64,000 bases of DNA, taken from contig CAVQRM010000001.1 in assembly GCA_963715245.1 (NCBI GenBank), positions 1,218,373-1,282,372 on the forward strand. Reading direction: 5' to 3'. This DNA is from an uncultured Chloroflexia bacterium. GTDB taxonomy: Bacteria; Chloroflexota; Limnocylindria; Limnocylindrales; CSP1-4. Numbering within the stretch: the stretch's first letter is position 1; every line of letters starts with the position of its first letter. The translations under genes were made by a program, and so were the position numbers. The notes under the pieces are model-generated. The model saw only the letters and a program-made list of their open reading frames with translations. It was not told where the DNA came from and made no database searches. Positions 1 through 64,000 of this stretch are shown here, piece by piece.

Positions 1-2147
1 GCGACGATCTCGCCCGCCGACTTGCGCGTGACGGGGTCGGTGCCGCCGCTGTCGGCGTCGATCTTGTGGTCCTGGGGCGGGAAGCCCAGGGTGTACACGA
101 GCGACCGCTTCTCGGTTCGCGGCTCTCCCAGGACCCGCAGGTCGCCGATCGGCTCGCGCTGCTCGATCAGCTCGTCCTCGCTCATCTTGAGCAACTCGAA
201 GTAGCGCCAGTACGCCGACTTGTTCTCGCGCCGGTGCCAGGCGAGCAGCTGCGCGAGGAGCCATCGGCCCGCCGCATCCGGGTCCTCCGCGCGGACCTGG
301 GGATCGGGTGAGACGTCGCTCGCCAGGCGGTCCATCAGCTCCAGCACATACCGCTCGCGATCGCCCAGCTCGGTGGACGGGAGCCCGTCGTCCAGGACCG
401 GGCGGGGGAGCGCCTCGCGCTCGCGGTCCTCGAGGTCCCGGCGCCGCTCCTCCAGCCAGTCGCGGAGGCGCCAGTTGCTCACGACGTCGTCGCGGTTGTA
501 GCCCGCGATCTCCCGCAGGATCGTCTGCCCGTTCTCGACCGGCGCATCCGGCCCGAGCTCGAGCCATGTCTCGAAGGCCACGATGCTCGACCCCGCGTCC
601 TTGAGGTCGACCTCACGCGTGAGCGAGTACAGCGGTTCGATGCGCTTGATCGAGTAGCTCTCCACGCTCGCGCGGATCCCCTGGCGGACGGCCCGGAACA
701 GGTCCACGAGGACACCGCCCCGGAGCAGCCGGTCCACCTCGAGCTCCCGGGTGCCGTGGCGCTGCGCGAGCCGCCCGAGCGCCGTTCGCTCGTACGCGGC
801 GTAGTGGTAGACGTGGAGCGACGGGTCCCGCTCCCAGCGGTCGATGATGAGGTCGATCGTCTGCTCGAACGCGGCCTTCTCGGCGGCCCAGGTCACCTCG
901 CCCCGCTCGTCCAGGCTCCAGATCGCGTGGAACTTCGGCGCCGGCGCACCCGACGGGTCGGCCCACTCGCCATCCTCCGCGAGGGCAGGCTCGAGGATCC
1001 CGAACAGGTAGTCCACGCCGTCGTCGAGCGCGAACGGGTCGCCCTCGAGGTCGAGGAACAGGTCGCCGAGGCTCGGCTCCGGCAGCCCGAGCAGGCCGCG
1101 ACCGGGGACGGGGGTCCCATCCTCAGTGCGCTCGAGCGGAAGGAGCTCCCACAGGACCTCTCGGGCGTCCTCGCCCTCCACCTGGATCCGCGCCTGCTCC
1201 CGCACGCGCTCGAGCGCCTCCGCGCCGACGCCCTCGAGCGGCGGCCGCATGGGGACCTCCAGGACCGCCAGACCGCGCCTCGTGCCGACGCCGCGTGCCT
1301 TGAGCGCCTTGCGCTGCCTGCTCGTCGCCCCGGCGACGAGGCTCAGGTCGTCGTCCGCACGCCTGACGGACCGGCATTGCGGGTTCCAGCGGCACACGTC
1401 GCAGTGCTCCACCGGCTCCGGGTACGTGCCGGACGGCGGGTAGACGACGCCCGCCGTGTCGTCGCCGGGGAGGCCCACCGCCGCACTGAACTCCGCCTTC
1501 ACCCGCCGGTAGTACGCCATGTAGTCGTCGACGCGCAGCCGGTCGGTCGGCCGCGTCCGTCCGCCGAGCACGACGTACAGGTACTCGGGCTCCCGGTCCT
1601 GGATCGCGGTCAGCTGCTCCACGTACGAGCAGATCTGGAGGATTGCGCCTGCCTTGACGTGCCGGGCGAGCTTCGTGTCCGCGACCTCGTAGTGGTAGGC
1701 CCCGAAGGCGCTGTCCGGCTCGCCCGGCTCGTGGTCGCGCCGCAGGAGGAAGTCCGCGTGACCGCGCCAGCGGCCATCGAAGAACGTCGCCTGGTAGACG
1801 ACATCCGCGCGAGCCCGCATCGCGTCGAGCGTCTCGACCGCGGCCTGCCGGAGCTCGGCGCCGGCGTCCCTGGGGGTCGTGACCTCGCCGGTGCCGGGCG
1901 GGGCGACCGCCGACCCGTCCTTCTCGATCTCCACGACGCGCCGCCCCTCCGCCACGAGGTCGGCGAGGTAGCGCTGCTCGTGCTCGAGGCCGCGCTTCGC
2001 GACGAGCTCGATGGCCGGGTCGTTGCGGACCGGCTTCGCGACGAGACCCATCATCGCCGCCCGCTCCAGCGCGAGCCGGTGCCCGCAGGCGAGGAACCCG
2101 ACCAGATCCGTGGCGGCGTAGACCGGGCGGCCGTCGATGAGCTGCAT
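1..2147 (-). CDS. RecB-family (TM0106-like) putative nuclease; the C-terminal part lies beyond the window start
   Basis: Minus-strand frame is open from ATG (cat 2145-2147) to position 1. It is absent from the ORF track because it has no stop in the window. Translation MQLIDGRPVYAATDLVGFLACGHRLALERAA...YHYEVADTKLARHVKAGAILQICSYVEQL...HVYHYAAYERTALGRLAQRHGT...WRYFELLKMSEDELIEQ is protein-like with G/C third positions. The three overlapping track ORFs are Arg-rich artefacts. Confidence 0.8.
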   Translation of the reverse strand, partial: MQLIDGRPVYAATDLVGFLACGHRLALERAAMMGLVAKPVRNDPAIELVAKRGLEHEQRYLADLVAEGRRVVEIEKDGSAVAPPGTGEVTTPRDAGAELRQAAVETLDAMRARADVVYQATFFDGRWRGHADFLLRRDHEPGEPDSAFGAYHYEVADTKLARHVKAGAILQICSYVEQLTAIQDREPEYLYVVLGGRTRPTDRLRVDDYMAYYRRVKAEFSAAVGLPGDDTAGVVYPPSGTYPEPVEHCDVCRWNPQCRSVRRADDDLSLVAGATSRQRKALKARGVGTRRGLAVLEVPMRPPLEGVGAEALERVREQARIQVEGEDAREVLWELLPLERTEDGTPVPGRGLLGLPEPSLGDLFLDLEGDPFALDDGVDYLFGILEPALAEDGEWADPSGAPAPKFHAIWSLDERGEVTWAAEKAAFEQTIDLIIDRWERDPSLHVYHYAAYERTALGRLAQRHGTRELEVDRLLRGGVLVDLFRAVRQGIRASVESYSIKRIEPLYSLTREVDLKDAGSSIVAFETWLELGPDAPVENGQTILREIAGYNRDDVVSNWRLRDWLEERRRDLEDREREALPRPVLDDGLPSTELGDRERYVLELMDRLASDVSPDPQVRAEDPDAAGRWLLAQLLAWHRRENKSAYWRYFELLKMSEDELIEQREPIGDLRVLGEPRTEKRSLVYTLGFPPQDHKIDADSGGTDPVTRKSAGEIV

Positions 2148-2255
2148 GCCGGCCCATCCTACGTGGCGTCCGTGCCAGCTCGCCTGTCACGTCCGACGTC
2201 CGGCGACGTCGGGCGACGTCCGGCGCGGCGGGTCGCGGACCCGTAGACTGCCGCC

Positions 2256-2732
2256 GTGGAACCCGGACGCAGGCCCCCGAACCGCATCGACGAGCACGGC
2301 GTGCGCCACGTCGCGCCGACGTGGGAGAGCCTTGTCGACCGCCAGATCCGCGAGGCGATGGAGGACGGCCGGTTCGATGATCTCCCGCACCAGGGCGAGC
2401 CGCTCCCGAAGGACGACGACACGTTCGCCGGTGACTGGGCGATGGCCTACCGGATGCTGAAGAACGCGGGCGCCGCGCCGCCGTGGATCGAGGCGGACAA
2501 GGAGGTCCGCGAGCTGCTCGCCCAACGCGAGGGGATCCTCCGCCGGGCAGCGGCCGGATCGGTGTCCGCCACCGCGCGCCGCCGTGACCGTGCCGAGCTG
2601 GAACGGCTTGTCGTCACGATCAACGCGGCGGTCGCGCGCCTCAACGCGGAGGCGCCCACCGACCGCCAGCATCGCGCCCCGCTGTCGCTGTCCGACGAGC
2701 TCGCGCGCCTGGACGCCCTCCACGGCCGATGA
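2256..2732 (+). CDS. DUF1992 (DnaJ-C28-like) domain protein
   Basis: GTG start. Motif ESLVDRQIREAMEDGRFDDLPHQGEPL and C-terminal coiled region are typical of DUF1992. The stop overlaps the next ATG (ATGA at 2729-2732). Confidence 0.85.
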   Translation: MEPGRRPPNRIDEHGVRHVAPTWESLVDRQIREAMEDGRFDDLPHQGEPLPKDDDTFAGDWAMAYRMLKNAGAAPPWIEADKEVRELLAQREGILRRAAAGSVSATARRRDRAELERLVVTINAAVARLNAEAPTDRQHRAPLSLSDELARLDALHGR

Positions 2733-3304
2733 CCGACGCGCCTCCGCGCGGCCCGGTGTCGGTCCGGCCCGCGACGCCCGACGACGTCCCCGCGATCCGC
2801 GATGTGGGCATGTCCGCCTGGCGGGCGACCTACGCCGGGATCCTCGGACCCGAGGTCGTGGAGCGGTTCCTCGCGATCGCCTATTCGCCCGAGCGGGTGG
2901 CCCTCCGGGTCGAGCGCGACGACCTGTTCGTGGGGTCGCTCGCGGACGGCCACCCGTCCGGCGTCGACGCGTTCATCGAGAGCCTCGTCGAGGACGGCCA
3001 CGCGCACATCGTCGCCTTCTACACCCGACCGGACGCGCGCGGACTGGGTCTCGGCACCGTGCTCCTGGACCGGGTGATCGAGCGCTACCCGGGACTGGAC
3101 ATCTCGGCCGACGTGCTCATCGGGAACACGCTCGGCGAGCCGTTCTACGTCGCCCGCGGCTTCGAGCCCGGCGATCTCCTCGACGAGGAGTTCGACGGTG
3201 ACGTCATGCGCGAGCGTCGCTGGTGGCTCCGCGCGGGGGTCTCCCGGCCGTCGCCATCGGGACCGCGACCTATCGGCGGCGAGGGCGCTGGGAGTCGTCC
3301 ATGA
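2729..3304 (+). CDS. GNAT family N-acetyltransferase
   Basis: The translation has an acetyl-CoA binding-type segment, VAFYTRPDARGLGLGTVLLDRVIE, and a GNAT beta-strand pattern. It is translationally coupled to the upstream gene. Confidence 0.85.
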   Translation: MTDAPPRGPVSVRPATPDDVPAIRDVGMSAWRATYAGILGPEVVERFLAIAYSPERVALRVERDDLFVGSLADGHPSGVDAFIESLVEDGHAHIVAFYTRPDARGLGLGTVLLDRVIERYPGLDISADVLIGNTLGEPFYVARGFEPGDLLDEEFDGDVMRERRWWLRAGVSRPSPSGPRPIGGEGAGSRP

Positions 3305-3494
3305 TCGCCGCCCACGGCGCGATGGCGAGGATCGCGGCGAGGGCGAGCACGACCGGGGAAGTGCCGTTCGCGACCAGCACGAGGGCGCCGACGGTCACGG
3401 TGACGTCGAGCACGATGGCCAGCAGCACTGCCGGCCGTCGCCACGCTGGGCGGGCCGGCGATGCCGCCGGGCCGGGACGCCGATCGTCGTTCAC
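3270..3494 (-). CDS. small two-TM membrane protein (hypothetical)
   Basis: Internal GTG at 3494 lies 13 nt after the stop of the upstream small ORF. The product ...RRPAVLLAIVLDVTVTVGALVLVANGTSPVVLALAAILAIAPWAAIM has two hydrophobic helices. The longer track ORF N-terminus is Arg/Ser junk. The 3' end overlaps the convergent GNAT gene by 35 nt. Confidence 0.4.
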   Translation of the reverse strand: MNDDRRPGPAASPARPAWRRPAVLLAIVLDVTVTVGALVLVANGTSPVVLALAAILAIAPWAAIMDDSQRPRRR

Positions 3495-3510
3495 CTGCCC
3501 GTCCGCGACC

Positions 3511-3735
3511 TCACCCGGCCGGTGCGCCCCGCCGCGCCTGCTCCGCATCGCGCAACCCCGCCTCGATCGCGGCGACCGGCTCGACGATGGCCGCGAGCAT
3601 CGCATCCGGGAGCGGCAGCGACCGGAGCCACTCGAGGCACCTCGCGGCCTCGAGCGCCTGGTCGGGTGCGTCGTCGCGGCTCCGGAACGCGTCGCGGATG
3701 GTCGTCGTCACCGCCTGTTGGGCCATGTACGCCAT
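3511..3735 (-). CDS. hypothetical 74-aa protein
   Basis: ATG at 3735 is preceded by GGAGGCG 5 nt upstream. Translation MAYMAQQAVTTTIRDAFRSRDDAPDQALEAARCLEWLRSLPLPDAMLAAIVEPVAAIEAGLRDAEQARR has good third-position GC. I recognised no family. Confidence 0.45.
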   Translation of the reverse strand: MAYMAQQAVTTTIRDAFRSRDDAPDQALEAARCLEWLRSLPLPDAMLAAIVEPVAAIEAGLRDAEQARRGAPAG

Positions 3736-3758
3736 TGGTACGCCTCCGCCCGCGTCCG

Positions 3759-4562
3759 TCAGGTCGAGCTGCCGGCCGCGGCGGCGAGCCGGTCGAGGGT
3801 CGCCCGTTCGAAGAACGCGGCGTCCTCGTAGCACCAGATCCACCCCTCCGCCATGCGGACCGAGCGGAAGATCGGGTGGCCCGTCGCCTCCCAGTGGGCG
3901 CGCATGTGCTTGTTGACCGACGTGTCGCAGCACCCGGTGAACCCGCACACGAGACACATCCGCAGCGCCGGCCACACGTCGCCGCTGGCGATGCACTGGG
4001 CGCAGGCGTCAACGTTCGTCGCGAACACCCGGGCGCTCTCGAGGTGGCTGCACGGCTTGTCCGCTGCCTGCCCGGTGAAGCCGAGCCGGAGCAGGTACTG
4101 CGGCGGGCGGATCGGGTTGCGCGGTGGGAGGTGCATCTGATCGGCCGGCGGGATGACGCCCACCGCACGCAGGGCACCGAGCATCGCCGTCGGCGGCGCG
4201 TCGCCGTTGACCACCCACCCTCGGCCGGTATCGCGCAGCGCGAGCGGGACCTCCACGCGGACGGCCTCGCCGGTCCCGGGCGAGCCCCAGAGGTCGCCCC
4301 GGTGCGTGCCGCTCACAACCGCGCTCACGTGCACGACGTCGCCATCCTCGACGACGTCCCCGATCTCGATTCGGAGATCCGGCATCGCCGCCAGGATGTC
4401 CGGGACAAGCGTGACCCAGCGATCGGCCTGGGAGGGCTCCTCGGGGCCGCGCGCATGACCGTAGTAGTCCTCGGCGAGGAACGCCCGGATGGCCGCCTCG
4501 TCGCCGGTCGCCACCGCAGCGGCGAATGATTCCATCGTCCTCCGGACCGCGTCGGACGTCAT
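3759..4562 (-). CDS. SnoaL/ester-cyclase-like domain fused to a UBP-type zinc finger
   Basis: ATG at 4562 with GAGAGGAGA RBS. The N-terminal half (ESFAAAVATGDEAAIRAFLAEDYYGH...RIEIGDVVEDGDVVHVSAVVSGTHRGDLWG) is NTF2/SnoaL-like. The C-terminal half, CAQCIASGDVWPALRMCLVCGFTGCCDTSVNKHMRAHWEATGHPIFRSV..WIWCYED, matches the bacterial ZnF-UBP pattern. Confidence 0.85.
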   Translation of the reverse strand: MTSDAVRRTMESFAAAVATGDEAAIRAFLAEDYYGHARGPEEPSQADRWVTLVPDILAAMPDLRIEIGDVVEDGDVVHVSAVVSGTHRGDLWGSPGTGEAVRVEVPLALRDTGRGWVVNGDAPPTAMLGALRAVGVIPPADQMHLPPRNPIRPPQYLLRLGFTGQAADKPCSHLESARVFATNVDACAQCIASGDVWPALRMCLVCGFTGCCDTSVNKHMRAHWEATGHPIFRSVRMAEGWIWCYEDAAFFERATLDRLAAAAGSST

Positions 4563-4649
4563 CGGCGGATCTCCTCTCGCCCCCAGTGGCGTGTGCGCCC
4601 CACGGTACGCCCCTCGCGCGCCGCGCGTCCGCGACGCACCGGAGGCCGC

Positions 4650-6014
4650 CTATCCGAACAGCGCCTCGACAGCGGCCTCGAACACCTCGGTGTGGCGGTC
4701 GACATCCGCCTCCGTCGTTGCGGGGGACATCAGGGCCATGTTGTGGAACGGCGTCATGAGCACGCCACGGTTCATCGCCCACAGATGGAGGAATCGGGCG
4801 AGGTCGCTGTCGTCGTGGGCGGCCTGGTCCGAGCCGTTGCGCGGCAGCTCGGGCATGAAGTGGTACTCGCAGCGGGCACCGAGCCTGGTCACGTGCCAAG
4901 GCACATCGTGCGCCGCGAGCACCCCCGCGACACCCGCCTCGAACCGTTCCGCGAGCGGGATCATCCGGGCGAACGCCTCGTCGGTCAGCACCTCGGTGAG
5001 CGTGGCGCGGATGGCCGCGAGGCTCAGCGCATTCCCGGCGAGCGTGCCGCCGATCCCGCCGACGTCAGAGTCATCCCAGGTGATCGAGGCTCGGACCCGC
5101 TCGCCGACGTCCTCGGTGAAGCCGTAGGCGCCCGCCGGGATGCCGCCGCCGATGGTCTTGCCGATCGTGAGGATGTCGGGCGTGAGGCCGTGGAGGCCCG
5201 TGTAGCCGCCGGGCCCGGCGCAGATCGTGTGCGTCTCGTCGTTGATGAGCAGCGTCCCGTGCCTGCGCGTCAGCTCGCGGACGGCCTCGTGGTACCCGGG
5301 GTCGGGCAGCACGATGCCGACGTTCGTCAGGGCCGGCTCGAACAGCGCGACGGCGACATCGCCGTGGGCGAGCTCCCGCTCGAGGCCCTCGAGGTCGTTG
5401 AACTCCACGACGCGGGTCGTCTCCGCGAGCGCCACCGGCTTGCCGATGTTGCCGCGTCGCGCGCCGACCGACCCGTCGTCCCGGAGGCTCGCGAAGGTCT
5501 CGTCCACGGAGCCGTGGTAGTTGTGGTTGTGGACGAGCACCTTCGGCCGGCCGGTGATGTGGCGCGCAAGGCGGATCGCGAAGCGGTTGGCGTCGGTCGC
5601 GGTGAGCGTGAACTGCCACCAGCGGACGCCGAATCGGCGCTGCAGCTCGGCGGCGGCGATGATCGCGTCCTCGGTGGGCAGCATGTGGGTGATCCCGCGG
5701 CGCATCTGGCGCTCGACGGCGCGGATCGTGGCCTCGGGGCCGTGCCCGGCCATCGCGCCCGTGTCGCCCAGGCAGAAGTCGACGTACTCGTGGCCGTCCA
5801 CATCCGTGAAGTGCGCGCCTCGCGCCTCCTCGACGAACAAGGGGTACGGCCCCGCCCACTTGATCATCCAGTTCATCGGGACGCCGTCGAGGAGCGGCCC
5901 CTGCGCACGGTCGAACAGCGCCTTCGACCGTGGGTTCGCTGCCTCGAAGGCGGCCATCTCGGCCGACATGAGGCGTTCCATCCGGGTCCGGTCGAGCGTC
6001 GCGGCGCCTGTCAT
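4650..6014 (-). CDS. class III (GSA-aminomutase-like) PLP-dependent aminotransferase
   Basis: ATG at 6014 with GGAGGAG RBS; the track ORF is extended upstream by 97 junk codons. Motifs DFCLGDTGAMAGHGP, FTLTATDANRFAIRLAR, LINDETHT, TIGKTIGGGIPAGAYG (Lys in TIGK). Confidence 0.9.
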   Translation of the reverse strand: MTGAATLDRTRMERLMSAEMAAFEAANPRSKALFDRAQGPLLDGVPMNWMIKWAGPYPLFVEEARGAHFTDVDGHEYVDFCLGDTGAMAGHGPEATIRAVERQMRRGITHMLPTEDAIIAAAELQRRFGVRWWQFTLTATDANRFAIRLARHITGRPKVLVHNHNYHGSVDETFASLRDDGSVGARRGNIGKPVALAETTRVVEFNDLEGLERELAHGDVAVALFEPALTNVGIVLPDPGYHEAVRELTRRHGTLLINDETHTICAGPGGYTGLHGLTPDILTIGKTIGGGIPAGAYGFTEDVGERVRASITWDDSDVGGIGGTLAGNALSLAAIRATLTEVLTDEAFARMIPLAERFEAGVAGVLAAHDVPWHVTRLGARCEYHFMPELPRNGSDQAAHDDSDLARFLHLWAMNRGVLMTPFHNMALMSPATTEADVDRHTEVFEAAVEALFG

Positions 6015-6460
6015 CGTGCTCCTCCCCGGCGCTGGGCGCCGGCTCTCTTCGTTGTGCCGATGATCGCGCGTTGGAGCGCAGCAGGCAGGCCCGTTGCGCG
6101 GACTGCGGCGATCTCCCGACCCGCCTCGCGCTTGCGCTCTCGCCTCCCGCTCTCTCCGTCCCGTCTCGCCGCCCCGCCTCCCGCTGAGCGGGTGAACCGT
6201 CGTACCGCGCGCCAGGGTTCCCGCTCGTCGGCGTGCCTGTCGCACGGACGGCCCCCGACGCGCGACCGATGAACCGGTCACCGGCCAGGCCGGCGCTCCG
6301 TGCATCCGTACACCCGCGCAGCGGGACGTGGCCGGGTGGGAGCGGATTGGGGGGCGGCCCGGGAGCGGACGTGGCCGGGTGGGAGCGGATCGGGCTGCCG
6401 ACCGACCGAGGAAGACGCAGCGGGGACAGACACGGGACGCCGGCCTGTTCGTGCGCGGCG

Positions 6461-6505
6461 CCCGAAACGACGAAGCGCCCCGGTCGGCGAGGCCGACCGG
6501 GGCGC
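6461..6505 (-). terminator. intrinsic terminator after the DUF4397 gene
   Basis: Perfect 14-bp stem GCGCCCCGGTCGGC (6475-6488) / GCCGACCGGGGCGC (6492-6505) with a 3-nt loop. On the minus strand it is followed by TTCGTCGTTTCGGG. Confidence 0.7.
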
Positions 6506-6520
6506 TGGGAGCGGGGGGAG

Positions 6521-7339
6521 TTACTTCGCGCGGTTGCGCGCCGCTGCGTAGCGGAGCGAGCCGGCGACGCCGAGGGCGGCCGCGGCGGCGAGGAGCACCG
6601 CTGCGAAGCCGTTGCCGGACGAGGCCGGGCTGGCCTCCCCGATGGTGTCGGTGGCCGGGGCGGCGACGCCGTCGACGGCGATGACCGCGGTCAGTGCCTG
6701 CTGGCCGTCGGCCGGCGCAAGCTGGCCGATGGCGAACACGCTGTAGGCGGTGCCCTCTTCAACGTCGACCTCGGGAAGGTCGAGCGGGCAGGTGTCGGTG
6801 CCGGTGGCGCAGACCTCGAGGTCGTAGGCGCCGCCCGGGAGGGCGAGGTAGCTGCTGGCGGCGCGGTAGGCGAGATCGGTCAGGACCGGGTCGCCGCCGT
6901 CAGGGCGGACGTCAACGTTGGGCGTGTCGGCGGACAGGTGGACGGCACGGACGCGGGCCTCTCCGGCCTTGCCGTTGCCGTCGACGAACACGTCGGCCTT
7001 GATCTGGGCGAGGAGGTCGGATGCGGCGACCGTGTACTTCTTGCCGGCCTCGAACTCGAGATCGACGGGACCGATGGGGCAGACGGTGTTGTCGGCCGTG
7101 GCGCAGACCTTGATCGAGTAGGTGTCGCCGGGGACGGCGACGTAGCCGGTGATGTCCCCGAACTCGATGCCGGAGAGGGCGTCGACCTTGGTGTCGTTGA
7201 CGAAGACGTCCACGGACGGCGCGTCCGGGGACCCGTGGAGGACGCGGACATGGGCATCGTCGGCCGCGCCGACTGGCGCCGCGACGGCGAGAGCGAGAAG
7301 GCCGGCGGTCGTGAGGCCGACGAGTCGTGAGAAGCGCAC
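6521..7339 (-). CDS. secreted DUF4397 domain protein with C-terminal TM anchor
   Basis: GTG at 7339 with AGGAGA RBS. Signal peptide VRFSRLVGLTTAGLLALAVAAPVGA. Repeated DUF4397-like modules (VRVLHGSPDAPSVDVFVND..., VRAVHLSADTPNVDVRPDG...). C-terminus: SSGNGFAAVLLAAAAALGVAGSLRYAAARNRAK. Confidence 0.85.
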   Translation of the reverse strand: MRFSRLVGLTTAGLLALAVAAPVGAADDAHVRVLHGSPDAPSVDVFVNDTKVDALSGIEFGDITGYVAVPGDTYSIKVCATADNTVCPIGPVDLEFEAGKKYTVAASDLLAQIKADVFVDGNGKAGEARVRAVHLSADTPNVDVRPDGGDPVLTDLAYRAASSYLALPGGAYDLEVCATGTDTCPLDLPEVDVEEGTAYSVFAIGQLAPADGQQALTAVIAVDGVAAPATDTIGEASPASSGNGFAAVLLAAAAALGVAGSLRYAAARNRAK

Positions 7340-7460
7340 CGGTGAGTCTCCTGGGCTGGTTGGCTGTCCGGTCGGTTGAGTGACCGGTGGCGTCGAACCT
7401 GCTCGACGTCCTGTCAGCCACCCCTTCGCACGACCCCTGTGCAGCGGATTGGTCATGGGC

Positions 7461-7667
7461 TCACAAGAGCACGATCCCGCTCGCGGCCGGCCTGCGTCCG
7501 GCTGCAAGGGCACGCAGGATCGGCCCGCCGTCGAGCGGGAGCAGATCGCGCAGCGTCTCGCGATGGGCCCGGAAGACCGCACGGTGGTGCGCGCTCCGCG
7601 TCGCCACCAGGACGCGCACCGACCCGCGCGGCTCGTCTCGCAGCTTCAGCCGGAGTCGTCGCTCCAT
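7461..7667 (-). CDS. hypothetical 68-aa protein
   Basis: ATG at 7667. MERRLRLKLRDEPRGSVRVLVATRSAHHRAVFRAHRETLRDLLPLDGGPILRALAAG... has GC-rich third positions. The RBS is weak and I recognised no family. Confidence 0.35.
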   Translation of the reverse strand: MERRLRLKLRDEPRGSVRVLVATRSAHHRAVFRAHRETLRDLLPLDGGPILRALAAGRRPAASGIVLL

Positions 7668-7772
7668 CGCCTGACCGGACGGGACGGACACCCGTGAATC
7701 ACGACGGCCGACCCGAGGGTCGGCCGAGTGGGGTGGATCAGGCGCCGGCGCGCAGGTGGGCCGGGGCGCGGA

Positions 7773-7961
7773 TCAGTTGAGCTTGCGGGTGTAGCCGCAG
7801 ATCTCGCAGTGGGCGACACCGCCATGCTCGTCGATGACGAGAAAGCTGGTGCAGCCGTTGGTGGAGCAGTAGAGACGGGTCGCAGCGGTGGCGCGACGGC
7901 GCATGCGGCGCATCGAGCTTTGGCGATACGCCACGGCATTCGTGGTGGCGCGTGTGAGCAT
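7773..7961 (-). CDS. small basic zinc-ribbon protein (62 aa)
   Basis: ATG at 7961. MLTRATTNAVAYRQSSMRRMRRRATAATRLYCSTNGCTSFLVIDEHGGVAHCEICGYTRKLN has a basic N-terminus plus a C-x4-C ... C-x2-C knuckle pair. The upstream part of the track ORF is junk. Confidence 0.5.
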   Translation of the reverse strand: MLTRATTNAVAYRQSSMRRMRRRATAATRLYCSTNGCTSFLVIDEHGGVAHCEICGYTRKLN

Positions 7962-8254
7962 GGAGTGCGGTGGTTCCTTTCGAGGCAGTCGGGTTGGGAC
8001 TGCCTTTGCCGCTCCAACGGCCGGACATACGGAGGCCGGAGCGGCGTTCAATGGACCCGGCGCGGCGACGGTTGCGCGTGGTGAGCGTCGACCAGATGGC
8101 CGCGTGTCGTCGGGCGATACCTGTAGAGCATCGCGGGGAACGGACGTTCTGTCAACTGGCCCACATGGCCCAGGACCCGGACGGCCGGCTTCCGGGACGG
8201 GGAACCACGAGGCGCACAACTTCGTCTGGGCCGAGGCGGTCGCTCGACCGCCTC

Positions 8255-9094
8255 ATGCTGTCCGTCACACGCAAGGTGAACCGTCCGATGCGCCTCCTGC
8301 CCGCGCTGAGCCTCTCGCTCGCCGCCGTCCTCACCCTCGCCGCCTGCTCGTCGGGCGCCGGCGGGGCCACCCCTTCCGCAGTACCGGCCTCGCCTGGCGG
8401 CGGGAGCCTCGCCACGTCCGCGGACCTCGATGGGCGCACGTTCCTGTCCACCGACGTCGAGGGCTACACGCTCGCGCCCGGGTCGCAGATCCAGCTCACC
8501 TTCGAGGGCGTCCGGCTCGGGGTCTCGGCGGGCTGCAACCAGATGGGCGGCGAGTACAGCCTGACGGACGGCGTCCTGGAGCTGGGTCCGATGGCGTCGA
8601 CCGAGATGGCGTGTGAGGAGCCGCTCATGAGCCAGGACGCGTGGATCGCGGCCTTCCTTCCCGGTGCGCTCGCAACGATCGCCGAGGACTCGCTCACCCT
8701 GGCCAGGGACGGCGTCACGCTCACGCTGCTCGACGAGGAGGTCGCGAGCCCGGACCGCCCGCTCGAGGGGACGCGCTGGGTCGTCGACGGGATCGTCACG
8801 GCCGATGCCGTCTCGAGCGTTCCCGTCGGGGCCACGGCGGCGCTCACGTTCGACGGTGGGACTGTGAGCGTCGAAGCGGGCTGCAACTCGGGGAGCGGCA
8901 CCTACGAGTCCGGCGACGGGACGGTCACCTTCGGCCCGATCGGCACGACGAAGATGGCCTGTGCGGACGACGTGATGGCGCTCGAGACCGCGGTGCTCCT
9001 GGCCCTGGCCGGAGAGGCCAACTACACGATCGACACCGACACGCTCACGCTCCAGAACGGCGCCAACGGTCTCGTGCTCAAGGCAGCCGCCTGA
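8255..9094 (+). CDS. lipoprotein with two META (HslJ-like) domains
   Basis: Lipobox LTLAAC follows MLSVTRKVNRPMRLLPALSLSLAAV (alternative ATG at 8288). The module GCNQMGGEYSL...MASTEMAC / GCNSGSGTYES...GTTKMAC is duplicated. Confidence 0.85.
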   Translation: MLSVTRKVNRPMRLLPALSLSLAAVLTLAACSSGAGGATPSAVPASPGGGSLATSADLDGRTFLSTDVEGYTLAPGSQIQLTFEGVRLGVSAGCNQMGGEYSLTDGVLELGPMASTEMACEEPLMSQDAWIAAFLPGALATIAEDSLTLARDGVTLTLLDEEVASPDRPLEGTRWVVDGIVTADAVSSVPVGATAALTFDGGTVSVEAGCNSGSGTYESGDGTVTFGPIGTTKMACADDVMALETAVLLALAGEANYTIDTDTLTLQNGANGLVLKAAA

Positions 9095-9121
9095 GACCCG
9101 AGCCGCTCGACGGCGCCTGCG

Positions 9122-10684
9122 TCACGCCTCGGGCGGGTAGCCAGTGATCCGCCGGATCTCCGCGTACAGGGGCTGGAGCCGCTCGTACAGCTTGAGGTAG
9201 ACGTTCCGGTACAGGTCGTCGTAGACGGCACGGGCGGCCGGGTCGGGGTCCCGCGTCTCCGCGATCCGTGTCATGGCGGCGACCGCTGCGTCGAACGACG
9301 GGTGCAGCCCCAGGCCGACGGCCGCGTCGATCGCGGCCCCGAGGCCCGACGTCTCGGGCGTGTGTGGCCGGGCTGTGGGCAGGCCGAAGACGTCCGCGGT
9401 GAGCTGGACCGCCGCCGGGCTCTGCGACCCGCCGCCCGACACGCGCAGTTCCGTGATCGGGACGCCCGTCCGCTTGACCGTTCGATCGGCGCCCTCGCGC
9501 AGGGCGTACGCGAGACCCTCGATGATCGCCCGGTACAGGTGTGCCCGCGTGTGCACGTCGCCCCACCCGATGACCGCACCCTTCGCTTCAGGACCCGGAA
9601 TCCTGACGCCGGGCGACCAGTAGGGCTGGAGCACGAGACCCATGGCGCCGGGCGGCGTGGCGGCGAGCAGGTCGTCGAACAGCGTCTCCGGCTCCACGCC
9701 GGCCGCGAGGGCCCGGGCCACCTCCTCGCCACCGAACTCGCGCTTGAACCACTCGATCATCCAGTAGCCGCGGAACACCTGGACCTCGAGGCTGTACGCC
9801 CCGGGCACGGCGGCCGGGTACGGCGGCACGATCGGGATGACCTCCACGTACCGGCGGTGCGTCGTGTTGATCGAGGCCGTCGTGCCCAGCGAGATCGCCC
9901 CGATGTGTGGCTCCAGGGCACCAGACCCCAGCACCTCGCATGCCTTGTCGCCCGCGGCAGCGACAAGGGGCAGGCCCACGGGGATCCCGGTGGCATCCGA
10001 CGCGGCGGCCGAGATCGTGCCGAGCGTCGATCCCGGCGCAACGAGGTCCGGCAGCCACTCCCGGCGGATCGGGACCGCCTGCCACTTCCAGTCGCCGTCG
10101 GCGGCCCAGGCGAGGCGCTTGTAGTCGAACGGCAGGTACCCCACCTGCGCCGCGACCGAGTCCGCGAACCGGCCGGTCAGGCGGTGGACGAGGAACCCGG
10201 AGAGCAGCAGGTATCGGCGGACCAGCGCCCAGGCCTCTGGCTCCTCCCGGGCGAGGACGTTGGCCTCGGCATCCGCCATGAAGGTCGCGACGGTGTCGGT
10301 TACGCCGGCGGCCTTGAACATCAGGCCCCACTTCCCGCCGATCCTCGGCAGGCCCTCCGCCCGGCACCGGTCGAGCCAGACCATCGCCCGCCGGAGCGGC
10401 TCGCCTGCCTCGTCGGTGATGACCACCGTACCGCGCTGCGTCGTCAGGGCCACGCCCGCGAGCGCGTCGCGCCGGGTCCCCGGCATCGCCCACAGCCGGC
10501 GGCACGCCTCGCCGATCGAGCGCCAGTAGAGGTCGGCGTCCTGCTCGCAGCACCCGGGTGGTCCGGGCACGTACGGCTCGATCGGCACCTTGGCCAGCGC
10601 CTCGATGGTGCCGCGGGGGTCGAACACCATCGCCCGCACGCTCTGGGTGCCGACATCGATCGCGAGGATCCGGTCGCCGGCCAT
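9122..10684 (-). CDS. FGGY-family carbohydrate kinase
   Basis: N-terminal ILAIDVGTQSVRAMVFD, then AAAGDKACEVLGSG, then C-terminal VSGGGSQSPAAVQLTADVFGLP. These are FGGY signatures across the full length. Confidence 0.9.
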   Translation of the reverse strand: MAGDRILAIDVGTQSVRAMVFDPRGTIEALAKVPIEPYVPGPPGCCEQDADLYWRSIGEACRRLWAMPGTRRDALAGVALTTQRGTVVITDEAGEPLRRAMVWLDRCRAEGLPRIGGKWGLMFKAAGVTDTVATFMADAEANVLAREEPEAWALVRRYLLLSGFLVHRLTGRFADSVAAQVGYLPFDYKRLAWAADGDWKWQAVPIRREWLPDLVAPGSTLGTISAAASDATGIPVGLPLVAAAGDKACEVLGSGALEPHIGAISLGTTASINTTHRRYVEVIPIVPPYPAAVPGAYSLEVQVFRGYWMIEWFKREFGGEEVARALAAGVEPETLFDDLLAATPPGAMGLVLQPYWSPGVRIPGPEAKGAVIGWGDVHTRAHLYRAIIEGLAYALREGADRTVKRTGVPITELRVSGGGSQSPAAVQLTADVFGLPTARPHTPETSGLGAAIDAAVGLGLHPSFDAAVAAMTRIAETRDPDPAARAVYDDLYRNVYLKLYERLQPLYAEIRRITGYPPEA

Positions 10685-10688
10685 CGGC

Positions 10689-12308
10689 CTAGCCCTGCGG
10701 TTCCGGGAGGAGCACGCCCGGGTTCATCAGTCCCTCGGGGTCGAAGGTGCGCAGCACTGCGTCGAGGGCGGCCATGCCGAGCGGGCCCTTCTCCGCGGCG
10801 AGGTACGGCGCATGGTCGGTGCCGACGCCGTGATGGTGGCTGATCGTCGCACCCTCGGCCGAGATCATGTCCGAAGCCGCGCGCTTGATCGTCCGGGCCC
10901 GGTCGAGGGCCTCATCGGGATCCGCCCCGAGGCGGAACAGGTACGTGAGGTAGAGGCTCGACCCCGACGGGTACGTGTGCGACAGGTGGGTGAACACGTG
11001 GACCCGCTCCCCGCGAAGGGCGAGGGCCGACGAGATCGTCGCCTCGACCCGGGCCACGAGGCCCGGGAGATGCGTCCAGTCGGTCGCGGTCTCGAGGGTC
11101 TCCGCCCCGTATCCCGCGGCGAGGAGCTCGTTGCGCAGGTACGGCGAACGGAACCGGGCGCGATGCCAGGCATCCGCGAGGACCGGCAGCCGGACCCCGC
11201 CGTGGGCTCGCAGCGTGGAGGCCGCCTCGGAGCGGACGGCCTTCACGGTCCGCTTCGCCCCCGACGCCCCCACGAGCAGGAGCGCCCAGTCCCTGGGATG
11301 GCGACGCGCCCGCAGGTACGCGGACAGCGCCTTCGTCTGGGACGGCCGGTCAGCGAACGCCAGCAGCGCGCGCGTCTCGGCCGGGGTGGAGAGCCGGAGC
11401 GACGTGAGGCCCGGGCGCGTCCGTGACAGCGTGTGGGTCGCCTCGAGCCCCTCGCTCCAGCCCGGCATCGCCCAGGCCTCGAAGCGGTCGACTTCGGGCA
11501 GCGGCGTCACCCTGAGGATCACGTCGGTGAGGAAGCCGAGCCGTCCCTCCGAGCCCAGGACGAGCTGGCGCAGGTCCGGCCCGGCGGCCGATGCCGGGTA
11601 CGGCGCCATGGACAGCGTGCCGGCCGGCGCCTCGAGCGTGCCGCCCGCATACAGCGCCTCGATCCGCCCGGCACCCAGGCTGCGGAGCCCGGACCCGCGC
11701 GCCGCGACCCACCCGCCGATCGTCGCGAGCTCCCAGGACTGCGGCTCATGGCCGACCGTCAGCCCGTGAGGCGCGAGCGCGCCCGCGAGGTCAGGCCCGC
11801 TCGTGCCGGCTCCGGCCGTGACGAGGCCGCTGCGCTCGTCGAGGCTCGTGACACCTGAGAGCCGGCCGAGATCCACGGTGATCACCGGGTCCGGAGCCGG
11901 CCGGACGCTGACGCCGCCGACGACGCTCGTCCCACCGCCGTACGGGATCAGGCGCGCGCCAACCGCCGCGGCGTGGACGAGCAGGGCACGGACCTCCGTT
12001 GCGTCGCTCGGCGTCGCAACGGCATCCGGGACCGCGTCGAGGCGGCCGTTTCGCAGGCTCAGGAGGTCGGGGAGCGACTGGCCGCGTGCCCGGCGAACGC
12101 GGAGCTCGGGTTCGAGGTCGAGGAGCGGGTGCGCCGCGAGGCGCGACGGCGGCACGGCCGCGATGACGTCGTCGAGCGTCTCCGCGCGGGTGGGCATCGA
12201 GACGCCAACCCGGTTCTCGAGGTGGCGGCGGCCGGCGGCGCCGAGCCGGGTGCCGTCGCCCTCGAAGCCCCAGCCGTCCCACCGTCGCATGGGCCCATCG
12301 TGCCCCAT
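10689..12308 (-). CDS. FAD-binding oxidase (alkyl-DHAP synthase / glycolate oxidase-like)
   Basis: Start ATG 12308 (alternative ATG 12290, MRRWDGWGF). FAD-binding PCMH motif IPYGGGTSVVGG. C-terminal ISHHHGVGTDHAPYL. The stop is 4 nt before the FGGY start. The 236 codons upstream in the track ORF are junk. Confidence 0.9.
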   Translation of the reverse strand: MGHDGPMRRWDGWGFEGDGTRLGAAGRRHLENRVGVSMPTRAETLDDVIAAVPPSRLAAHPLLDLEPELRVRRARGQSLPDLLSLRNGRLDAVPDAVATPSDATEVRALLVHAAAVGARLIPYGGGTSVVGGVSVRPAPDPVITVDLGRLSGVTSLDERSGLVTAGAGTSGPDLAGALAPHGLTVGHEPQSWELATIGGWVAARGSGLRSLGAGRIEALYAGGTLEAPAGTLSMAPYPASAAGPDLRQLVLGSEGRLGFLTDVILRVTPLPEVDRFEAWAMPGWSEGLEATHTLSRTRPGLTSLRLSTPAETRALLAFADRPSQTKALSAYLRARRHPRDWALLLVGASGAKRTVKAVRSEAASTLRAHGGVRLPVLADAWHRARFRSPYLRNELLAAGYGAETLETATDWTHLPGLVARVEATISSALALRGERVHVFTHLSHTYPSGSSLYLTYLFRLGADPDEALDRARTIKRAASDMISAEGATISHHHGVGTDHAPYLAAEKGPLGMAALDAVLRTFDPEGLMNPGVLLPEPQG

Positions 12309-12376
12309 CGCGGGGCGCCAGATCGGCCGCCCGCGCAGCGGCAGGCCGCCGAGGGGCCCGGTCAGACGGGGCCCGG

Positions 12377-13261
12377 TCAGACGGGGGGCCAGGGGAGGGC
12401 GGGTCGGCGCGGGTCGGGGTGGGGGAAGGTGCCAGCCTCCAGGAGGAACGCGATCCGCCGGGCGGTGGCGCGTACCTCGATCGGGTCGAGGAGGTCGTGG
12501 AGGTCGTCCCCGAGCCTCCCGTCCAGGCCGGCCTGCAGGTGCCGGAGGACGTCCGTCTCGCCGTCGGTGAACCGCTCGCCGCGCCAGCCCCAGAGCACGG
12601 TCCGGAGCTTCGGGACCGGCGAGAAGGTGACCCCGTGGTCGACGCCGTAGACGTGCCCGCCGGGAACGGGGATGAGGTGGCCGGCCTTGCGGTCCGTGTT
12701 GTTGACGACGGCATCGAAGACCGCCATCCGGCGCAGCCGGTCGTCGGCGTTGACGACCAGCTCGACGGGGTCGACCGTCTCGTCCGCCCGGATCCAGAGC
12801 TGGATCATGCCCTCGCCGAACGGGCCGTCGCGGAGGACCGTCGGCGGGACGATGTTCCAGGGCGTCGCCTGGGAGGCGACGAATGCTGCGACCTCGCGCC
12901 GGGCGAGGGTGCCGTCCGGAAAGTCGTCGAGCGGCCGTTCGCCCATGAGGGGCTTGTAGATGCACGCCGCCACGAGATCGGGCTCGGGATCCGGGCACGG
13001 CCGCGTCGCGAGGCACAGCAAGGCGTTGTTCGACGAGGCCCAGAGCTGGCCGACGACCGACAGCTCGCCCGTGCGCAGCAGGTCGAGGGCCGTATCCACG
13101 GGCAGCACCGGCATCGGCAGGCCGAGCGCGTCGATCGATGCCGTGCCGGGCTCGTCGTCTGACCCGTCGTCGAGCTCAGGCCCGTCTCCCCCGATGCCGT
13201 GCGCGCGGGGCTCCGCCACCTCGTCGTCGGGATGGCGGCGCGGGGCCTCGGGCTCGTCCAC
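12377..13261 (-). CDS. SCO1664-family protein (PI3/4-kinase-like fold)
   Basis: GTG at 13261 lies 8 nt after the DUF3090 stop. Core: LCLATRPC...ACIYKPLMGERPLDDFPDGTLARREVAAF...VFDAVVNNTDRKAGHLI...VYGVDHGVTF. The acidic/Pro-rich N-terminal tail makes the exact start uncertain. Confidence 0.8.
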   Translation of the reverse strand: MDEPEAPRRHPDDEVAEPRAHGIGGDGPELDDGSDDEPGTASIDALGLPMPVLPVDTALDLLRTGELSVVGQLWASSNNALLCLATRPCPDPEPDLVAACIYKPLMGERPLDDFPDGTLARREVAAFVASQATPWNIVPPTVLRDGPFGEGMIQLWIRADETVDPVELVVNADDRLRRMAVFDAVVNNTDRKAGHLIPVPGGHVYGVDHGVTFSPVPKLRTVLWGWRGERFTDGETDVLRHLQAGLDGRLGDDLHDLLDPIEVRATARRIAFLLEAGTFPHPDPRRPALPWPPV

Positions 13262-13269
13262 CGGTCCGG

Positions 13270-13833
13270 TCAGTTCAGGAGCGGGCCGTGGCCGTTGCGG
13301 CGCGGGCAGAGGTGGCCCTGGGGGTCCAGCGGCTGGCCGCACAACGGGCACGGCGGCCGACCGGATCCGATGACGCGGATCGCGCGGGCGACGAACTCAC
13401 GGGCCGCCAGCGGCGTGAACCGGACGCGGAGGAAGTCGGGGCCCTCCTCGTCCTCGTCGTCGAAGCCCTCCTCGTCCTCGTCCTCCTCCTCCGCGATCTC
13501 ACGCGCTTCGACGAGGACGAGGTCGTCCTGCGTGTCCCAGCCCATCGACAGCGTCCCGACCCGGAACGCCTCGTTGATGGGCTCGTCGAGCGTGCCCGGG
13601 GCCGTGTCGAGCGGCTGGTCGGCGTCCGCGCCCTCGATGCCACGCTTCTCAAGCTCGTCGAGGAGCTCGGTGAGACGCTGCGCGAGGGCCGCGACCTGGA
13701 CCTTCTCGAGCGCGACCGACACGATCCTCGCGCCGTCGCGCGCCTGCAGGAAGAACGTGCGGTTGCCCGGTTCGCCGACCGTGCCGGCGAGGAAGCGGTC
13801 GGGGTTGTCGAAGAGGAAGCGGCGTCGTGTCAT
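13270..13833 (-). CDS. DUF3090 domain protein
   Basis: ATG 13833. MTRRRFLFDNPDRFLAGTVGEPGNRTFFLQARDG..., an acidic linker, and C-terminal CPLCGQPLDPQGHLCPRRNGH are typical of DUF3090. Confidence 0.85.
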   Translation of the reverse strand: MTRRRFLFDNPDRFLAGTVGEPGNRTFFLQARDGARIVSVALEKVQVAALAQRLTELLDELEKRGIEGADADQPLDTAPGTLDEPINEAFRVGTLSMGWDTQDDLVLVEAREIAEEEDEDEEGFDDEDEEGPDFLRVRFTPLAAREFVARAIRVIGSGRPPCPLCGQPLDPQGHLCPRRNGHGPLLN

Positions 13834-13931
13834 CCGTACCTGGGCGCGGTGGGTGGGCCGGCGGGCGCCGGGAGAGCAGAGCGTACCGGATGGCCCCGGA
13901 GGCGGTGTCGGGCAGCCCCGCTCGCGGTTCG

Positions 13932-15554
13932 CTATGCGACCCGCACCGACACCCGGTGGTGACCGCGGGCGCCGTCCGGGTCGGGGCGCGTCACGCGGTC
14001 GGTCTGGACCTCGCCCGCGCCGTCGGTCGCGCGGACCGCGAGGACGTGGTCCCCGGAGGTGGCCTGCCAGGTCCACTTCCACTGCACCCAGGTCTGGGGC
14101 CCGATCGGCGTCGCGATCACGGCCTCCTCCCACGGCCCGTCATCCACCGAGACCTCGACCCGGGCGATGCCCCGGTCGGGGGCCCATGCGACGCCCGCGA
14201 CGGCAACGGGTCCGGCCGTGACCTGCGCCGAGCCGTTGGGCACGTCGATGCGGGACTGCGTCAGGATTGGAGCCTCCTTGGCCCAGCCCCGCGGCACCCA
14301 GTACGCGTCGAACGCCTCGAGCGTCGTCAGCTCGATGTCGCTCAGCCACTTCGTCGCGGATACGTAGCCGTAGAGCCCAGGGACGATGAGCCGCGCGGGG
14401 AAGCCGTGGGCAGCAGGCAGCGGCTCGTCGTTCATCTTCACCGCGATCAGCGCGTCCCGGGGCCGCTCCGGTGCGGTCACCCACTCGGTCGGGAAGCCCG
14501 CGGTCCACCCGTCCACCGACCGCGGCACGATCTGTGTCGCCTCGGGCAGGACGTCGGCCATCGCGAGGACGTCCGTGAGGCGCACGCCCGTCCACTTCGC
14601 GTTGCCGACGAGCCGTCCACCGACCTCGTTCGAGACGCAGGCGATGGTCACGTACTGCTCGACGAGCGGGAGCTCCAGGAGCTGCTCGAAGTTGAGCGAG
14701 ATCTCGTTGCGGACCATGCCGTGGACGCGGAGGTTCCACGTCGCGATGTCCACCGCCGGGGTCACGAGCGCCGTGTCGATCCGGTAGAACTCGCCGTTGG
14801 GGACGACGAGCGGCGTCAGGCCGGCGACGGCGAACGAGGACTCGGGACCGGGCGGGAGGACGGGCTCCGCGGCCTGCGGGATCGTCGCGTCGACGCTCGC
14901 AACCTGGACCGCCCGGCCATCGACGAGTGCCCGGCCGATCCCGCCCGCGACGACGGCGAGTCCGCCCAGGACGCCCGCCCGGACCAGGAACCCGCGGCGG
15001 GACCTGCCGGCCGCGGTGGCCACACCAGCCGTGTCCGCGACGGCGCCGTCGGTCGACACGGTCGTGCGCGGCGCGGCGGCGAGCAGGACCGTGAGCACCT
15101 GGATCCCCAGCCCGGCCTGGAGCGCCGCGGACAGCAGGACCATCGTGATCTCGGACTCCGGCAGGCGGAGCGACGCGAGGGCCCCGACGCCGACGAGGGC
15201 GAGGATCCCGACGATCGCGGCTCCGGGCCTCGCTCGACCGAGGATGCCCAGGCCGGCCCCGATCAGCAGCACGGTCGCCGTCACGAGCAGCAGGACCGCG
15301 GGCTTGTCGTTGGTCCCGAAGATCGCCACGACGATCTCCTTGGACCCGGGCGGGGCGAAGTCGATGACCGCCGCGCCGACGGCCGCAACCGGCGACGGTG
15401 CCCCGGTGATCACGGCGGCGAAGAACTCGCCCGTCGCGAGCGCGACCGCGGCGGCGATCATCCCGGCGAGCGCCGCGAACCGGCGCGGGACGAGCGCGCG
15501 CTGCGCGGTGGTGGTCGTCGGGACCGGGTCGAGCGCGGTGGTGGTCGTGTTCAT
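13932..15554 (-). CDS. membrane-anchored molybdopterin-dependent (sulfite-oxidase family) oxidoreductase
   Basis: ATG 15554 (MNTTTTALD). Several N-terminal TM helices. Catalytic domain motifs: FYRIDTAL, YVTIACVSNEVGG, GWTAGFP, GFPARLIVPGLYGYVSATKWL, plus an Ig-like dimerisation tail. Confidence 0.9.
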   Translation of the reverse strand: MNTTTTALDPVPTTTTAQRALVPRRFAALAGMIAAAVALATGEFFAAVITGAPSPVAAVGAAVIDFAPPGSKEIVVAIFGTNDKPAVLLLVTATVLLIGAGLGILGRARPGAAIVGILALVGVGALASLRLPESEITMVLLSAALQAGLGIQVLTVLLAAAPRTTVSTDGAVADTAGVATAAGRSRRGFLVRAGVLGGLAVVAGGIGRALVDGRAVQVASVDATIPQAAEPVLPPGPESSFAVAGLTPLVVPNGEFYRIDTALVTPAVDIATWNLRVHGMVRNEISLNFEQLLELPLVEQYVTIACVSNEVGGRLVGNAKWTGVRLTDVLAMADVLPEATQIVPRSVDGWTAGFPTEWVTAPERPRDALIAVKMNDEPLPAAHGFPARLIVPGLYGYVSATKWLSDIELTTLEAFDAYWVPRGWAKEAPILTQSRIDVPNGSAQVTAGPVAVAGVAWAPDRGIARVEVSVDDGPWEEAVIATPIGPQTWVQWKWTWQATSGDHVLAVRATDGAGEVQTDRVTRPDPDGARGHHRVSVRVA

Positions 15555-15739
15555 CTGCCGGTGGTTCGCACGGACCGGGCCAGCGGATCGTCGGTGAGCA
15601 TGCACCCAGTCTCGCCCAAGGATCGTGACGCTGCGATGACGAGCCCGTCGCCTCGCCGGTCCATCGGCGGGGATACGATCGTGCAGGACCGGCTCCGTGC
15701 CGCCGGGCGTGGCCGGCCTGCCCGCTTCGAGGTGCCCTC

Positions 15740-16627
15740 GTGTCGCTCGTGCCGCGGTTCGGCCTGTTCATGAGCCAGGCGAACAAGCCCTGGAGCCAGG
15801 TGCTCGACGAGTTCGCGATGGCCGAGGCCATCGGGTTTGACACCGCATGGCTCGTCGACCACCTCGTGGACACGGATGGACCGCCCGAGCACCCGTGCCT
15901 CGAGGCGTGGACGCTGCTCGCCGCGATCGCTGCCAGGACGTCGCGGATCCGGATCGGCGTCCTCGTGAGCAGCAACACGTTCCGCCACCCGTCGCTGCTG
16001 CTCAAGCAGGCGGTCACGGTGGACCACGTGAGCGATGGCCGCCTCATCCTCGGGATCGGCACCGGCTGGCACGAGGACGAGCACCACCGGTACGGGTTGG
16101 CGCTGCCGCCACGCGTGGAGCGCGTGGACCGGCTTGAGGAGGCCGTCGAGATCGCCGTCCGGCTCCAGGAGGAGCCGAGCCTCACGTTCCGGGGCCGGTT
16201 CTACGAGCTCGACGACGCGGTGTTCGAGCCGCGTCCGGTCCAGCGGCCGCACATCCCGCTCCTCATCGCTGCGCATCGGCCGCGGATGATCCGGCTGGCA
16301 GCCCGGTTCGCGGACCAGTGGGACACGTTCCCGGAGCTCGCGGGCGCGGCGACCGAGGGGGTCACGACGTCCGTCGGGGAGCGACTCGCGGCGTTCGAGG
16401 CGGCGGCGCGGGCCTCGGGCCGCGATCCTGGGACCATCCGGCGCTCCGTGTGGGGTCTCGCGGACACCGTCGCAAGCGAGGCCGCGTACGAGGCGTTCGT
16501 CCGCCGTCACCTGGAGCTCGGCTTCACGGACGTTTCCGTCGTGCCGCTCGGCGTCCCGCGGGCACGGCTGGAGGCGATCGCGGAGCGGGTGCTGCCCCGG
16601 CTGCGCGCGGAGTTTGGCCCGGGCTAG
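15740..16627 (+). CDS. LLM-class (luciferase-like) F420/flavin-dependent oxidoreductase
   Basis: PRFGLFMSQ...FDTAWLVDHL...EAWTLLAAIAARTSRIRIGVLVSSNTFRHPSLLLKQAVTVDHVSDGRLILGIGTGW is the LLM signature. GTG start at 15740 (alternative GTG 15749). Confidence 0.9.
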   Translation: MSLVPRFGLFMSQANKPWSQVLDEFAMAEAIGFDTAWLVDHLVDTDGPPEHPCLEAWTLLAAIAARTSRIRIGVLVSSNTFRHPSLLLKQAVTVDHVSDGRLILGIGTGWHEDEHHRYGLALPPRVERVDRLEEAVEIAVRLQEEPSLTFRGRFYELDDAVFEPRPVQRPHIPLLIAAHRPRMIRLAARFADQWDTFPELAGAATEGVTTSVGERLAAFEAAARASGRDPGTIRRSVWGLADTVASEAAYEAFVRRHLELGFTDVSVVPLGVPRARLEAIAERVLPRLRAEFGPG

Positions 16628-19434
16628 GGTGCGGGGACCGCCTCGGAGCTCGGCGCGGGCGTCGGCGGCGCCGTGGGGGTGGGCGTCGGCGGCGCCGTGG
16701 GGGTGGGCGTCGGCGGCGCCGTGGGGGTGGGCGTCGGCGGCGCCGTGGGCGGCGGCGTCTCGGCCGGGACGCTCTCGGACGGGACATCGGACGGACTCTC
16801 GGAGGGTGACGGGCACACGACCGGGGTCGCGAGCGGGTCAACCGATGCGAGCGGGTCCGGCGAGAAGAGCGGGTCGCACGGGTCAAGCGATTCGGACGGG
16901 CTGGGGCTGGGTGACGCGCAGCCGTCGCCGTCACCGACGAGCGGCCCCCACGAGCGCCCGTACGGGTTGAACGAGCCGTTGAAGAAGTATGCCGTCCGGG
17001 TGTTCTCGGGACCGCCGCGTACCCCGGCACCGCGTTCGGCGCGCGCAAGCCAGCCCTCGTTCGCGGCCATCCACGACGCGTGCTGGGCCTCGAAACCGGC
17101 GACCTGGAGCACCGCCTGACCGCAGCGCGCGTTCTCCGGCACGATGGCCGTCGCCTCGGTGCCGGCCAGGAACAGCTCGTCGACGGACTCGCCGCCCGGG
17201 TTGGGCCGGAGCCCGGTCCACGGGTCGACCGCCATCGTCACGAGGCCCTCCCCGGGACGCCGGAAGGCATTGATGCTCCAGCCCTCGGTCGCCTCCTGGA
17301 GGAACCCCTGCCAGACGTGGGTCGTGACATCGATCGAGAACAGCGGGGCCTGCGGCGTGCTCACGAGCGAGTTGTCCGAGTTGCCGTTCCATGCCCCCAC
17401 GGCCAGCGCGTACTCGCCGTCCTCGCGCTCGGCACGGCTGGGCGCCCCGATGAAGCCGTACGCATTGAGGTCCTTCGCGTCGTTGTTCGTGCCAGTCTTG
17501 AGCGTCGCGGGGCGGCGCTTCCCGTCGTCGGTGATGCGGAACCGACCCCAGAACGGGTTGATCGACGGGTTGGTGTTGCCGGCGAGGACGTTGGTCACGA
17601 TGAACGCCGCCGCCGGGTCGAGGACCTGCTCGGGCTCGGCCCGGTCCTCCTCGGTCAGGACCGCCTCCCCATTCGAGGCGGTCACGGTGATGATCGTCGT
17701 CTGGTCCGCGAGCTTGCCGCCATCGCCCAGCACGCCGTACGACCGGATCAGGTCGAGTGCCCGGACCTCCTCGACCCCCAGCGCGAACGAGAGCGGCGCG
17801 TCGACCACGCCGTCGCGGAACACGATCCCCATCGCCTCCGCCGTCGCCTGGATCGTGTCGTTGCCGATGACCTGGGCCGCCTTGACCGCCGGGATGTTCA
17901 GCGAGAACTGGAGCGCGTTGCGCATCCGGACGGGTCCGCGCTCGAGGTTGTCGGCGTCGGTGGGGGTGTACCCGCCACCGAAGTCCGTGACCACGTCCAT
18001 GAACATCGACGCGGCGGTGATCGCTCGTGCGTCGATGCCCGCGCCGTAGACGATCGGCTTGAACGTTGATCCCGGCTGCCGCCAGCCGTCCGCGATGACG
18101 TCGAACCGGGGCTGGAACTGCTTCGTCGCCTTCGTCGCGTTCGCGTTCGCCGAGCCGACGTACGCGACGAGCTCGCCGGTCTGGTAGTCCATCGCCACGA
18201 GCGCGCCGTTGCGGAGGTCCTTCGTGCGCAGGTTCCGCATCCACGGCTCGTACTCGAGGCCGAGGGCCTCGGCACGGGCTCGCGGGTTCCGCGCCTGGGG
18301 CACGATCACCGCCGCCTGGACCCACTTCTCGGCGATCCCCTGGAGCCGCCAGTCGAGCGTGGTCGTGATGTCGAGGCCGCCGCGCTCGAGGATCGGACAG
18401 GTCTCGGCATCCCCGCCGCACAGGCGGGCCGTCAGCTCCCGCCGGACCTGCCACACGAAGTGGCTCGCCTTCCAGCGGATCTCCACCTGGGGTGCCAGGA
18501 CCACCCGCTCGGCCTTCGCGGCCTCGAAGTCGGCGGCCGAGAACTCGTCAGCGGTGAGCGGGGTGCGGCCTTTCGCCATCTGGTCGAGGACGAGGTTCCG
18601 GCGCTGGACGATCCTGGAGTCCTCGGGGACGACGAGCTGTGACTTCGCGCACGTGTCCTCCTCCTCGCCCGGCTCCAGGCACTCCTCGACGGCGTTGCGG
18701 ACAAGGTCGTACGTCGAGGGCGACTGCGGCAGCGCGGCGATGATCGCGGCCTCGGCGAGGGTCAGCTCCGCGAGTTCCTTGCCGAAGTACGCCTCGGCCG
18801 CCGCCGCGACCCCGTAGGACTCGTTGCCGTAGTAGTTCTGATTGAGGTACGCGGCCATGATCCGCTGCTTGCCCTCCTCGCCGGGGAAGGCCTGGGTGAC
18901 GCGGATCGACTGGATGATCTCCTTGAGCTTGCGGGCGGCCGTGACCTCCGTCTGGGCCTCGCCGTCGACCGTCAGCAGGCGCTGGCGGACGAGCTGCTGG
19001 GTGATCGTGGAGGCGCCGCGCGGACGGCCGCGGATCGCATCCACGCCCGCGGCGGCGATGCCGATCGGGTCGAAGCCGGCGTTCTCCCAGAACGAGGCGT
19101 CCTCGATGGCGGTGGTGGCATCGACGAGGACCGGCGGGATCTCGTCGAAGGTGACGACCTCGCGGTTGAACTCGCCGAAGCGCGCGAGCTCCACCTCGTG
19201 CGCCCGGTCCCAGACGATGGACTGCTCCGGGAGCACGATCTCCTCGAGCATCGCCGGACTGGGCAGGCTGCGGCTGAGTGAGGCAAACCCCGCGACGGCC
19301 ACGCCGGCGCCGACGATCCCGAGGACGAGGAGCGCGGCGAACAGGACGAGCCCCATCCGGGCGGCGGCACCCATCCCCTGGCGGTGACGGGGGTTGCGCG
19401 GGGCGGCGGCGGACGGTCGGGCGGTGGAGGTCAT
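16624..19434 (-). CDS. class A penicillin-binding protein (transglycosylase + transpeptidase) with Pro/Thr-repeat tail
   Basis: ATG 19434 (MTSTARPSAAAP..) followed by a TM anchor. GT51 motifs AIEDASFWEN, RGASTITQQLVR. Transpeptidase motifs STFKP, SLN, KTGT. C-terminal (PTPTAPPT)n. Its stop overlaps the convergent LLM stop. Confidence 0.95.
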   Translation of the reverse strand: MTSTARPSAAAPRNPRHRQGMGAAARMGLVLFAALLVLGIVGAGVAVAGFASLSRSLPSPAMLEEIVLPEQSIVWDRAHEVELARFGEFNREVVTFDEIPPVLVDATTAIEDASFWENAGFDPIGIAAAGVDAIRGRPRGASTITQQLVRQRLLTVDGEAQTEVTAARKLKEIIQSIRVTQAFPGEEGKQRIMAAYLNQNYYGNESYGVAAAAEAYFGKELAELTLAEAAIIAALPQSPSTYDLVRNAVEECLEPGEEEDTCAKSQLVVPEDSRIVQRRNLVLDQMAKGRTPLTADEFSAADFEAAKAERVVLAPQVEIRWKASHFVWQVRRELTARLCGGDAETCPILERGGLDITTTLDWRLQGIAEKWVQAAVIVPQARNPRARAEALGLEYEPWMRNLRTKDLRNGALVAMDYQTGELVAYVGSANANATKATKQFQPRFDVIADGWRQPGSTFKPIVYGAGIDARAITAASMFMDVVTDFGGGYTPTDADNLERGPVRMRNALQFSLNIPAVKAAQVIGNDTIQATAEAMGIVFRDGVVDAPLSFALGVEEVRALDLIRSYGVLGDGGKLADQTTIITVTASNGEAVLTEEDRAEPEQVLDPAAAFIVTNVLAGNTNPSINPFWGRFRITDDGKRRPATLKTGTNNDAKDLNAYGFIGAPSRAEREDGEYALAVGAWNGNSDNSLVSTPQAPLFSIDVTTHVWQGFLQEATEGWSINAFRRPGEGLVTMAVDPWTGLRPNPGGESVDELFLAGTEATAIVPENARCGQAVLQVAGFEAQHASWMAANEGWLARAERGAGVRGGPENTRTAYFFNGSFNPYGRSWGPLVGDGDGCASPSPSPSESLDPCDPLFSPDPLASVDPLATPVVCPSPSESPSDVPSESVPAETPPPTAPPTPTPTAPPTPTPTAPPTPTPTAPPTPAPSSEAVPAP
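16657..16749. repeat. 24-bp tandem repeat (about 3.9 copies) encoding the PT-rich tail of the PBP
   Basis: Unit gggcgtcggcggcgccgtgggggt is repeated perfectly at 16657, 16681 and 16705. A partial fourth copy starts at 16729. Confidence 0.9.
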
Positions 19435-19564
19435 CGGGTGGAAGTCTGCCCGTCGGGGCGTGATCGTGCCATGGCGGGAACCTTGCGGGTGTGGGGGATG
19501 GGCTTGCAGTGCGACGCGTCGACCGCGCGCCGTGTGGCCGCGATGTCCGGATATTCGCCGGATC

Positions 19565-20575
19565 TCAACCGCCGGCCCCGTGCCACAGGTCGTCCCAGCG
19601 CGCCGCCTCCCGGAGGTGGGCGACGGCATTCTCGAAGACCCGCGAGGCGTCCACCAGCGCCTCGTGGGCCTCACGGGGCGTGACGATCCGGAACGCCATA
19701 GGCTGCCCTGGCGCCGCCTGACCGAGGCGCGGCAGGTCAGCGGTGATGACGGTGGCGATCACCGGATACCCGCCGGTGGGCTGGTGGTCCACGAGGAGCA
19801 CGATCGGCGCGCCGCCCGGCGGGAGCTGGATCGCACCAACCACCACCCCGTGCGAGGCGAGCTCGCCCTGCTTGCCAGCCGCCAGCCTCGTGCCTTCGAG
19901 CCGGATCCCGACCCGGTCGCTGTGCGGACTCACCGTCCATGGCGTGCGTGCCAGCGCCGCGACGAGCGGACCCCGGGGATCGACGAGGTGGGGACCAGCG
20001 ATGACACGGATCGGGCCCGTGGAGGGGATCGGCGGACCGGACCACCGCGCCGGGGGCGGGTTGAGACCGGCGTCGGCGGCCATGGCGGCGACCCGGTCTC
20101 CGGCGACGAGGCCACGCCCCTCGAACCCCCCGAACCCTGCGCCAAGCGCGGTCGACCGCGAGCCGAGCACGGGCGGGACGGCGACGCCCCCCGGGATGGC
20201 GAGATACCCCCGGGCGCCGCCGTCGGCCGCTCCGAACGCGAGCGTCCAGCCGGCGCGAAGTCGCACGGACGAGCCCGGCGCGACGTGGTCGCCGGTCTCG
20301 GCGATCGTGGCCGCGATGGCACCCGCGATGCCGACCGTCACCGGGCGCAGCGCGCGGACCGTCGGCCCGAGGAGGGTGAGCTCGAGCGCGGCGGCCGACG
20401 CCTCGTTGCCCACGAGCACGTTGGCGACCGCGAGGGACCACGGATCGGCGGCACCGCCACGCGTGACGCCCTCGGCCGCGAGGCCCGGCCGGCCAGCGTC
20501 CTGGACCGTGGTCAGGACCCCCGGGTCGATGACCTCGAGGACCGCCGGGCCACGGGCCGCCTCGCGGGTCGTCAT
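19565..20575 (-). CDS. pxpC: 5-oxoprolinase subunit C (biotin-independent carboxyltransferase/KipA-like)
   Basis: ATG 20575 (MTTREAARGPAVLEVIDPGVLTTVQDAGRPG..). GGAADPWSLAVANVLVGN...YLAIPGG...SRSTALGAGFGG...PHSDRVGIRLEG...QPTGGYP. The track ORF is extended by 384 junk codons. Confidence 0.9.
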   Translation of the reverse strand: MTTREAARGPAVLEVIDPGVLTTVQDAGRPGLAAEGVTRGGAADPWSLAVANVLVGNEASAAALELTLLGPTVRALRPVTVGIAGAIAATIAETGDHVAPGSSVRLRAGWTLAFGAADGGARGYLAIPGGVAVPPVLGSRSTALGAGFGGFEGRGLVAGDRVAAMAADAGLNPPPARWSGPPIPSTGPIRVIAGPHLVDPRGPLVAALARTPWTVSPHSDRVGIRLEGTRLAAGKQGELASHGVVVGAIQLPPGGAPIVLLVDHQPTGGYPVIATVITADLPRLGQAAPGQPMAFRIVTPREAHEALVDASRVFENAVAHLREAARWDDLWHGAGG

Positions 20576-21243
20576 GCGGGCTCGAAGCGGACGCGGTCGC
20601 CCGGCCGGAGACGCGCCGGCGGGGACGCGGCCGGGTCGAACAGGCGCGCGTCGGTCCTGCCCAGCAGCCGCCAGCCGCCCGCGGAGGCGTGCGGGTACGC
20701 GGCGGTCATCGCGCCCGCGATGGCGACGGAGCCCGCCGGGACGCGGGTGCGAGGGGTCGCCAGCCGGGGGACGACGAGCCGCGCCGGCAGCTCGCCGAGA
20801 TACGCGAACCCGGGCGCGAAGCCGATGAACAGGACCTCGTACGTCGTGCCCGCGTGGAGCGCGATCACGTCGTCGGGGGCAAGGCCGGTCTCGTCGGCGA
20901 CGGCCTCGAGGTCCGGGCCATCGTCCCCGCCGTAGCGCACGCGAAGGACGTGCTCCACGCCGGCTTGTCCGGGAGCCGGGCAGGCCTCGTCGTCGGCGAG
21001 CAGCCGGGTCAGCAGCGCGGCGACCGCATCGACGTCCGTCGCAAGCGGGTCGAACGGCACGAGCACGCTTGCCGCCGCCGGGACCGGGATGCCAAGGCCC
21101 GCCGCGGGCGAACCCGGGCCGCGCAGGGTCGCGACGGCGCGCGCGAGGGCCCTCGACCGCCGCGCGTTGGCGGCCGTCACGACCGTGTCCAGCTCCACCA
21201 GCACGGCCGCATCGCCGAACGGGAGGATGCGCGCCGTCGTCAC
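20572..21243 (-). CDS. pxpB: 5-oxoprolinase subunit B (KipI-like)
   Basis: GTG 21243. ILPFGDAAVLVEL...VLVPFDP...YEVLFIGFAPGFAYLGELP...PRTRVPAGSVAIAG..TAAYP..SAGGWRLLGRT. ATGA overlap with pxpC. Confidence 0.9.
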   Translation of the reverse strand: MTTARILPFGDAAVLVELDTVVTAANARRSRALARAVATLRGPGSPAAGLGIPVPAAASVLVPFDPLATDVDAVAALLTRLLADDEACPAPGQAGVEHVLRVRYGGDDGPDLEAVADETGLAPDDVIALHAGTTYEVLFIGFAPGFAYLGELPARLVVPRLATPRTRVPAGSVAIAGAMTAAYPHASAGGWRLLGRTDARLFDPAASPPARLRPGDRVRFEPA

Positions 21244-21602
21244 GGGGCGTGCTCCAGGCAGACGGGCGTACCGGCCAGGCCGGGCCGGCAGAAGACCTCG
21301 ATCTCCTCGGCAGACCCGTCGACAAACGCGAACCGCACGACCGCGACGAGGCGCTGGCTGCGAAGCGTGGTCCGGTCCGCCTGCGATCCCATCCGGACAT
21401 CGACGCCGATGACCGGGGGAGCGTCCGGTGGCATCCGCCCGGCCGCGTCGGCGACGATCGCCCGGCAGCGGAGCTCACCCACCCCCTGGGCTCGACACGA
21501 GCCGCGCGCCGCGGCTGCCGGGTCCGCACAGCCGCCGATGGCGACGGCGAGCGGGAGGAGCGCGAGCAGCAGGCGCACCGTCGCGCGGGTCCACACGCGC
21601 AT
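21240..21602 (-). CDS. Cys-containing lipoprotein (120 aa) embedded in the pxp operon
   Basis: ATG 21602. MRVWTRATVRLLLALLPLAVAIGGC is a lipobox signal peptide. The mature part has 4 further Cys. GTGA overlap with the pxpB start, and 28 nt after the pxpA stop. Confidence 0.6.
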   Translation of the reverse strand: MRVWTRATVRLLLALLPLAVAIGGCADPAAAARGSCRAQGVGELRCRAIVADAAGRMPPDAPPVIGVDVRMGSQADRTTLRSQRLVAVVRFAFVDGSAEEIEVFCRPGLAGTPVCLEHAP

Positions 21603-21630
21603 CGGTGATCGCCGGTCACGGCCTCGCACG

Positions 21631-22383
21631 TCAGCGCAGCGGGCGGATCTCGACGCCCGCCGCACGCAGCGCGTTGCGCACCGCCCCGGCCCGGGCGGCG
21701 GCGCCCGCCCGCTCGCCGTGGACGCACAGGGTGTCGGCGCGGACCGAGATCGTCGTGCCGTCGATAGCGCGCACCGTGCCCGCCGCGATGGCGACCGCCT
21801 GGGCGGCGACGGCGTCGGGATCGTCGAGCACGGCGCCCGGCAGGTCACGGGCTCGAAGGCTCCCGTCCGCCTCGTACCCGCGGTCCGCGAAGGCCTCCTC
21901 GGCCGTCACGAGGCCGGCCTCACGCCCCGCCGTCACGAGCGCCGACCCAGCGAGGCCCACGAGCACGAGCGAGGCGTCGAACCGGCGGACGGCCCGCGCG
22001 ATGGCCGCGGCCGCCGCCGTGTCCCGAGCCGCGCGGTTGTAGAGGGCGCCGTGGGCCTTGACGTGCCGCAGCTCCACGCCTGCCGCGTGTGCGAACGCCG
22101 CCACCGCGCCGACCTGGTACAGGACCGACGCCTCGATCTCGGCCGGCGAGAGGGCCATCGCCCGCCGCCCGAAGCCCACGATGTCGGGGTAGCCCGGGTG
22201 CGCGCCGACCGCGACGCCGTGCGTGGCCGCGATCGCGATCGTGCGCTCGATGACCAGAGGGTCACCCGCGTGCAGCCCGGCCGCCACGCTCACGGACGAG
22301 ACGAGCGGGATGAGCGCCTCGTCCTCGCCGAGCGACCAGGCACCCAGGGACTCGCCGACATCCGCGTTCAGGTCGATCCGCAC
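21631..22383 (-). CDS. pxpA: 5-oxoprolinase subunit A (LamB/YcsF)
   Basis: GTG 22383. RIDLNADVGES...GLHAGDP...AHPGYPD..GFGRR...HVKAHGALYN...ADRGY..DGSL is the LamB/YcsF signature. Confidence 0.9.
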   Translation of the reverse strand: MRIDLNADVGESLGAWSLGEDEALIPLVSSVSVAAGLHAGDPLVIERTIAIAATHGVAVGAHPGYPDIVGFGRRAMALSPAEIEASVLYQVGAVAAFAHAAGVELRHVKAHGALYNRAARDTAAAAAIARAVRRFDASLVLVGLAGSALVTAGREAGLVTAEEAFADRGYEADGSLRARDLPGAVLDDPDAVAAQAVAIAAGTVRAIDGTTISVRADTLCVHGERAGAAARAGAVRNALRAAGVEIRPLR

Positions 22384-22433
22384 GTCGCGATCCTACGCCG
22401 CCGCGCGACGGCCCGGCACCGCCACGCGCCGGA

Positions 22434-24338
22434 TCACCTCGAGGGCGCGAGGTCCACGGCGCACCGGAGCAGCTCCGCGACACCCCAAGCCTGCCACGGA
22501 CAGCCGCGTCCGGCATGCGGGGGCTCGGGCTCCAGCAGCTCCGGGATCGCGCCCGTGCGGGCCGGGTCGAGGGCATCGACGGCGGCGGCCAGCTCGACCC
22601 GCGCGGCGTCCCGGCCACGGTGGTTCGCGACGGCCGTGATCCATGGTCCGAGCAACCACGTCCACGCCGGTCCCTGGTGATAGGCGGAATCGCGGAAGGC
22701 CGGCGGGCCCTGGAAGGCCGGCCGGTACCCGCGCTCGAACGGCGCCAGGGTCCTCACCCCGCCGGGGACGACGAGGTGACGTCCGACGGCATCGAGCACG
22801 GAGGACGCCGCCGCGGGGTCCACGAGATCGTCGATCAGGCTCAGGGCGAGCAGCTGGTTCGGACGGAGCGAGTCGTCGTCGCCATCCGGCCCGTCGACGA
22901 CGTCGCGCAGCCAGCCGCGGCCGGCATCCTCGTAGCGGGCGCGGAACGCGGTCCGCGCCCGAGCGGCCGCCGCGCGATGGGCGACGGCCGTAGCGGCATC
23001 GCCGGCGGCATCGGCCCAGCCAGCCGCGAGGCCGAGTGCCTCGATCCACAGGGCCTGGATCTCGACGGGCTTCCCGTGACGCGGGGTGATCACGACACCG
23101 TCGACCTTCGCGTCCATCCAGGTCAGCTGCAGGCCGGGAGCCCCGCCGCGGATCAGCCCATCCGCCGGGTCCATCCCGATGCCGAAGCGGGTCCCGTCCC
23201 GGTAGCGGGTCACGATCTCCTGGACCGCCGGCCGCAGATCATGCGCCAACGTCCCGTCGCCGGTCGCGCGCTCGTAGGCGCCGAGGGCATGGACGAACCA
23301 CAGGGGGGCGTCGATCGCGTGGTAGGCGGGCTCGCCACCACCGGCCTCGGGGAAGTGGTTGGGAAGGAGCCCGTCACGGACGAGGCCCGCCCAGGTGCGG
23401 AGGATGCGACGCGCCTCCGCATGGCGTCCGGTCGCAAGCGCCAGGCCGGGCAGCGAGATCATCGTGTCGCGGCCCCAGTCCCCGAACCACGGGTAGCCCG
23501 CGATCACCGTGACACCCTCGCCCGGCTCCGTGCTTGTCGGATCGGGACGGCGGACGAGGAACCGGTCCGCGGCGAGGACGAGCGAGGACACGACGCGGTC
23601 GGTCGCGGCCCGCGGGCCTGCGGTCTCGATCAGGGTGCGATCACGCGCCGCGTGCCCGGAGGCAAGGACCGGGAAGCCGGCTGGGTGGGGGAGCGGGTCC
23701 CGGGATCCAGCCTCGGTGCCCAGGACGGCGGTGATGCTCTCACCCCGCTCGAGCTCGACGGTGATCATGAGCGCGTCGTGGAGGGTCTCGTCGGGGGCAG
23801 TACCGCGCGCCGACTCCTCGGGGTAGTGGACCGTGATGGCGCGCGCGGTGCGGACGATCCTGCCCCGGTCGATCGCGACCCGGAGCTCCGGGACGTCGCC
23901 CGGCCAGGTGACCGTCGCGGCGCGGCCGTCAGCTTCGATCGTCACGCGGGCGGGCGGCTGCACCGTCGCGCCCGGGTGGTGGTCACGCCCGGCGAGATGC
24001 GGCGTCAGCCTGAGCTCGCTCGGGCCATCCGCGTTGTCCTCGCGCGTCCAGCGCAGGGCGATCGCGTTGACGCCTGGTGGAAGCTCGGCATCGAGGCGGA
24101 CGCGGATCGCATCCCGGGCGGCGACGCCCGGCGCCAGCGCGATCTCGTCGAGTCTCGCCTCGGTCCCGCCGGTGACGAGCACGGCCTCGATCGCGCCAAC
24201 GAGCAGCACGCGCCCGTCCGGGGGCCGGGTCGCGGCGATGAGCCAGCCGTGGTAGCCGCGGGTCGGGGGTCCGGTCCGCGGCCCGAGCGCGTAGCCGCCG
24301 AGCCCGTTGGCCAGCAGCCACTCGCCGCCGGTGGTCAC
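22434..24338 (-). CDS. glycogen debranching enzyme family protein (amylo-alpha-1,6-glucosidase)
   Basis: GTG 24338 forms a GTGA overlap with the NUDIX stop. EWLLANGLGGYA...TRGYHGWL (N-terminal GDE domain). GYPWFGDWGRDTMISLPGL, LLPNHFPE, LTWMDAKV, RPNQLLALSL, YHQGPAWTWLLGP (GH133-type catalytic domain). Confidence 0.9.
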   Translation of the reverse strand: MTTGGEWLLANGLGGYALGPRTGPPTRGYHGWLIAATRPPDGRVLLVGAIEAVLVTGGTEARLDEIALAPGVAARDAIRVRLDAELPPGVNAIALRWTREDNADGPSELRLTPHLAGRDHHPGATVQPPARVTIEADGRAATVTWPGDVPELRVAIDRGRIVRTARAITVHYPEESARGTAPDETLHDALMITVELERGESITAVLGTEAGSRDPLPHPAGFPVLASGHAARDRTLIETAGPRAATDRVVSSLVLAADRFLVRRPDPTSTEPGEGVTVIAGYPWFGDWGRDTMISLPGLALATGRHAEARRILRTWAGLVRDGLLPNHFPEAGGGEPAYHAIDAPLWFVHALGAYERATGDGTLAHDLRPAVQEIVTRYRDGTRFGIGMDPADGLIRGGAPGLQLTWMDAKVDGVVITPRHGKPVEIQALWIEALGLAAGWADAAGDAATAVAHRAAAARARTAFRARYEDAGRGWLRDVVDGPDGDDDSLRPNQLLALSLIDDLVDPAAASSVLDAVGRHLVVPGGVRTLAPFERGYRPAFQGPPAFRDSAYHQGPAWTWLLGPWITAVANHRGRDAARVELAAAVDALDPARTGAIPELLEPEPPHAGRGCPWQAWGVAELLRCAVDLAPSR

Positions 24339-24811
24339 GGGGAAGGGATGTGGGCCAGGGCCTGGAGCAGCCGATCCACGAACGTCGCCTGGGCGGGGTT
24401 GAGACGACGACGTGCCTCGCCCGGACGCACCCAGGCCACGCGGTCGATCTCGGGGACGGTCACCGTCCGGCCGGACTTCGGTGGCCACTCCACCTGGACG
24501 AGCATGCTCCGGATCGCCGACGGGTCGAGGTCGCCCTCGACGCCGAAGCCGCGCACGACCTTGCCCGACCGCATCCGGACCTCGCCCAGGTCGATCGCGG
24601 GTCCGCCGGGGGCCGCGTGGCCGGTCTCCTCGAGGAACTCGCGGTAGGCCGCCTCGAGCGCCGACTCGCCCTCGTCGATGGCACCCTTCGGGAGCGACCA
24701 GGCGCCGGAGTCGCGGCGAGCCCAGATCGGGCCACCGGGGTGGGCGACAAGCACCTCGACCCCGTCATCGACGCGGCGGAACAGCAGGAGTCCGGCGGAC
24801 AGCTTGGGCAT
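24335..24811 (-). CDS. NUDIX hydrolase
   Basis: ATG 24811 (MPKLSAGLLLFRR). Nudix box-like GAIDEGESALEAAYREFLEETG. Confidence 0.85.
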   Translation of the reverse strand: MPKLSAGLLLFRRVDDGVEVLVAHPGGPIWARRDSGAWSLPKGAIDEGESALEAAYREFLEETGHAAPGGPAIDLGEVRMRSGKVVRGFGVEGDLDPSAIRSMLVQVEWPPKSGRTVTVPEIDRVAWVRPGEARRRLNPAQATFVDRLLQALAHIPSP

Positions 24812-25064
24812 TGGCTCGGTCCGGAACGCGGCGCACACGAAAGCGCCCGAAGGAACCGTACCGTACCGTCACGCCCACGCCACTGCCAAGCAAGCTCGGC
24901 CTTGTCGCAGCGGCCCCGGCACCATCCACCTCGCCGGCCTTGCGGCCTCGTCGGCGGCGGTTCGGGGACCCGGTCCGATGATTGCTCACCGGTCCGGCGT
25001 CGGTACCACCGGCCCCTTCGGGCAAACCGAACGATATCCCGCGCCCAGGTGGGCAACAACGGGC

Positions 25065-25138
25065 TTGTCCACGAATGTCGTCATCGGCCGCGGAAAGTTG
25101 TCCACGATTCGGCGTGATCGTGGACAACTTGTGGACAA
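25065..25138. promoter_or_regulatory. cluster of four DnaA-box-like 9-mers (TTGTCCACR), two within a perfect 14-bp inverted repeat
   Basis: TTGTCCACG at 25065-25073 and 25098-25106 (forward). CGTGGACAA at 25119-25127 and TGTGGACAA at 25130-25138 (reverse complements; the last equals TTGTCCACA). The inverted repeat is AAGTTGTCCACGAT / ATCGTGGACAACTT with an 8-nt spacer. Confidence 0.5.
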
Positions 25139-25202
25139 CCCCCGTCCGTTCTGCACCCCACCAGGGGGCCATGCAGCCGTCGCGGCGACGGCTCGGTCGC
25201 CG

Positions 25203-25835
25203 CTACCCCTCGTCGGCGACGACGCCGCGAGCCGCGCCGGCCGGCGCGACCTCGTGGTGCCGGAGGCAGCGCGCCTCGTAGGTCTCGACCGCCGGGGCGT
25301 CGAACCCGCCGATGACGATCAGGGGGTCGTCGATCGCGGCGGGCCGCCCACCGACGAGGCGCTGGGTCCGCGTGGCGGTCTCGCCGCAGACCACGCAGAT
25401 GGCGCTCAACATGGTGATCTCGTCCGCGAGCGCGAGCAGCTGCGGCATCGAGCCGAAGGGCCGTCCGGCGAAGTCCGTGTTGAGCCCGCTCGCGATGACG
25501 TGGCGGCCGCTCTGGCGAAGCGTTTCGACCACCCTGGACAGCGAGTCGTCGAAGAACTGCGCCTCCTCGATGCCGACGAGGTCGACGTCCCGCTCGCGCG
25601 CGAGCGACAGGATCCGCACCGGCTCCGACTTCGGGACGAGCACCGACGGATAGCGCGCCTTCGAGCGGCTCTCCGCGTACTCGGCCGGCGTGCGGTCGTC
25701 CACGTCCGGGCGGACGAGCAGGATCCGGCGCTTCGCGATCTCGGCACGGCGCAGCAGGCGCAGCAGCTCGTCGGTCTTGCCGGACGACATGCACCCGGCG
25801 ATGACGTGGAGCCAGGGATCGGCACGGAACAGCAT
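25203..25835 (-). CDS. tdk: thymidine kinase
   Basis: P-loop VIAGCMSSGKT, IGIEEAQFFD, and zinc knuckle ICVVCGETATRTQR...YEARCLRHH. Confidence 0.95.
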   Translation of the reverse strand: MLFRADPWLHVIAGCMSSGKTDELLRLLRRAEIAKRRILLVRPDVDDRTPAEYAESRSKARYPSVLVPKSEPVRILSLARERDVDLVGIEEAQFFDDSLSRVVETLRQSGRHVIASGLNTDFAGRPFGSMPQLLALADEITMLSAICVVCGETATRTQRLVGGRPAAIDDPLIVIGGFDAPAVETYEARCLRHHEVAPAGAARGVVADEG

Positions 25836-25950
25836 CGCCCCCCGAATTTACCGGCTCACGCCGTCCCGCGGCGCCCGATGCAACGTGATTGGCAGTCGCG
25901 GCGGGAGCACCTGCACGGCGCCGGACCTCGATCGGCGGCATCCTGTCCCC

Positions 25951-26475
25951 ATGGACCAGGCACGAGCCCGCACGCGCCAGCGGCCAGGCCGCCGCCCCGC
26001 CGACCCCGACGACGGCAGGCGCACCGAACGCGTCATCGCGGCAGAGCGGCGGATCGGGGCCGTGGCGCATCTGCTCGACGACATCGTCCGCGTGCCGGGG
26101 ACCTCCACCCGCGTGGGCCTCGACCCCATCATCGGCCTGGTCCCGTTCCTGGGTGACATCGTGAGCGGCATCGTCTCCGCCTGGATCGTGGTCGAGGCGG
26201 CGCGCTTCAGGCTGCCGACGATCGTGCTGGTCCGGATGATCCTGAACACGGGGCTGGACTTCACGATCGGCCTCGTCCCGTTCCTGGGCGACCTGTTCGA
26301 CCTCGCCTTCAAGGCGAACACGCGGAACCTGGAGCTGTTCCACCGGCACGCGACGGACCCCGGCGCGAGCACCGCCGGCTCCACCGCCCTCGTCGCCGGG
26401 GTGGTGCTCGTGTTCGTCGGGATGCTCTGGGCCGGGATCGTGCTCATCGGACGGCTCCTGTCGCTGGTCCTCTGA
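25951..26475 (+). CDS. DUF4112 domain membrane protein
   Basis: ATG 25951. LLDDIVRVPGTSTRVGLDPIIGLVPFLGDIVSG...RMILNTGLDFTIGLVPFLGDLFDLAFKANTRN is the duplicated DUF4112 motif. Confidence 0.85.
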   Translation: MDQARARTRQRPGRRPADPDDGRRTERVIAAERRIGAVAHLLDDIVRVPGTSTRVGLDPIIGLVPFLGDIVSGIVSAWIVVEAARFRLPTIVLVRMILNTGLDFTIGLVPFLGDLFDLAFKANTRNLELFHRHATDPGASTAGSTALVAGVVLVFVGMLWAGIVLIGRLLSLVL

Positions 26476-26643
26476 CAGCCTGCCGGGAGAGCCGGCCGTG
26501 CTCCGCGTCCTCAGCCCGCCTGCGTGTCCGACCGCCTCCCAGCCGTCGTCGCGTTCGACGGGATTGTGGGCGTGGGCTACCGTTGTCAGGCGTCATCCGT
26601 CCGTTCGATCATCGAGGGCGCCACAGGAGAGGAGGCGCCGATC

Positions 26644-28944
26644 GTGCCAGTCGTGACCGGCCCGACGACATCCGGGTCGACGACACCGCGACCCGTGAAG
26701 GTCCCTGGGCCAGCCGCCGGAGCAGCCCCCGGGACGACATCCGGCCGACTGGTGGTGGTCTCCAACCGCCTGCCGCTGACGATCCGGCGGACCGCCGGGC
26801 GCTGGCACGGCGAGCGGAGCAGCGGCGGCCTCGTGGCCGCGATGGCGCCGGTCATGGAGCGCCTGGGCGGGCTGTGGGTCGGCTGGCCGGGCGAGCTCCC
26901 CGCCGGCGAGGATCCCGCCGGGCGCGACGCCCTGCTCCGTGAGTGGGAGGCCGAGCACTCGCTCGCGTCGGTCGAGCTTCCGGCGGGCATGGGCAGGGCC
27001 TACTACGAGGGCTTCTCCAACAACACCCTGTGGCCGCTCCTCCACGGCTTCCCGTCGCGAGTGACGTTCGACGCGGAGACCTTCCACGCCTACCGCGACG
27101 CGAACGAGCGGTTCGCCGAGGCCCTCCTCACGAGGCTGCGCCCGGACGACCTCGTCTGGGTCCACGACTACCAGCTGACCCTGCTCCCGGGTCTGATCCG
27201 CCGCGCGCGGCCGGATGCCAGGATCGCCTACTTCCTCCACGTGCCGTTCCCGCCGCCCGAGGTGTTCCGGATCCTGCCGCAGCGCCGGGAGATCCTCGAA
27301 GGACTCCTGGGCGCGGACGTGATCGGGTTCCAGACCTACGAGCACCTTGGGGCCTTCCGCCGGACCCTGCTCCAGGTGCTCGGGATCGAGAGCCGCATGG
27401 ACCGGGTCGAGGTCGACGGCCGGGTCGTGGCGCTCGAGGGCCGGCCCATCGGGATCGTCCCCGAGACCTGGGACCGACTGGTGGCCGACAACCCGGCGGT
27501 CGCGCGCCGGGTGGTGGAGATCCGCCGGCAGTACGCGGGCCGGAGGCTCGTGCTGGCCGTCGACCGGCTGGACTACACCAAGGGGATCGTCGAGCGCCTG
27601 CGCGCCTTCCGCCACTTCCTCGAGGGACGACCGAGCTGGCGGGGCAAGGTCACCCTCGTCCAGGTCGCCGTGCCCTCGCGAGAGCGGATCCCGCGCTACG
27701 CCGCCCTCCGACGAGAGGTCAACGAGACCGTCGGCGAGATCAACGGGGAGCTTGGCACCGCCGAGTGGAGCCCGGTGATCTACCTCCGTCGCTCCATCTC
27801 CCAGCAGGAGCTCGCGGCCCTGTACACCGCGGCCGACGTGGCCTGGGTGGCGTCACTCCGCGACGGCATGAACCTCGTCGCCAAGGAGTACGTGGCGTGC
27901 CAGCGGCAGGGCTCGGGGGTGCTGCTCCTGAGCGAGTTCGCCGGTGCGGCAGCCGAGATGGGAGAGGCGATCCGGGTCAACCCGTACGACCAAGGCGGAT
28001 CGGCGGACGCCCTGGAACGGGCGCTCACGATGCCCCAGGACGAGCGGCTCGAGCGCCAGGCGGCCCTTCTCGCCCGCGTGCGGCGCAACACCGCGGTCGC
28101 GTGGGCCGAACGATCGATCGAGGATCTCGCGGGCCACAGCGCCCTGCAGATCGTCGCCCAGGAGCCCACAAGGGAGCCCCCGCTCGTCACCGTGCGCGAC
28201 ACGTACACCCGGGCGCGGCAGCGGGCGCTCTACCTCGACTACGACGGCACGCTCGTGCCGATCGCGTCCAGGCCGGCCGACGCGGTCCCGGGTCCGGACG
28301 TCCTGGCGGTGGTGCAGGCCCTTGCCGCTCGCCCGCGGACGGTGGTCACGATCGTGTCCGGGCGCCCCGCGGCGGATCTGGAACGGTGGTTCGGGACCCT
28401 CGACGGGGTGTGGCTTGCCGCCGAGCACGGCGCCCTGATCCGGCCGCCGACGACCGGCGCCTGGGAAGCGCTCCGGCCCGGCACAACTGCGGACTGGAAG
28501 GATCGCGTCCGGCCCGTGCTCGAGTACTTCCTCGACCAGGCGCCGGGGGCGGTCATCGAGGAGAAGCAGCACTCGCTCGCCTGGCACTACCGGCTGGTGG
28601 AGCCGGAGTTCGGCGACTGGCTCGCCAACGAGCTGGCGGCGGCCCTCGAGCAGCAGCTCGCCGGCACGGAGCTTGCGCCGCTGCGCGGGAGCAAGGTGAT
28701 CGAGGTCCGCTACGCCTGGGCCAACAAGGGCGAGGCGGTGGCGCACGTCCGGTCCACGCTCGGCGACCCGGACTTCGAGCTGGCGATCGGCGACGACCGG
28801 ACCGACGAGGACGTGTTCGACCGGCTGCCCGAGACCGCCTGGACCATCAAGGTGGGGCCGGGTCCCACTCGTGCGCGCCATCGGCTGCCGGATCCGGCGG
28901 CGACGCTGGGCCTGCTGGCCGACCTGTCCGAGCGCTCCGGGTAG
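26644..28944 (+). CDS. bifunctional trehalose-6-phosphate synthase (GT20) / trehalose-phosphatase (HAD) fusion
   Basis: GTG 26644 is preceded by GGAGAGGAGG; the track start at 26524 adds 40 poor codons. OtsA part: LVVVSNRLP...GGLVAAMAP...WVGWPG...VHDYQLTLLP...LAVDRLDYTKGI...SLRDGMNLVAKEY. OtsB part: LYLDYDGTLVPI...IVSGR...GDDRTDEDVF. Confidence 0.9.
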   Translation: MPVVTGPTTSGSTTPRPVKVPGPAAGAAPGTTSGRLVVVSNRLPLTIRRTAGRWHGERSSGGLVAAMAPVMERLGGLWVGWPGELPAGEDPAGRDALLREWEAEHSLASVELPAGMGRAYYEGFSNNTLWPLLHGFPSRVTFDAETFHAYRDANERFAEALLTRLRPDDLVWVHDYQLTLLPGLIRRARPDARIAYFLHVPFPPPEVFRILPQRREILEGLLGADVIGFQTYEHLGAFRRTLLQVLGIESRMDRVEVDGRVVALEGRPIGIVPETWDRLVADNPAVARRVVEIRRQYAGRRLVLAVDRLDYTKGIVERLRAFRHFLEGRPSWRGKVTLVQVAVPSRERIPRYAALRREVNETVGEINGELGTAEWSPVIYLRRSISQQELAALYTAADVAWVASLRDGMNLVAKEYVACQRQGSGVLLLSEFAGAAAEMGEAIRVNPYDQGGSADALERALTMPQDERLERQAALLARVRRNTAVAWAERSIEDLAGHSALQIVAQEPTREPPLVTVRDTYTRARQRALYLDYDGTLVPIASRPADAVPGPDVLAVVQALAARPRTVVTIVSGRPAADLERWFGTLDGVWLAAEHGALIRPPTTGAWEALRPGTTADWKDRVRPVLEYFLDQAPGAVIEEKQHSLAWHYRLVEPEFGDWLANELAAALEQQLAGTELAPLRGSKVIEVRYAWANKGEAVAHVRSTLGDPDFELAIGDDRTDEDVFDRLPETAWTIKVGPGPTRARHRLPDPAATLGLLADLSERSG

Positions 28945-29018
28945 CTGCCGCCTGCGCCCTCCCTGCGGGCCCCGGGGGCGGCGCCCGCTCGCCCGGGATC
29001 GCCGGTAGCCTTCGCTCG

Positions 29019-29984
29019 ATGGCTGCGATCTCGGCCGAGGGGCTCACCAAGCACTACGCCGGCGGCGGCCGCCTCCGTCGCGGGAGGCCGATCCGCGCCC
29101 TCGAGGACGTGTCGCTCGAGGTCCGAGAGGGCGAGATCTTCGGGTTCCTCGGGCCCAATGGGGCGGGCAAGAGCACCCTGATCCGTCTCCTGCTCGGCTT
29201 CCTGCATCCGACGAGCGGACGCGCCTCGGTCCTCGGCCTCGACATCGGGCGCGACAGCGTCGAGATCCGGCGGCGGATCGGCTACCTGCCCGGCGGGATC
29301 GCGCTCTATGACGGGCTCACGGGGGAGCGGCTCCTCGACTACGTCGCCGCGCTCGCGGGGCGCCCGTCCACGCGACGCGCGGCGCTGTGTGACCGCCTCG
29401 AGCTGAGCGAGCGGACCCTGCGTCGCCCGATCCGCGACTACAGCCGGGGGATGCGCCAGAAGATCGGCATCGTGCAGGCGCTCCAGCACGACCCGGAGCT
29501 CGCGATCCTCGACGAGCCGTCCGAGGGTCTCGACCCGCTCATGCAGCGCGCGTTCTACGACATCCTCGACGAGGTCCGCGCAGCCGGCCGGACGGTGTTC
29601 TTCTCCTCGCACGTCCTGTCCGAGGTCGAGCGCGTCTGTGACCGCGTCGCCGTCGTGCGCGCCGGGCACCTGGTCCTGCTCGAGGACGTCGGGACCCTCC
29701 TGGCGAGGCGACGCCGCCGGGTGGAGATCCGGCTCGACGGGCCGGCCCCGGACCTCAACGCCGTCGCCGGTGTCAGCGACATCGTGGTCGACGGCGACCG
29801 GCTGTCATGCGCGCTCGAGGGTGACCCGCGCGCCTTCCTCGCGGCGCTGGCCGAGGCGCCGGTCGCCGACCTCACGATCGAGACGGCGCGCCTCGAGGAC
29901 GCGTTCCTCGAGCTGTACGAGGGCGAGTCGGTCGAGGAAGAGCTGGCCGCCGGGCCCGACGACTCCCGGACGGCCGCCCGGTGA
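29019..29984 (+). CDS. ABC transporter ATP-binding protein (ABC-2 type)
   Basis: Walker A GPNGAGKST, signature YSRGMRQK, Walker B LAILDEPSEGLD, H-loop SSHVL. The track ORF carries a 692-codon junk extension. Confidence 0.9.
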   Translation: MAAISAEGLTKHYAGGGRLRRGRPIRALEDVSLEVREGEIFGFLGPNGAGKSTLIRLLLGFLHPTSGRASVLGLDIGRDSVEIRRRIGYLPGGIALYDGLTGERLLDYVAALAGRPSTRRAALCDRLELSERTLRRPIRDYSRGMRQKIGIVQALQHDPELAILDEPSEGLDPLMQRAFYDILDEVRAAGRTVFFSSHVLSEVERVCDRVAVVRAGHLVLLEDVGTLLARRRRRVEIRLDGPAPDLNAVAGVSDIVVDGDRLSCALEGDPRAFLAALAEAPVADLTIETARLEDAFLELYEGESVEEELAAGPDDSRTAAR

Positions 29985-30787
29985 TCAACGGCCCGCTGCT
30001 CCGGCACACGTGGCGGACCCACCGGCTCCGGGTCGGCTGGATCGCGCTCGCGATGGCCGTGTGGGCGCTCCTGATGCCGGTGATCTACGCGACATTCGGC
30101 AGGCAGATGGAGGTCCTCCTCGAGTCCGGGATCATCCCCGACGCCTTCCTGCGCCTGCTCGGCGCGGATCCGTTCAGCCTCAACGGCGCGGTCGCGTTGG
30201 GTGCCGTCCACCCGATCGCGCTCGGCCTCCAGATGATCTACCCGGTCGGATTCGCGGCGTACGCGATCGCGGGCGAGCGCCAGCGGGGCACGCTCGAGGT
30301 CCTCCTCGCGCGCCCCGTCTCGCGCCGGGCCGTGTTCCTCACGCTGCTCCTCGCGCTCGTCGCCTTCGCCGTGCTGACGACCGCAGCGCAGGTCGCGGGG
30401 ACGGTCGCCGGCGCCGCGCTGTACGGGGTCGCGGATCAGCTCGAGGCGTCGGCGCTCGTCTTCCTCGGCCTCAACACGGTGGTGCTGCTCGCCGCGCTCG
30501 CGGCAGTCTGTCTCGCGGCGTCTGCCGTCTTCGACCGCCCCTCGACCCCGCTCGCGATCGGACTCCTGGTCGTGATCGGCGGGTACGTCCTCGAAGTGCT
30601 GGGCACGCTCTGGCCGGATGCGGCGTTCCTCCAGCCGTACTCGCCGTTCCACTACCTCCAGCCGCTCGACGTGCTCGCGGGCCGGAACGTCAACGCGGAC
30701 CTCGCCGTCCTGACGGCGATCGGGGTCGTGGCCGTTGCATTCGCGCTGGTTCGCTTCCCCCGGCGGGATCTCGCCGCACCGACCTGA
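29981..30787 (+). CDS. ABC-2 family transporter permease
   Basis: GTGA overlap with the ATPase gene. Six predicted hydrophobic segments and the motif AGERQRGTLEVLLARPVSR, typical of ABC-2 permeases. Confidence 0.8.
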   Translation: MINGPLLRHTWRTHRLRVGWIALAMAVWALLMPVIYATFGRQMEVLLESGIIPDAFLRLLGADPFSLNGAVALGAVHPIALGLQMIYPVGFAAYAIAGERQRGTLEVLLARPVSRRAVFLTLLLALVAFAVLTTAAQVAGTVAGAALYGVADQLEASALVFLGLNTVVLLAALAAVCLAASAVFDRPSTPLAIGLLVVIGGYVLEVLGTLWPDAAFLQPYSPFHYLQPLDVLAGRNVNADLAVLTAIGVVAVAFALVRFPRRDLAAPT

Positions 30788-30839
30788 CCGGCGTCGTCGT
30801 GTGCAGGCGGCGCGGCGCCGTTTCCTGCACCATCAGCGC

Positions 30840-31787
30840 ATGACCGACAACCGGCCGCCGCTGAGGATCGGCCTCAACCTCCCCACCTGGCCGCTCCGCG
30901 ACGGCTCGTACGCGGGCTGGCCCGCGATGCGGCGGCTGGCCCGGTCGATGGAGGCGATGGGCGTCGACACGCTCTGGGTGCCCGACCATCTCCAGCGCAC
31001 GACGCCGGGCCGTGGAACCTTCGGGTTCTGGGAGTGCTGGACGATCCTCACCGCGGCCGCCGAGGCGACGTCGCGGATCGGGATCGGGCCGTTCATCGCG
31101 TGCACCGGGTTCCGCAACCCGGCCCTGCTCGCGAAGATGGCGGCGACGCTCGACGAGGTCAGCGCAGGGCGGCTCGTCCTGGGCCTCGGCAGCGGCGTCC
31201 CGGCTCGCGACCCGTCCTGGTCCGCGTTCGGCTACGACGGCTCGCGCCACGTCGCGAAGTACGGGGAGGCCGTGGAGATCGTCACCCGCCTCCTGCGCGA
31301 GCGCGAGGTCAGCTTCGAGGGCGAGCACTACCGGACCGAAGCCGCCGAGATCATCCCGCGCGGGCCGCGCCCGGACGGCCCGCCGGTCCTCGTCGCGGGG
31401 CTCGGCGAGAGGACGCTGTCCGTGGCGGCGCGCTTCGGCGACCTCGTCAACGTGAACCGGGCCCTCGTCACGGCAGCCGATGCGCAGGACACCGTGGCCG
31501 CCGCGGCCCGGGCGTGCGAGGCGGCGGGGCGGGACCCGGCGACGCTCGAGGTGACGAGCTGGGTCCGCATCGCGGTCGGGGCGGACGGGATCGCCGTTGA
31601 CCGTCCCGGCTGCATCCCCGGCGATCCGGCGACGGTCGCGGCGACCGTTACCGCCATCCACGCGGCGGGCATCACACACCTGACGTTCTACATCGGGGCC
31701 GCGGACGACCCCAGCCCGCTGCCGGCCCTCACGGACGACACGCTCGCGATGTTCGGACCGTTCCTGGACGCCATCCGCGCGGCCTGA
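30840..31787 (+). CDS. LLM-class flavin/F420-dependent oxidoreductase
   Basis: ATG 30840. LRIGLNLPTW...VDTLWVPDHL...ECWTILTAAAEATSRIGIGPFIACTGFRNPALLAKMAATLDEVSAGRLVLGLGSG. Confidence 0.85.
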   Translation: MTDNRPPLRIGLNLPTWPLRDGSYAGWPAMRRLARSMEAMGVDTLWVPDHLQRTTPGRGTFGFWECWTILTAAAEATSRIGIGPFIACTGFRNPALLAKMAATLDEVSAGRLVLGLGSGVPARDPSWSAFGYDGSRHVAKYGEAVEIVTRLLREREVSFEGEHYRTEAAEIIPRGPRPDGPPVLVAGLGERTLSVAARFGDLVNVNRALVTAADAQDTVAAAARACEAAGRDPATLEVTSWVRIAVGADGIAVDRPGCIPGDPATVAATVTAIHAAGITHLTFYIGAADDPSPLPALTDDTLAMFGPFLDAIRAA

Positions 31788-31869
31788 CGGGCGACGAGCA
31801 GCCGGCAGCGGGCGAATCAGGCAGGCGGACGGCCGAAGCCGCCCGCCTGGGGACCGCGAGGGACGGGGA

Positions 31870-32895
31870 CTACGCCGTGACGAGGTCGGGCGGCGTGGTC
31901 CAGGAGTGGAGCGTCGCCACGTAGTTGGCGCGCTCGAAGGCTGAGGGATCGGCGACGTTCGCCGCGGTGGCGGAGCCGCGGAGCTGTGAGACGGACTCGT
32001 ACTCGCGCGTCTCCATCCACTCGACGAGCTCCTGCTCGACGGTGTGGACGAACTCGGGGCCGTGCTTGAGGAGCGCGGAGGTCATCATTGCGACGTCGGC
32101 GCCGACGAGGAGCGCCTTGATCGCGTCCGTGCCGGCGTGGATGCCGGACGTGGCCGCGAGCGACACGTCCGGGCCGAGCTGCGGCCGGAGGATCGCGATC
32201 CAGCGGAGCGGCAGGCGCAGCTCCGACGGCCGGGACAGCTCGACGCGGTTGACGACGTCGAGCGTGTCGAGGTCGAGGTCCGGCTGGTAGAACCGGTTGA
32301 ACAGCACGAGGCCGCTGGCACCGGCGTCCCGCGCGTTCGCGGCGAACCCGGCCAGGGCGGAGTAGTACGGGCTGAGCTTTGCCGCGACCGGGATCGTGAC
32401 CGACGCGCGGACGGAACGGATGAGCGCGATGTCCATCGCCTCCCGGTCGGCCGCGGTGAGCTTCGGGTCGGCGGCGAGGTGGTACAGGTTGAGCTCCAGC
32501 GCGTCGGCGCCTGCTTCCTGGATCAGCCGCGCGTACCGGACCCAGCCGCCGGTCGAGGTGGCGTTGAGGCTGGCGATCACGGGGATCCCGAGCTCGCGCT
32601 TGAAGATCGCCAGTCGATCGAGGTAGCGGTCGCCCGCCGACGGGAGCGAGTCGATCGCGGGGAAGTAGTCGAGCGCCTCGGCGAACTGGTTCGTCCCGGC
32701 CTCCAGCGCCCGGGTGAGCTGGATCTCCTCGTTGAGGATCTCCTCCTCGAACAGCGAGGGCATGACGATCGCCGCCGCCCCCGCCCGCTCGAGCTTGCGT
32801 GCCGTGCCCAGGTCGCCCGTATACGGCGAGGACGAGCAGACGAGCGGGGAGCGGAGGTCGAGGCCGAGGTAGCGCGTGCGCAGGTCGACGGTCAC
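31870..32895 (-). CDS. dihydroorotate dehydrogenase-like (class 1 DHOD/DHPD TIM-barrel) protein
   Basis: GTG 32895 forms a GTGA overlap with the PFOR stop. LRTRYLGLDLRSPLVCSSSP...AIVMPSLFEE...ELNLY...IPVAAKLSPY...GLVLFNRFYQPD...SGIHAGTDAIKALLVGADVAMMTSALL. Confidence 0.85.
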   Translation of the reverse strand: MTVDLRTRYLGLDLRSPLVCSSSPYTGDLGTARKLERAGAAAIVMPSLFEEEILNEEIQLTRALEAGTNQFAEALDYFPAIDSLPSAGDRYLDRLAIFKRELGIPVIASLNATSTGGWVRYARLIQEAGADALELNLYHLAADPKLTAADREAMDIALIRSVRASVTIPVAAKLSPYYSALAGFAANARDAGASGLVLFNRFYQPDLDLDTLDVVNRVELSRPSELRLPLRWIAILRPQLGPDVSLAATSGIHAGTDAIKALLVGADVAMMTSALLKHGPEFVHTVEQELVEWMETREYESVSQLRGSATAANVADPSAFERANYVATLHSWTTPPDLVTA

Positions 32896-35800
32896 GCCAG
32901 GTCTCCCTTCCCGTTGTCGGTGCCGGCGACGACGGCCTCGAGGGTCGCGTCGCCGTCCGTCGCTTCGGCCTCTGTCTCCGGGTGCGCCACGTGGGGCACG
33001 CTCCGGTGGATGCCGGCCAGCTGCTCGTAGTAGCGCCATCGCTCGTCGGCGTCGGCCTGGGCCAGCTCGGCGAGCTCCGCGGCACGCTCCGGGTCCGTCC
33101 GCTGGAGGATCGCGAACCGCGTCTCGGCGGCCACGAACTCCTTGATCGGCAGGGTCGGCTTGCCCGAGTCCAGCTTGAACGGCTGGCCGTCCTCCACCTC
33201 GCTCGGCTGGAACCGGTAGAGCGGCCAGTAGCCGCTCTTGACGGCGTCCTTCTGGTGGCTCATGGACTTGCTCATGTCGATGCCGTGGGCGATGCAGGTG
33301 CTGTACGCGATGACGAGCGACGGCCCCGGCCACGCCTCGGCCTCGAGGAGGGCCTTGGTCGTCTGGGCGTCGTTGGCGCCCATCGCGATCTGCGCGACGA
33401 ACACGTTGCCGTAGGAGCGGGCGATGGCGCCCAGGTCCTTCTTGCCCGTGCTCTTGCCGGCTGCTGCGAACTTCGCGACGGCGCCGCGCGGGGTCGCCTT
33501 CGACGCCTGGCCGCCCGTGTTCGAGTAGACCTCCGTGTCGAGGACGAGGATGTTGACGTTGCGGCCCGACGACAGGACCTGGTCGAGCCCGCCGAAGCCG
33601 ATGTCGTAGGCCCACCCGTCGCCGCCGATGATCCAGATGCCCTGGCGGGCAAGGTCGTTCGACAGGGCGATGAGCTGGCGGGCGTCCGCGGCCTGGTCGC
33701 CGGCGACACCCTCGAGGATCGTGCGCAGGCGCTCCACGCGGAGCCGCTGCTCGGCGATCTGGGGCTCGGTGTCCTGCGGGCTGTCGAGCAGCTCGCGCAC
33801 GAACGCCTCGCCGACGACCGGCGAGAGCCGCTCGAGGAGGTCCCGTGCGTAGCTGGTCTGCGCGTCGAGCGCGAGGCGCATCCCGAGTCCGAACTCCGCG
33901 TTGTCCTCGAACAGGGAGTTGGCCCACGCGGGACCGCGGCCCTGCCCGTTGACCGTCCACGGGGTGGTCGGCAGGTTGGCACCGTAGATCGAGGAGCAGC
34001 CCGTGGCGTTGGCCACGATCATCCGGTCGCCGAACAGCTGGCTGACGAGGCGCAGGTACGGCGTCTCGCCGCAGCCGCCACAGGCACCGGAGAACTCGAA
34101 CAGCGGCTCGAGCTGGGCCGCGCCCTTGATCGTGTCGTGCGGGATGAGGCTGCGATCGAGCGGCGCGATCGCCGCGAAGGTGTCCCAGCGCTCGCGCTCG
34201 ACATCCCGGTGGTCGAGGTAGGGCTCCATGTTGATGGCCTTGTGGCTGACGTCCGACTTGCTCTTCACGGGGCAGACGTCCACGCACACGCCGCAGCCCG
34301 TGCAGTCGTCGGGCGCGACCTGGATCGTGATCCGGTGGTTGAGGAGGTCCCTCGACTTGAACTCCTTGCTCGGGAAGCCCTCGAGCGTCGGGGTCGCGTC
34401 ATCGGCGTAGACCTTCATCCGGATCGAGGCGTGCGGGCAGACCATGGCGCACTTGCCACAGTCGATGCAGATCGCCTCGTCCCAGATCGGGATCATCTGG
34501 GCGATCGCCCGCTTCTCGTACCGCGTGGTGCCGGTGGGGAAGGTGCCGTCGACGGGGAGCGCCGACACTGGCAGCAGGTCGCCCTCGCCGGCCATCAGCC
34601 GCGCCGTCACGTCCCGGACGAAGTCCGGGGCGGTGTCGGGCACGAGCGACCGGAGCGGCAGCGCGGAGTCGACCCTGCCCAGCGTCACGCGGCCCAGCCG
34701 CGCGATCGACTGGTCGATCGCGGCGAAGTTGCGCTGGACGACCGCCTCGCCGCGCTTGGAGTAGGTCTTCTTGACGAAGGCCTTGATGCGCTCGACGGCC
34801 TCCTCGGCCGGGAGGACGCCCGCGAGGTGGAAGAAGCAGGGCTGCATGATCGTGTTGATGCGATTGCCCATGCCGGTCTCGGCGGCGACGGCCATCGCGT
34901 CGATCACCCACAGGTTGATCTGCTTGTCGACGAGCTGGTGCTGGATCTCGAGCGGCAGGTGCTCCCAGACCTCGTCCGGGCCGTACGGGCTGTTGAGCAG
35001 GAACGTCGCGCCGTGCTTGGCGTGGTCGAGGACCTTGACGCTCTGGAGGAGCCCGAACTGGTGGCATGCCACGAAGTCGGCCTGGTCGATGAGATACGTG
35101 GAGCGGATGGGCTCGGGTCCGAAGCGCAGGTGGGACGAGGTCACCGAGCCCGACTTCTTCGAGTCGTAGACGAAGTAGCCCTGCGCGTACAGGTCCGTGC
35201 CCTCGCCGATGATCTTGACCGACGCCTTGTTCGCGCCGACCGTCCCGTCCGATCCGAGGCCGTAGAACAGCGCCTGGACCTCGCCCGCCGGCCGCTGGTA
35301 GCGGAACGACTGCGCGATCGGGAGGCTGAGGTTCGTGACGTCGTCGTAGATGCCCACGGTGAAGTGGCGCTTCGGCTTCGCGGCGAGCAGCTCGTCGAAG
35401 ACCGGCCGGATCATCGCGGGCGTGAACTCCTTGGACGAGAGCCCGTAACGGCCGCCGAAGACGCGCGGCGTCTCGGTGAACGGCGGGGTGTCGCTGTCCA
35501 TCGCCTCGGCGAGCATCGTGACGATCGCCTGGTACATCGGCTCGCCGACGGCGCCCGGCTCCTTGGTGCGATCGAGGGCGGCGATCGCGCGGACCGTCTT
35601 CGGGAGCGCGGCCAGGACCTGCTCCACCGGGAACGGCTGGAACAGCCGGATGGTCAGCATGCCGACCTTCTCGCCGGCGGCCACCATCGCGTCCACGGTC
35701 TCCTCGACCGCGCCGGCGCCGGAGCCCATCACGACGATCACCCGCTCGGCGTCCGGGGCGCCGTGGTACTCGGCGAGCCGGTACTGGCGGCCGGTGCGGG

Positions 35801-36554
35801 CCGCGAGCTCGTCCATGACCTCCTGGACGATGCCGGGGACGGCGTCGTGGTACGGGTTGCACGCCTCGCGTGCCTGGAAGAACACGTCCGGGTTCTGTGC
35901 GGTCCCGCGCACGACCGGCGCCTCGGAGCTCAGGCCGCGCGACCTGAAGGCGAGGACGTCGTCCTCCCGGATGAGCGCGCGGAGGTCGTCGGCCTCGAGC
36001 AGCGCGATCTTGTTGACCTCGTGGCTGGTGCGGAAGCCGTCGAAGAAGTGGAGGAACGGCACCCGGGTGCGGAGCGTCGCCGCGTGCGCGATCGCCGCGA
36101 AGTCGTGGGCCTCCTGGACCGAGCCCGCCCCGAGCATCGCCCAGCCCGTCGCGCGGGCGTGCATCACGTCGCTGTGGTCGCCGAAGATCGAGAGCGCATG
36201 CGTGGCCAGGGTGCGCGCCGCGACATGGATCACCGACGGGGTGAGCTCGCCGGCGATCTTGAACATGTTCGGGATCATCAGGAGCAGACCCTGCGACGCG
36301 GTGAACGTCGTCGCGAAGGCGCCCTTCTGGAGGGCGCCGTGGAGTGCGCCGGCGGCCCCCGCCTCGGACTGCATCTCGACGACATCGGGGACGGCGCCCC
36401 ACAGGTTCGGCTTCTTCGCGGCCGACCAGTCGTCACAGAACTCCGCCATGGGGGACGCGGGCGTGATCGGGTAGATCGAGATGACCTCGGAGAACGAGTA
36501 GGCGACGCGCGCGGCCGCCTCGTTGCCATCGAGGCATTCCCAGTGCTGGGCCAT
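32892..36554 (-). CDS. nifJ: pyruvate:ferredoxin (flavodoxin) oxidoreductase, single-polypeptide type
   Basis: ATG 36554 (MAQHWECLDGNEAAARVAYSFSEVISIYPITPASPMAE). Two ferredoxin clusters (CIDCGKCAMVCP, CTGCGVCVDVCP). TPP domain: GACGGCGETPY, IIGGDGWAYDIGFGGLD, VLDTEVYSNTGGQ. Confidence 0.95.
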   Translation of the reverse strand: MAQHWECLDGNEAAARVAYSFSEVISIYPITPASPMAEFCDDWSAAKKPNLWGAVPDVVEMQSEAGAAGALHGALQKGAFATTFTASQGLLLMIPNMFKIAGELTPSVIHVAARTLATHALSIFGDHSDVMHARATGWAMLGAGSVQEAHDFAAIAHAATLRTRVPFLHFFDGFRTSHEVNKIALLEADDLRALIREDDVLAFRSRGLSSEAPVVRGTAQNPDVFFQAREACNPYHDAVPGIVQEVMDELAARTGRQYRLAEYHGAPDAERVIVVMGSGAGAVEETVDAMVAAGEKVGMLTIRLFQPFPVEQVLAALPKTVRAIAALDRTKEPGAVGEPMYQAIVTMLAEAMDSDTPPFTETPRVFGGRYGLSSKEFTPAMIRPVFDELLAAKPKRHFTVGIYDDVTNLSLPIAQSFRYQRPAGEVQALFYGLGSDGTVGANKASVKIIGEGTDLYAQGYFVYDSKKSGSVTSSHLRFGPEPIRSTYLIDQADFVACHQFGLLQSVKVLDHAKHGATFLLNSPYGPDEVWEHLPLEIQHQLVDKQINLWVIDAMAVAAETGMGNRINTIMQPCFFHLAGVLPAEEAVERIKAFVKKTYSKRGEAVVQRNFAAIDQSIARLGRVTLGRVDSALPLRSLVPDTAPDFVRDVTARLMAGEGDLLPVSALPVDGTFPTGTTRYEKRAIAQMIPIWDEAICIDCGKCAMVCPHASIRMKVYADDATPTLEGFPSKEFKSRDLLNHRITIQVAPDDCTGCGVCVDVCPVKSKSDVSHKAINMEPYLDHRDVERERWDTFAAIAPLDRSLIPHDTIKGAAQLEPLFEFSGACGGCGETPYLRLVSQLFGDRMIVANATGCSSIYGANLPTTPWTVNGQGRGPAWANSLFEDNAEFGLGMRLALDAQTSYARDLLERLSPVVGEAFVRELLDSPQDTEPQIAEQRLRVERLRTILEGVAGDQAADARQLIALSNDLARQGIWIIGGDGWAYDIGFGGLDQVLSSGRNVNILVLDTEVYSNTGGQASKATPRGAVAKFAAAGKSTGKKDLGAIARSYGNVFVAQIAMGANDAQTTKALLEAEAWPGPSLVIAYSTCIAHGIDMSKSMSHQKDAVKSGYWPLYRFQPSEVEDGQPFKLDSGKPTLPIKEFVAAETRFAILQRTDPERAAELAELAQADADERWRYYEQLAGIHRSVPHVAHPETEAEATDGDATLEAVVAGTDNGKGDLA

Positions 36555-36976
36555 TGGCTCTCTGCATCCTTTCGGGTGACGCGGCCACCCGGCTGCGGGG
36601 GCGACGGGACTCGCGAGCGCGGCACGTGGCCGCACCCTGTGACGAGTGTGCACCGTCGAGGCAACGAGACCGGCGGCCAAGTGGACCGCAAATCACGACC
36701 GAGGGGCCCTGCGAATGGCCCGGGCCGCAGAGCCATCCGGCCCCCGCAGCGGCCGCTCGTCCCACCCCGTTTCCCACCTGACCCGCTCCCCTCGGCCCCG
36801 GCCCAGGTCCCGTCATCGAGTCCAAGGACGACTGCACGTCAGAGCCACGGGTGCCCGAATCGGGACTCGGCGGCATCACCGCAACCTTCCGCTGACAGGG
36901 AGTCGCCAGGCCCACCTGGTGCCGGCTGAAGGTTGCGACGACCGGACAATCGCCTGGACGAGAAGTCGTACGTGGA

Positions 36977-38380
36977 CTAGCTGCCAGGTTCGGGCTGGGC
37001 CGGAGCGAGGTCGGGCTGGGCCAACGGGACCTCGGGCTGGGCAGACGCGACCTCGGGTGCGCCCGGCGCGATCTCCGGCGGGGCATGGCCGCCACCCCGG
37101 GCCGCGGCCGCCACGAGCCGCGCCGCTTCCGCGTCCCCTTCGGCCTCGGCCGCGGCGATCGCCTCGTCGGTCACGATCGAGCGCAGCACGAGCAGCGCCA
37201 GGATCATCGCGCCCGCGACGAGGAACACGACCTGCAGGCCGGCCACCTGGGCGATCAGCCCGCCGAGGATGGCGCCGACCGGCTGGCTGCCCCACGCGAG
37301 CAGCCGGTAGCTCGCGTTGACGCGCCCGAGGAGCGCGTCGGGCACGATCCGCTGCCGGAGCGAGACGGTGACGACGTTCCACATCACGCCTGCGGCACCC
37401 GCCAGCGCGAAGCTCGCCCCCACGGCCCACGCGTTCACGAGGATGCCCGGCAGGGCGGTGGTCGCGGCGCTCGTGATCACCGCGGCCGTCAGGAGGCGCG
37501 CCCGCCCGAGCCGCTTCTCGACGCGCTCCACCACGAGCGAGCCCGCGAGGCTGCCGAGCGCCAGGGTGGTCATGAGCACGCCGAACCCGAACTCGTCGAG
37601 GCCCAGCGGACCCGGCTCGACTGCGTACAGGACGAAGATCGAGAACGCGGCCATGCTCGCCAGGTTCATGACCCCGACCATGATCGCGAGCGTCCGCAGC
37701 AGCCGGTGGTCCCACAGATACCTGAGGCCCTCGCGGATGTCCTCGAGCATGCCCGTGTCGCGCTTCGCACCCTGGGGCCGGAACGACCCGGAGAGCAGGG
37801 CGAGCCCGACGGCCGCGAAGGCGAAGGCGAGGGCGGATCCCGCGAATGCGAGCCCGATCGCGATGCTGGCGAGCAGCCCGCCCAGCGGCGGCCCGACGAA
37901 CTGGTTCATCGTCAGCTCGACGGCGTACAGCCTGCCGTTCGCCTTCGACAGGTCGTCGCGCGTGACGATGTTGGGCATCACCGACTGGGCAGCCGTGTCG
38001 AACAGCGTCTCGCCGACGCCCAGGACGAATGCGGCGACGTAGATCATCGCGAGCGTGTCCAGGCCGGCGAAGACGGCGACCGCGATGAGCGCGGCGATGG
38101 CCGTCCGCAGCACGCTGACGGCCACCATCGTCCGGCGCCGGTCGAGGCGATCGGCGAGCGCGCCCGCGAACAGGACGAACACGAGCCACGGCAGCCGTGA
38201 CACGACCGCGACACCGGCGATCAGCACCGGGGAGTCGGTCAGCCGCACCGCCAGCAGCGGCAGGGCGATCATGAACACGCCGTCCGCGAGGTTGGACGAG
38301 GCGGACGCGGCCCACAGGCGCCAGTAGTTGCCGGGGAGGCCGCCCGACAGGCGCGACGCGAGCCCGGTGTTCGCAGTCAT
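36977..38380 (-). CDS. MFS transporter
   Basis: ATG 38380. About 12 TM segments and the MFS loop motif GALADRLDRRRTM. Acidic/Pro-rich C-terminal tail. Confidence 0.9.
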   Translation of the reverse strand: MTANTGLASRLSGGLPGNYWRLWAASASSNLADGVFMIALPLLAVRLTDSPVLIAGVAVVSRLPWLVFVLFAGALADRLDRRRTMVAVSVLRTAIAALIAVAVFAGLDTLAMIYVAAFVLGVGETLFDTAAQSVMPNIVTRDDLSKANGRLYAVELTMNQFVGPPLGGLLASIAIGLAFAGSALAFAFAAVGLALLSGSFRPQGAKRDTGMLEDIREGLRYLWDHRLLRTLAIMVGVMNLASMAAFSIFVLYAVEPGPLGLDEFGFGVLMTTLALGSLAGSLVVERVEKRLGRARLLTAAVITSAATTALPGILVNAWAVGASFALAGAAGVMWNVVTVSLRQRIVPDALLGRVNASYRLLAWGSQPVGAILGGLIAQVAGLQVVFLVAGAMILALLVLRSIVTDEAIAAAEAEGDAEAARLVAAAARGGGHAPPEIAPGAPEVASAQPEVPLAQPDLAPAQPEPGS

Positions 38381-38396
38381 TGGTGGAGCGTAGCCA

Positions 38397-38420
38397 ACTG
38401 GTTGACGTAAATCAACCAGT
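38397..38420. promoter_or_regulatory. candidate operator in the MFS/ArsR divergent region
   Basis: Perfect inverted repeat ACTGGTTGA (38397-38405) - 6 nt - TCAACCAGT (38412-38420), in the 56-bp gap between the two start codons. Confidence 0.5.
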
Positions 38421-38436
38421 GAAATACGGTGACGGC

Positions 38437-38940
38437 ATGGAACGACGCCCCGCAACGGCCGACGAGGCGCGTGCGCTCGCGAACCCGCTCCGGCTGCGGA
38501 TCCTGCGGTTGTGCCTGGACCGCGGGATGACCAACGAGGAGCTCGCCGCGCGGCTGGGCAAGGACGCCGGAACCATGCTCCATCACGTCCGGATGCTCGT
38601 GGAGACCGGGTTCCTCGCCCCCGAGGCCGAACGACGGGGTGCACGCGGGTCCGTCGAGCGGCCGTACCGGGCGACCGGCAAGTCCTGGACGCTCTCGGTG
38701 GGGGAGGAGGCGGACGAGGACGGGACGCTCGCGCTGATCGACGCCTTTCGGGCGGAGGTGGCCGAAGTGCCGCGAGAGTGGCTCGTGGAGACGGTCCGGA
38801 TGGGCGTGCGCCTGACGCCCGAGGCGCTCGAGGCGTTCGGCGAACGGTTCAAGTCGCTGGTCGAGGACCTCTACGCCGCAGATGATCCCTCGGGCAACCC
38901 GTACGGGTTGTTCGTCGGGCTGCACCGACGCGCGGACTGA
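38437..38940 (+). CDS. ArsR-family (winged-helix) transcriptional regulator
   Basis: ATG 38437. ALANPLRLRILRLCLDRGMTNEELAARLGKDAGTMLHHVRMLVETGFL is an ArsR-type HTH. Divergent from the MFS gene. Confidence 0.85.
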   Translation: MERRPATADEARALANPLRLRILRLCLDRGMTNEELAARLGKDAGTMLHHVRMLVETGFLAPEAERRGARGSVERPYRATGKSWTLSVGEEADEDGTLALIDAFRAEVAEVPREWLVETVRMGVRLTPEALEAFGERFKSLVEDLYAADDPSGNPYGLFVGLHRRAD

Positions 38941-38997
38941 CCGCCAACTGCGAGTTCCGTGCCGGCACCACCGGGTCGTGCCCGCCCGGCCACGAGG

Positions 38998-39288
38998 CTA
39001 GGCCGCGGGCTCTTCAGCCGCGTCGCGGCCGCCGCCGAGGTCGCCCCGGACGGCTGCGGCGCCGTGGGCCGAGGACCAGGCGATCACGGCCTCGCGCAGG
39101 ACGGTCGAGGACGGGCGGACGGCGAGTCGATCATCGAGACCGCGAATGCCGGTGCCCAGCTCTGCGATGCGACCGCGATACGACGGCCGGTCGCTGTCGG
39201 TCCGCGCGAACGGCGGATAGACGTCGAAGTAGCCGTCGGTGCTCACGACGATGTTCGACTCGGGCGGGGAGAAGGGCGTGCGAGACAT
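38998..39288 (-). CDS. hypothetical 96-aa protein
   Basis: ATG 39288. MSRTPFSPPESNIVVSTDGYFDVYPPFARTDSDRPSYRGRIAELGTGIRGLDDRLAVRPSSTVLREAVIAWSS... has coding-like third-position GC. I recognised no family. Confidence 0.45.
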   Translation of the reverse strand: MSRTPFSPPESNIVVSTDGYFDVYPPFARTDSDRPSYRGRIAELGTGIRGLDDRLAVRPSSTVLREAVIAWSSAHGAAAVRGDLGGGRDAAEEPAA

Positions 39289-39434
39289 GGGGCTGTCCAA
39301 TCCGTCGGTGCGCGAAAGGGGACCAACGGAGCGAGAGTCCTGCACTTGCGACCTGTGACCCCACCATGCCCGCGGACGCCCGTTCCGTCAAATGGCGCTA
39401 CGCGCCCGCCGCCACGCGGGCGTACGCTGGATCC

Positions 39435-40401
39435 ATGGAGCTGCGACCGCTCGGGGCCACGGGGCTCCGGGTCACGCCGATCGGGCTGGGGCTGGCGGCA
39501 CTCGGGCGACCCGCCTACATCACGACGGGCCGCGACCATGACCTGGGCGCTGCCGACGACCGCTCGATCGAGGCGATGGAGGCGCGCAGCCACGAGGTCC
39601 TCGATGCCGCGTGGGCCGCTGGAGTGCGCTACCTCGACGCCGCGCGCTCCTATGGATCCGCGGAGCGGTTCCTTGCCTCGTGGCTCCGGTCGCGCGGCGA
39701 TCGACCCGGCGCTGGTCACGGTGGGCTCGAAGTGGGGCTACCGCTACGTGGGCGAGTGGCGGATGGACGCCCCGGTCCACGAGGTGAAGGACCACGGCCT
39801 TGCGATGCTGCGAGCCCAGCTTCCCGAGTCACGCGAGCTGCTCGGCCCGTGGCTGCGCCTCTACCAGGTCCACTCGGCCACGCTCGAGAGCGGGATCCTC
39901 GGGGACGCTGCGGTGCTCGCCGAGCTTGCCCGGCTCCGGGCGGACGACGGTCTCGCCATCGGGATGTCGGTGAGCGGCCCGCACCAGGCGGACGTCATCC
40001 GCACCGCGCTTGCGATCCGCGTCGACGGCATCAACCCGTTCGCCTGCGTGCAGGCGACGTGGAACCTGCTCGAGCCATCCGCGGGCGCCGCGCTCGCCGA
40101 GGCGCACGCCGCCGGCTGGGGCGTCATCGTCAAGGAGGCGCTCGCGAACGGACGCCTGCTGACGGAGCCGGCCGTTGTCGATGCCGGGGTCCGTGCCGGA
40201 TCGGGGCCCGACGCGGTGGCGCTCGCGGCCGTGCTCGCCAATCCGTGGGCCGACGTCGCGCTGTCCGGCGCCGCGACGCCCTCCCAGCTGCGCTCGAACG
40301 CCGCGGCGGTCGACCTTGCGGGCGTGGACCTGGCACTCCCGGAGCTCGCCGAGTCCCCGGACGCCTACTGGGATGCACGGGCCGCGAGGAGCTGGTCCTG
40401 A
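39435..40401 (+). pseudogene. aldo/keto reductase interrupted by a +1 frameshift near 39696-39700 (pseudogene or assembly indel)
   Basis: The N-terminal third (MELRPLGATGLRVTPIGLGLAALG...AAGVRYLDAARSYGSAERFLASWLRSRG) is in the frame of track ORF 39366. The rest (IDPALVTVGSKWGYRY...LYQVHSATLESG...GVIVKEALANGRLL...) is in the frame of track ORF 38959. Both frames turn to Arg/Pro junk on the other side of the junction. Confidence 0.8.
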
Positions 40402-40442
40402 GCGATCCACGGCCGGTGTCCCGCCTCGGGCACGATGGAGCG

Positions 40443-41687
40443 ATGCGGATCCTGCTCTGGCACGGCTACCTCCTGGGCGGAACGGGCTCGAACGTCTACA
40501 CCCGCCAGCTGGCACGCGCGTGGAGCCGGGCTGGTCATGACGTGACGGTGTTCAGCCAGGATCCTGCGCCGGGGCGCTACGACCTCGGCGGCGCGCGGGT
40601 CGTCCGGCCCGACACCGGCCGCCTCCTTCCCGTGTACGTCCTCGACCGGTACGAGGGTCGCGACGTCCGCCTGATCGGCGACTGCAGCCGGGCGGACCTC
40701 GACCGGTGGGTGGAGGCCAACGCCGGAGCCATGCGCGAGCACCTCCCGGCCGACCTCGCGTTCTGCAACCACGTGCTCCTGGGCGGGCCGGTCGGGCTCG
40801 CGACCGGGGCGCGGTTCGCGGTGAAGGCACACGGCTCCGAGCTCGAGTACGCGATGCGTGGCAACCCCGCGCTGGCCCGATGGGGGAGCGAGACGCTCGC
40901 GCACGCCACGGCCACGTTCGTGGGCTCGGGGCACATCCGGCGCGTCCTCGAGGACGTCTGCGGTCACGTGGAGAACGTGCACGAGGTCCCACCGGGCGTC
41001 GACGTCGACGACTGGCACCCCGAGGAACCCTCGATCGCCCTCGCGGCCCTGGTGGAACAGGCGCGACGCGACCCGCCGAACCCGTCGAACGCCGACGAGC
41101 GGCTCCCGGACGAGGGCAACGCGGACCGCATGGAGCGCTTCCTGCGCGCGGACCGCCCGACCGTCGTCTACTTCGGCAAGCTCATGCGCAACAAGGGCGT
41201 CCACCTGCTGCTCGAGGCGCTCGACGGACTCGACGCCCGAGCCGTGATCGTCGGGTTTGGCGACGACCGTGCGGCCCTGGAGCGCCGGGCGGGCCCGGAC
41301 GTGCTGTTCACGGGCGCGCTGGAGCACCGCCACCTCGTGCACCTGCTCGCCCTCGCGGATGCGTGCGTGGTGCCCTCGATCTTTCCCGAGGCATTCGGCA
41401 TGGTCGCCGCGGAGGCCGCGGCCGCCGGCTGCCCGCCGATCGTCGCGCGCCATTCGGGGCTCGCGGAGATCGCCGCCGGCCTCGAGGAGACGTATCCGGC
41501 GCACCTCCGCCACCTCGCCGCGTTCAACTCGGGCGACGCCGCGGACCTGCGGGCGACGCTCGCGGCGCTCCTCGCCCTCGGTCCCGCCGACCGGGCCGGC
41601 GTGCGCGCCGCAGCCCGACGCGCCGCCGTCGAGCGCTGGAGCTGGAGCAGCGTCGCGGACCGGCTCCTCGCACCGTTCGCCCCTTGA
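40443..41687 (+). CDS. GT4-family glycosyltransferase
   Basis: ATG 40443. MRILLWHGYLLGGTGSNVYTRQLARAW...GKLMRNKGVHLLLEAL...PSIFPEAFGMVAAEAAAAGCPPIVARHSGLAEI is the GT4 E-x7-E region. Track ORF 39366..41687 reaches this frame only through junk read-through. Confidence 0.9.
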   Translation: MRILLWHGYLLGGTGSNVYTRQLARAWSRAGHDVTVFSQDPAPGRYDLGGARVVRPDTGRLLPVYVLDRYEGRDVRLIGDCSRADLDRWVEANAGAMREHLPADLAFCNHVLLGGPVGLATGARFAVKAHGSELEYAMRGNPALARWGSETLAHATATFVGSGHIRRVLEDVCGHVENVHEVPPGVDVDDWHPEEPSIALAALVEQARRDPPNPSNADERLPDEGNADRMERFLRADRPTVVYFGKLMRNKGVHLLLEALDGLDARAVIVGFGDDRAALERRAGPDVLFTGALEHRHLVHLLALADACVVPSIFPEAFGMVAAEAAAAGCPPIVARHSGLAEIAAGLEETYPAHLRHLAAFNSGDAADLRATLAALLALGPADRAGVRAAARRAAVERWSWSSVADRLLAPFAP

Positions 41688-41693
41688 ATCGAA

Positions 41694-41754
41694 GCGCCCC
41701 GCCTCCTCGCGGAGACGGGGCGCCGTCGTGCGGTGGGCGGGCGCGTGCCCGCCC
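41694..41754. terminator. two stacked GC-rich hairpins between the convergent GT4 gene and the micro-ORF
   Basis: GCGCCCCG (41694-41701) / CGGGGCGC (41716-41723). GGGCGGGC (41735-41742) / GCCCGCCC (41747-41754) with a 4-nt loop. On the minus strand the first hairpin is followed by TTCGATT. Confidence 0.55.
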
Positions 41755-41757
41755 CGG

Positions 41758-41853
41758 TCAGATGGGACGGACCGACGCGAGGCCCGCGAGTGCGAGCGCC
41801 GCGACGGCGATGACGCGCACGAGCGCGTCCAGGCGAGGGTGGGCCCGAGGCAC
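41758..41853 (-). CDS. 31-codon hydrophobic micro-ORF downstream of the riboswitch-like element
   Basis: GTG 41853 lies 5 nt after AGGAGG (41859-41864). Product MPRAHPRLDALVRVIAVAALALAGLASVRPI is a single TM-like helix. Too short to verify by composition. Confidence 0.35.
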   Translation of the reverse strand: MPRAHPRLDALVRVIAVAALALAGLASVRPI

Positions 41854-41864
41854 ACCAACCTCCT

Positions 41865-41943
41865 GACTTCGGCAGCCCGGCTGACTCGCTCGCGCGAGCC
41901 CCGTGGCTTTGCGTCCCCGGGTCACCCCGGGTTTGCCCTTGTC
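41865..41943 (-). promoter_or_regulatory. c-di-GMP-I (GEMM-I) riboswitch-like aptamer
   Basis: Minus-strand RNA: GACAAGGGCAAACCCGGGGUGACCCGGGGACGCAAAGCCACGGGGCUCGCGCGAGCGAGUCAGCCGGGCUGCCGAAGUC. It has GGCAAACC, a 6-bp helix with GNRA loop GUGA, GGGACGCAAAGCC, a second helix with GNRA loop GCGA, and AGCCGGGCUGCCGAAG, in the order and spacing of the GEMM-I consensus. Confidence 0.8.
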
Positions 41944-42115
41944 GGCCAGCCACCTGGCTGGGACGGCTCTCACCGCCTGCCCGGGACGCTACCGCCGGAC
42001 CAGGGGCCCGTGCACCCTCCAACCCGTCAGGGTCCGCCCCTGACGATGGAGCCCCGGTACCCATGGGACCGGGCCGCGTCAAGCCGCCGACCGAAGGGAG
42101 CCTGAGCGGCTCCCG

Positions 42116-42796
42116 CTACCGGGCCGGGCGGTCGAAGAGCCGCAGCAGCGAGACGATCAGCGTCTCGATGAGCGTCCACGCGATGAGCGCGACGATTGCC
42201 GCGATGTCCAGGACGGAGCCGTTGCCGCCGGTCACGCTGTCGAGCTGGAAGATGCCCATGAACGGGTCGACGAACGGCTGCGTGATCGAGAGGATCGCGC
42301 TCACGATGTCGTTGTCGGGGTCCGCGTTGAGCAGGAGCAGGACGATCCGGAGGATCAGCAGCGCCTGCAGGATGCCGAACAGGAAGGCGATCACGCGCCT
42401 GACGGTGGACAGCCCGCTCCGGCGTCGGGGCGCGGGGGCGACGGGCTGCTGGACGACGACCGGCGCCGGTGTCGGCGTGACCGTCGGCGGGGCCGCTTGT
42501 GGCACCGGCGGCACGGGTGGCGCAGCAGGAGGTGGCGCCGACGGAGGCTCAGCCGGCGCCGGCGCGGTGCCCATTGCCGGCTCCTCCGCCGTGTCGGCGG
42601 CGACGAGTGCGGCCAGCGACGGGTCCACGACGGGCTCCGTCGATGCCGCATCCGCCTCGGGCTGGGCCGGCGCCGCGGGAGCTGCGGGTGCTCCCGGCGT
42701 CTCGGGCGTCTCGGGTGCCTCGGGCTCGGCTGGTTGGGAGGCCGCGGCGGCCTCGTCGGCCGGCGGCCCCGTGTCAGGGCGGATCGGATCGGTCAT
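42116..42796 (-). CDS. YggT-family membrane protein with long Pro/Ala-rich N-terminal region
   Basis: ATG 42796 (alternative GTG 42811). The C-terminal 95 aa, VIAFLFGILQALLILRIVLLLLN...ILSITQPFVDPFMGIF...VLDIAAIVALIAWTLIETLIV, are YggT-like. The N-terminus is low complexity (PAEPEAPETPETPGAPAAPAAPA...). Confidence 0.75.
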   Translation of the reverse strand: MTDPIRPDTGPPADEAAAASQPAEPEAPETPETPGAPAAPAAPAQPEADAASTEPVVDPSLAALVAADTAEEPAMGTAPAPAEPPSAPPPAAPPVPPVPQAAPPTVTPTPAPVVVQQPVAPAPRRRSGLSTVRRVIAFLFGILQALLILRIVLLLLNADPDNDIVSAILSITQPFVDPFMGIFQLDSVTGGNGSVLDIAAIVALIAWTLIETLIVSLLRLFDRPAR

Positions 42797-42928
42797 GTCG
42801 GGCACTCCCACGTGGCCTGCTGCTCGGATGTCGCGGGACGCGATTCCAGGGCAGGACCGACGGGCCGTCGCGCCGCCGATCCCCCCACAATCCTACCGGT
42901 GCCGGCTACCGCGATCCCCACGGGCTCC

Positions 42929-44254
42929 CTAGACGCGCACCTGTTCGAGGATCCGGACGAGGTACCGGGAGCGGAACTGCTGCGTCGCGAGGGCCTGGGC
43001 GGCGGGCGGCAGGCGCAGGATCACGCCCAGGATCGCGGCCATCGCCCGGTGGCTCAGGTGGGCGTGGTTGTCGAAGATGCAGTCCTGCAGCCGGCCGCGC
43101 TCGATGGCCATCAGGACCGTCCGGTGGAGCGTGTCCACCGGCGTGATGACCCGCTTCGGCCGCGGCTCCAGCCACAGCGCGGCGTTCGTGCACACCCGGG
43201 TGCACACGCCGCAGCCCAGGCACAGGTCGGTGGCGAGCTGCGCGCGGCGCTTCCTGGGGTGCGCGGGATCGTTGGCGGAGACGAGCGTCATCGCCTCGAC
43301 GGGGCACACGTTGACGCACTTGCCGCAGCCGTTGCAGGTCTCTCCGTCCACGTGTGGCAGGAAGTTCGTCGTGTGGACCGGGTGCATCGACCCGAACCGG
43401 CGCTGCGCGATCATCGCCTCGCAGCAGCAGCCGCAGCAGTTGCAGATGAAGTTGACGTCGCGCTGGACGTTCTCCCCGAACTGCACGAGGTTCGCGTCGT
43501 ATGCCTCGGCCAGGAGATCCATCCCCTCCGCCATGTCGACTCGCCGCGCGAACCCGTGGCGGATGAGGGCGTCAGCGGTCCCGCCGAACGTCATGCAGAT
43601 CCCCTGCGGCGCGGCGCACGCGCGGTCGAGAAGCGCCATCTTCCGACGGCAGTAGCACAACCCGACGCCAATGTGCGCCGCGGTGCCGATGACCTCGCTG
43701 GCGCGCTCGTAGTCGAGGACGTGGACGTCGCCGCCGGTCGACGGGGCGCTGGATCGCGCGGCCCGGCGCGCGAGCCCGTCCTCCAGCGCAGGCTCGTTGA
43801 CGAACGCGCGCCCCAGCTGGGTCTCGCCGTCCGTGAACAGCGCGACGATGAAGTCGTCCTCGACGGTGACGTACTGGTAGAACAGCTCGGCGAGGAGGTG
43901 CTCGTCGATGTCGTCGCGGGCGCGCATCATCGAGAACTCGAAGAACCCGGCCATCGGCGGCGGGAGGATCCACGTCGTCCCGCCGGGCCCCTCCATGTCG
44001 AGGAGGAGGGCCCGTGACGCGAGGCCGTCGAGGACCGTGCGTGCCTCGGCCTCGCGCATCCCCCACGCCCGGGCGGCTGAGCGCACGGTGACCGGGCGGA
44101 TCGGGAGCCTCGCCACGAGCGCCGCCTCGCGCTCGCTGAACAGGAGGCGCAGGATCCGGAACAGGAGCTCGGACGGCGGCGCGCCCTGCGGGAGCCGGTT
44201 GAGCCGCTCCGCGAGCGCCCCGTAGGAGCCGTCCGTCAGCGTCGCGTGCGACAT
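42929..44254 (-). CDS. 4Fe-4S dicluster domain protein with an extra Cys-rich CNCCGCCC motif
   Basis: ATG 44254 (MSHATLTDGSYGALAERLNRLPQG). Motifs LCYCRRK, FICNCCGCCCEAM, CNGCGKCVNVCP, CLGCGVCTRVC. Confidence 0.85.
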   Translation of the reverse strand: MSHATLTDGSYGALAERLNRLPQGAPPSELLFRILRLLFSEREAALVARLPIRPVTVRSAARAWGMREAEARTVLDGLASRALLLDMEGPGGTTWILPPPMAGFFEFSMMRARDDIDEHLLAELFYQYVTVEDDFIVALFTDGETQLGRAFVNEPALEDGLARRAARSSAPSTGGDVHVLDYERASEVIGTAAHIGVGLCYCRRKMALLDRACAAPQGICMTFGGTADALIRHGFARRVDMAEGMDLLAEAYDANLVQFGENVQRDVNFICNCCGCCCEAMIAQRRFGSMHPVHTTNFLPHVDGETCNGCGKCVNVCPVEAMTLVSANDPAHPRKRRAQLATDLCLGCGVCTRVCTNAALWLEPRPKRVITPVDTLHRTVLMAIERGRLQDCIFDNHAHLSHRAMAAILGVILRLPPAAQALATQQFRSRYLVRILEQVRV

Positions 44255-44402
44255 CGATGGCACCTCGCAGCCGCTCGCCACGCGCGACGCGGCGATGCGA
44301 GCATCAGGCCCGCCCGGATGCGGCGCCAGTGCCGATCCGCGCGCCAGCGCCACGCCGGATGGACCTCCCCCGGCGGTCCGGTTGGCGCGTTCCGCCGTCC
44401 GG

Positions 44403-45821
44403 CTATCGCGCCCCCTGCACCCAGGCGGCGATATCCGCGACGACGGTTTCGGCCACGTGCCCGGGTACCGTGTACTCGGCAGGGCGGCTGGGCCCCGTGC
44501 CCTCCATCAGCAGGTGATTGAGCGCCGGGTGCTCCCGGATGGTGACATCGTCGCGACCCGCGAGCGCGTCGCGCCACAGCGCAAGCTCGCTCGGCGGGAC
44601 CTGGTAGTCCCGGCCGCCCTGCACGATCAGGACGGGGATCGGCAGGTCGCGCGCGAGCGCGCCCGGGTCGTAGCCGCGCAGGTCCAGCCAGTAGGCGGCG
44701 GGGATGCCCAGCGGGAGCTCCGAGGCCGGCGTCGACGCCGACAGGTCGGGGGACGCGAGCCTGGCCAGCTGCGCGGGGAGCGCCTCGAGCATCGCCTTCG
44801 CCTGCGGGTCCGCGCCACCCTCGTCGGAGGCGAGGTACGACAGCTGGGCCTCGATGAGCGTCTCGAGCGGGCTCACGTTCGCCTCGAGCAGCGCGATGCC
44901 GGCGACCCTGCCCGGCGCCGCCGCGGCGATCCGCGGAGCCACGTGGCCGCCCAGGCTGTGGCCGGCAACGAACACCCGGTCCGGGTCCACGCCCTGGGTC
45001 GCGCGCAGGAGATCCACCGCCGCAACCGCGTCGTCCACCGTCTCCTCCTGGACGGTGATCGTTGCCGCCTGCGACGCGAGCTGCGTGCCGTACTGCTTGG
45101 TGCGCTTCTCGTACCGCAGCGTCGCGACGCCCGCCGATGCGAGGCCCCAGGCCAGGTCGCGCAGGGGCTTGTTGGGCCCGATCGTCTCGTCGCGATCCTG
45201 GGGTCCGGAGCCGGCCACGAGCACGACGGCCGGGAACGGGCCGGCCCCGACCGGCATCGAGAGCGTGCCCGGCAGGGCCCACGGCGCGGCGCCGACCGTC
45301 ACCTCGGTCTCGGTGAACGCCGCGCGATCGACGTACGCGGCTGGCGATGCGTCGTCGGCCTGCGCCGGGGACGGCGACGCGGGCGTCGCTGACCCGGGCA
45401 CGGGCTCGCCGAGGTGGAGGCCGGCCACCTGGTCCGTGTCCGCCACGGTGACGATGAGCGGGACGAGCGCGTTCGCGAAGCGGGCCTGGACGGTGGCGTT
45501 CTGGTACGGCCCGCTCGCCTCGACGGTCACGCCGTCGATGGCGACGAACGCCCCGAACTGCGTCTCGAACTGGCCCCACAGCTGGGCGAGGACCGCGGCG
45601 GGAGCCGCGCCGCGCATGGTCGGGTCCTCCATCGCCTCGGCCGCCGCGGTGTCGCCGGCTGCGATCGCCTCGATGAAGGCCCGGCCGATCGCCGCCGGGT
45701 CACCGGGTCCAACCGGCACGGCCGGGCTGCCGGACGGGCTCGTGGACGGGCTCGCCTCACCCGCGCTGCAGGCGGCCAGTCCGAGGGCGACGAGGGCGAT
45801 GAGCAGCCGGCGTCCGAGCAC
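44403..45821 (-). CDS. alpha/beta-hydrolase lipoprotein with N-terminal DUF3887-like domain
   Basis: GTG 45821 with GGAGGA RBS. Lipobox LGLAAC. Nucleophile elbow GHSLGG. VLVAGSGPQDRDE...LIVQGGRDYQV. The track ORF has 121 junk N-terminal codons. Confidence 0.85.
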   Translation of the reverse strand: MLGRRLLIALVALGLAACSAGEASPSTSPSGSPAVPVGPGDPAAIGRAFIEAIAAGDTAAAEAMEDPTMRGAAPAAVLAQLWGQFETQFGAFVAIDGVTVEASGPYQNATVQARFANALVPLIVTVADTDQVAGLHLGEPVPGSATPASPSPAQADDASPAAYVDRAAFTETEVTVGAAPWALPGTLSMPVGAGPFPAVVLVAGSGPQDRDETIGPNKPLRDLAWGLASAGVATLRYEKRTKQYGTQLASQAATITVQEETVDDAVAAVDLLRATQGVDPDRVFVAGHSLGGHVAPRIAAAAPGRVAGIALLEANVSPLETLIEAQLSYLASDEGGADPQAKAMLEALPAQLARLASPDLSASTPASELPLGIPAAYWLDLRGYDPGALARDLPIPVLIVQGGRDYQVPPSELALWRDALAGRDDVTIREHPALNHLLMEGTGPSRPAEYTVPGHVAETVVADIAAWVQGAR

Positions 45822-45945
45822 GCGTTCCTCCGATCGGCAGTCCGATGGTCGACGGTGTGATCTTCCGATGCGAGGGCAAGACGCACCACGGGTCATTCGG
45901 GCGGTTGGCGTCGGGACCCGGGCCCGAAGGGGGCACGCCCGGGGC

Positions 45946-45985
45946 TTGACAGCGATGGCATATGCGTAATACATTACGTATATGC
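45946..45985 (+). promoter_or_regulatory. marR promoter (TTGACA-18-TACATT) with overlapping palindromic operator; leaderless start
   Basis: TTGACA 45946-45951, TACATT 45970-45975, ATG at 45982 (6 nt after the -10). Inverted repeat GCATATGCGTAAT (45958-45970) / ATTACGTATATGC (45973-45985) with one mismatch. The region is an AT-rich island in GC-rich DNA. Confidence 0.5.
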
Positions 45986-46476
45986 CCGACAGCGACGATC
46001 TCCAGGCGCAGGCCGACGTGTTCGGCTCCCTGTTCGTGGTCATGCAGCACCTCACCCGGCGGACCGATGCCGCGCTCGCGGATCTCGGCCTGACGTCGAA
46101 GCAGTGGCTGCTGCTCGCGATCCTCGCGCAGGCGTTCAAGGGTCGCAGCCCATCGCTGACCGAGGCGGGGGAGCGGTACGGCACGTCGCGCCAGAACGTG
46201 AAGCAGATCGCGCTCGGCCTCGAGACCCGTGGCTACCTGCGGCTCGTCGCGGACAGCCGGGACGGCCGGACGACCCGCCTGGAGCTCACCGAGCAGGCGA
46301 GGGTGTTCGACACCCCCGAGATGCAGGCCCGCGGCGCCGCCCTCCTGCGCGATGCCTTCACCGGGCTCGAACCGCGGGACCTCCCCGTCCTGCAGGACAT
46401 CGTCCACCGATGGCTGGCCGGCCTCGGTGGCTCCGAGCAGCGACCGGCCGCCCACACCGAGGAATCGATCCGATGA
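45982..46476 (+). CDS. MarR-family transcriptional regulator
   Basis: LTSKQWLLLAILA...SLTEAGERYGTSRQNVKQIALGLETRGYLRLVADSRDGRTTRLELTE is a MarR winged helix. Confidence 0.9.
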   Translation: MPDSDDLQAQADVFGSLFVVMQHLTRRTDAALADLGLTSKQWLLLAILAQAFKGRSPSLTEAGERYGTSRQNVKQIALGLETRGYLRLVADSRDGRTTRLELTEQARVFDTPEMQARGAALLRDAFTGLEPRDLPVLQDIVHRWLAGLGGSEQRPAAHTEESIR

Positions 46477-47348
46477 CCAGCGCATCCACCCCCCGTCAAC
46501 CGGTGTCCCGAGCGCCATACGTGCTGTCGCTCCTGCTCCTGGTCGCGGCGGGCTTCTCGGCGATCGCCTCGCTCGTGCGACCCGACCTGGTCCACGGCCC
46601 GGCCGTGAGCGTCGGGTCCCTGCGCGGGACCGCGCTGGTGGTCCTGGTCGTCGCGCTGCCGGTCCTGCTCGCGTCGATGGCCGCGGTCCGCCGCGGCTCG
46701 GAGCTGGCATTCTTCGGCTGGCTCGGTGCGCTCGCGTTCGTCCTGTACCAGGCCGTGCTGTTCCTGTTCGGCTCGCCGTTCAACGGCCTGTTCCTGGGTT
46801 ACGTCGCGATGCTGTCGTTCGCCGGCTGGGCGCTGCTGGCCCTGGCACCGCAGGTCCCCGTCGGCGAGATCGCCTCGCGGTTCGGTCCGGGCACCCCGGT
46901 CCGGCTCGTCGCGGGCTACCTCGTCGTCATGGCGGGCCTGTTCCACCTGCTGTGGCTCAGGGCGATCGTGCCCGCGCTGTTCGCCAGCGAGGAACCGGCG
47001 TTCCTCGTCGGCACCGGCATGACGACGGGTCCCGGCCAGGTCATGGACCTCGCGTTCCTCCTGCCGCTGTGCTACCTGACGGCGGCCTGGGTCTGGCAGC
47101 GCCGGCCGCTCGGGCTCGTCGTCGCGGGTGCGCTGCAGGTGATGCTCGTCATCGAGGCCGTCAGCATCGCGGTGGACCAGTGGGTCGGCGCGATGGCCGA
47201 TCCGGCATCGCCGGTCGTGTCCGCGGCGATGGCTCCGGTCTTTGCGGGGGTCGCGGTGGTCGCCCTCCTCATCCTGGGAGCCTTCCTCCGTGGGACCCGG
47301 CGGCCCGCAGACGCACCGGCGACCAGGCCGGCACCCGTCCCCGGCTGA
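46473..47348 (+). CDS. integral membrane protein (about 8 TM), function unknown
   Basis: ATG 46473 forms an ATGA overlap with the marR stop. Hydrophobic helices occur throughout (VLSLLLLVAAGFSAIASL, ALVVLVVALPVLLASMAAV, ...). Confidence 0.75.
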   Translation: MTSASTPRQPVSRAPYVLSLLLLVAAGFSAIASLVRPDLVHGPAVSVGSLRGTALVVLVVALPVLLASMAAVRRGSELAFFGWLGALAFVLYQAVLFLFGSPFNGLFLGYVAMLSFAGWALLALAPQVPVGEIASRFGPGTPVRLVAGYLVVMAGLFHLLWLRAIVPALFASEEPAFLVGTGMTTGPGQVMDLAFLLPLCYLTAAWVWQRRPLGLVVAGALQVMLVIEAVSIAVDQWVGAMADPASPVVSAAMAPVFAGVAVVALLILGAFLRGTRRPADAPATRPAPVPG

Positions 47349-47477
47349 GGCCGCGCTGCCGGCGAAGGCCGTGGACGCCGGGAGACGGGGACATCCGGCC
47401 CTGATCGCCCGTCGGCGGGCGGTGCTACATTCGGTGCCGCATCGCCCGCCACGGGCCGTGAGCTTGGAGACCCCCCT

Positions 47478-48911
47478 GTGCTGCCGCAACTGATCCAGGG
47501 GGGAATGGGGGCCGGCGTATCGAGCTGGACCCTCGCCCGCGAGGTGTCCTCGCTCGGCCAGCTGGGCGTCGTCTCCGGCACGGCCCTCGACTCGATCCTC
47601 GTGCGCAAGCTGTGGGGCGGGGACCCGGGTGGTCACATGCGCCGCGCGCTGGCCGCCTTCCCGTCCCGCGAGGTCGCCGAGGCCGTCATCGACCGCTACC
47701 TGCGCCTCGACGCCCCGGATGGGCCGGTCCGCGGCTCGCGCTACAAGCTGGCGCCGATGCTCCGGGCCCGGATGACGCGCGAACGCCAGGCGCTGATCGT
47801 CGTGGCGAACTTCGCCGAGGTGTTCCTCGCGAAAGAGGGGCACGACGGGGTCGTGGGCATCAACTACCTCGAGAAGATCCAGTTCCCGACGCTGCCCAGC
47901 CTGTACGGGGCGATGCTCGCGGGCGTCGACGTGGTCCTGATGGGCGCCGGCATCCCGGCTGAGATCCCGGCCTCGCTCGACCGCCTCAGCCACCACCAGC
48001 CGGTGTCGATCAGCCTCGACGTGCTCGAGGCCGCCGGCGAGCGGTACGAGCTGCACTTCGACCCGGCGGCGATCGGGCTCGGGGCAGCAGCGGTTGGCCG
48101 GGCCGAGCTGCGGCGGCCGAAGTTCCTGCCGATCGTGTCGGCGGCGACGCTGGCCAAGGCGCTCCTGCGCAAATCGCCGGGCGGTATCGACGGCTTCGTG
48201 GTGGAGGGCCCCACGGCGGGCGGTCACAACGCGCCGCCGCGCGGCCAGCTCCAGCTCTCCGAGCGTGGTGAGCCGGTCTACGGGGCGCGCGACGTCGTGG
48301 ACCTGGACCAGATGAAGGCCCTCGGCGTGCCGTTCTGGCTTGCCGGCGAGTACGGGAGCCGGGAGCGGTTCACCGAGGCGCTCGCCGCCGGCGCCCACGG
48401 CGTCCAGGTGGGCACGGCCTTCGCGTTCTGCGAGGAGTCCGGACTCGACCCGGAGCTCCGCCGGCGGTTCCTCGCGAACCTCGTTCGCGGCGACGGGGAC
48501 GTGCTCACGGATCCGGTGGCCTCGCCCACGGGCTTCCCCTTCAAGGTGGCCGAGCTCGCGGGCACGCTGTCGGAGCAGGCCTCCTACGAGGAGCGGCCAC
48601 GGCTGTGCGACCTCGGGTACCTGCGGCGGGCGTACCGCCGGGCCGATGGGACGCTCGACTACCGCTGTCCGAGCGAGCCGGTCGACGACTATGTGCGCAA
48701 GGGCGGCAGCGCCGACGACACCGTCGGGCGCAAGTGCCTGTGCAACGCGCTGGTGACGAACATCGGGATGGGCCAACGGCGCCCCGACGGCTACGAGGAG
48801 CTGCCGATGCTCACCGCGGGCGACGGGATCGACGCGGTCCGGGCCTACATCACGCCGGATCGCCTCTCGTACCACGCCCGCGACGTCGTCGAGGCGCTGC
48901 TGCCCGGCTGA
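47478..48911 (+). CDS. nitronate monooxygenase (NMO / 2-nitropropane dioxygenase-like) family protein
   Basis: GTG 47478 with GGAGA RBS. IQGGMGAGVSSWTLAREVSSLGQLGVVSGT, DVVLMGAGIP, GFVVEGPTAGGHN, VQVGTAFAF. Confidence 0.9.
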   Translation: MLPQLIQGGMGAGVSSWTLAREVSSLGQLGVVSGTALDSILVRKLWGGDPGGHMRRALAAFPSREVAEAVIDRYLRLDAPDGPVRGSRYKLAPMLRARMTRERQALIVVANFAEVFLAKEGHDGVVGINYLEKIQFPTLPSLYGAMLAGVDVVLMGAGIPAEIPASLDRLSHHQPVSISLDVLEAAGERYELHFDPAAIGLGAAAVGRAELRRPKFLPIVSAATLAKALLRKSPGGIDGFVVEGPTAGGHNAPPRGQLQLSERGEPVYGARDVVDLDQMKALGVPFWLAGEYGSRERFTEALAAGAHGVQVGTAFAFCEESGLDPELRRRFLANLVRGDGDVLTDPVASPTGFPFKVAELAGTLSEQASYEERPRLCDLGYLRRAYRRADGTLDYRCPSEPVDDYVRKGGSADDTVGRKCLCNALVTNIGMGQRRPDGYEELPMLTAGDGIDAVRAYITPDRLSYHARDVVEALLPG

Positions 48912-49130
48912 CCCGCGCAGGCCGTCCGCCCGCCTCGATCACGCGCGTCCGTGGTGCCAGCACGCACCGAGTGTTGCGTGTCGGGCTGCCGGCAGCCGCG
49001 ACGTGCCGTTGACAGGGGTCAACGAGGCGGCGCATGGTGCGCACCTGCAGCCGACGGTCTCCCGGACACCACCGGGGTGGAGGTCGGCGATCCCACTCCC
49101 GATGGCGCCCGACGAGGAGGAACATTGCCG

Positions 49131-50843
49131 GTGAAACGAACCGCGCTTGCCACGGCATTGATCATCGCCGCGACGGCCGCCGCACCCGCCGCCGCGAACG
49201 ACAGTGGCTTCAGGACGTCGCAGGACCCGATGCTCGCACCGGTCATGGCCGGGGTGGAGGTGACGCCCGTCATCACCGTGGGCGAGGTCATCGACGAGTA
49301 TCGCTTCGAGGCGATCCCGGACGGACTCGCGCTTCGCACCCGGGGCAGCGGGCGCGTCGACGTGTTCGTGAACCACGAGACGAGCAAGGTCCCGTTCCCG
49401 TACAGCGCGGCGGCACCCAGCGCCAGCGGCGAGAACGACTTCAACAACTCGCAGGTCAGCCGGCTGGTGCTCAACCGCAAGTCGGGCGGGGTGCTCAGCG
49501 GCTCGTATGTGATCGACAGCGATTCCGGCTACCAGCGCTTCTGCTCCAGCTACCTCGCGACGGCCGCCGAGGGCTTCGACCGCGACCTCCTGTTCACGAA
49601 CGAGGAGGGCGTTGACTTCGTGCGCCGGGCCGAGAACTCGTGGCCGGTGACGAGCGGCAGCGCCGAGGAGGAGGAGATCGGCCTGGTCGTCGTCCTGGAC
49701 GTGCGGACGGGCAAGCACCATCCGATCTACGGCATGGGCCGCCACAACCACGAGAACAGCGTCCCGCTGCCGGGCTACGACGAGCTCGTCGTGCTGTCGG
49801 GCGACGACACGTTCACCAACGGCGCGCTGACCACGGTGCCGGGAATCGACCCGGCCGCCGCTCAGTCGCAGCTGTACTCGTACATCGCCGGCGACACCGA
49901 TGCGCTGCTCGCCGACCAGGGCGACCTGTGGGCGTTCGTCTCGGACGACCTCGCGGTCGACGACTACTACGACTTCGCCCCCGGCTCGGCCGCCACGGTG
50001 TCCGGCCACTTCGTCCAGGTGCCGAAGCACATCGCGACGGGCAAGAACCCTGACGGCAGCGAGATCAAGGCCGCCGACGTGGGCTTCCCGGCCCCGCCCA
50101 GCAACGGCTCCTGGCAGCGCGATCTCCGGACGACCGTTCCCACCGGTCTCGACGGCCCGCAGTGGGTGCTCGAGTACTGGAGCCAGCTCAACAACGTGTT
50201 CAACTTCGTCCGCGTCGAGGACATCGCCTACGACAAGCGGGACGGGATGGGCAACGTCGCGTACGTCGTGGACTCCGGTCGCGGCACCGCCGGCACCCCC
50301 GCCCAGGGCCTGTCCACCAACGGCCGCGTCTGGAAGATGGTCTTCGACCCCGCCGACCCGACCGTCGTGACATCTCTGTCGGTCTTCGTCGAGGGTGACG
50401 ACAACCCCGTCAAGACCCTCGGCGAGGTGCACCAGCCGGACAACATCGAGAGCACCGCCACGGGCATCCTCCTGACCGAGGACCCGGGCTCCAGCCAGCA
50501 GTTCGACATCGGCTCCGCGGATCCCAACGCCACGACCGGGCGCCTGTGGTACGTGCCGTTCACGGGCACCCCGCAGGTGGTCGCGGCCGTTGACCAGTCC
50601 GCCGATGGCGGCCCGACTGACGTGGACGGCAAGCCTCTGGCCCGCCTCGGCGCGTGGGAGGCGTCGGGCATCGTGGATGCGTCCGCCGCGTTCGGCCCCG
50701 GTGCGTTCCTCGTTACCGTGCAGGCCCACTCGGTGTGGGTGGAGAAGGCGCCGGGCGACGACAACAACGGCGACGGTAGCCCGGACTTCACCTACAAGCG
50801 CGAGGGCGGCCAGTTGCTGCTGATCCGCATCCCCGGGATCTGA
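49131..50843 (+). CDS. secreted DUF839 / PhoX-like beta-propeller protein
   Basis: GTG 49131 with GGAGGA RBS. Signal peptide VKRTALATALIIAATAAAPAAA. Motifs VNHETS, GMGRHNHENS, FVRVEDIAYDK, HQPDNIESTATGILLTEDPGS resemble PhoX/DUF839. The functional call is tentative. Confidence 0.75.
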   Translation: MKRTALATALIIAATAAAPAAANDSGFRTSQDPMLAPVMAGVEVTPVITVGEVIDEYRFEAIPDGLALRTRGSGRVDVFVNHETSKVPFPYSAAAPSASGENDFNNSQVSRLVLNRKSGGVLSGSYVIDSDSGYQRFCSSYLATAAEGFDRDLLFTNEEGVDFVRRAENSWPVTSGSAEEEEIGLVVVLDVRTGKHHPIYGMGRHNHENSVPLPGYDELVVLSGDDTFTNGALTTVPGIDPAAAQSQLYSYIAGDTDALLADQGDLWAFVSDDLAVDDYYDFAPGSAATVSGHFVQVPKHIATGKNPDGSEIKAADVGFPAPPSNGSWQRDLRTTVPTGLDGPQWVLEYWSQLNNVFNFVRVEDIAYDKRDGMGNVAYVVDSGRGTAGTPAQGLSTNGRVWKMVFDPADPTVVTSLSVFVEGDDNPVKTLGEVHQPDNIESTATGILLTEDPGSSQQFDIGSADPNATTGRLWYVPFTGTPQVVAAVDQSADGGPTDVDGKPLARLGAWEASGIVDASAAFGPGAFLVTVQAHSVWVEKAPGDDNNGDGSPDFTYKREGGQLLLIRIPGI

Positions 50844-50868
50844 TCCCGGCCCTCACCTCGGCACTCGA

Positions 50869-50910
50869 GGCCGAGCGGCAGCCTCACGGCGCCGCTCGGC
50901 CGTTTCGTGT
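50869..50910 (+). terminator. intrinsic terminator after the DUF839 gene
   Basis: Perfect 11-bp stem GGCCGAGCGGC (50869-50879) / GCCGCTCGGCC (50891-50901), followed by GTTTCGTGT. Confidence 0.7.
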
Positions 50911-50926
50911 CCGGGACGGGGCGGGG

Positions 50927-51484
50927 TCAGGGTTCCTGGCGCCAGAGCCACTCGCGGAGGCTGAGCCCCGACGACACGACCCGCGCGGCCTGGGTGCGGC
51001 CCACGTACCGGTAGTGCCAGGGCTCATGGCGGTAGCAGGTGCGGTCCGGGCTCGCGTCGGCCGGGTAGGACATCAGGAACCCGAAGCCAGGGGCATGTGA
51101 CGCGAGCCAGTCGAGGTCGCCCTCGAAGTCGAGCGTCGTGCCCAGCTGGTGCTCCGAGTGGCCGGGCCGCGCGACGGTCGCCAGCGCCGCGTCCTCGCTG
51201 TAGCCCCTGGCGTAGCTCGTGAACGCCAGGACCTGCTGATCGAAGCTGCGGTATGCCGAGTCGACCGAGATCGACACCCCGTCCGCCCGCGCGGCGGCCG
51301 CCAGCGCCCTGAGATCCTCGATCACGAGGTCGCGGACCTTGCCCCGGCCGGCGATGCCGGCGTCGGTCACCGGGACGAGGTCGGGGGGAACCACGTCGGC
51401 GCGGAGCATGAGCGTCGTGTCGAGGATCGTGCGCGCCCAGTCGTCCGGGTCCTGGTGGGCGTGAACACGTCGCCGTGATCGCAT
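50927..51484 (-). CDS. M15B (VanY-like) D-alanyl-D-alanine carboxypeptidase family protein; N-terminus unresolved
   Basis: The catalytic core is clear: VPPDLVPV...SVDSAYRSFDQQ...ARPGHSEHQLGTTLDF...HAPGFGFLMSYP...EPWHYRYVG. The first in-frame ATG (51484) is followed by rare codons, and a signal-peptide-like segment lies upstream in other frames (see findings). Confidence 0.8.
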   Translation of the reverse strand: MRSRRRVHAHQDPDDWARTILDTTLMLRADVVPPDLVPVTDAGIAGRGKVRDLVIEDLRALAAAARADGVSISVDSAYRSFDQQVLAFTSYARGYSEDAALATVARPGHSEHQLGTTLDFEGDLDWLASHAPGFGFLMSYPADASPDRTCYRHEPWHYRYVGRTQAARVVSSGLSLREWLWRQEP

Positions 51485-52010
51485 GGCGCCGCCGTCACTG
51501 CCGGCGCCGCCACGGCGGGGGCGTCGCCCGGGTCGGCTGCACCCGGGCTCGCGACGCCCGACTCCGTCGTGCCCGGTACGGCGTGCCTTCGGCCGCCGCG
51601 ATCGGGGAGGGGACGCCGGTCGCGGCCGCAACCCGTCCGTCGGGTTCCGCGCTCGCCGCGCCGGCGTTCAGGACGACGACGGCGAGAGCCGCGACTGCCG
51701 AGGACCCCGAGGAGCAGCGGCCCGATGAACCGCCTCCGTCCCCTGCGATCCCGCCGCGGGGGTTGGCGGCGTGCGCCCCGGCCGTGCCGGGCCGGGCCGC
51801 CCACGGGGTGCGCCATCGGCTGTCGCATCGACGCTCATGGTGGCACACGGACGGACCCGGGCCGGTCGTCGACCGGTCGCGTCAGCCGGTCACGAGGTAG
51901 GGCGAGGACCTGACGACCAGCTCGTCGGGCCCGCGGCTGTCGCGTCGCACCAGGACAGGCCGTGGCCGGACGAACGCCGCACGCGGACGGGCGGCGGTAC
52001 ATTCAGGGCC

Positions 52011-52352
52011 ATGGACAGCAGCCAGCTCGCCCTCGTCGCCCTGCTCGCGGCGATGCTGCTCGCCGTCGTGCTGCCGTGGCGCTTCCGCGCACCCGGCCGG
52101 GCGCTGCGCAAACGGTTCGTCTCGCTCGGCTCACTCAAGGGCAGGACGCGCAAGGAGATCGTCAAGGTCGTCGGGCAGCCGAGCACGGAGACACCCCTCC
52201 CGGACGGCCGCACCCTCCTCCAGTGGCGCGCGACCGGCTACCACATCGCGCTCGTGTTCGAGCGGAACGGCCGCTGCTTCGGCGTCACGCACGAGTACGG
52301 ACGCCGGATCGCGGCAGCCCCGCGCCCCGACGACGAGCGGCCCGCGGAGTAG
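52011..52352 (+). CDS. small membrane-anchored hypothetical protein (113 aa)
   Basis: ATG 52011 lies 7 nt after a TACATT hexamer (51998-52003), so it is possibly leaderless. N-terminal TM LALVALLAAMLLAVVLPW followed by a soluble domain. Confidence 0.55.
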   Translation: MDSSQLALVALLAAMLLAVVLPWRFRAPGRALRKRFVSLGSLKGRTRKEIVKVVGQPSTETPLPDGRTLLQWRATGYHIALVFERNGRCFGVTHEYGRRIAAAPRPDDERPAE

Positions 52353-52376
52353 CGGGCGCACTCGCGCCGGCGCCGA

Positions 52377-53693
52377 TCAGCGGTCCTCGATCCCGACGTA
52401 CGGCCGCTCGGGCGCGCCCGTGTAGACCTGCCGAGGACGCCCGATGCGGGACGCGGGATCGGTCATCATCTCGCGCCACTGGGCGATCCAGCCCGGCAGC
52501 CGTCCCATCGCGAACAGGACCGTGAACATCCGGGTCGGGAAGCCCAGGGCCCGGTAGATCACGCCGCTGTAGAAGTCGACGTTCGGGTACAGCTTGTGGT
52601 CGATGAAGTACGGGTCGGCGAGGGCGACCGCCTCGAGCGACATCGCGATGTCGAGCAGCGGATCGCGGGTCCCGGTCCGCTCGAGGATCGTGTCGGCGGA
52701 GCGCTTGATGATCGCCGCCCGCGGGTCGAAGTGCTTGTACACGCGGTGCCCGAAGCCCATCAGGCGGAACGGATCGCTCTTGTCCTTGGCGCGCGCGACC
52801 GCCTTGCTCACGTCCCCGCCGTCGGCCTGGATCGCCTTGAGCATGTCCAGGACCTCGGCGTTGGCGCCGCCGTGGAGCGGCCCCCACAGCGCGGCGATCC
52901 CGGCCGAGATCGAGGCGTACAGATTCGCGTGGCTCGAGCCGACGAGGCGCACGGTCGACGTGGAGCAGTTCTGCTCGTGGTCCGCGTGGAGGATCAGCAG
53001 CACGCGCAGCGCCTTCGCGATCTCGGGATCGACCACGTACTGCTCGGACGGGACGGCGAACATCATCCGCAGGAAGTTGGACTCGTAGTCCAGCGCGTTG
53101 TCGGGGTACACGAACGGCTGGCCGATCGACTTCTTGTAGGCGAACGCCGCCAGCGTCGGCATCTTGGCCATCAGCCGGATCGTGCTGATCTCGACGTGCT
53201 CGGGATTGAGCGGGTCCTCCGACGACTGGTAGAACGTGGACAGCGCCGCGACCGCCGAGGCGAGGATGGCCATCGGGTGGGCGTCCATCGGGAAGCCGTC
53301 GAAGAAGCGCCGGAACTCCTCGTGCAGGAGGGTGTGACGCGTGATCGAGGTCGTGAAGGTGTCGAGCTGCTCGGCCGTCGGAAGCTCGCCGTAGATGAGC
53401 AGGTACGCGGTCTCGAGGAAGGTCGACTGCTCGGCCAGCTGCTCGATGGGGTAGCCGCGATAGCGCAGGATCCCGTTCTCGCCGTCGAGATAGGTGATGG
53501 CGCTCTTCGTCGCCGACGTGTTCGCGAACCCGTAGTCGAGCGCGGTGAAGCCGGTGTCCTTGAGCAGCGCCGCGACGTCGACGGCCGGGCTCCCGTCGGT
53601 CGCCTCGACGATCGGAAGCTGGAGGGTCGTGTCGCCGATCTGGAGCGCCGCGGACTTGGCGGCATCGGCGCGTGGCTCAGCCATGGCAGTCAT
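52377..53693 (-). CDS. gltA: citrate synthase (type II)
   Basis: ATG 53693 (alternative 53684). ILRYRGYPIEQLAE, LLILHADHEQNCSTSTVRLVGSS, GPLHGGANE-type motif GPLHGGANAEV, MGFGHRVYK, DFYSG. Confidence 0.95.
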   Translation of the reverse strand: MTAMAEPRADAAKSAALQIGDTTLQLPIVEATDGSPAVDVAALLKDTGFTALDYGFANTSATKSAITYLDGENGILRYRGYPIEQLAEQSTFLETAYLLIYGELPTAEQLDTFTTSITRHTLLHEEFRRFFDGFPMDAHPMAILASAVAALSTFYQSSEDPLNPEHVEISTIRLMAKMPTLAAFAYKKSIGQPFVYPDNALDYESNFLRMMFAVPSEQYVVDPEIAKALRVLLILHADHEQNCSTSTVRLVGSSHANLYASISAGIAALWGPLHGGANAEVLDMLKAIQADGGDVSKAVARAKDKSDPFRLMGFGHRVYKHFDPRAAIIKRSADTILERTGTRDPLLDIAMSLEAVALADPYFIDHKLYPNVDFYSGVIYRALGFPTRMFTVLFAMGRLPGWIAQWREMMTDPASRIGRPRQVYTGAPERPYVGIEDR

Positions 53694-54052
53694 GGGACGT
53701 AATCCTCGTGCGAGTGAGGGCGGATGGCGCCCAGTCGGCACCGTGGCCGTCATCGTGGGCCGTTCAGCGCGGGGTTCCAGAGCCCTTCGGCCCGGTACCG
53801 ATGGCTCCTCTCGGACCATCTCGCCGCCGGCCTCGATCCCGGCATCGATCCAGGATCGCTGATAAGGTCTCGCCCGCAACCGGCCATCGACAAGGATTTC
53901 AACCACATATCGCCGCCCCGGCGGGGCCTCCCGCCGTGCGGTCGACCGCTTGTCGATCGTCCCTGCGCGCTCATCCCCCTTCGGGGCGTGGATGAGCCCT
54001 CTCTCCCCGTGCCGGGCGGCGCTGTCCCATCGCCGCGACGGTCATCTGTCGC

Positions 54053-54838
54053 GTGGTGGCAGAGAGGAACAGCTTGGGTTTCCGAATCACCGGCCTGCGG
54101 GCCATCACGCTCGGCACGATCGTCGCGGTCGCCGGCGTCACCGTCCCCACCGCGCTCGTGGTGGGGATCTCACCGTCCGCCGGATCAACCGCGGCCATCT
54201 CCTTCTCGGACGTCGTCCTGCCCGACGGAGCCCCGGGCTCCGGACCCGCCGGACCGAGCTCCGCCTCCCGGCTCCCGACCGCCGAGCTCATCCTCGAGCC
54301 CGGCGACGAGCAGCCCCTGGCGGTGAAGGCCCCGGACACCGCGGCGACGTGGGCCGCGGCGGTTCCGCCGGTGGTGACCCAGCGCCCAGCCCGAGTCCGG
54401 CACAAGGCAGTGGCCGCCGTCGCGAAGCCGAAGCAGACCCAGACCGCGACCGCGACGGCGTCCGGCGCACGGGCCCGTGTCGTGCAGGTCGCCCTCGCCC
54501 AGCGCGGAGACCGGTACGTCAGCGGCGGAACCGGACCCGACACCTTCGACTGCTCCGGCCTCGTGCGCTACGCCTACCGCGTCGCCGGCGTCTCGGGCAG
54601 GCTCGGTGGCGGGCACTCGGCGGCCGCCATGTACGCCTGGGGCAAGGCGAACGGCCTCACCAGCCGGTCCAATCCCCGCATCGGTGACGTCGTGATCTAT
54701 GGCGGCGGTTCGCACGCCGGGATCTACATCGGCAACGGCCGGATCGTGAGCGCGCTCAACTCGCGCCAGGGCATCCGGATCACCGGGCTCCATGCGCTCG
54801 GCGCGCCGTTCACGGCGTTCATCCACACGCGGATCTAG
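54053..54838 (+). CDS. NlpC/P60 (C40) family cell-wall peptidase
   Basis: C-terminal domain GDRYVSGGTGPDTFDCSGLVRYAY...GDVVIYGG.SHAGIYIGNGRIVSA carries the Cys and His catalytic residues. N-terminal TM. The start could also be TTG 54074 (AGAGGA RBS). Confidence 0.85.
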   Translation: MVAERNSLGFRITGLRAITLGTIVAVAGVTVPTALVVGISPSAGSTAAISFSDVVLPDGAPGSGPAGPSSASRLPTAELILEPGDEQPLAVKAPDTAATWAAAVPPVVTQRPARVRHKAVAAVAKPKQTQTATATASGARARVVQVALAQRGDRYVSGGTGPDTFDCSGLVRYAYRVAGVSGRLGGGHSAAAMYAWGKANGLTSRSNPRIGDVVIYGGGSHAGIYIGNGRIVSALNSRQGIRITGLHALGAPFTAFIHTRI

Positions 54839-55473
54839 CGCTCGAGGATCAGCGTCTGCCAGAAGCGGCCGCGGTGGGATGCCAGGGACCGGAGGCCGGC
54901 CGAGGTGGCCACCTCCAGCACGGCGTCCGTCCGGTGGACGTGCACCCGGAACGGGTCGTGGCGGAACGCGCTCCAGCGGTTGCTCACGCTGACGCCGGCG
55001 CGGATCCAGGCGTCGTCGCGGGGCAGGACCATGCCCAGGCGCCGGCGCGTCCGCTCGGCCGCCACGCGGACGAGCGCCTCCATGTGCGGGTAGCAGCAGA
55101 CCACCCGGTCCAGCGCGACGAGATCGGCCGGCGGCAGCTCCGGCGCAAGGGCGACCGCGTCACCCTTGTGGTACGTCACCCGCTCCGCGAGACCCCGACG
55201 GATCGCCTCGCCGCGCGCGGCGTCGAGGTACGGGCCCGAGGCATCCACGTCGACCGCGGTTGCGGCACCCGCCTCGAGCAGGGCGTGGTGGACGGCACCG
55301 ACGCCGGCGCCGATGTCCAGGACGGTCATCCCGGCGACGCCGTCCGCGGTGAGTCCCGCGACGAGCCGCCTCGACCAGCCGGTCGGGCCATTGCGCCGGT
55401 AGTCGCGCAGGCGCTCGTCCGCACGATGCGCGTCGAACGTGTCGTCGTAGATGGTGGGGTCACAGCAGTCCAC
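54835..55473 (-). CDS. class I SAM-dependent methyltransferase
   Basis: GTG 55473. Motif I VLDIGAGVGAV, followed by acidic VDVDAS and DLVALDRV. The 3' end overlaps the convergent NlpC/P60 stop by 4 nt. Confidence 0.85.
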   Translation of the reverse strand: MDCCDPTIYDDTFDAHRADERLRDYRRNGPTGWSRRLVAGLTADGVAGMTVLDIGAGVGAVHHALLEAGAATAVDVDASGPYLDAARGEAIRRGLAERVTYHKGDAVALAPELPPADLVALDRVVCCYPHMEALVRVAAERTRRRLGMVLPRDDAWIRAGVSVSNRWSAFRHDPFRVHVHRTDAVLEVATSAGLRSLASHRGRFWQTLILER

Positions 55474-55544
55474 CCGCGAATGCTAGTCGTGCGGGCCACC
55501 AGACTCAACCGGCACCTGTCCGTCGCCCTCCGTACCATCGCGGC

Positions 55545-56411
55545 ATGACACACGATCCATCGAACCTGCCGGTGCCGGTCAGAGCCCTCGAGCGCCTGAT
55601 GCACCAGGCCCCGCTGGTGGCATGGGGCCCGGACGCCGCGGACCTGCCGTGGGGCGACCCCGCGTTCAGCGAACGGATGCTCCGGGAGCACCTGGATCAA
55701 CGGCACGATCTCGCGAGCCGGCGGGAGTCCGTCATCGCGGACCAGGTCGACCGACTGGTCGAGTGGCTCGGCCTCCGGGCCGGGGACTCGCTGCTCGACC
55801 TCACCTGCGGCCCCGGCCTCGTCGCACGGGCATTCGCGAGGCGAGGGATCGAGGTGACCGGCGTCGACATCGCCCCGGCGGCCATCCGCCACGCCAGCAC
55901 GATCACTGACGGCCTGCCCTGCACGTTCATCGAGGGGGACGTCCGTGACGTCGAGCTCCCGCTCAACGTCTTCGATGCCGCCGTCTACCTGTACGGCCAG
56001 ATGGCCGTGGCGCGCCCGGACGACGTCGCCCGCATCCTCGACCGGGTCCGCCGGTCGCTCCGGGCCGGCGCGCCGCTCGCGCTCGAGGTCCGCGATCCGG
56101 CCACCGTCGATCGCTCGTCCAGTCGCTCCTGGTGGACGGGCACGGACGACCTGTGGGGCGATGGGTCTCACGTCCTGCTCCAGGAACAGGCGTGGGACGC
56201 GGACGCCCGTGCGACCGTGGAGCGGTACCACGTGATCGACGTCGCCACCGGGTCGGTGACGGTGCTCGGCGTCACGGAACGGGCCCTCGAGGTGGACGAC
56301 GTGCGAGCGGCCACCATCGCGGCCGGCTTCCCGTCGGCCGACATCCACCCGGCGTGGGGTGGGCTCGCCTTCGACGGCGCGGCCGACTGGAACGTCGTCA
56401 TCGCGCGCTGA
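55545..56411 (+). CDS. class I SAM-dependent methyltransferase
   Basis: Motif I LLDLTCGPGLVARAFARRG, GVDIAP, and post-I/II elements FDAAVYLYGQ. Confidence 0.85.
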   Translation: MTHDPSNLPVPVRALERLMHQAPLVAWGPDAADLPWGDPAFSERMLREHLDQRHDLASRRESVIADQVDRLVEWLGLRAGDSLLDLTCGPGLVARAFARRGIEVTGVDIAPAAIRHASTITDGLPCTFIEGDVRDVELPLNVFDAAVYLYGQMAVARPDDVARILDRVRRSLRAGAPLALEVRDPATVDRSSSRSWWTGTDDLWGDGSHVLLQEQAWDADARATVERYHVIDVATGSVTVLGVTERALEVDDVRAATIAAGFPSADIHPAWGGLAFDGAADWNVVIAR

Positions 56412-56544
56412 CCATGTCCGTCCGACACGGGTGCTGGTGTATCGTGCGCCACCACGCAGCACGCAGCGGGAGCGTCCCGCGCCGGATGCAGGGTGCTCCC
56501 AGCCGGCAGGATCGCCGGCCCAGCCCTGGAGGCAATCCCCGCAG

Positions 56545-57537
56545 ATGAGCCTGACCACGCGCATGCCCGGGCGCACGGCGATCGCCATCCTCGCCGTGAC
56601 GGCTGTGATCGCAGGTTGTTCCGCGTCGGGCGGTGCCACGCTGGCGCCGTCCTCCGCACCCGGCGAGACCGCCACCAACGTCGCCGGCGATCCGACGACC
56701 GACAAGCTGGCCCAGGTCCTCGATCGCGGCACGCTCGTAGGCATCTGGGAGCCGGACTACGCGCCGCTCTCCTGGAAGGTCGAAGACGCCACCCGGCCCG
56801 CCGGCACCAGGTGCCAGGACAACCAGCTTACGGGGCCCGAGGTCGCGGGGTACGACAACGACACCACCAAGCTCGTCGCGGAGCGGCTCGGGGTCGAGCC
56901 GTGCTTCATCACCGCCTCGTGGACGGAGGTCACCGGCGGTCACTGGGGCGACCGCTGGGACATCAACTACGGGTCCGGCTCGATCAACGCGGACCGGATG
57001 ACACGCCTGTGGATGACCCAGCCCTACTACGCGGTCGAGAACTACTACTACGTCAAGAGCGACAGCCCGTACCGGGTGGCGTCCGACCTCGACGGCAAGG
57101 CCATCGGGACGTGCGCGAGCTGCACCCACGAGTACTACCTCAAGGGTGAGCTCGAGATCCCGGGCGTCGACATCGACGTCGCCGTCACCGACCCGCAGAT
57201 CGTGACCTTCGTCCTCGAGCCGCCCGGGTTGCAGGCCGTCGCCGACGGCGACATCGAGGCATTCCTCGCCTCGGCGGTGATCGGCCAGCAGGCGCTCGCG
57301 GATGGGCTCCCGCTGCGGACCCTCGACGAGCCGGCGTTCGTCTACTACCCATCCGGGTTCGTTGACAAGTTCTCGGGCCTCGACGCCGGCCCATTCGTGC
57401 GCCGGGTGAACGAGATCGTGGAGGGACTCCACGCCGACGGCTCGCTCAAGGCGAAGGCGATCGAGTACTTCGGCGTGGACTGGGCGAGCCGTGCCGGTGC
57501 GTTCAACCTCGACGCCATCGGCCAGGTCCTCCCCTGA
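56545..57537 (+). CDS. family-3 solute-binding lipoprotein (amino-acid ABC SBP-like)
   Basis: Lipobox AVIAGCS. Bilobal SBP_bac_3-like pattern (LVGIWEPDYAPLSW..., GYDNDTTKLVAERLG, INADRMTRLWMTQPYY, GKAIGTCAS). No ABC permease or ATPase is adjacent. Its stop lies 1 nt before the kinase GTG. Confidence 0.85.
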   Translation: MSLTTRMPGRTAIAILAVTAVIAGCSASGGATLAPSSAPGETATNVAGDPTTDKLAQVLDRGTLVGIWEPDYAPLSWKVEDATRPAGTRCQDNQLTGPEVAGYDNDTTKLVAERLGVEPCFITASWTEVTGGHWGDRWDINYGSGSINADRMTRLWMTQPYYAVENYYYVKSDSPYRVASDLDGKAIGTCASCTHEYYLKGELEIPGVDIDVAVTDPQIVTFVLEPPGLQAVADGDIEAFLASAVIGQQALADGLPLRTLDEPAFVYYPSGFVDKFSGLDAGPFVRRVNEIVEGLHADGSLKAKAIEYFGVDWASRAGAFNLDAIGQVLP

Positions 57538-57538
57538 C

Positions 57539-60500
57539 GTGCGGATCCCCGGGCCGTGGAACCGGAGTCTCCAGGCTCGCCTGGTCGCGACCTTCCTGCT
57601 CATCGCCGGTGCGACGGTCGCGGTGGTCGGCGTCGTCATCTATCTCAGGGCGACCGACGACCTGACGACGTCGGCGTTCGAGCGCCTCGACGCGGTCGCC
57701 GAGGTGAAGGCGGACGCGCTGGACCGCTGGATCGACGAGCAGCGGCGGAACGTGGTGTTCGTCGGGGCCATTCCCGGCCTTGGCGATCAGGCCGCGGTTC
57801 TCCTCGACCTGACGGCGGCCCCCTCGGGGCGTGAGGAGGCACGCGGGGTCGTCGCGAGGACGCTGGACGTCGTCGTGAAGCAGGCGTCGGACGCCGGGGA
57901 GATCCTGGTCCTCGACCTCGACGGTACCGTCCGACTCTCGACGGTCCCGGGCCACGAGGGCCAGTCCCAGGCCGAGGAGTACTACTTCACCAACGGCCTG
58001 TCGCACGCGACGGTGCAGAACACGTACGTCTCAACGCTGACGGGACGCCCCACGATCACCGTGAGCAACCCCCTGTTCGACGCGGATGGCACGGGCCGGC
58101 GCATCGGGGTCATCGCGAGCAACCTCAACCTCGAGCGGATCGACCGCATCGTCCTCGAGCGGACCGGCCTCGGCGCCGGCGGGACGACGTACCTGGTCGG
58201 CCCAGACCGGCGCTTCCTGCACGAACGCCTCAACGCGGGTATCGGCGACGACGGTGTCGCGTCGGTGGGCATCGATCGGGCGCTCGCCGGCGAGACCGGT
58301 CGCGCCGTGTACACGGACTACCGCGGCGTGCCGGTCATCGGCGTGTATCGCTGGCTCGAGGAGCACGACGCCGCCCTGCTCGCGGAGCTGCCACAGGCCG
58401 AGGCGTTCGCGCCGGTCCAGTCGCTCACCGCGGTCCTCCTCGGCGTCGGGGTCGTCGCGGCGATCCTGCTCGCGATCGCGATCTGGCTCGTCGCCCGCCA
58501 GGTCACCCGGCCCTTGTACCGCCTCGAGACCGCGGCGACGGCGGTGGCCTCCGGCGACCTCACGGCATCGGCTCCGGTTGCATCGGAGGACGAGATCGGC
58601 CGGCTCACGACGGCGTTCAACGGGATGACGGCGCAGCTCCGGGAGAGCGTGGAGTCGCTCGAGCGCCGGGTCGAGGAGCGGACGGCCGAGCTGACCGAGG
58701 CCCTTGCCCGACAGGCGGAGGCGGAGCGGCAGTTCAGGCGTCTCGTCGAGGAGCTCCCGCTGTCCGTGTACATGGATCGGCCCGACACCCCACTCGGGGG
58801 TGTGCTCTACGTGAGCCCGCCAATCGAGGCAATGTTCGGCTATCCCGCCGAGGACTGGCATCGCGACGGCTTCTTCGAGGGCATCCTGCATCCCGACGAC
58901 CGCGATGGGATCGTCGTCGGACAAGGCACACAGCACGGGCTGGGCGACAGGGCGAACACCGAGTACCGGATCATGCGCAAGGACGGCCGCGTGGTGTGGA
59001 TCCGCGACGACAACCGCCTCATCCGGGACGCGCAGGGTGATCCGGAGTACGTGCTCGGGTTCTTCCTGGACATCACCGCGCAGCACGACGCGGCGGACGC
59101 GCTCCGGCGCCAGAAGCTCTACTTCGAATCCCTCGTCGAGATCAGCCCGGCCGCGGTCGTGACGATGGATCGCGACGAGCGGGTGACCGGCTGGAACCCG
59201 GCGGCCGAGCGCCTGTTCGGCTACGCGCCGGAGGAGGCGATCGGCCGGCGCATCGACGAGCTCGTCATGGGCTCCGACGAGATGCGCGCGGAGGGCGAGG
59301 GGGTCGCGAAAGATGCCCTCGAGCATGGGCGATCCACGCGGATCACCCGCCGCTCCGGGCGTGACGGCCGCGTGGTCGACGTCGAGATCGTCGTCGTCCC
59401 GCTCGTCGTGGATGGCGACCACACGGGCTTCTACGCCGTCTACCACGACATCACGGAGCTCCAGCGCGCGCGCCACGAGGCGGACGCCGCGAACCAGGCC
59501 AAGAGCACGTTCCTCGCCGCCATGAGCCACGAGATCCGCACCCCGATGAACGCGATCATCGGCATGAGCGGGTTGCTGCTCGAGACCGGTCTCGACGAGG
59601 AGCAGGCGGACTACGCGGAGACCATCCGGACCTCGGGCGACGCCCTGCTCACCATCATCAACGACATCCTCGACTTCTCGAAGATCGAGGCCGGCCGCGT
59701 CGAGCTCGACGATGCGCCTTTCGACCTCGGCCGCGTCGTGGAGTCGTGCCTCGACGTGCTCGCGCCGACAGCCGCGCGCAAGGGGATCGAGCTTGTCTTC
59801 TCGGCGCCGGTACCGCTGCCACGGGTCCGCGGCGACGCGGGTCGGCTGCGCCAGATCGTGCTCAACCTGCTGTCCAACGCCGTCAAGTTCACCGAGACCG
59901 GGGAGGTGGAGCTGAGGGCCGGCGCGGTCGAGCTGCCCGGAGACCGGTGGCAGGTGTCGGTCGATGTCCGCGACACCGGGATCGGGATCACGGAGGAGCA
60001 GCTCGGCCGCCTGTTCCAGAGCTTCAGCCAGGCCGACTCGAGCATCTCGAGACGGTTCGGCGGGACGGGACTCGGGCTGGCGATCAGCAGTCGCCTGGCG
60101 GAGGCGATGCACGGCTCGCTGCGGGCGGCGAGCAGCGGCGTGCCCGGCGACGGTGCGACGTTCCACCTGGAGCTCGAGCTGCCCGCGGCCGGTGATGCGC
60201 CCGAGGCATTGGCTGCGGACCTGGTCGAGCTTCGAGGGCGGCGCATCCTCGTGGTGGACGACAACGCGACGAACCGCCGGATCCTCGCCACACAGCTCGG
60301 CCGCTGGGGGGTCGAATTCGGCAGCCGTCGACGGCGCCGACGACGCGCTCCGCGCGCTGCGTGACGGCGGCGAGTTCGACCTCGTGCTGACCGACCTTCG
60401 GATGCCCGGCACCGACGGCCTCGAGCTGGCAGCGGCGATCGCCGACGCGGTGCCCGGACGGCCGGTCCCGCCGGTGCTCCTCCTCTCGTCGGTCGGGGAC

Positions 60501-61052
60501 CGGCTGCCAGCCGGCGCGCCCGTGGCCGGGAGCCTCGTCAAACCGGTCAAGCCGTCCGCGCTCCACGATGCGATCGTCACCGTCCTGGCCGGCCTCGCGG
60601 CACCGGCGCCCGCTCGCTCCGGCTCGGTGTCCGCCTTCGACTCGACCCTCGGCGCGCGCCACCCGCTGCGGATCCTCCTTGCCGAGGACAACGCCGTGAA
60701 CCAGAAGCTCGCCCAGCGGATGCTCGAGCGGATGGGCTACACGGCCGACACCGTCCGCGACGGCGCGCAGGCGGTCGCCGCAGTGGGCGGCGGTGCCTAC
60801 GACGTCGTGCTGATGGACGTCCAGATGCCGGAGCTCGACGGGCTCGAGGCAACTCGTCGCATCCGGGCCGGCGAGACTGGACGCCGAGTCCACATCGTGG
60901 CGATGACCGCAAACGCGATGTCCGAGGACCGTGAGGCCTGCCTTGACGCGGGCATGGACGACTACGTGTCCAAGCCAATTCGTCCCGAGGCGCTCGCGGC
61001 GGCGCTCGAGCGAGCAGGAATCTCGAGCCAGGAGGGTCGAGGCGCCGGCTGA
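57539..61052 (+). pseudogene. hybrid sensor histidine kinase (dCache-TM-HAMP-PAS-PAS-HisKA-HATPase-REC-REC) split by a frameshift inside the first REC domain (about 60306-60321)
   Basis: Frame 1 (57539..60364) carries the sensor, H-box [10 protein letters not shown] box LLSNAVKFT, and G boxes DTGIGI / GGTGLGLAIS, then RILVVDDNATNRRILATQLGRWGVEF followed by junk. The REC domain continues in the frame of track ORF 59964 from 60321 (AAVDGADDALRALRDGGEFDLVLTDLRMPGTDG...LVKPVK), then a second REC (ILLAEDNAVNQ...VLMDVQMPELDG...YVSKPI). Confidence 0.9.
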
Positions 61053-61073
61053 CCGCGCGCGAACGGGCCCCGG

Positions 61074-64000
61074 TCAGGGAGTGGGGCTGTCGCGCCGACC
61101 GCCCGCCGCGGCCAGGACGTCCCGCGCCTCGACCAGGTCGGCGGTGTCGAGGCCTTCGGCGAAGGTGGCATGGACGGGACCCAGGACCGCCCGCGCGGCG
61201 GCGGCGTCACCGTCCGCGAGGCGCAGGCGGGCCAGCCTCGTCGCCGCCCGGAGCTGCGCCGTCCGGGCGCCGAGCACTCCCGCGCGGTCGAACGCCAGCC
61301 GATACCACCGCTCGGCTTCGGCCGAGCCGCCACCCGTCTCCCCCTCGAGTGCGAGGTGCAGGTCGCCCTTGATGAGACGGAGCTCGGGCACCATCGACGC
61401 GCCGTCGCCGGCACCAAGGATCTCCATCGAGGCATCGACCGCGCGGAGCCCTTCGGCCGGCTGTCCACCGGCGGCACAGGCCCGGGCCTGCACCATCAGC
61501 AGGAACGGCCAGAAGATCGGCGGCGACCGGAGCTCGCCGTACAGGCCCATGCCGGCACGGACGTTTGCCAGACCCTCCTCGGGCCGGCCCAGATCGACCT
61601 GCGCCGCCCCGCGCAGGCAGGTGCCGGCAGCCGTCCAGATCCGGAACTCGTGCTCGTCCGCGAGCTCGAGGAGCCCGGTTGCGAGCTCGAGCGCGATGGC
61701 CGGCTCCCGGCGCCACAGGCGGAGCATGCCAGCGTGGAACCGGGCATAGGCGGTGGTGAACGGGTGGTCGAGCTCGGCGGCGAGGGCGAGCGCGGCGTCG
61801 GCCCGCGCGACGGCCTGATCGGGGAGACCCAGGATCCACAGCGTGAACCCCGCGGTCGTGAGACACGAGACCCGTGAGTCGTTCCCCACCCGCGCCGACC
61901 GGATCGCCGTCGGGACGTCGGGGAACAGCGCGATCGCCCGGTCGAGCTGTTCGAGCCCCCCGTGCAGGTCGCTGCCGGACATGAGGGTCGTGCCGATCAG
62001 CAGGTGGCCGTCGATGCGCATCGCCGCGTCCTGCTGCGCCTCGCCGAGCGCGAGGATCTCCCGCCCGAGACGGGCGGACTCGTCCAGCTGGCCACGGAAG
62101 ATGTACAGGCTGGCGAGGCCGCGCAGCACGGAGAACTGGTGCCGGACATCCGCCGCCGCGCTCGAACAGCTCGAGCGCCCCGGCAAAGGCGGCATCGACC
62201 TCGGGCGTCACCCCCTTGGTCGCCATCAGGGCGCGAGCGAGCGTCGTCCGCAGCGCGATCTCCTGGTTGACTCGTTCGGGCGAGGAGGGGACGACGTCGA
62301 GGACCTCGAGCATGTCCGACGCGAGGCCCGCCGTGTCCAGGTACCAGCCGTGAACGTCGTCCAGGATCAGCAGCGTCCCCGCCATTCTCGTCGAGCTGCT
62401 CCAGGTCCCGCGCGCCGACCCAGTGGCGCCACGCGAGCCGCAGGTTGGCGACGTCCGTCGTCAGCGCCGTGAGCGCCACCTCGCGCCGGGCCCCGGTCAC
62501 CTCGGCGCGCATCCGGCGCGCGGCCTCCGCATAGAACGTCGCATGGGCCTGCCGGGCGACGGCCGCCGCCCCCGGTCGCTGCTCGAGGCGGTCGATCGCG
62601 AACGCCCGGATCGTCTCGAGCATCGCCACGCGGGGCTCGTCGCCGGGCTCGTCGACGCGCCGGAGGAGGCTCTTCTCGACGAGCGCATCGAGCCCCTCGA
62701 ACACGTCGATCTCGCTGCCGTCGATTTCGCCCAGGCGGTCCGCGACCGCCTCGACCGCGTCGACGTCGGCGCCCGCGAACACCCCCATGAGCTCGAACAG
62801 CCGCTGCTCGCCCGGCTCGAGCAGCTCGAAGCTCCAGTCCATCGTCGCCCGAAGCGTCTGCTGCCGTTCGGGAAGGTCGCGCGGACCGCTGCGGAGGAGC
62901 GCCAGCCGGTCGTCGAGCCGGTCCCGGAGCACGTCGGGGGAGAACAGCCGCAGGCGTGCCGCCGCAAGCTCGATCGCGAGCGGCAGGCCGTCCAGACGGC
63001 GGCAGATCTCCGTGACGGCCGCGGCGTTGTCGTCGGTGAGCTCGAAGCCCTGACGGACGACACGTGCGCGGTCCACGAACAGGCGGACCGCCTCGGACCC
63101 GGCTGCCTCGGCGGCCGATACGGAGCCGCGGCTCGCGGGCGGGAGTCCCAGCGGCGGGACCGGGAACAGCTGCTCGGCGCGGATGTGGAGCGCCTCGCGG
63201 CTCGTGGCGAGGACCGTCAGCCGGGGACACGCCGCCAGGAGGTGCGCGACGTCGCCCGCGGCCTCGATCACCTGCTCGACGTTGTCCAGGACGAGGAGCA
63301 TCTCCCGCTCGCGAAGGCGGTCGGCGAGCTCGTCCCGGAGCGCGCGATCGATGATCTCGCCGATCCCCGTCGCCCGGGCCACGGCCACGAGCACGGCGTT
63401 CGCATCCCGGGCCGTGGACACGTCGACGAACGCCACGCCGTCACGGAACCGGCCGGCGAGGTCATGGGCGACCCGGATCGCGAGCGTGGTCTTGCCGGTG
63501 CCTCCCGGCCCGAGCAGGGTGAGCAGGCGGACCGATCCGGTCTCGAGCCGCTCCGTGATCGCCGCGATCTCGTCCCGGCGGCCGACGAGGTCGGCGACCC
63601 TCGTGGGCAGACCGGTCATCACCCCTCGCGCCGTGGCAAGTGGCGGGAAGGCGGACGGAAGGTCCGGATGGACGAGCTGGAACAGCCGCTCCGGCCGACC
63701 GAGGTCCTTGAGATGGTGCTCGCCGAGGTCCAGCAGGCCCGCCCCGGCCGGCAGCCGCTCGACGGCGAGCGCCCCGGCCGATGCGGAGAGGAGGATCTGG
63801 CCACCGTGCCCGGCGGCCATGATCCGGGCCGCCCGGTTGACCGTGGGGCCGAAGTAGTCGCCGCCCCGCTGCTCAGCCTCGCCGCAGTGGACGCCCATCC
63901 GCACGCGCAGCGCGCCGGTCTCGCCCCATCGCTCCGCGGCGAGCCCGCGCTGCGTCGCCAGGGCGGCGGTCGCCGCCTCGATCGCGCTCCCGAACACCGC
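61074..64000 (-). pseudogene. class III adenylate/guanylate cyclase - AAA/NB-ARC ATPase - TPR regulator; 5' end outside the window; reading frame broken twice
   Basis: Cyclase tail: RVRMGVHCGEAE..GDYFGPTVNRAARI. P-loop: GPGGTGKTTLA. LLVLDNVEQV. GLPLAIELAA. The frame switches at about 62385 (..ARDLEQLDE | MAGTLLILDDVHGWYLD..) and at about 62150-62160 (..GALELFER | AAADVRHQFSVLRGLASLYIFRGQ..). TPR-like repeats then run to the stop at 61074. Confidence 0.85.

Follow-up and report, generated by a model that had tools for sequence, protein, structure and literature searches.

A class I c-di-GMP riboswitch of Chloroflexota placed directly upstream of a conserved 31-codon gene for a predicted membrane peptide

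Riboswitches that sense c-di-GMP are usually interpreted through the large genes downstream of them, such as those for pili, flagella, adhesins or cytochromes, and riboswitches without a downstream gene are classed either as orphans or as regulators that act in antisense. In a genome survey, c-di-GMP riboswitches were the most prone of all classes to an antisense position, with 152 cases (P = 4.6e-62) (PMC9943018). An arrangement comparable to the one reported here has been described for C. difficile, in which class I c-di-GMP riboswitches (Cdi1_6 and Cdi1_8-11) control 58-aa membrane proteins of the CD1980.2 small-protein family, at loci some of which were once thought to be without a downstream gene (bioRxiv 10.64898/2026.06.10.731418). 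Regulation in C. difficile is by premature transcription termination (OFF), the function is in sporulation, and the authors report no homologues outside this species (bioRxiv 10.64898/2026.06.10.731418).

We analysed a 64-kb stretch of DNA from an uncultured Chloroflexia bacterium, hereafter called the window. A first-pass annotation had described a riboswitch with a micro-ORF here as an arrangement not reported for this riboswitch class in GC-rich, 'actinobacteria-like' genomes. The lineage is Chloroflexota, and the claim of novelty stands only in part, as the combination of a class I riboswitch with a small membrane protein was reported for C. difficile in 2026. The best explanation of the locus, to which we assign a probability of about 0.72, is a riboswitch-gated, stand-alone gene for a single-pass membrane peptide. 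This small gene would be self-contained and ~285 nt long, on the minus strand from ~41978 to 41694, and its RNA would carry, in order, two short hairpins, a class I c-di-GMP aptamer, a strong Shine–Dalgarno (SD) sequence, a GTG-initiated micro-ORF and two terminator hairpins.

A cmscan of the whole 64-kb window against 4227 Rfam families gave a single match, on the minus strand at 41946-41867, to RF03167 (c-di-GMP-I-GGC) and not to RF01051, the family named in the first-pass annotation. Against a gathering score of 59, the aptamer reached 64.3 bits (E = 7e-13), and it aligned to the model over its full length (1-80/80). Only the best member of clan CL00126 is reported for a site, which masks the RF01051 score; at gathering thresholds, two further clan matches overlapped the aptamer with lower scores. 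The c-di-GMP-I (GEMM-I) aptamer (41867..41946) has helices P1, P2 and P3, and the three-helix architecture, the GNRA loop on P2 and the junction sequences of GEMM-I are all present. In the minus-strand RNA, the GGCAAACC block (41937-41930) precedes the P2 hairpin CCCGGG-GUGA-CCCGGG, the GUGA tetraloop of which is of the GNRA type. The GGGACGCAAAGCC block that follows is presumably identical to that of the Vibrio cholerae Vc2 aptamer, and a second aptamer hairpin (CUCGC-GCGA-GCGAG) then leads into AGCCGGGCUGCCGAAG. Pair counts in 14 orthologues showed P2 to be 100% paired and P3 99% paired. All of these elements were found where the first-pass annotation had placed them, and its proposed negative control behaved as expected, with no match to c-di-GMP-II (RF01786) in a permissive scan of 41600-42200 (E <= 10). 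Its closing strand for P1, GUC, was misplaced: the Rfam alignment assigns CG..G (41871-41867) to the P1 3′ strand, which GUC could at most extend. Judged by these sequence features, the window aptamer is a member of the GEMM-I clan and a genuine riboswitch, and it would be expected to bind c-di-GMP.

The ligand contacts of Vc2 have been named as G20, A47 and C92 (PMC4744006). The corresponding positions of the RF03167 alignment (10, 37 and 75) are occupied in the window by G (41937), A (41910) and C (41872), that is, by the G20/A47/C92 contact nucleotides in Vc2 numbering. Among 122 similar aptamers, drawn from 120 genome loci, the middle contact position was always A and never G. RF03167 was the top Rfam model for the window and for 14/14 related loci tested (61.9-77.9 bits). 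The consensus of this family has G where Vc2 has A47 (ACGCGAAGCC), reading ACGCGAAgCc against ACGCAAAGCC in the window, and comparison of the RF03167 and RF03168 consensus lines suggests that G in place of A47 is what the GGC name refers to. The window exceeds the 59-bit family score but does not carry G for A47. Similarly, the U at positions 20 and 92 that characterizes RF03168 (c-di-GMP-I-UAU) is replaced by G and C in the window, and a close orthologue, L121, is assigned to RF03168 (75 bits) yet carries G and C at the U positions. Because the contact positions read G/A/C, the canonical c-di-GMP triad, the GGC label seems to be an artefact that arises when related models compete; the RF03167 label reflects overall similarity. 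To our knowledge, the ligand of the c-di-GMP-I-GGC variant family is not established, and ligand inference could be misled where Rfam clan competition tags canonical aptamers as 'GGC' or 'UAU'.

The SD sequence AGGAGG (41859..41864, minus strand), read directly from the sequence, is placed 2 nt past the aptamer and 5 nt ahead of the GTG (41853-41851) of a micro-ORF (41758..41853, minus strand). The micro-ORF has 31 codons, ends at a TGA (41760-41758), encodes the peptide MPRAHPRLDALVRVIAVAALALAGLASVRPI and has the same length and GTG start across 14 unique orthologous sequences; the motif GGAGGTT is invariant across all orthologues. One transmembrane helix is predicted in the peptide (best 17-residue Kyte–Doolittle mean 2.35). 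The N-terminus is basic, the helix is hydrophobic and ~19 residues long, and the C-terminal end, A-S-V-R-P-I, is conserved. Exact look-up returned no record for the window peptide or for the neighbouring YggT protein, and searches of the peptides against Pfam and NCBIfam gave nothing above cut-offs. Gene callers almost never call the micro-ORF and sometimes pick extensions such as a 71-aa ORF; where annotation pipelines have called it, it is mis-extended through the aptamer. We considered the 71-aa ORF, which starts from a GTG at 41973, and rejected it: the distance from aptamer to start varies modulo 3 among the orthologues, and this reading is therefore not conserved. The window region has a G+C content of 72.5%, at which open frames are common; a 31-codon ORF alone therefore means little here, and its reality rests on comparative data.

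Given such a base composition, and an ORF so rarely called by gene finders, it was conceivable that the 31-codon frame is incidental and that the riboswitch controls a non-coding RNA, either an sRNA or an RNA structure, as in the riboswitch-controlled sRNAs EutX/Rli55. Two blocks of the ORF would fit such a role, as codons 9-14, which form a hairpin, and codons 28-31, with the rare CGT, are invariant even at synonymous sites, and part of the conservation therefore acts at the RNA level.

The comparative data argue for a coding function. We identified 21 further instances beyond the window, comprising 20 loci (18 loci plus L148 and L149) and one protein-library match, the 29-aa variant P0121. 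The instances come from Chloroflexia genomes and metagenomes, and those derived from genomes are all labelled uncultured Chloroflexia. Every complete copy (20/20) has exactly 31 codons, a GTG start and a TAG or TGA at one fixed position; the stop codon is TAG in 8 and TGA in 6 of the 14 unique orthologous sequences, while frame, length, start and stop position do not vary. The hydrophobic peptide that had been proposed as the regulated output, with its GTG, frame and length, is thus kept in 20 other complete copies. The comparison of synonymous with non-synonymous change suggested in the first-pass annotation was carried out on the 14 sequences, and revealed a coding-type substitution pattern. 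The silent share of minimum codon-state changes was 53% in frame versus 29% and 7% off-frame, and pooled pN/pS was 0.58 in frame (only moderate, mostly because codons 2-6 vary) versus 1.14 and 1.83 in the other frames, figures that, like those on covariation, reflect few independent events, given the close relationship of the orthologues. Columns that vary numbered 15/8/20 at codon positions 1/2/3, and synonymous sites vary in the ORF outside the hairpin codons 9-14. Every replacement within residues 10-28 stays in hydrophobic or small residue classes, and nucleotide conservation collapses directly past the stop codon.

Three distant relatives from other Chloroflexota (L040, L068 and L136) have a similar aptamer upstream of a hydrophobic 35-36-aa ORF, and retain A-S-[VA]-R at the C-terminus although its codons differ (for instance, Ser TCG versus AGC). 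A weak match of L136 to YohP (E 0.045) was far below the cut-off. Together with the strong SD at ideal spacing, the enrichment of silent changes in this frame only, the conservative replacements and the end of conservation at the stop codon, the recoded C-terminus makes it distinctly unlikely that the output is solely a non-coding RNA. The transcript could be a dual-function RNA, combining coding with an RNA role.

The claim that no normal-sized gene follows the aptamer on its strand was borne out. A 497-aa minus-strand ORF from 41858 was rejected as a target, as it has no Pfam match, overlaps a plus-strand GT4 glycosyltransferase gene and is an antisense shadow of it. The GT4 gene is convergent; its end, at 41687 on the opposite strand, lies 180 nt past the aptamer. 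This position would suit a riboswitch acting in antisense, with read-through repressing GT4 and thereby tying c-di-GMP to polysaccharide synthesis, and the c-di-GMP class has the strongest antisense tendency in the genome survey (PMC9943018). Two very stable hairpins lie between the micro-ORF and GT4, and the downstream partner is not conserved whereas the ORF is. The window and L121 both have the convergent GT4 gene; elsewhere its place is taken by an aldo-keto reductase gene in L148, a 1168-aa ORF in L032, a DUF2807 gene in L013, and, in L095, a tRNA and a kinase gene on the same strand as the unit. A convergent target kept with the riboswitch, as antisense control would have it, was not found across these loci, and we regard the antisense mechanism as highly improbable.

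The sets of neighbours were YggT with GT4; HTH with a tRNA and a KdpD-like kinase; Tdk with DUF2807; MatE with the 1168-aa convergent ORF; and the aldo-keto reductase. The flanking genes differ between loci, and the unit therefore stands alone. It is ~93% identical between the window and L121, while the flanking YggT protein is merely 69% identical. No copy of the riboswitch-ORF unit was found on the viral contigs searched, and a GGDEF/EAL motif search across the window gave no convincing match. In cis, the micro-ORF is the only thing that the riboswitch can control. Same-strand genes lie within 100-350 nt in L095 and L013/L137, and the micro-ORF is similar in size to leader peptides, which raises the idea of a leader peptide that tunes termination or read-through into downstream genes. 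We consider this a very remote prospect, as a convergent gene comes next in the window, L121, L032, L130/L140, L135 and L148, conservation covers the entire peptide, including its transmembrane-like helix and its C-terminus, and no run of regulatory codons was seen.

Conservation of the riboswitch-ORF unit starts at a TANNNT hexamer, found in all orthologues at a fixed 6-8 nt upstream of the conserved CAGGCGG (as TAGCGT, TAGGTT, TAGGGT, TACCGT or TACAGT). The window copy, TAGCGT (41986..41991, minus strand), is a putative -10 box that would place the transcript start at ~41978. A consensus promoter and terminator scan (sigma-70 hexamers; T-run needed) gave no match, and the high G+C content makes promoter prediction unreliable.

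Two leader hairpins were identified upstream of the aptamer by RNAalifold and pair counts in 14 orthologues. The first, HP1 (GGCGGU-GAGA-GCCGUC; 41962..41977, minus strand), is where the RNA is predicted to begin; 100% of alignment cells are paired, and two pairs each occur in three types (GU/GC/AU and UG/CG/UA). The second, HP2 (CCAGCC-AGGU-GGCUGG; 41946..41961, minus strand), abuts the P1 5′ strand and is paired in 97% of cells, with an invariant stem and a varying loop. An HP1-like hairpin with a GAGA(G) loop and a CCAGC/GCUGG stem were also found in L040 and L068. Downstream of the aptamer, the RNAalifold consensus predicts, with moderate support, a hairpin in which codons 2-8 pair with the SD and the start codon (41831..41864, minus strand). 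Its pairs are formed in 95.8% of cells, one of them (alignment columns 155:162) switching between C-G (6 sequences) and G-C (5 sequences), a compensatory change, and the unpaired probability of the SD in partition-function folds is ~0.2. Within the ORF, codons 9-14 form a perfect 7-bp hairpin (GACGCGC-UCGU-GCGCGUC; 41812..41829, minus strand) that is paired in 99% of cells and nearly invariant, such changes as occur falling in the loop or yielding G-U.

The two GC hairpins that the first-pass annotation had noted past the micro-ORF were recovered in a fold of 41760-41684 (MFE -54.5 kcal/mol, z = -5.35, 0/200 shuffles as stable). They are GGGCGGGC-ACGC-GCCCGCCC (41735..41754, minus strand) and a 13-bp hairpin followed by UUCGAUUC (41694..41723, minus strand), the latter of which is likely to be a bidirectional terminator common to the convergent GT4 gene. 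GC hairpins occur directly past the stop codon in every orthologue, though their sequences differ.

Under the riboswitch-gated gene model, binding of c-di-GMP would most likely alter the frequency of translation initiation at the micro-ORF. The ribosome-binding site lies 2-6 nt from helix P1 and beside the SD/start hairpin, and the aptamer-to-start gap of 13 nt (41866-41854) contains no terminator; translational control of the micro-ORF is favoured for these reasons. When the aptamer was enforced, left free or blocked in constraint folding, the SD was ~80% paired in all three states (14 orthologues); this thermodynamic modelling gave no aptamer-dependent shift in SD accessibility and favours neither direction of regulation. 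Geometry, and analogy with C. difficile, lead us to lean slightly towards an OFF effect of c-di-GMP.

Two candidate switching interactions were rejected. Pairing of the HP2 region with the SD and spacer (RNAduplex, -10 to -16 kcal/mol) was no better than controls: a fraction of 0.08-0.39 of shuffled leaders was at least as stable, and cognate pairs did not surpass non-cognate class combinations. More generally, no alternative pairing between aptamer and ribosome-binding site was stronger than the shuffled or non-cognate controls. RNAalifold also proposed that ORF codons 27-30 pair with the aptamer core (GACG, GCCGA); this pairing showed no compensatory changes, is broken in some sequences and finds no such complementarity in L040 and L068.

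The peptide would be the regulated product and probably acts within the membrane, as a small subunit with a regulatory or membrane-perturbing role. One sub-case of this model, rather than an alternative to the riboswitch reading, is a membrane poison similar to type I toxins, with translation gated by c-di-GMP and leading to growth arrest or persistence. The 31-aa size, the single hydrophobic helix with charged ends, the heavily structured mRNA with its SD and start occluded, and the stand-alone locus in a variable genomic context are all consistent with such a toxin. We nevertheless judge it rather unlikely, because the peptide has no Pfam or NCBIfam match, the copies found are chromosomal, with none on a viral contig, and purifying selection acts on the gene as it would on any ordinary one.

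Our results indicate that in Chloroflexota the gene regulated by a c-di-GMP riboswitch can be a conserved membrane peptide (predicted) of 31-36 codons that annotation misses. The findings suggest that c-di-GMP signalling repeatedly has tiny membrane peptides as its direct output and, together with the 2026 report, that small membrane proteins are a general riboswitch output of c-di-GMP and not a clostridial oddity. A bolder and more tentative extension, which we think possible but doubtful, is that one-helix micropeptides of 29-36 residues are a widespread, almost entirely unannotated direct output of class I c-di-GMP riboswitches in Chloroflexota, made from stand-alone mRNAs of ~0.3 kb and serving as c-di-GMP-gated membrane effectors. 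The types that this would cover are class A (the window), a 35-codon class B, L040, L068 and L136. The conserved leader and in-ORF hairpins of these mRNAs could represent a dual function of the RNA or an expression platform not yet described, and the effectors could be, for example, toxin-like depolarizers or modulating subunits of a membrane complex. If this extension were true, many 'orphan' or 'antisense' c-di-GMP riboswitches would be explained likewise; some antisense calls of such surveys may be riboswitches with unannotated micro-ORFs. The ~285-nt unit represents a compact test system.

KdpF, MgtS, YohP, TisB and Fst are peptides of ~30 aa with one hydrophobic helix and charged flanks, and are usually missed by annotation. 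The window peptide resembles them in size, single helix and charged flanks, and fits the toxins of type I toxin–antitoxin systems in size and hydropathy; no sequence relationship to the five named peptides was detected, and control would be by a riboswitch rather than by an sRNA or a two-component system. Like the predicted antisense riboswitches (PMC9943018), the window aptamer lies within 500 nt of the point where a convergent gene ends, but here it is the coding micro-ORF and the terminators that are conserved and not the convergent gene. The CD1980.2 system is alike in arrangement: in both, a class I riboswitch sits directly upstream of an unannotated or 'hypothetical' gene for a small membrane protein, which is a prediction for the window. 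The CD1980.2 protein has 58 aa versus 31 aa in the window, the phylum differs and the sporulation role has no obvious counterpart in the window lineage. Premature termination does not account for the layout seen here, in which the strong hairpins come past the stop codon. With the class I c-di-GMP riboswitch of the Vc2 type (RF01051), the window shares the three helices, the GNRA loop on P2, the G20/A47/C92 triad and the GGCAAACC, GGGACGCAAAGCC and GCCGGGYUGCCG blocks. It differs from that type as a high-G+C Chloroflexota version with two conserved leader hairpins upstream, an SD merely 2 nt from the aptamer, and a 31-codon ORF as the sole downstream gene.

The class I c-di-GMP (GEMM-I) aptamer proposed in the first-pass annotation was the only Rfam match in the whole 64 kb window, lying at 41946-41867 on the minus strand and covering the full model (cmscan, Rfam 15). 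The score was 64.3 bits (E = 7e-13; gathering score 59) against RF03167 (c-di-GMP-I-GGC), which outscored two other models of its clan. The c-di-GMP-II model, used as a negative control, gave no match in a permissive scan of 41600-42200, and the extra matches were noise on flanking hairpins. According to their consensus lines, the variant families RF03167 and RF03168 (c-di-GMP-I-UAU) differ at model positions 10 (G versus U), 37 (G versus A) and 75 (C versus U). The ligand contacts of the Vibrio cholerae Vc2 aptamer are G20, A47 and C92 (PMC4744006), and we infer that the three model positions correspond to these nucleotides. The window aptamer carries G, A and C at these positions, the canonical c-di-GMP triad, and at position 37 is without the G that gives the GGC variant its name. 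All 14 relatives tested were assigned to GGC, though all 14 have A at the middle position; the close orthologue L121 (6849-6928) was assigned to RF03168 with 75 bits, yet its nucleotides at the two 'U' positions are G and C. Judging from these nucleotides, we conclude that the window aptamer is most probably a canonical class I c-di-GMP aptamer, and that its variant label would be a by-product of overall sequence similarity. It should be noted that Rfam clan competition places canonical G/A/C-triad aptamers into RF03167 (GGC) or RF03168 (UAU), with labels differing between near-identical orthologues, so ligand annotation from the family name is unsafe.

Reading of the sequence confirmed the arrangement around the aptamer. 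On the minus strand, a leader of ~32 nt lies 5' of the aptamer, which is followed by the Shine–Dalgarno (SD) sequence AGGAGG (41864-41859), a GTG start codon at 41853, a 31-codon micro-ORF ending at TGA (41760-41758), and two GC-rich hairpins within 41760-41684. The hairpin pair has a folding energy of -54.5 kcal/mol (z = -5.35), equalled by none of 200 shuffles, in a window of 72.5% G+C. The same strand carries a YggT-family gene (42811-42116) upstream, preceded in turn by a gene for a 4Fe-4S protein. Directly 3' of the YggT stop codon is a GC hairpin, GGGAGCC-GCUC-AGGCUCCC followed by UUCGG (42114-42093), which has Rfam matches at noise level only and is probably the terminator of the YggT gene, implying a separate promoter for the riboswitch unit. 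The view that no normal-sized gene follows the aptamer also held: the sole long minus-strand ORF downstream (41858-40365) has no Pfam match and overlaps a plus-strand GT4 glycosyltransferase gene ending at 41687, leaving only the micro-ORF within the riboswitch transcript. On the plus strand at 38959-41687, upstream of the GT4 domain, aldo-keto-reductase similarity is divided over the overlapping frames 38959-40401 and 39366-41687. The 773 aa ORF (39366-41687) is probably not one gene, and the split frames reflect either a frameshift or ORFs running on in stop-poor, high-G+C DNA; the counterparts in L121 are called as separate short products.

Homologues of the window YggT protein are mostly labelled Chloroflexota, and one of 69% identity sits on the L121 contig, in the same gene order as in the window. 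From the putative promoter through the terminator, L121 and the window are ~93% identical, far above the flanking YggT protein. Pattern scanning across 185,579 species genomes gave at least 120 loci, with at least 122 aptamers, in many phyla; among the matches listed, an SD and micro-ORF identical in type to those of the window occurred at L013, L032, L065 and L095, all 'uncultured Chloroflexia' MAGs. The genome, initially taken to be 'actinobacteria-like', therefore belongs to the Chloroflexota. A metagenome scan for the aptamer plus GGAGGTT, with the ORF left unconstrained, yielded 24 loci, 13 of which had the window-type micro-ORF. Two more copies of the unit (L148 and L149) were reached from a protein-library match, and the viral contigs searched contained no copy.

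Codon-level analysis used 18 complete copies representing 14 unique nucleotide sequences, to which L148 and L149 add two more complete copies. In all complete copies the micro-ORF opens with GTG and runs for 31 codons without exception, and its stop codon stands at one fixed position (TAG in eight and TGA in six of the unique sequences). Codon positions 1, 2 and 3 account for 15, 8 and 20 variable columns, respectively. At least 58 codon-state changes are required, 27 of them amino-acid-changing; the resulting silent share of 53% (60% for codons 7-31) compares with 29 and 7% off-frame, and pooled pN/pS is 0.58 in frame versus 1.14 and 1.83 in the other two frames. Every replacement in residues 10-28 keeps to hydrophobic or small classes. 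At homologous loci, start codon, frame and hydrophobic peptide are all retained, in keeping with the proposed membrane peptide. Nucleotide conservation drops abruptly right 3' of the stop codon, and longer, upstream-initiated readings are not conserved, since the aptamer-to-start distance varies modulo 3.

The peptide consensus, M-[PA]-R-[GA]-H-P-R-L-D-A-L-V-R-V-[CL]-A-V-A-A-L-A-[LI]-A-G-[IM]-A-S-V-R-P-I, contains one segment of transmembrane-grade hydropathy (best 17-residue Kyte–Doolittle mean 2.35) and has no match in Pfam or NCBIfam. Only four matches were found among 1.84 billion representative proteins. P0121 is an ATG-initiated variant of 29 aa; P0122, P0123 and P0124, like the call at L148 702-845, start upstream and are mis-extended through the aptamer, giving 47-76 aa products that all end in ...VRPI. 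The stretch '...KGKPGVTRGRKATGL...' in one mis-extended call is translated aptamer, and in L121 the micro-ORF was not called by the annotation. Taken together, the comparative data suggest that the micro-ORF is likely to be translated (probability about 0.8), with part of its conservation acting at the RNA level and the compared sequences being closely related.

The micro-ORF could instead be a leader peptide, or the transcript an antisense regulator of the GT4 gene, which is convergent to the unit in both the window and L121, with YggT upstream. Convergence is itself very common among c-di-GMP riboswitches (PMC9943018). L148 has a convergent aldo-keto reductase gene without GT4; L032 has MatE upstream and a convergent 1168 aa ORF of no assigned identity downstream; L095 has an HTH gene upstream, and a tRNA and a KdpD-like kinase gene downstream on the same strand; L013 and L137 have thymidine kinase upstream and DUF2807 downstream; and L130/L140 and L135 have other convergent genes. 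These differing neighbours argue against both alternatives, and the riboswitch unit is its own gene. tRNA genes lie downstream on the same strand at L095 (4697-4769, minus strand, ~200 nt away) and L129 (7896-7968, plus strand, ~1 kb away).

RNA structure was assessed on an alignment of 14 orthologues with RNAalifold and explicit pair counts. In minus-strand window coordinates, two pairs of leader hairpin HP1 (41977-41962) each occur in three pair types, and HP2 (41961-41946) has an invariant stem and a variable loop. In a third hairpin (41864-41831; 95.8% paired), codons 2-8 pair with the SD and start codon, and one pair alternates between C-G (six sequences) and G-C (five). The perfect 7 bp hairpin over codons 9-14 (41829-41812) is nearly invariant, changes being confined to the loop or yielding G-U. 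Over the named structure as a whole, 97.7% of cells pair, versus 33-44% when partners are shifted by 1-3 columns; given the similarity of the orthologues, there is little covariation. Transcription may start near 41978, as suggested by a conserved TANNNT box (41991-41986) whose spacing from HP1 is fixed. The near-palindrome GGTCCCATGGGTACC (42056-42070, minus strand), ~80 nt upstream of the predicted transcription start, is shared by the window and L121 and is not conserved in orthologues further away; it could be a site for protein binding or have arisen by chance.

The SD begins 2 nt past the Rfam aptamer end in the window and 2-6 nt past it in relatives. With this spacing, and no room for a terminator between aptamer and start codon, translation-initiation control is the most economical reading: the aptamer would control initiation on the micro-ORF, possibly with coupled effects on mRNA stability. 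Folding and pairing tests on the orthologues found no switching helix, and predicted SD accessibility was the same with the aptamer enforced or blocked (~0.2 unpaired). Leader–SD pairing performed no better than shuffled or mismatched controls, and distant relatives do not retain a predicted pairing of the ORF 3' end with the aptamer core. We lean slightly towards ligand binding turning the unit off, as a stabilized P1 on one side and the start hairpin on the other would then crowd the SD, and the Clostridioides difficile examples discussed below are OFF switches.

More distant, slightly longer ORFs (35-36 codons) lie 3' of this aptamer type in a Chloroflexi CF_16 MAG (L040, 709-813, minus strand), a Limnocylindrales MAG (L068, 3190-3297, plus strand) and a soil metagenome contig (L136, 734-844, plus strand). 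These share with the window unit the leader hairpins and a C-terminal A-S-[VA]-R with differing codons (Ser as TCG, TCC or AGC), suggesting one wider peptide family. A second class occurs in other Chloroflexia MAGs (L003 4228-4422, plus strand; also L004, L023, L057, L108 and L116): here GGAGG lies 3' of an aptamer of this type, the GTG or TTG start codon sits within a small hairpin and opens an ORF that is always 35 codons long and encodes a hydrophobic peptide, e.g. VEVQISPRVRIAARAALNFGLVVAVLLAAAANVQG, and a GC hairpin or classical terminator closes the unit. Its coding signal is weaker than that of the window class (pN/pS 0.79 versus ~1.02 off-frame). Related metagenome contigs show a further recurrent output of these riboswitches: at L124, L125, L131 and L146, this aptamer and SD lie upstream of genes of ~160 codons whose N-terminally anchored, Gly-rich products are secreted or membrane proteins.

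The first-pass interpretation is thus supported, with corrections: on sequence grounds, the unit is a canonical c-di-GMP-I riboswitch with a single output in cis, a conserved, unannotated, predicted membrane peptide of 31 residues, and it belongs to a wider set of riboswitch–micropeptide units in Chloroflexota. For this phylum, full-text literature searches found no published account of a small ORF accompanying a c-di-GMP riboswitch. The aptamer itself is of the well-known GEMM-I class, and the closest functional precedent is in C. difficile, in which five class I riboswitches, two of them at loci earlier thought to lack a coding sequence, control a family of 58 aa membrane-associated proteins that promotes sporulation and for which the authors report no homologues outside C. 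difficile (bioRxiv 10.64898/2026.06.10.731418, June 2026). The window-type units differ in phylum, in a peptide of half that size and in apparent control at translation rather than termination. The finding is real, conserved and testable, and broadens this very recent idea rather than adding a new principle.
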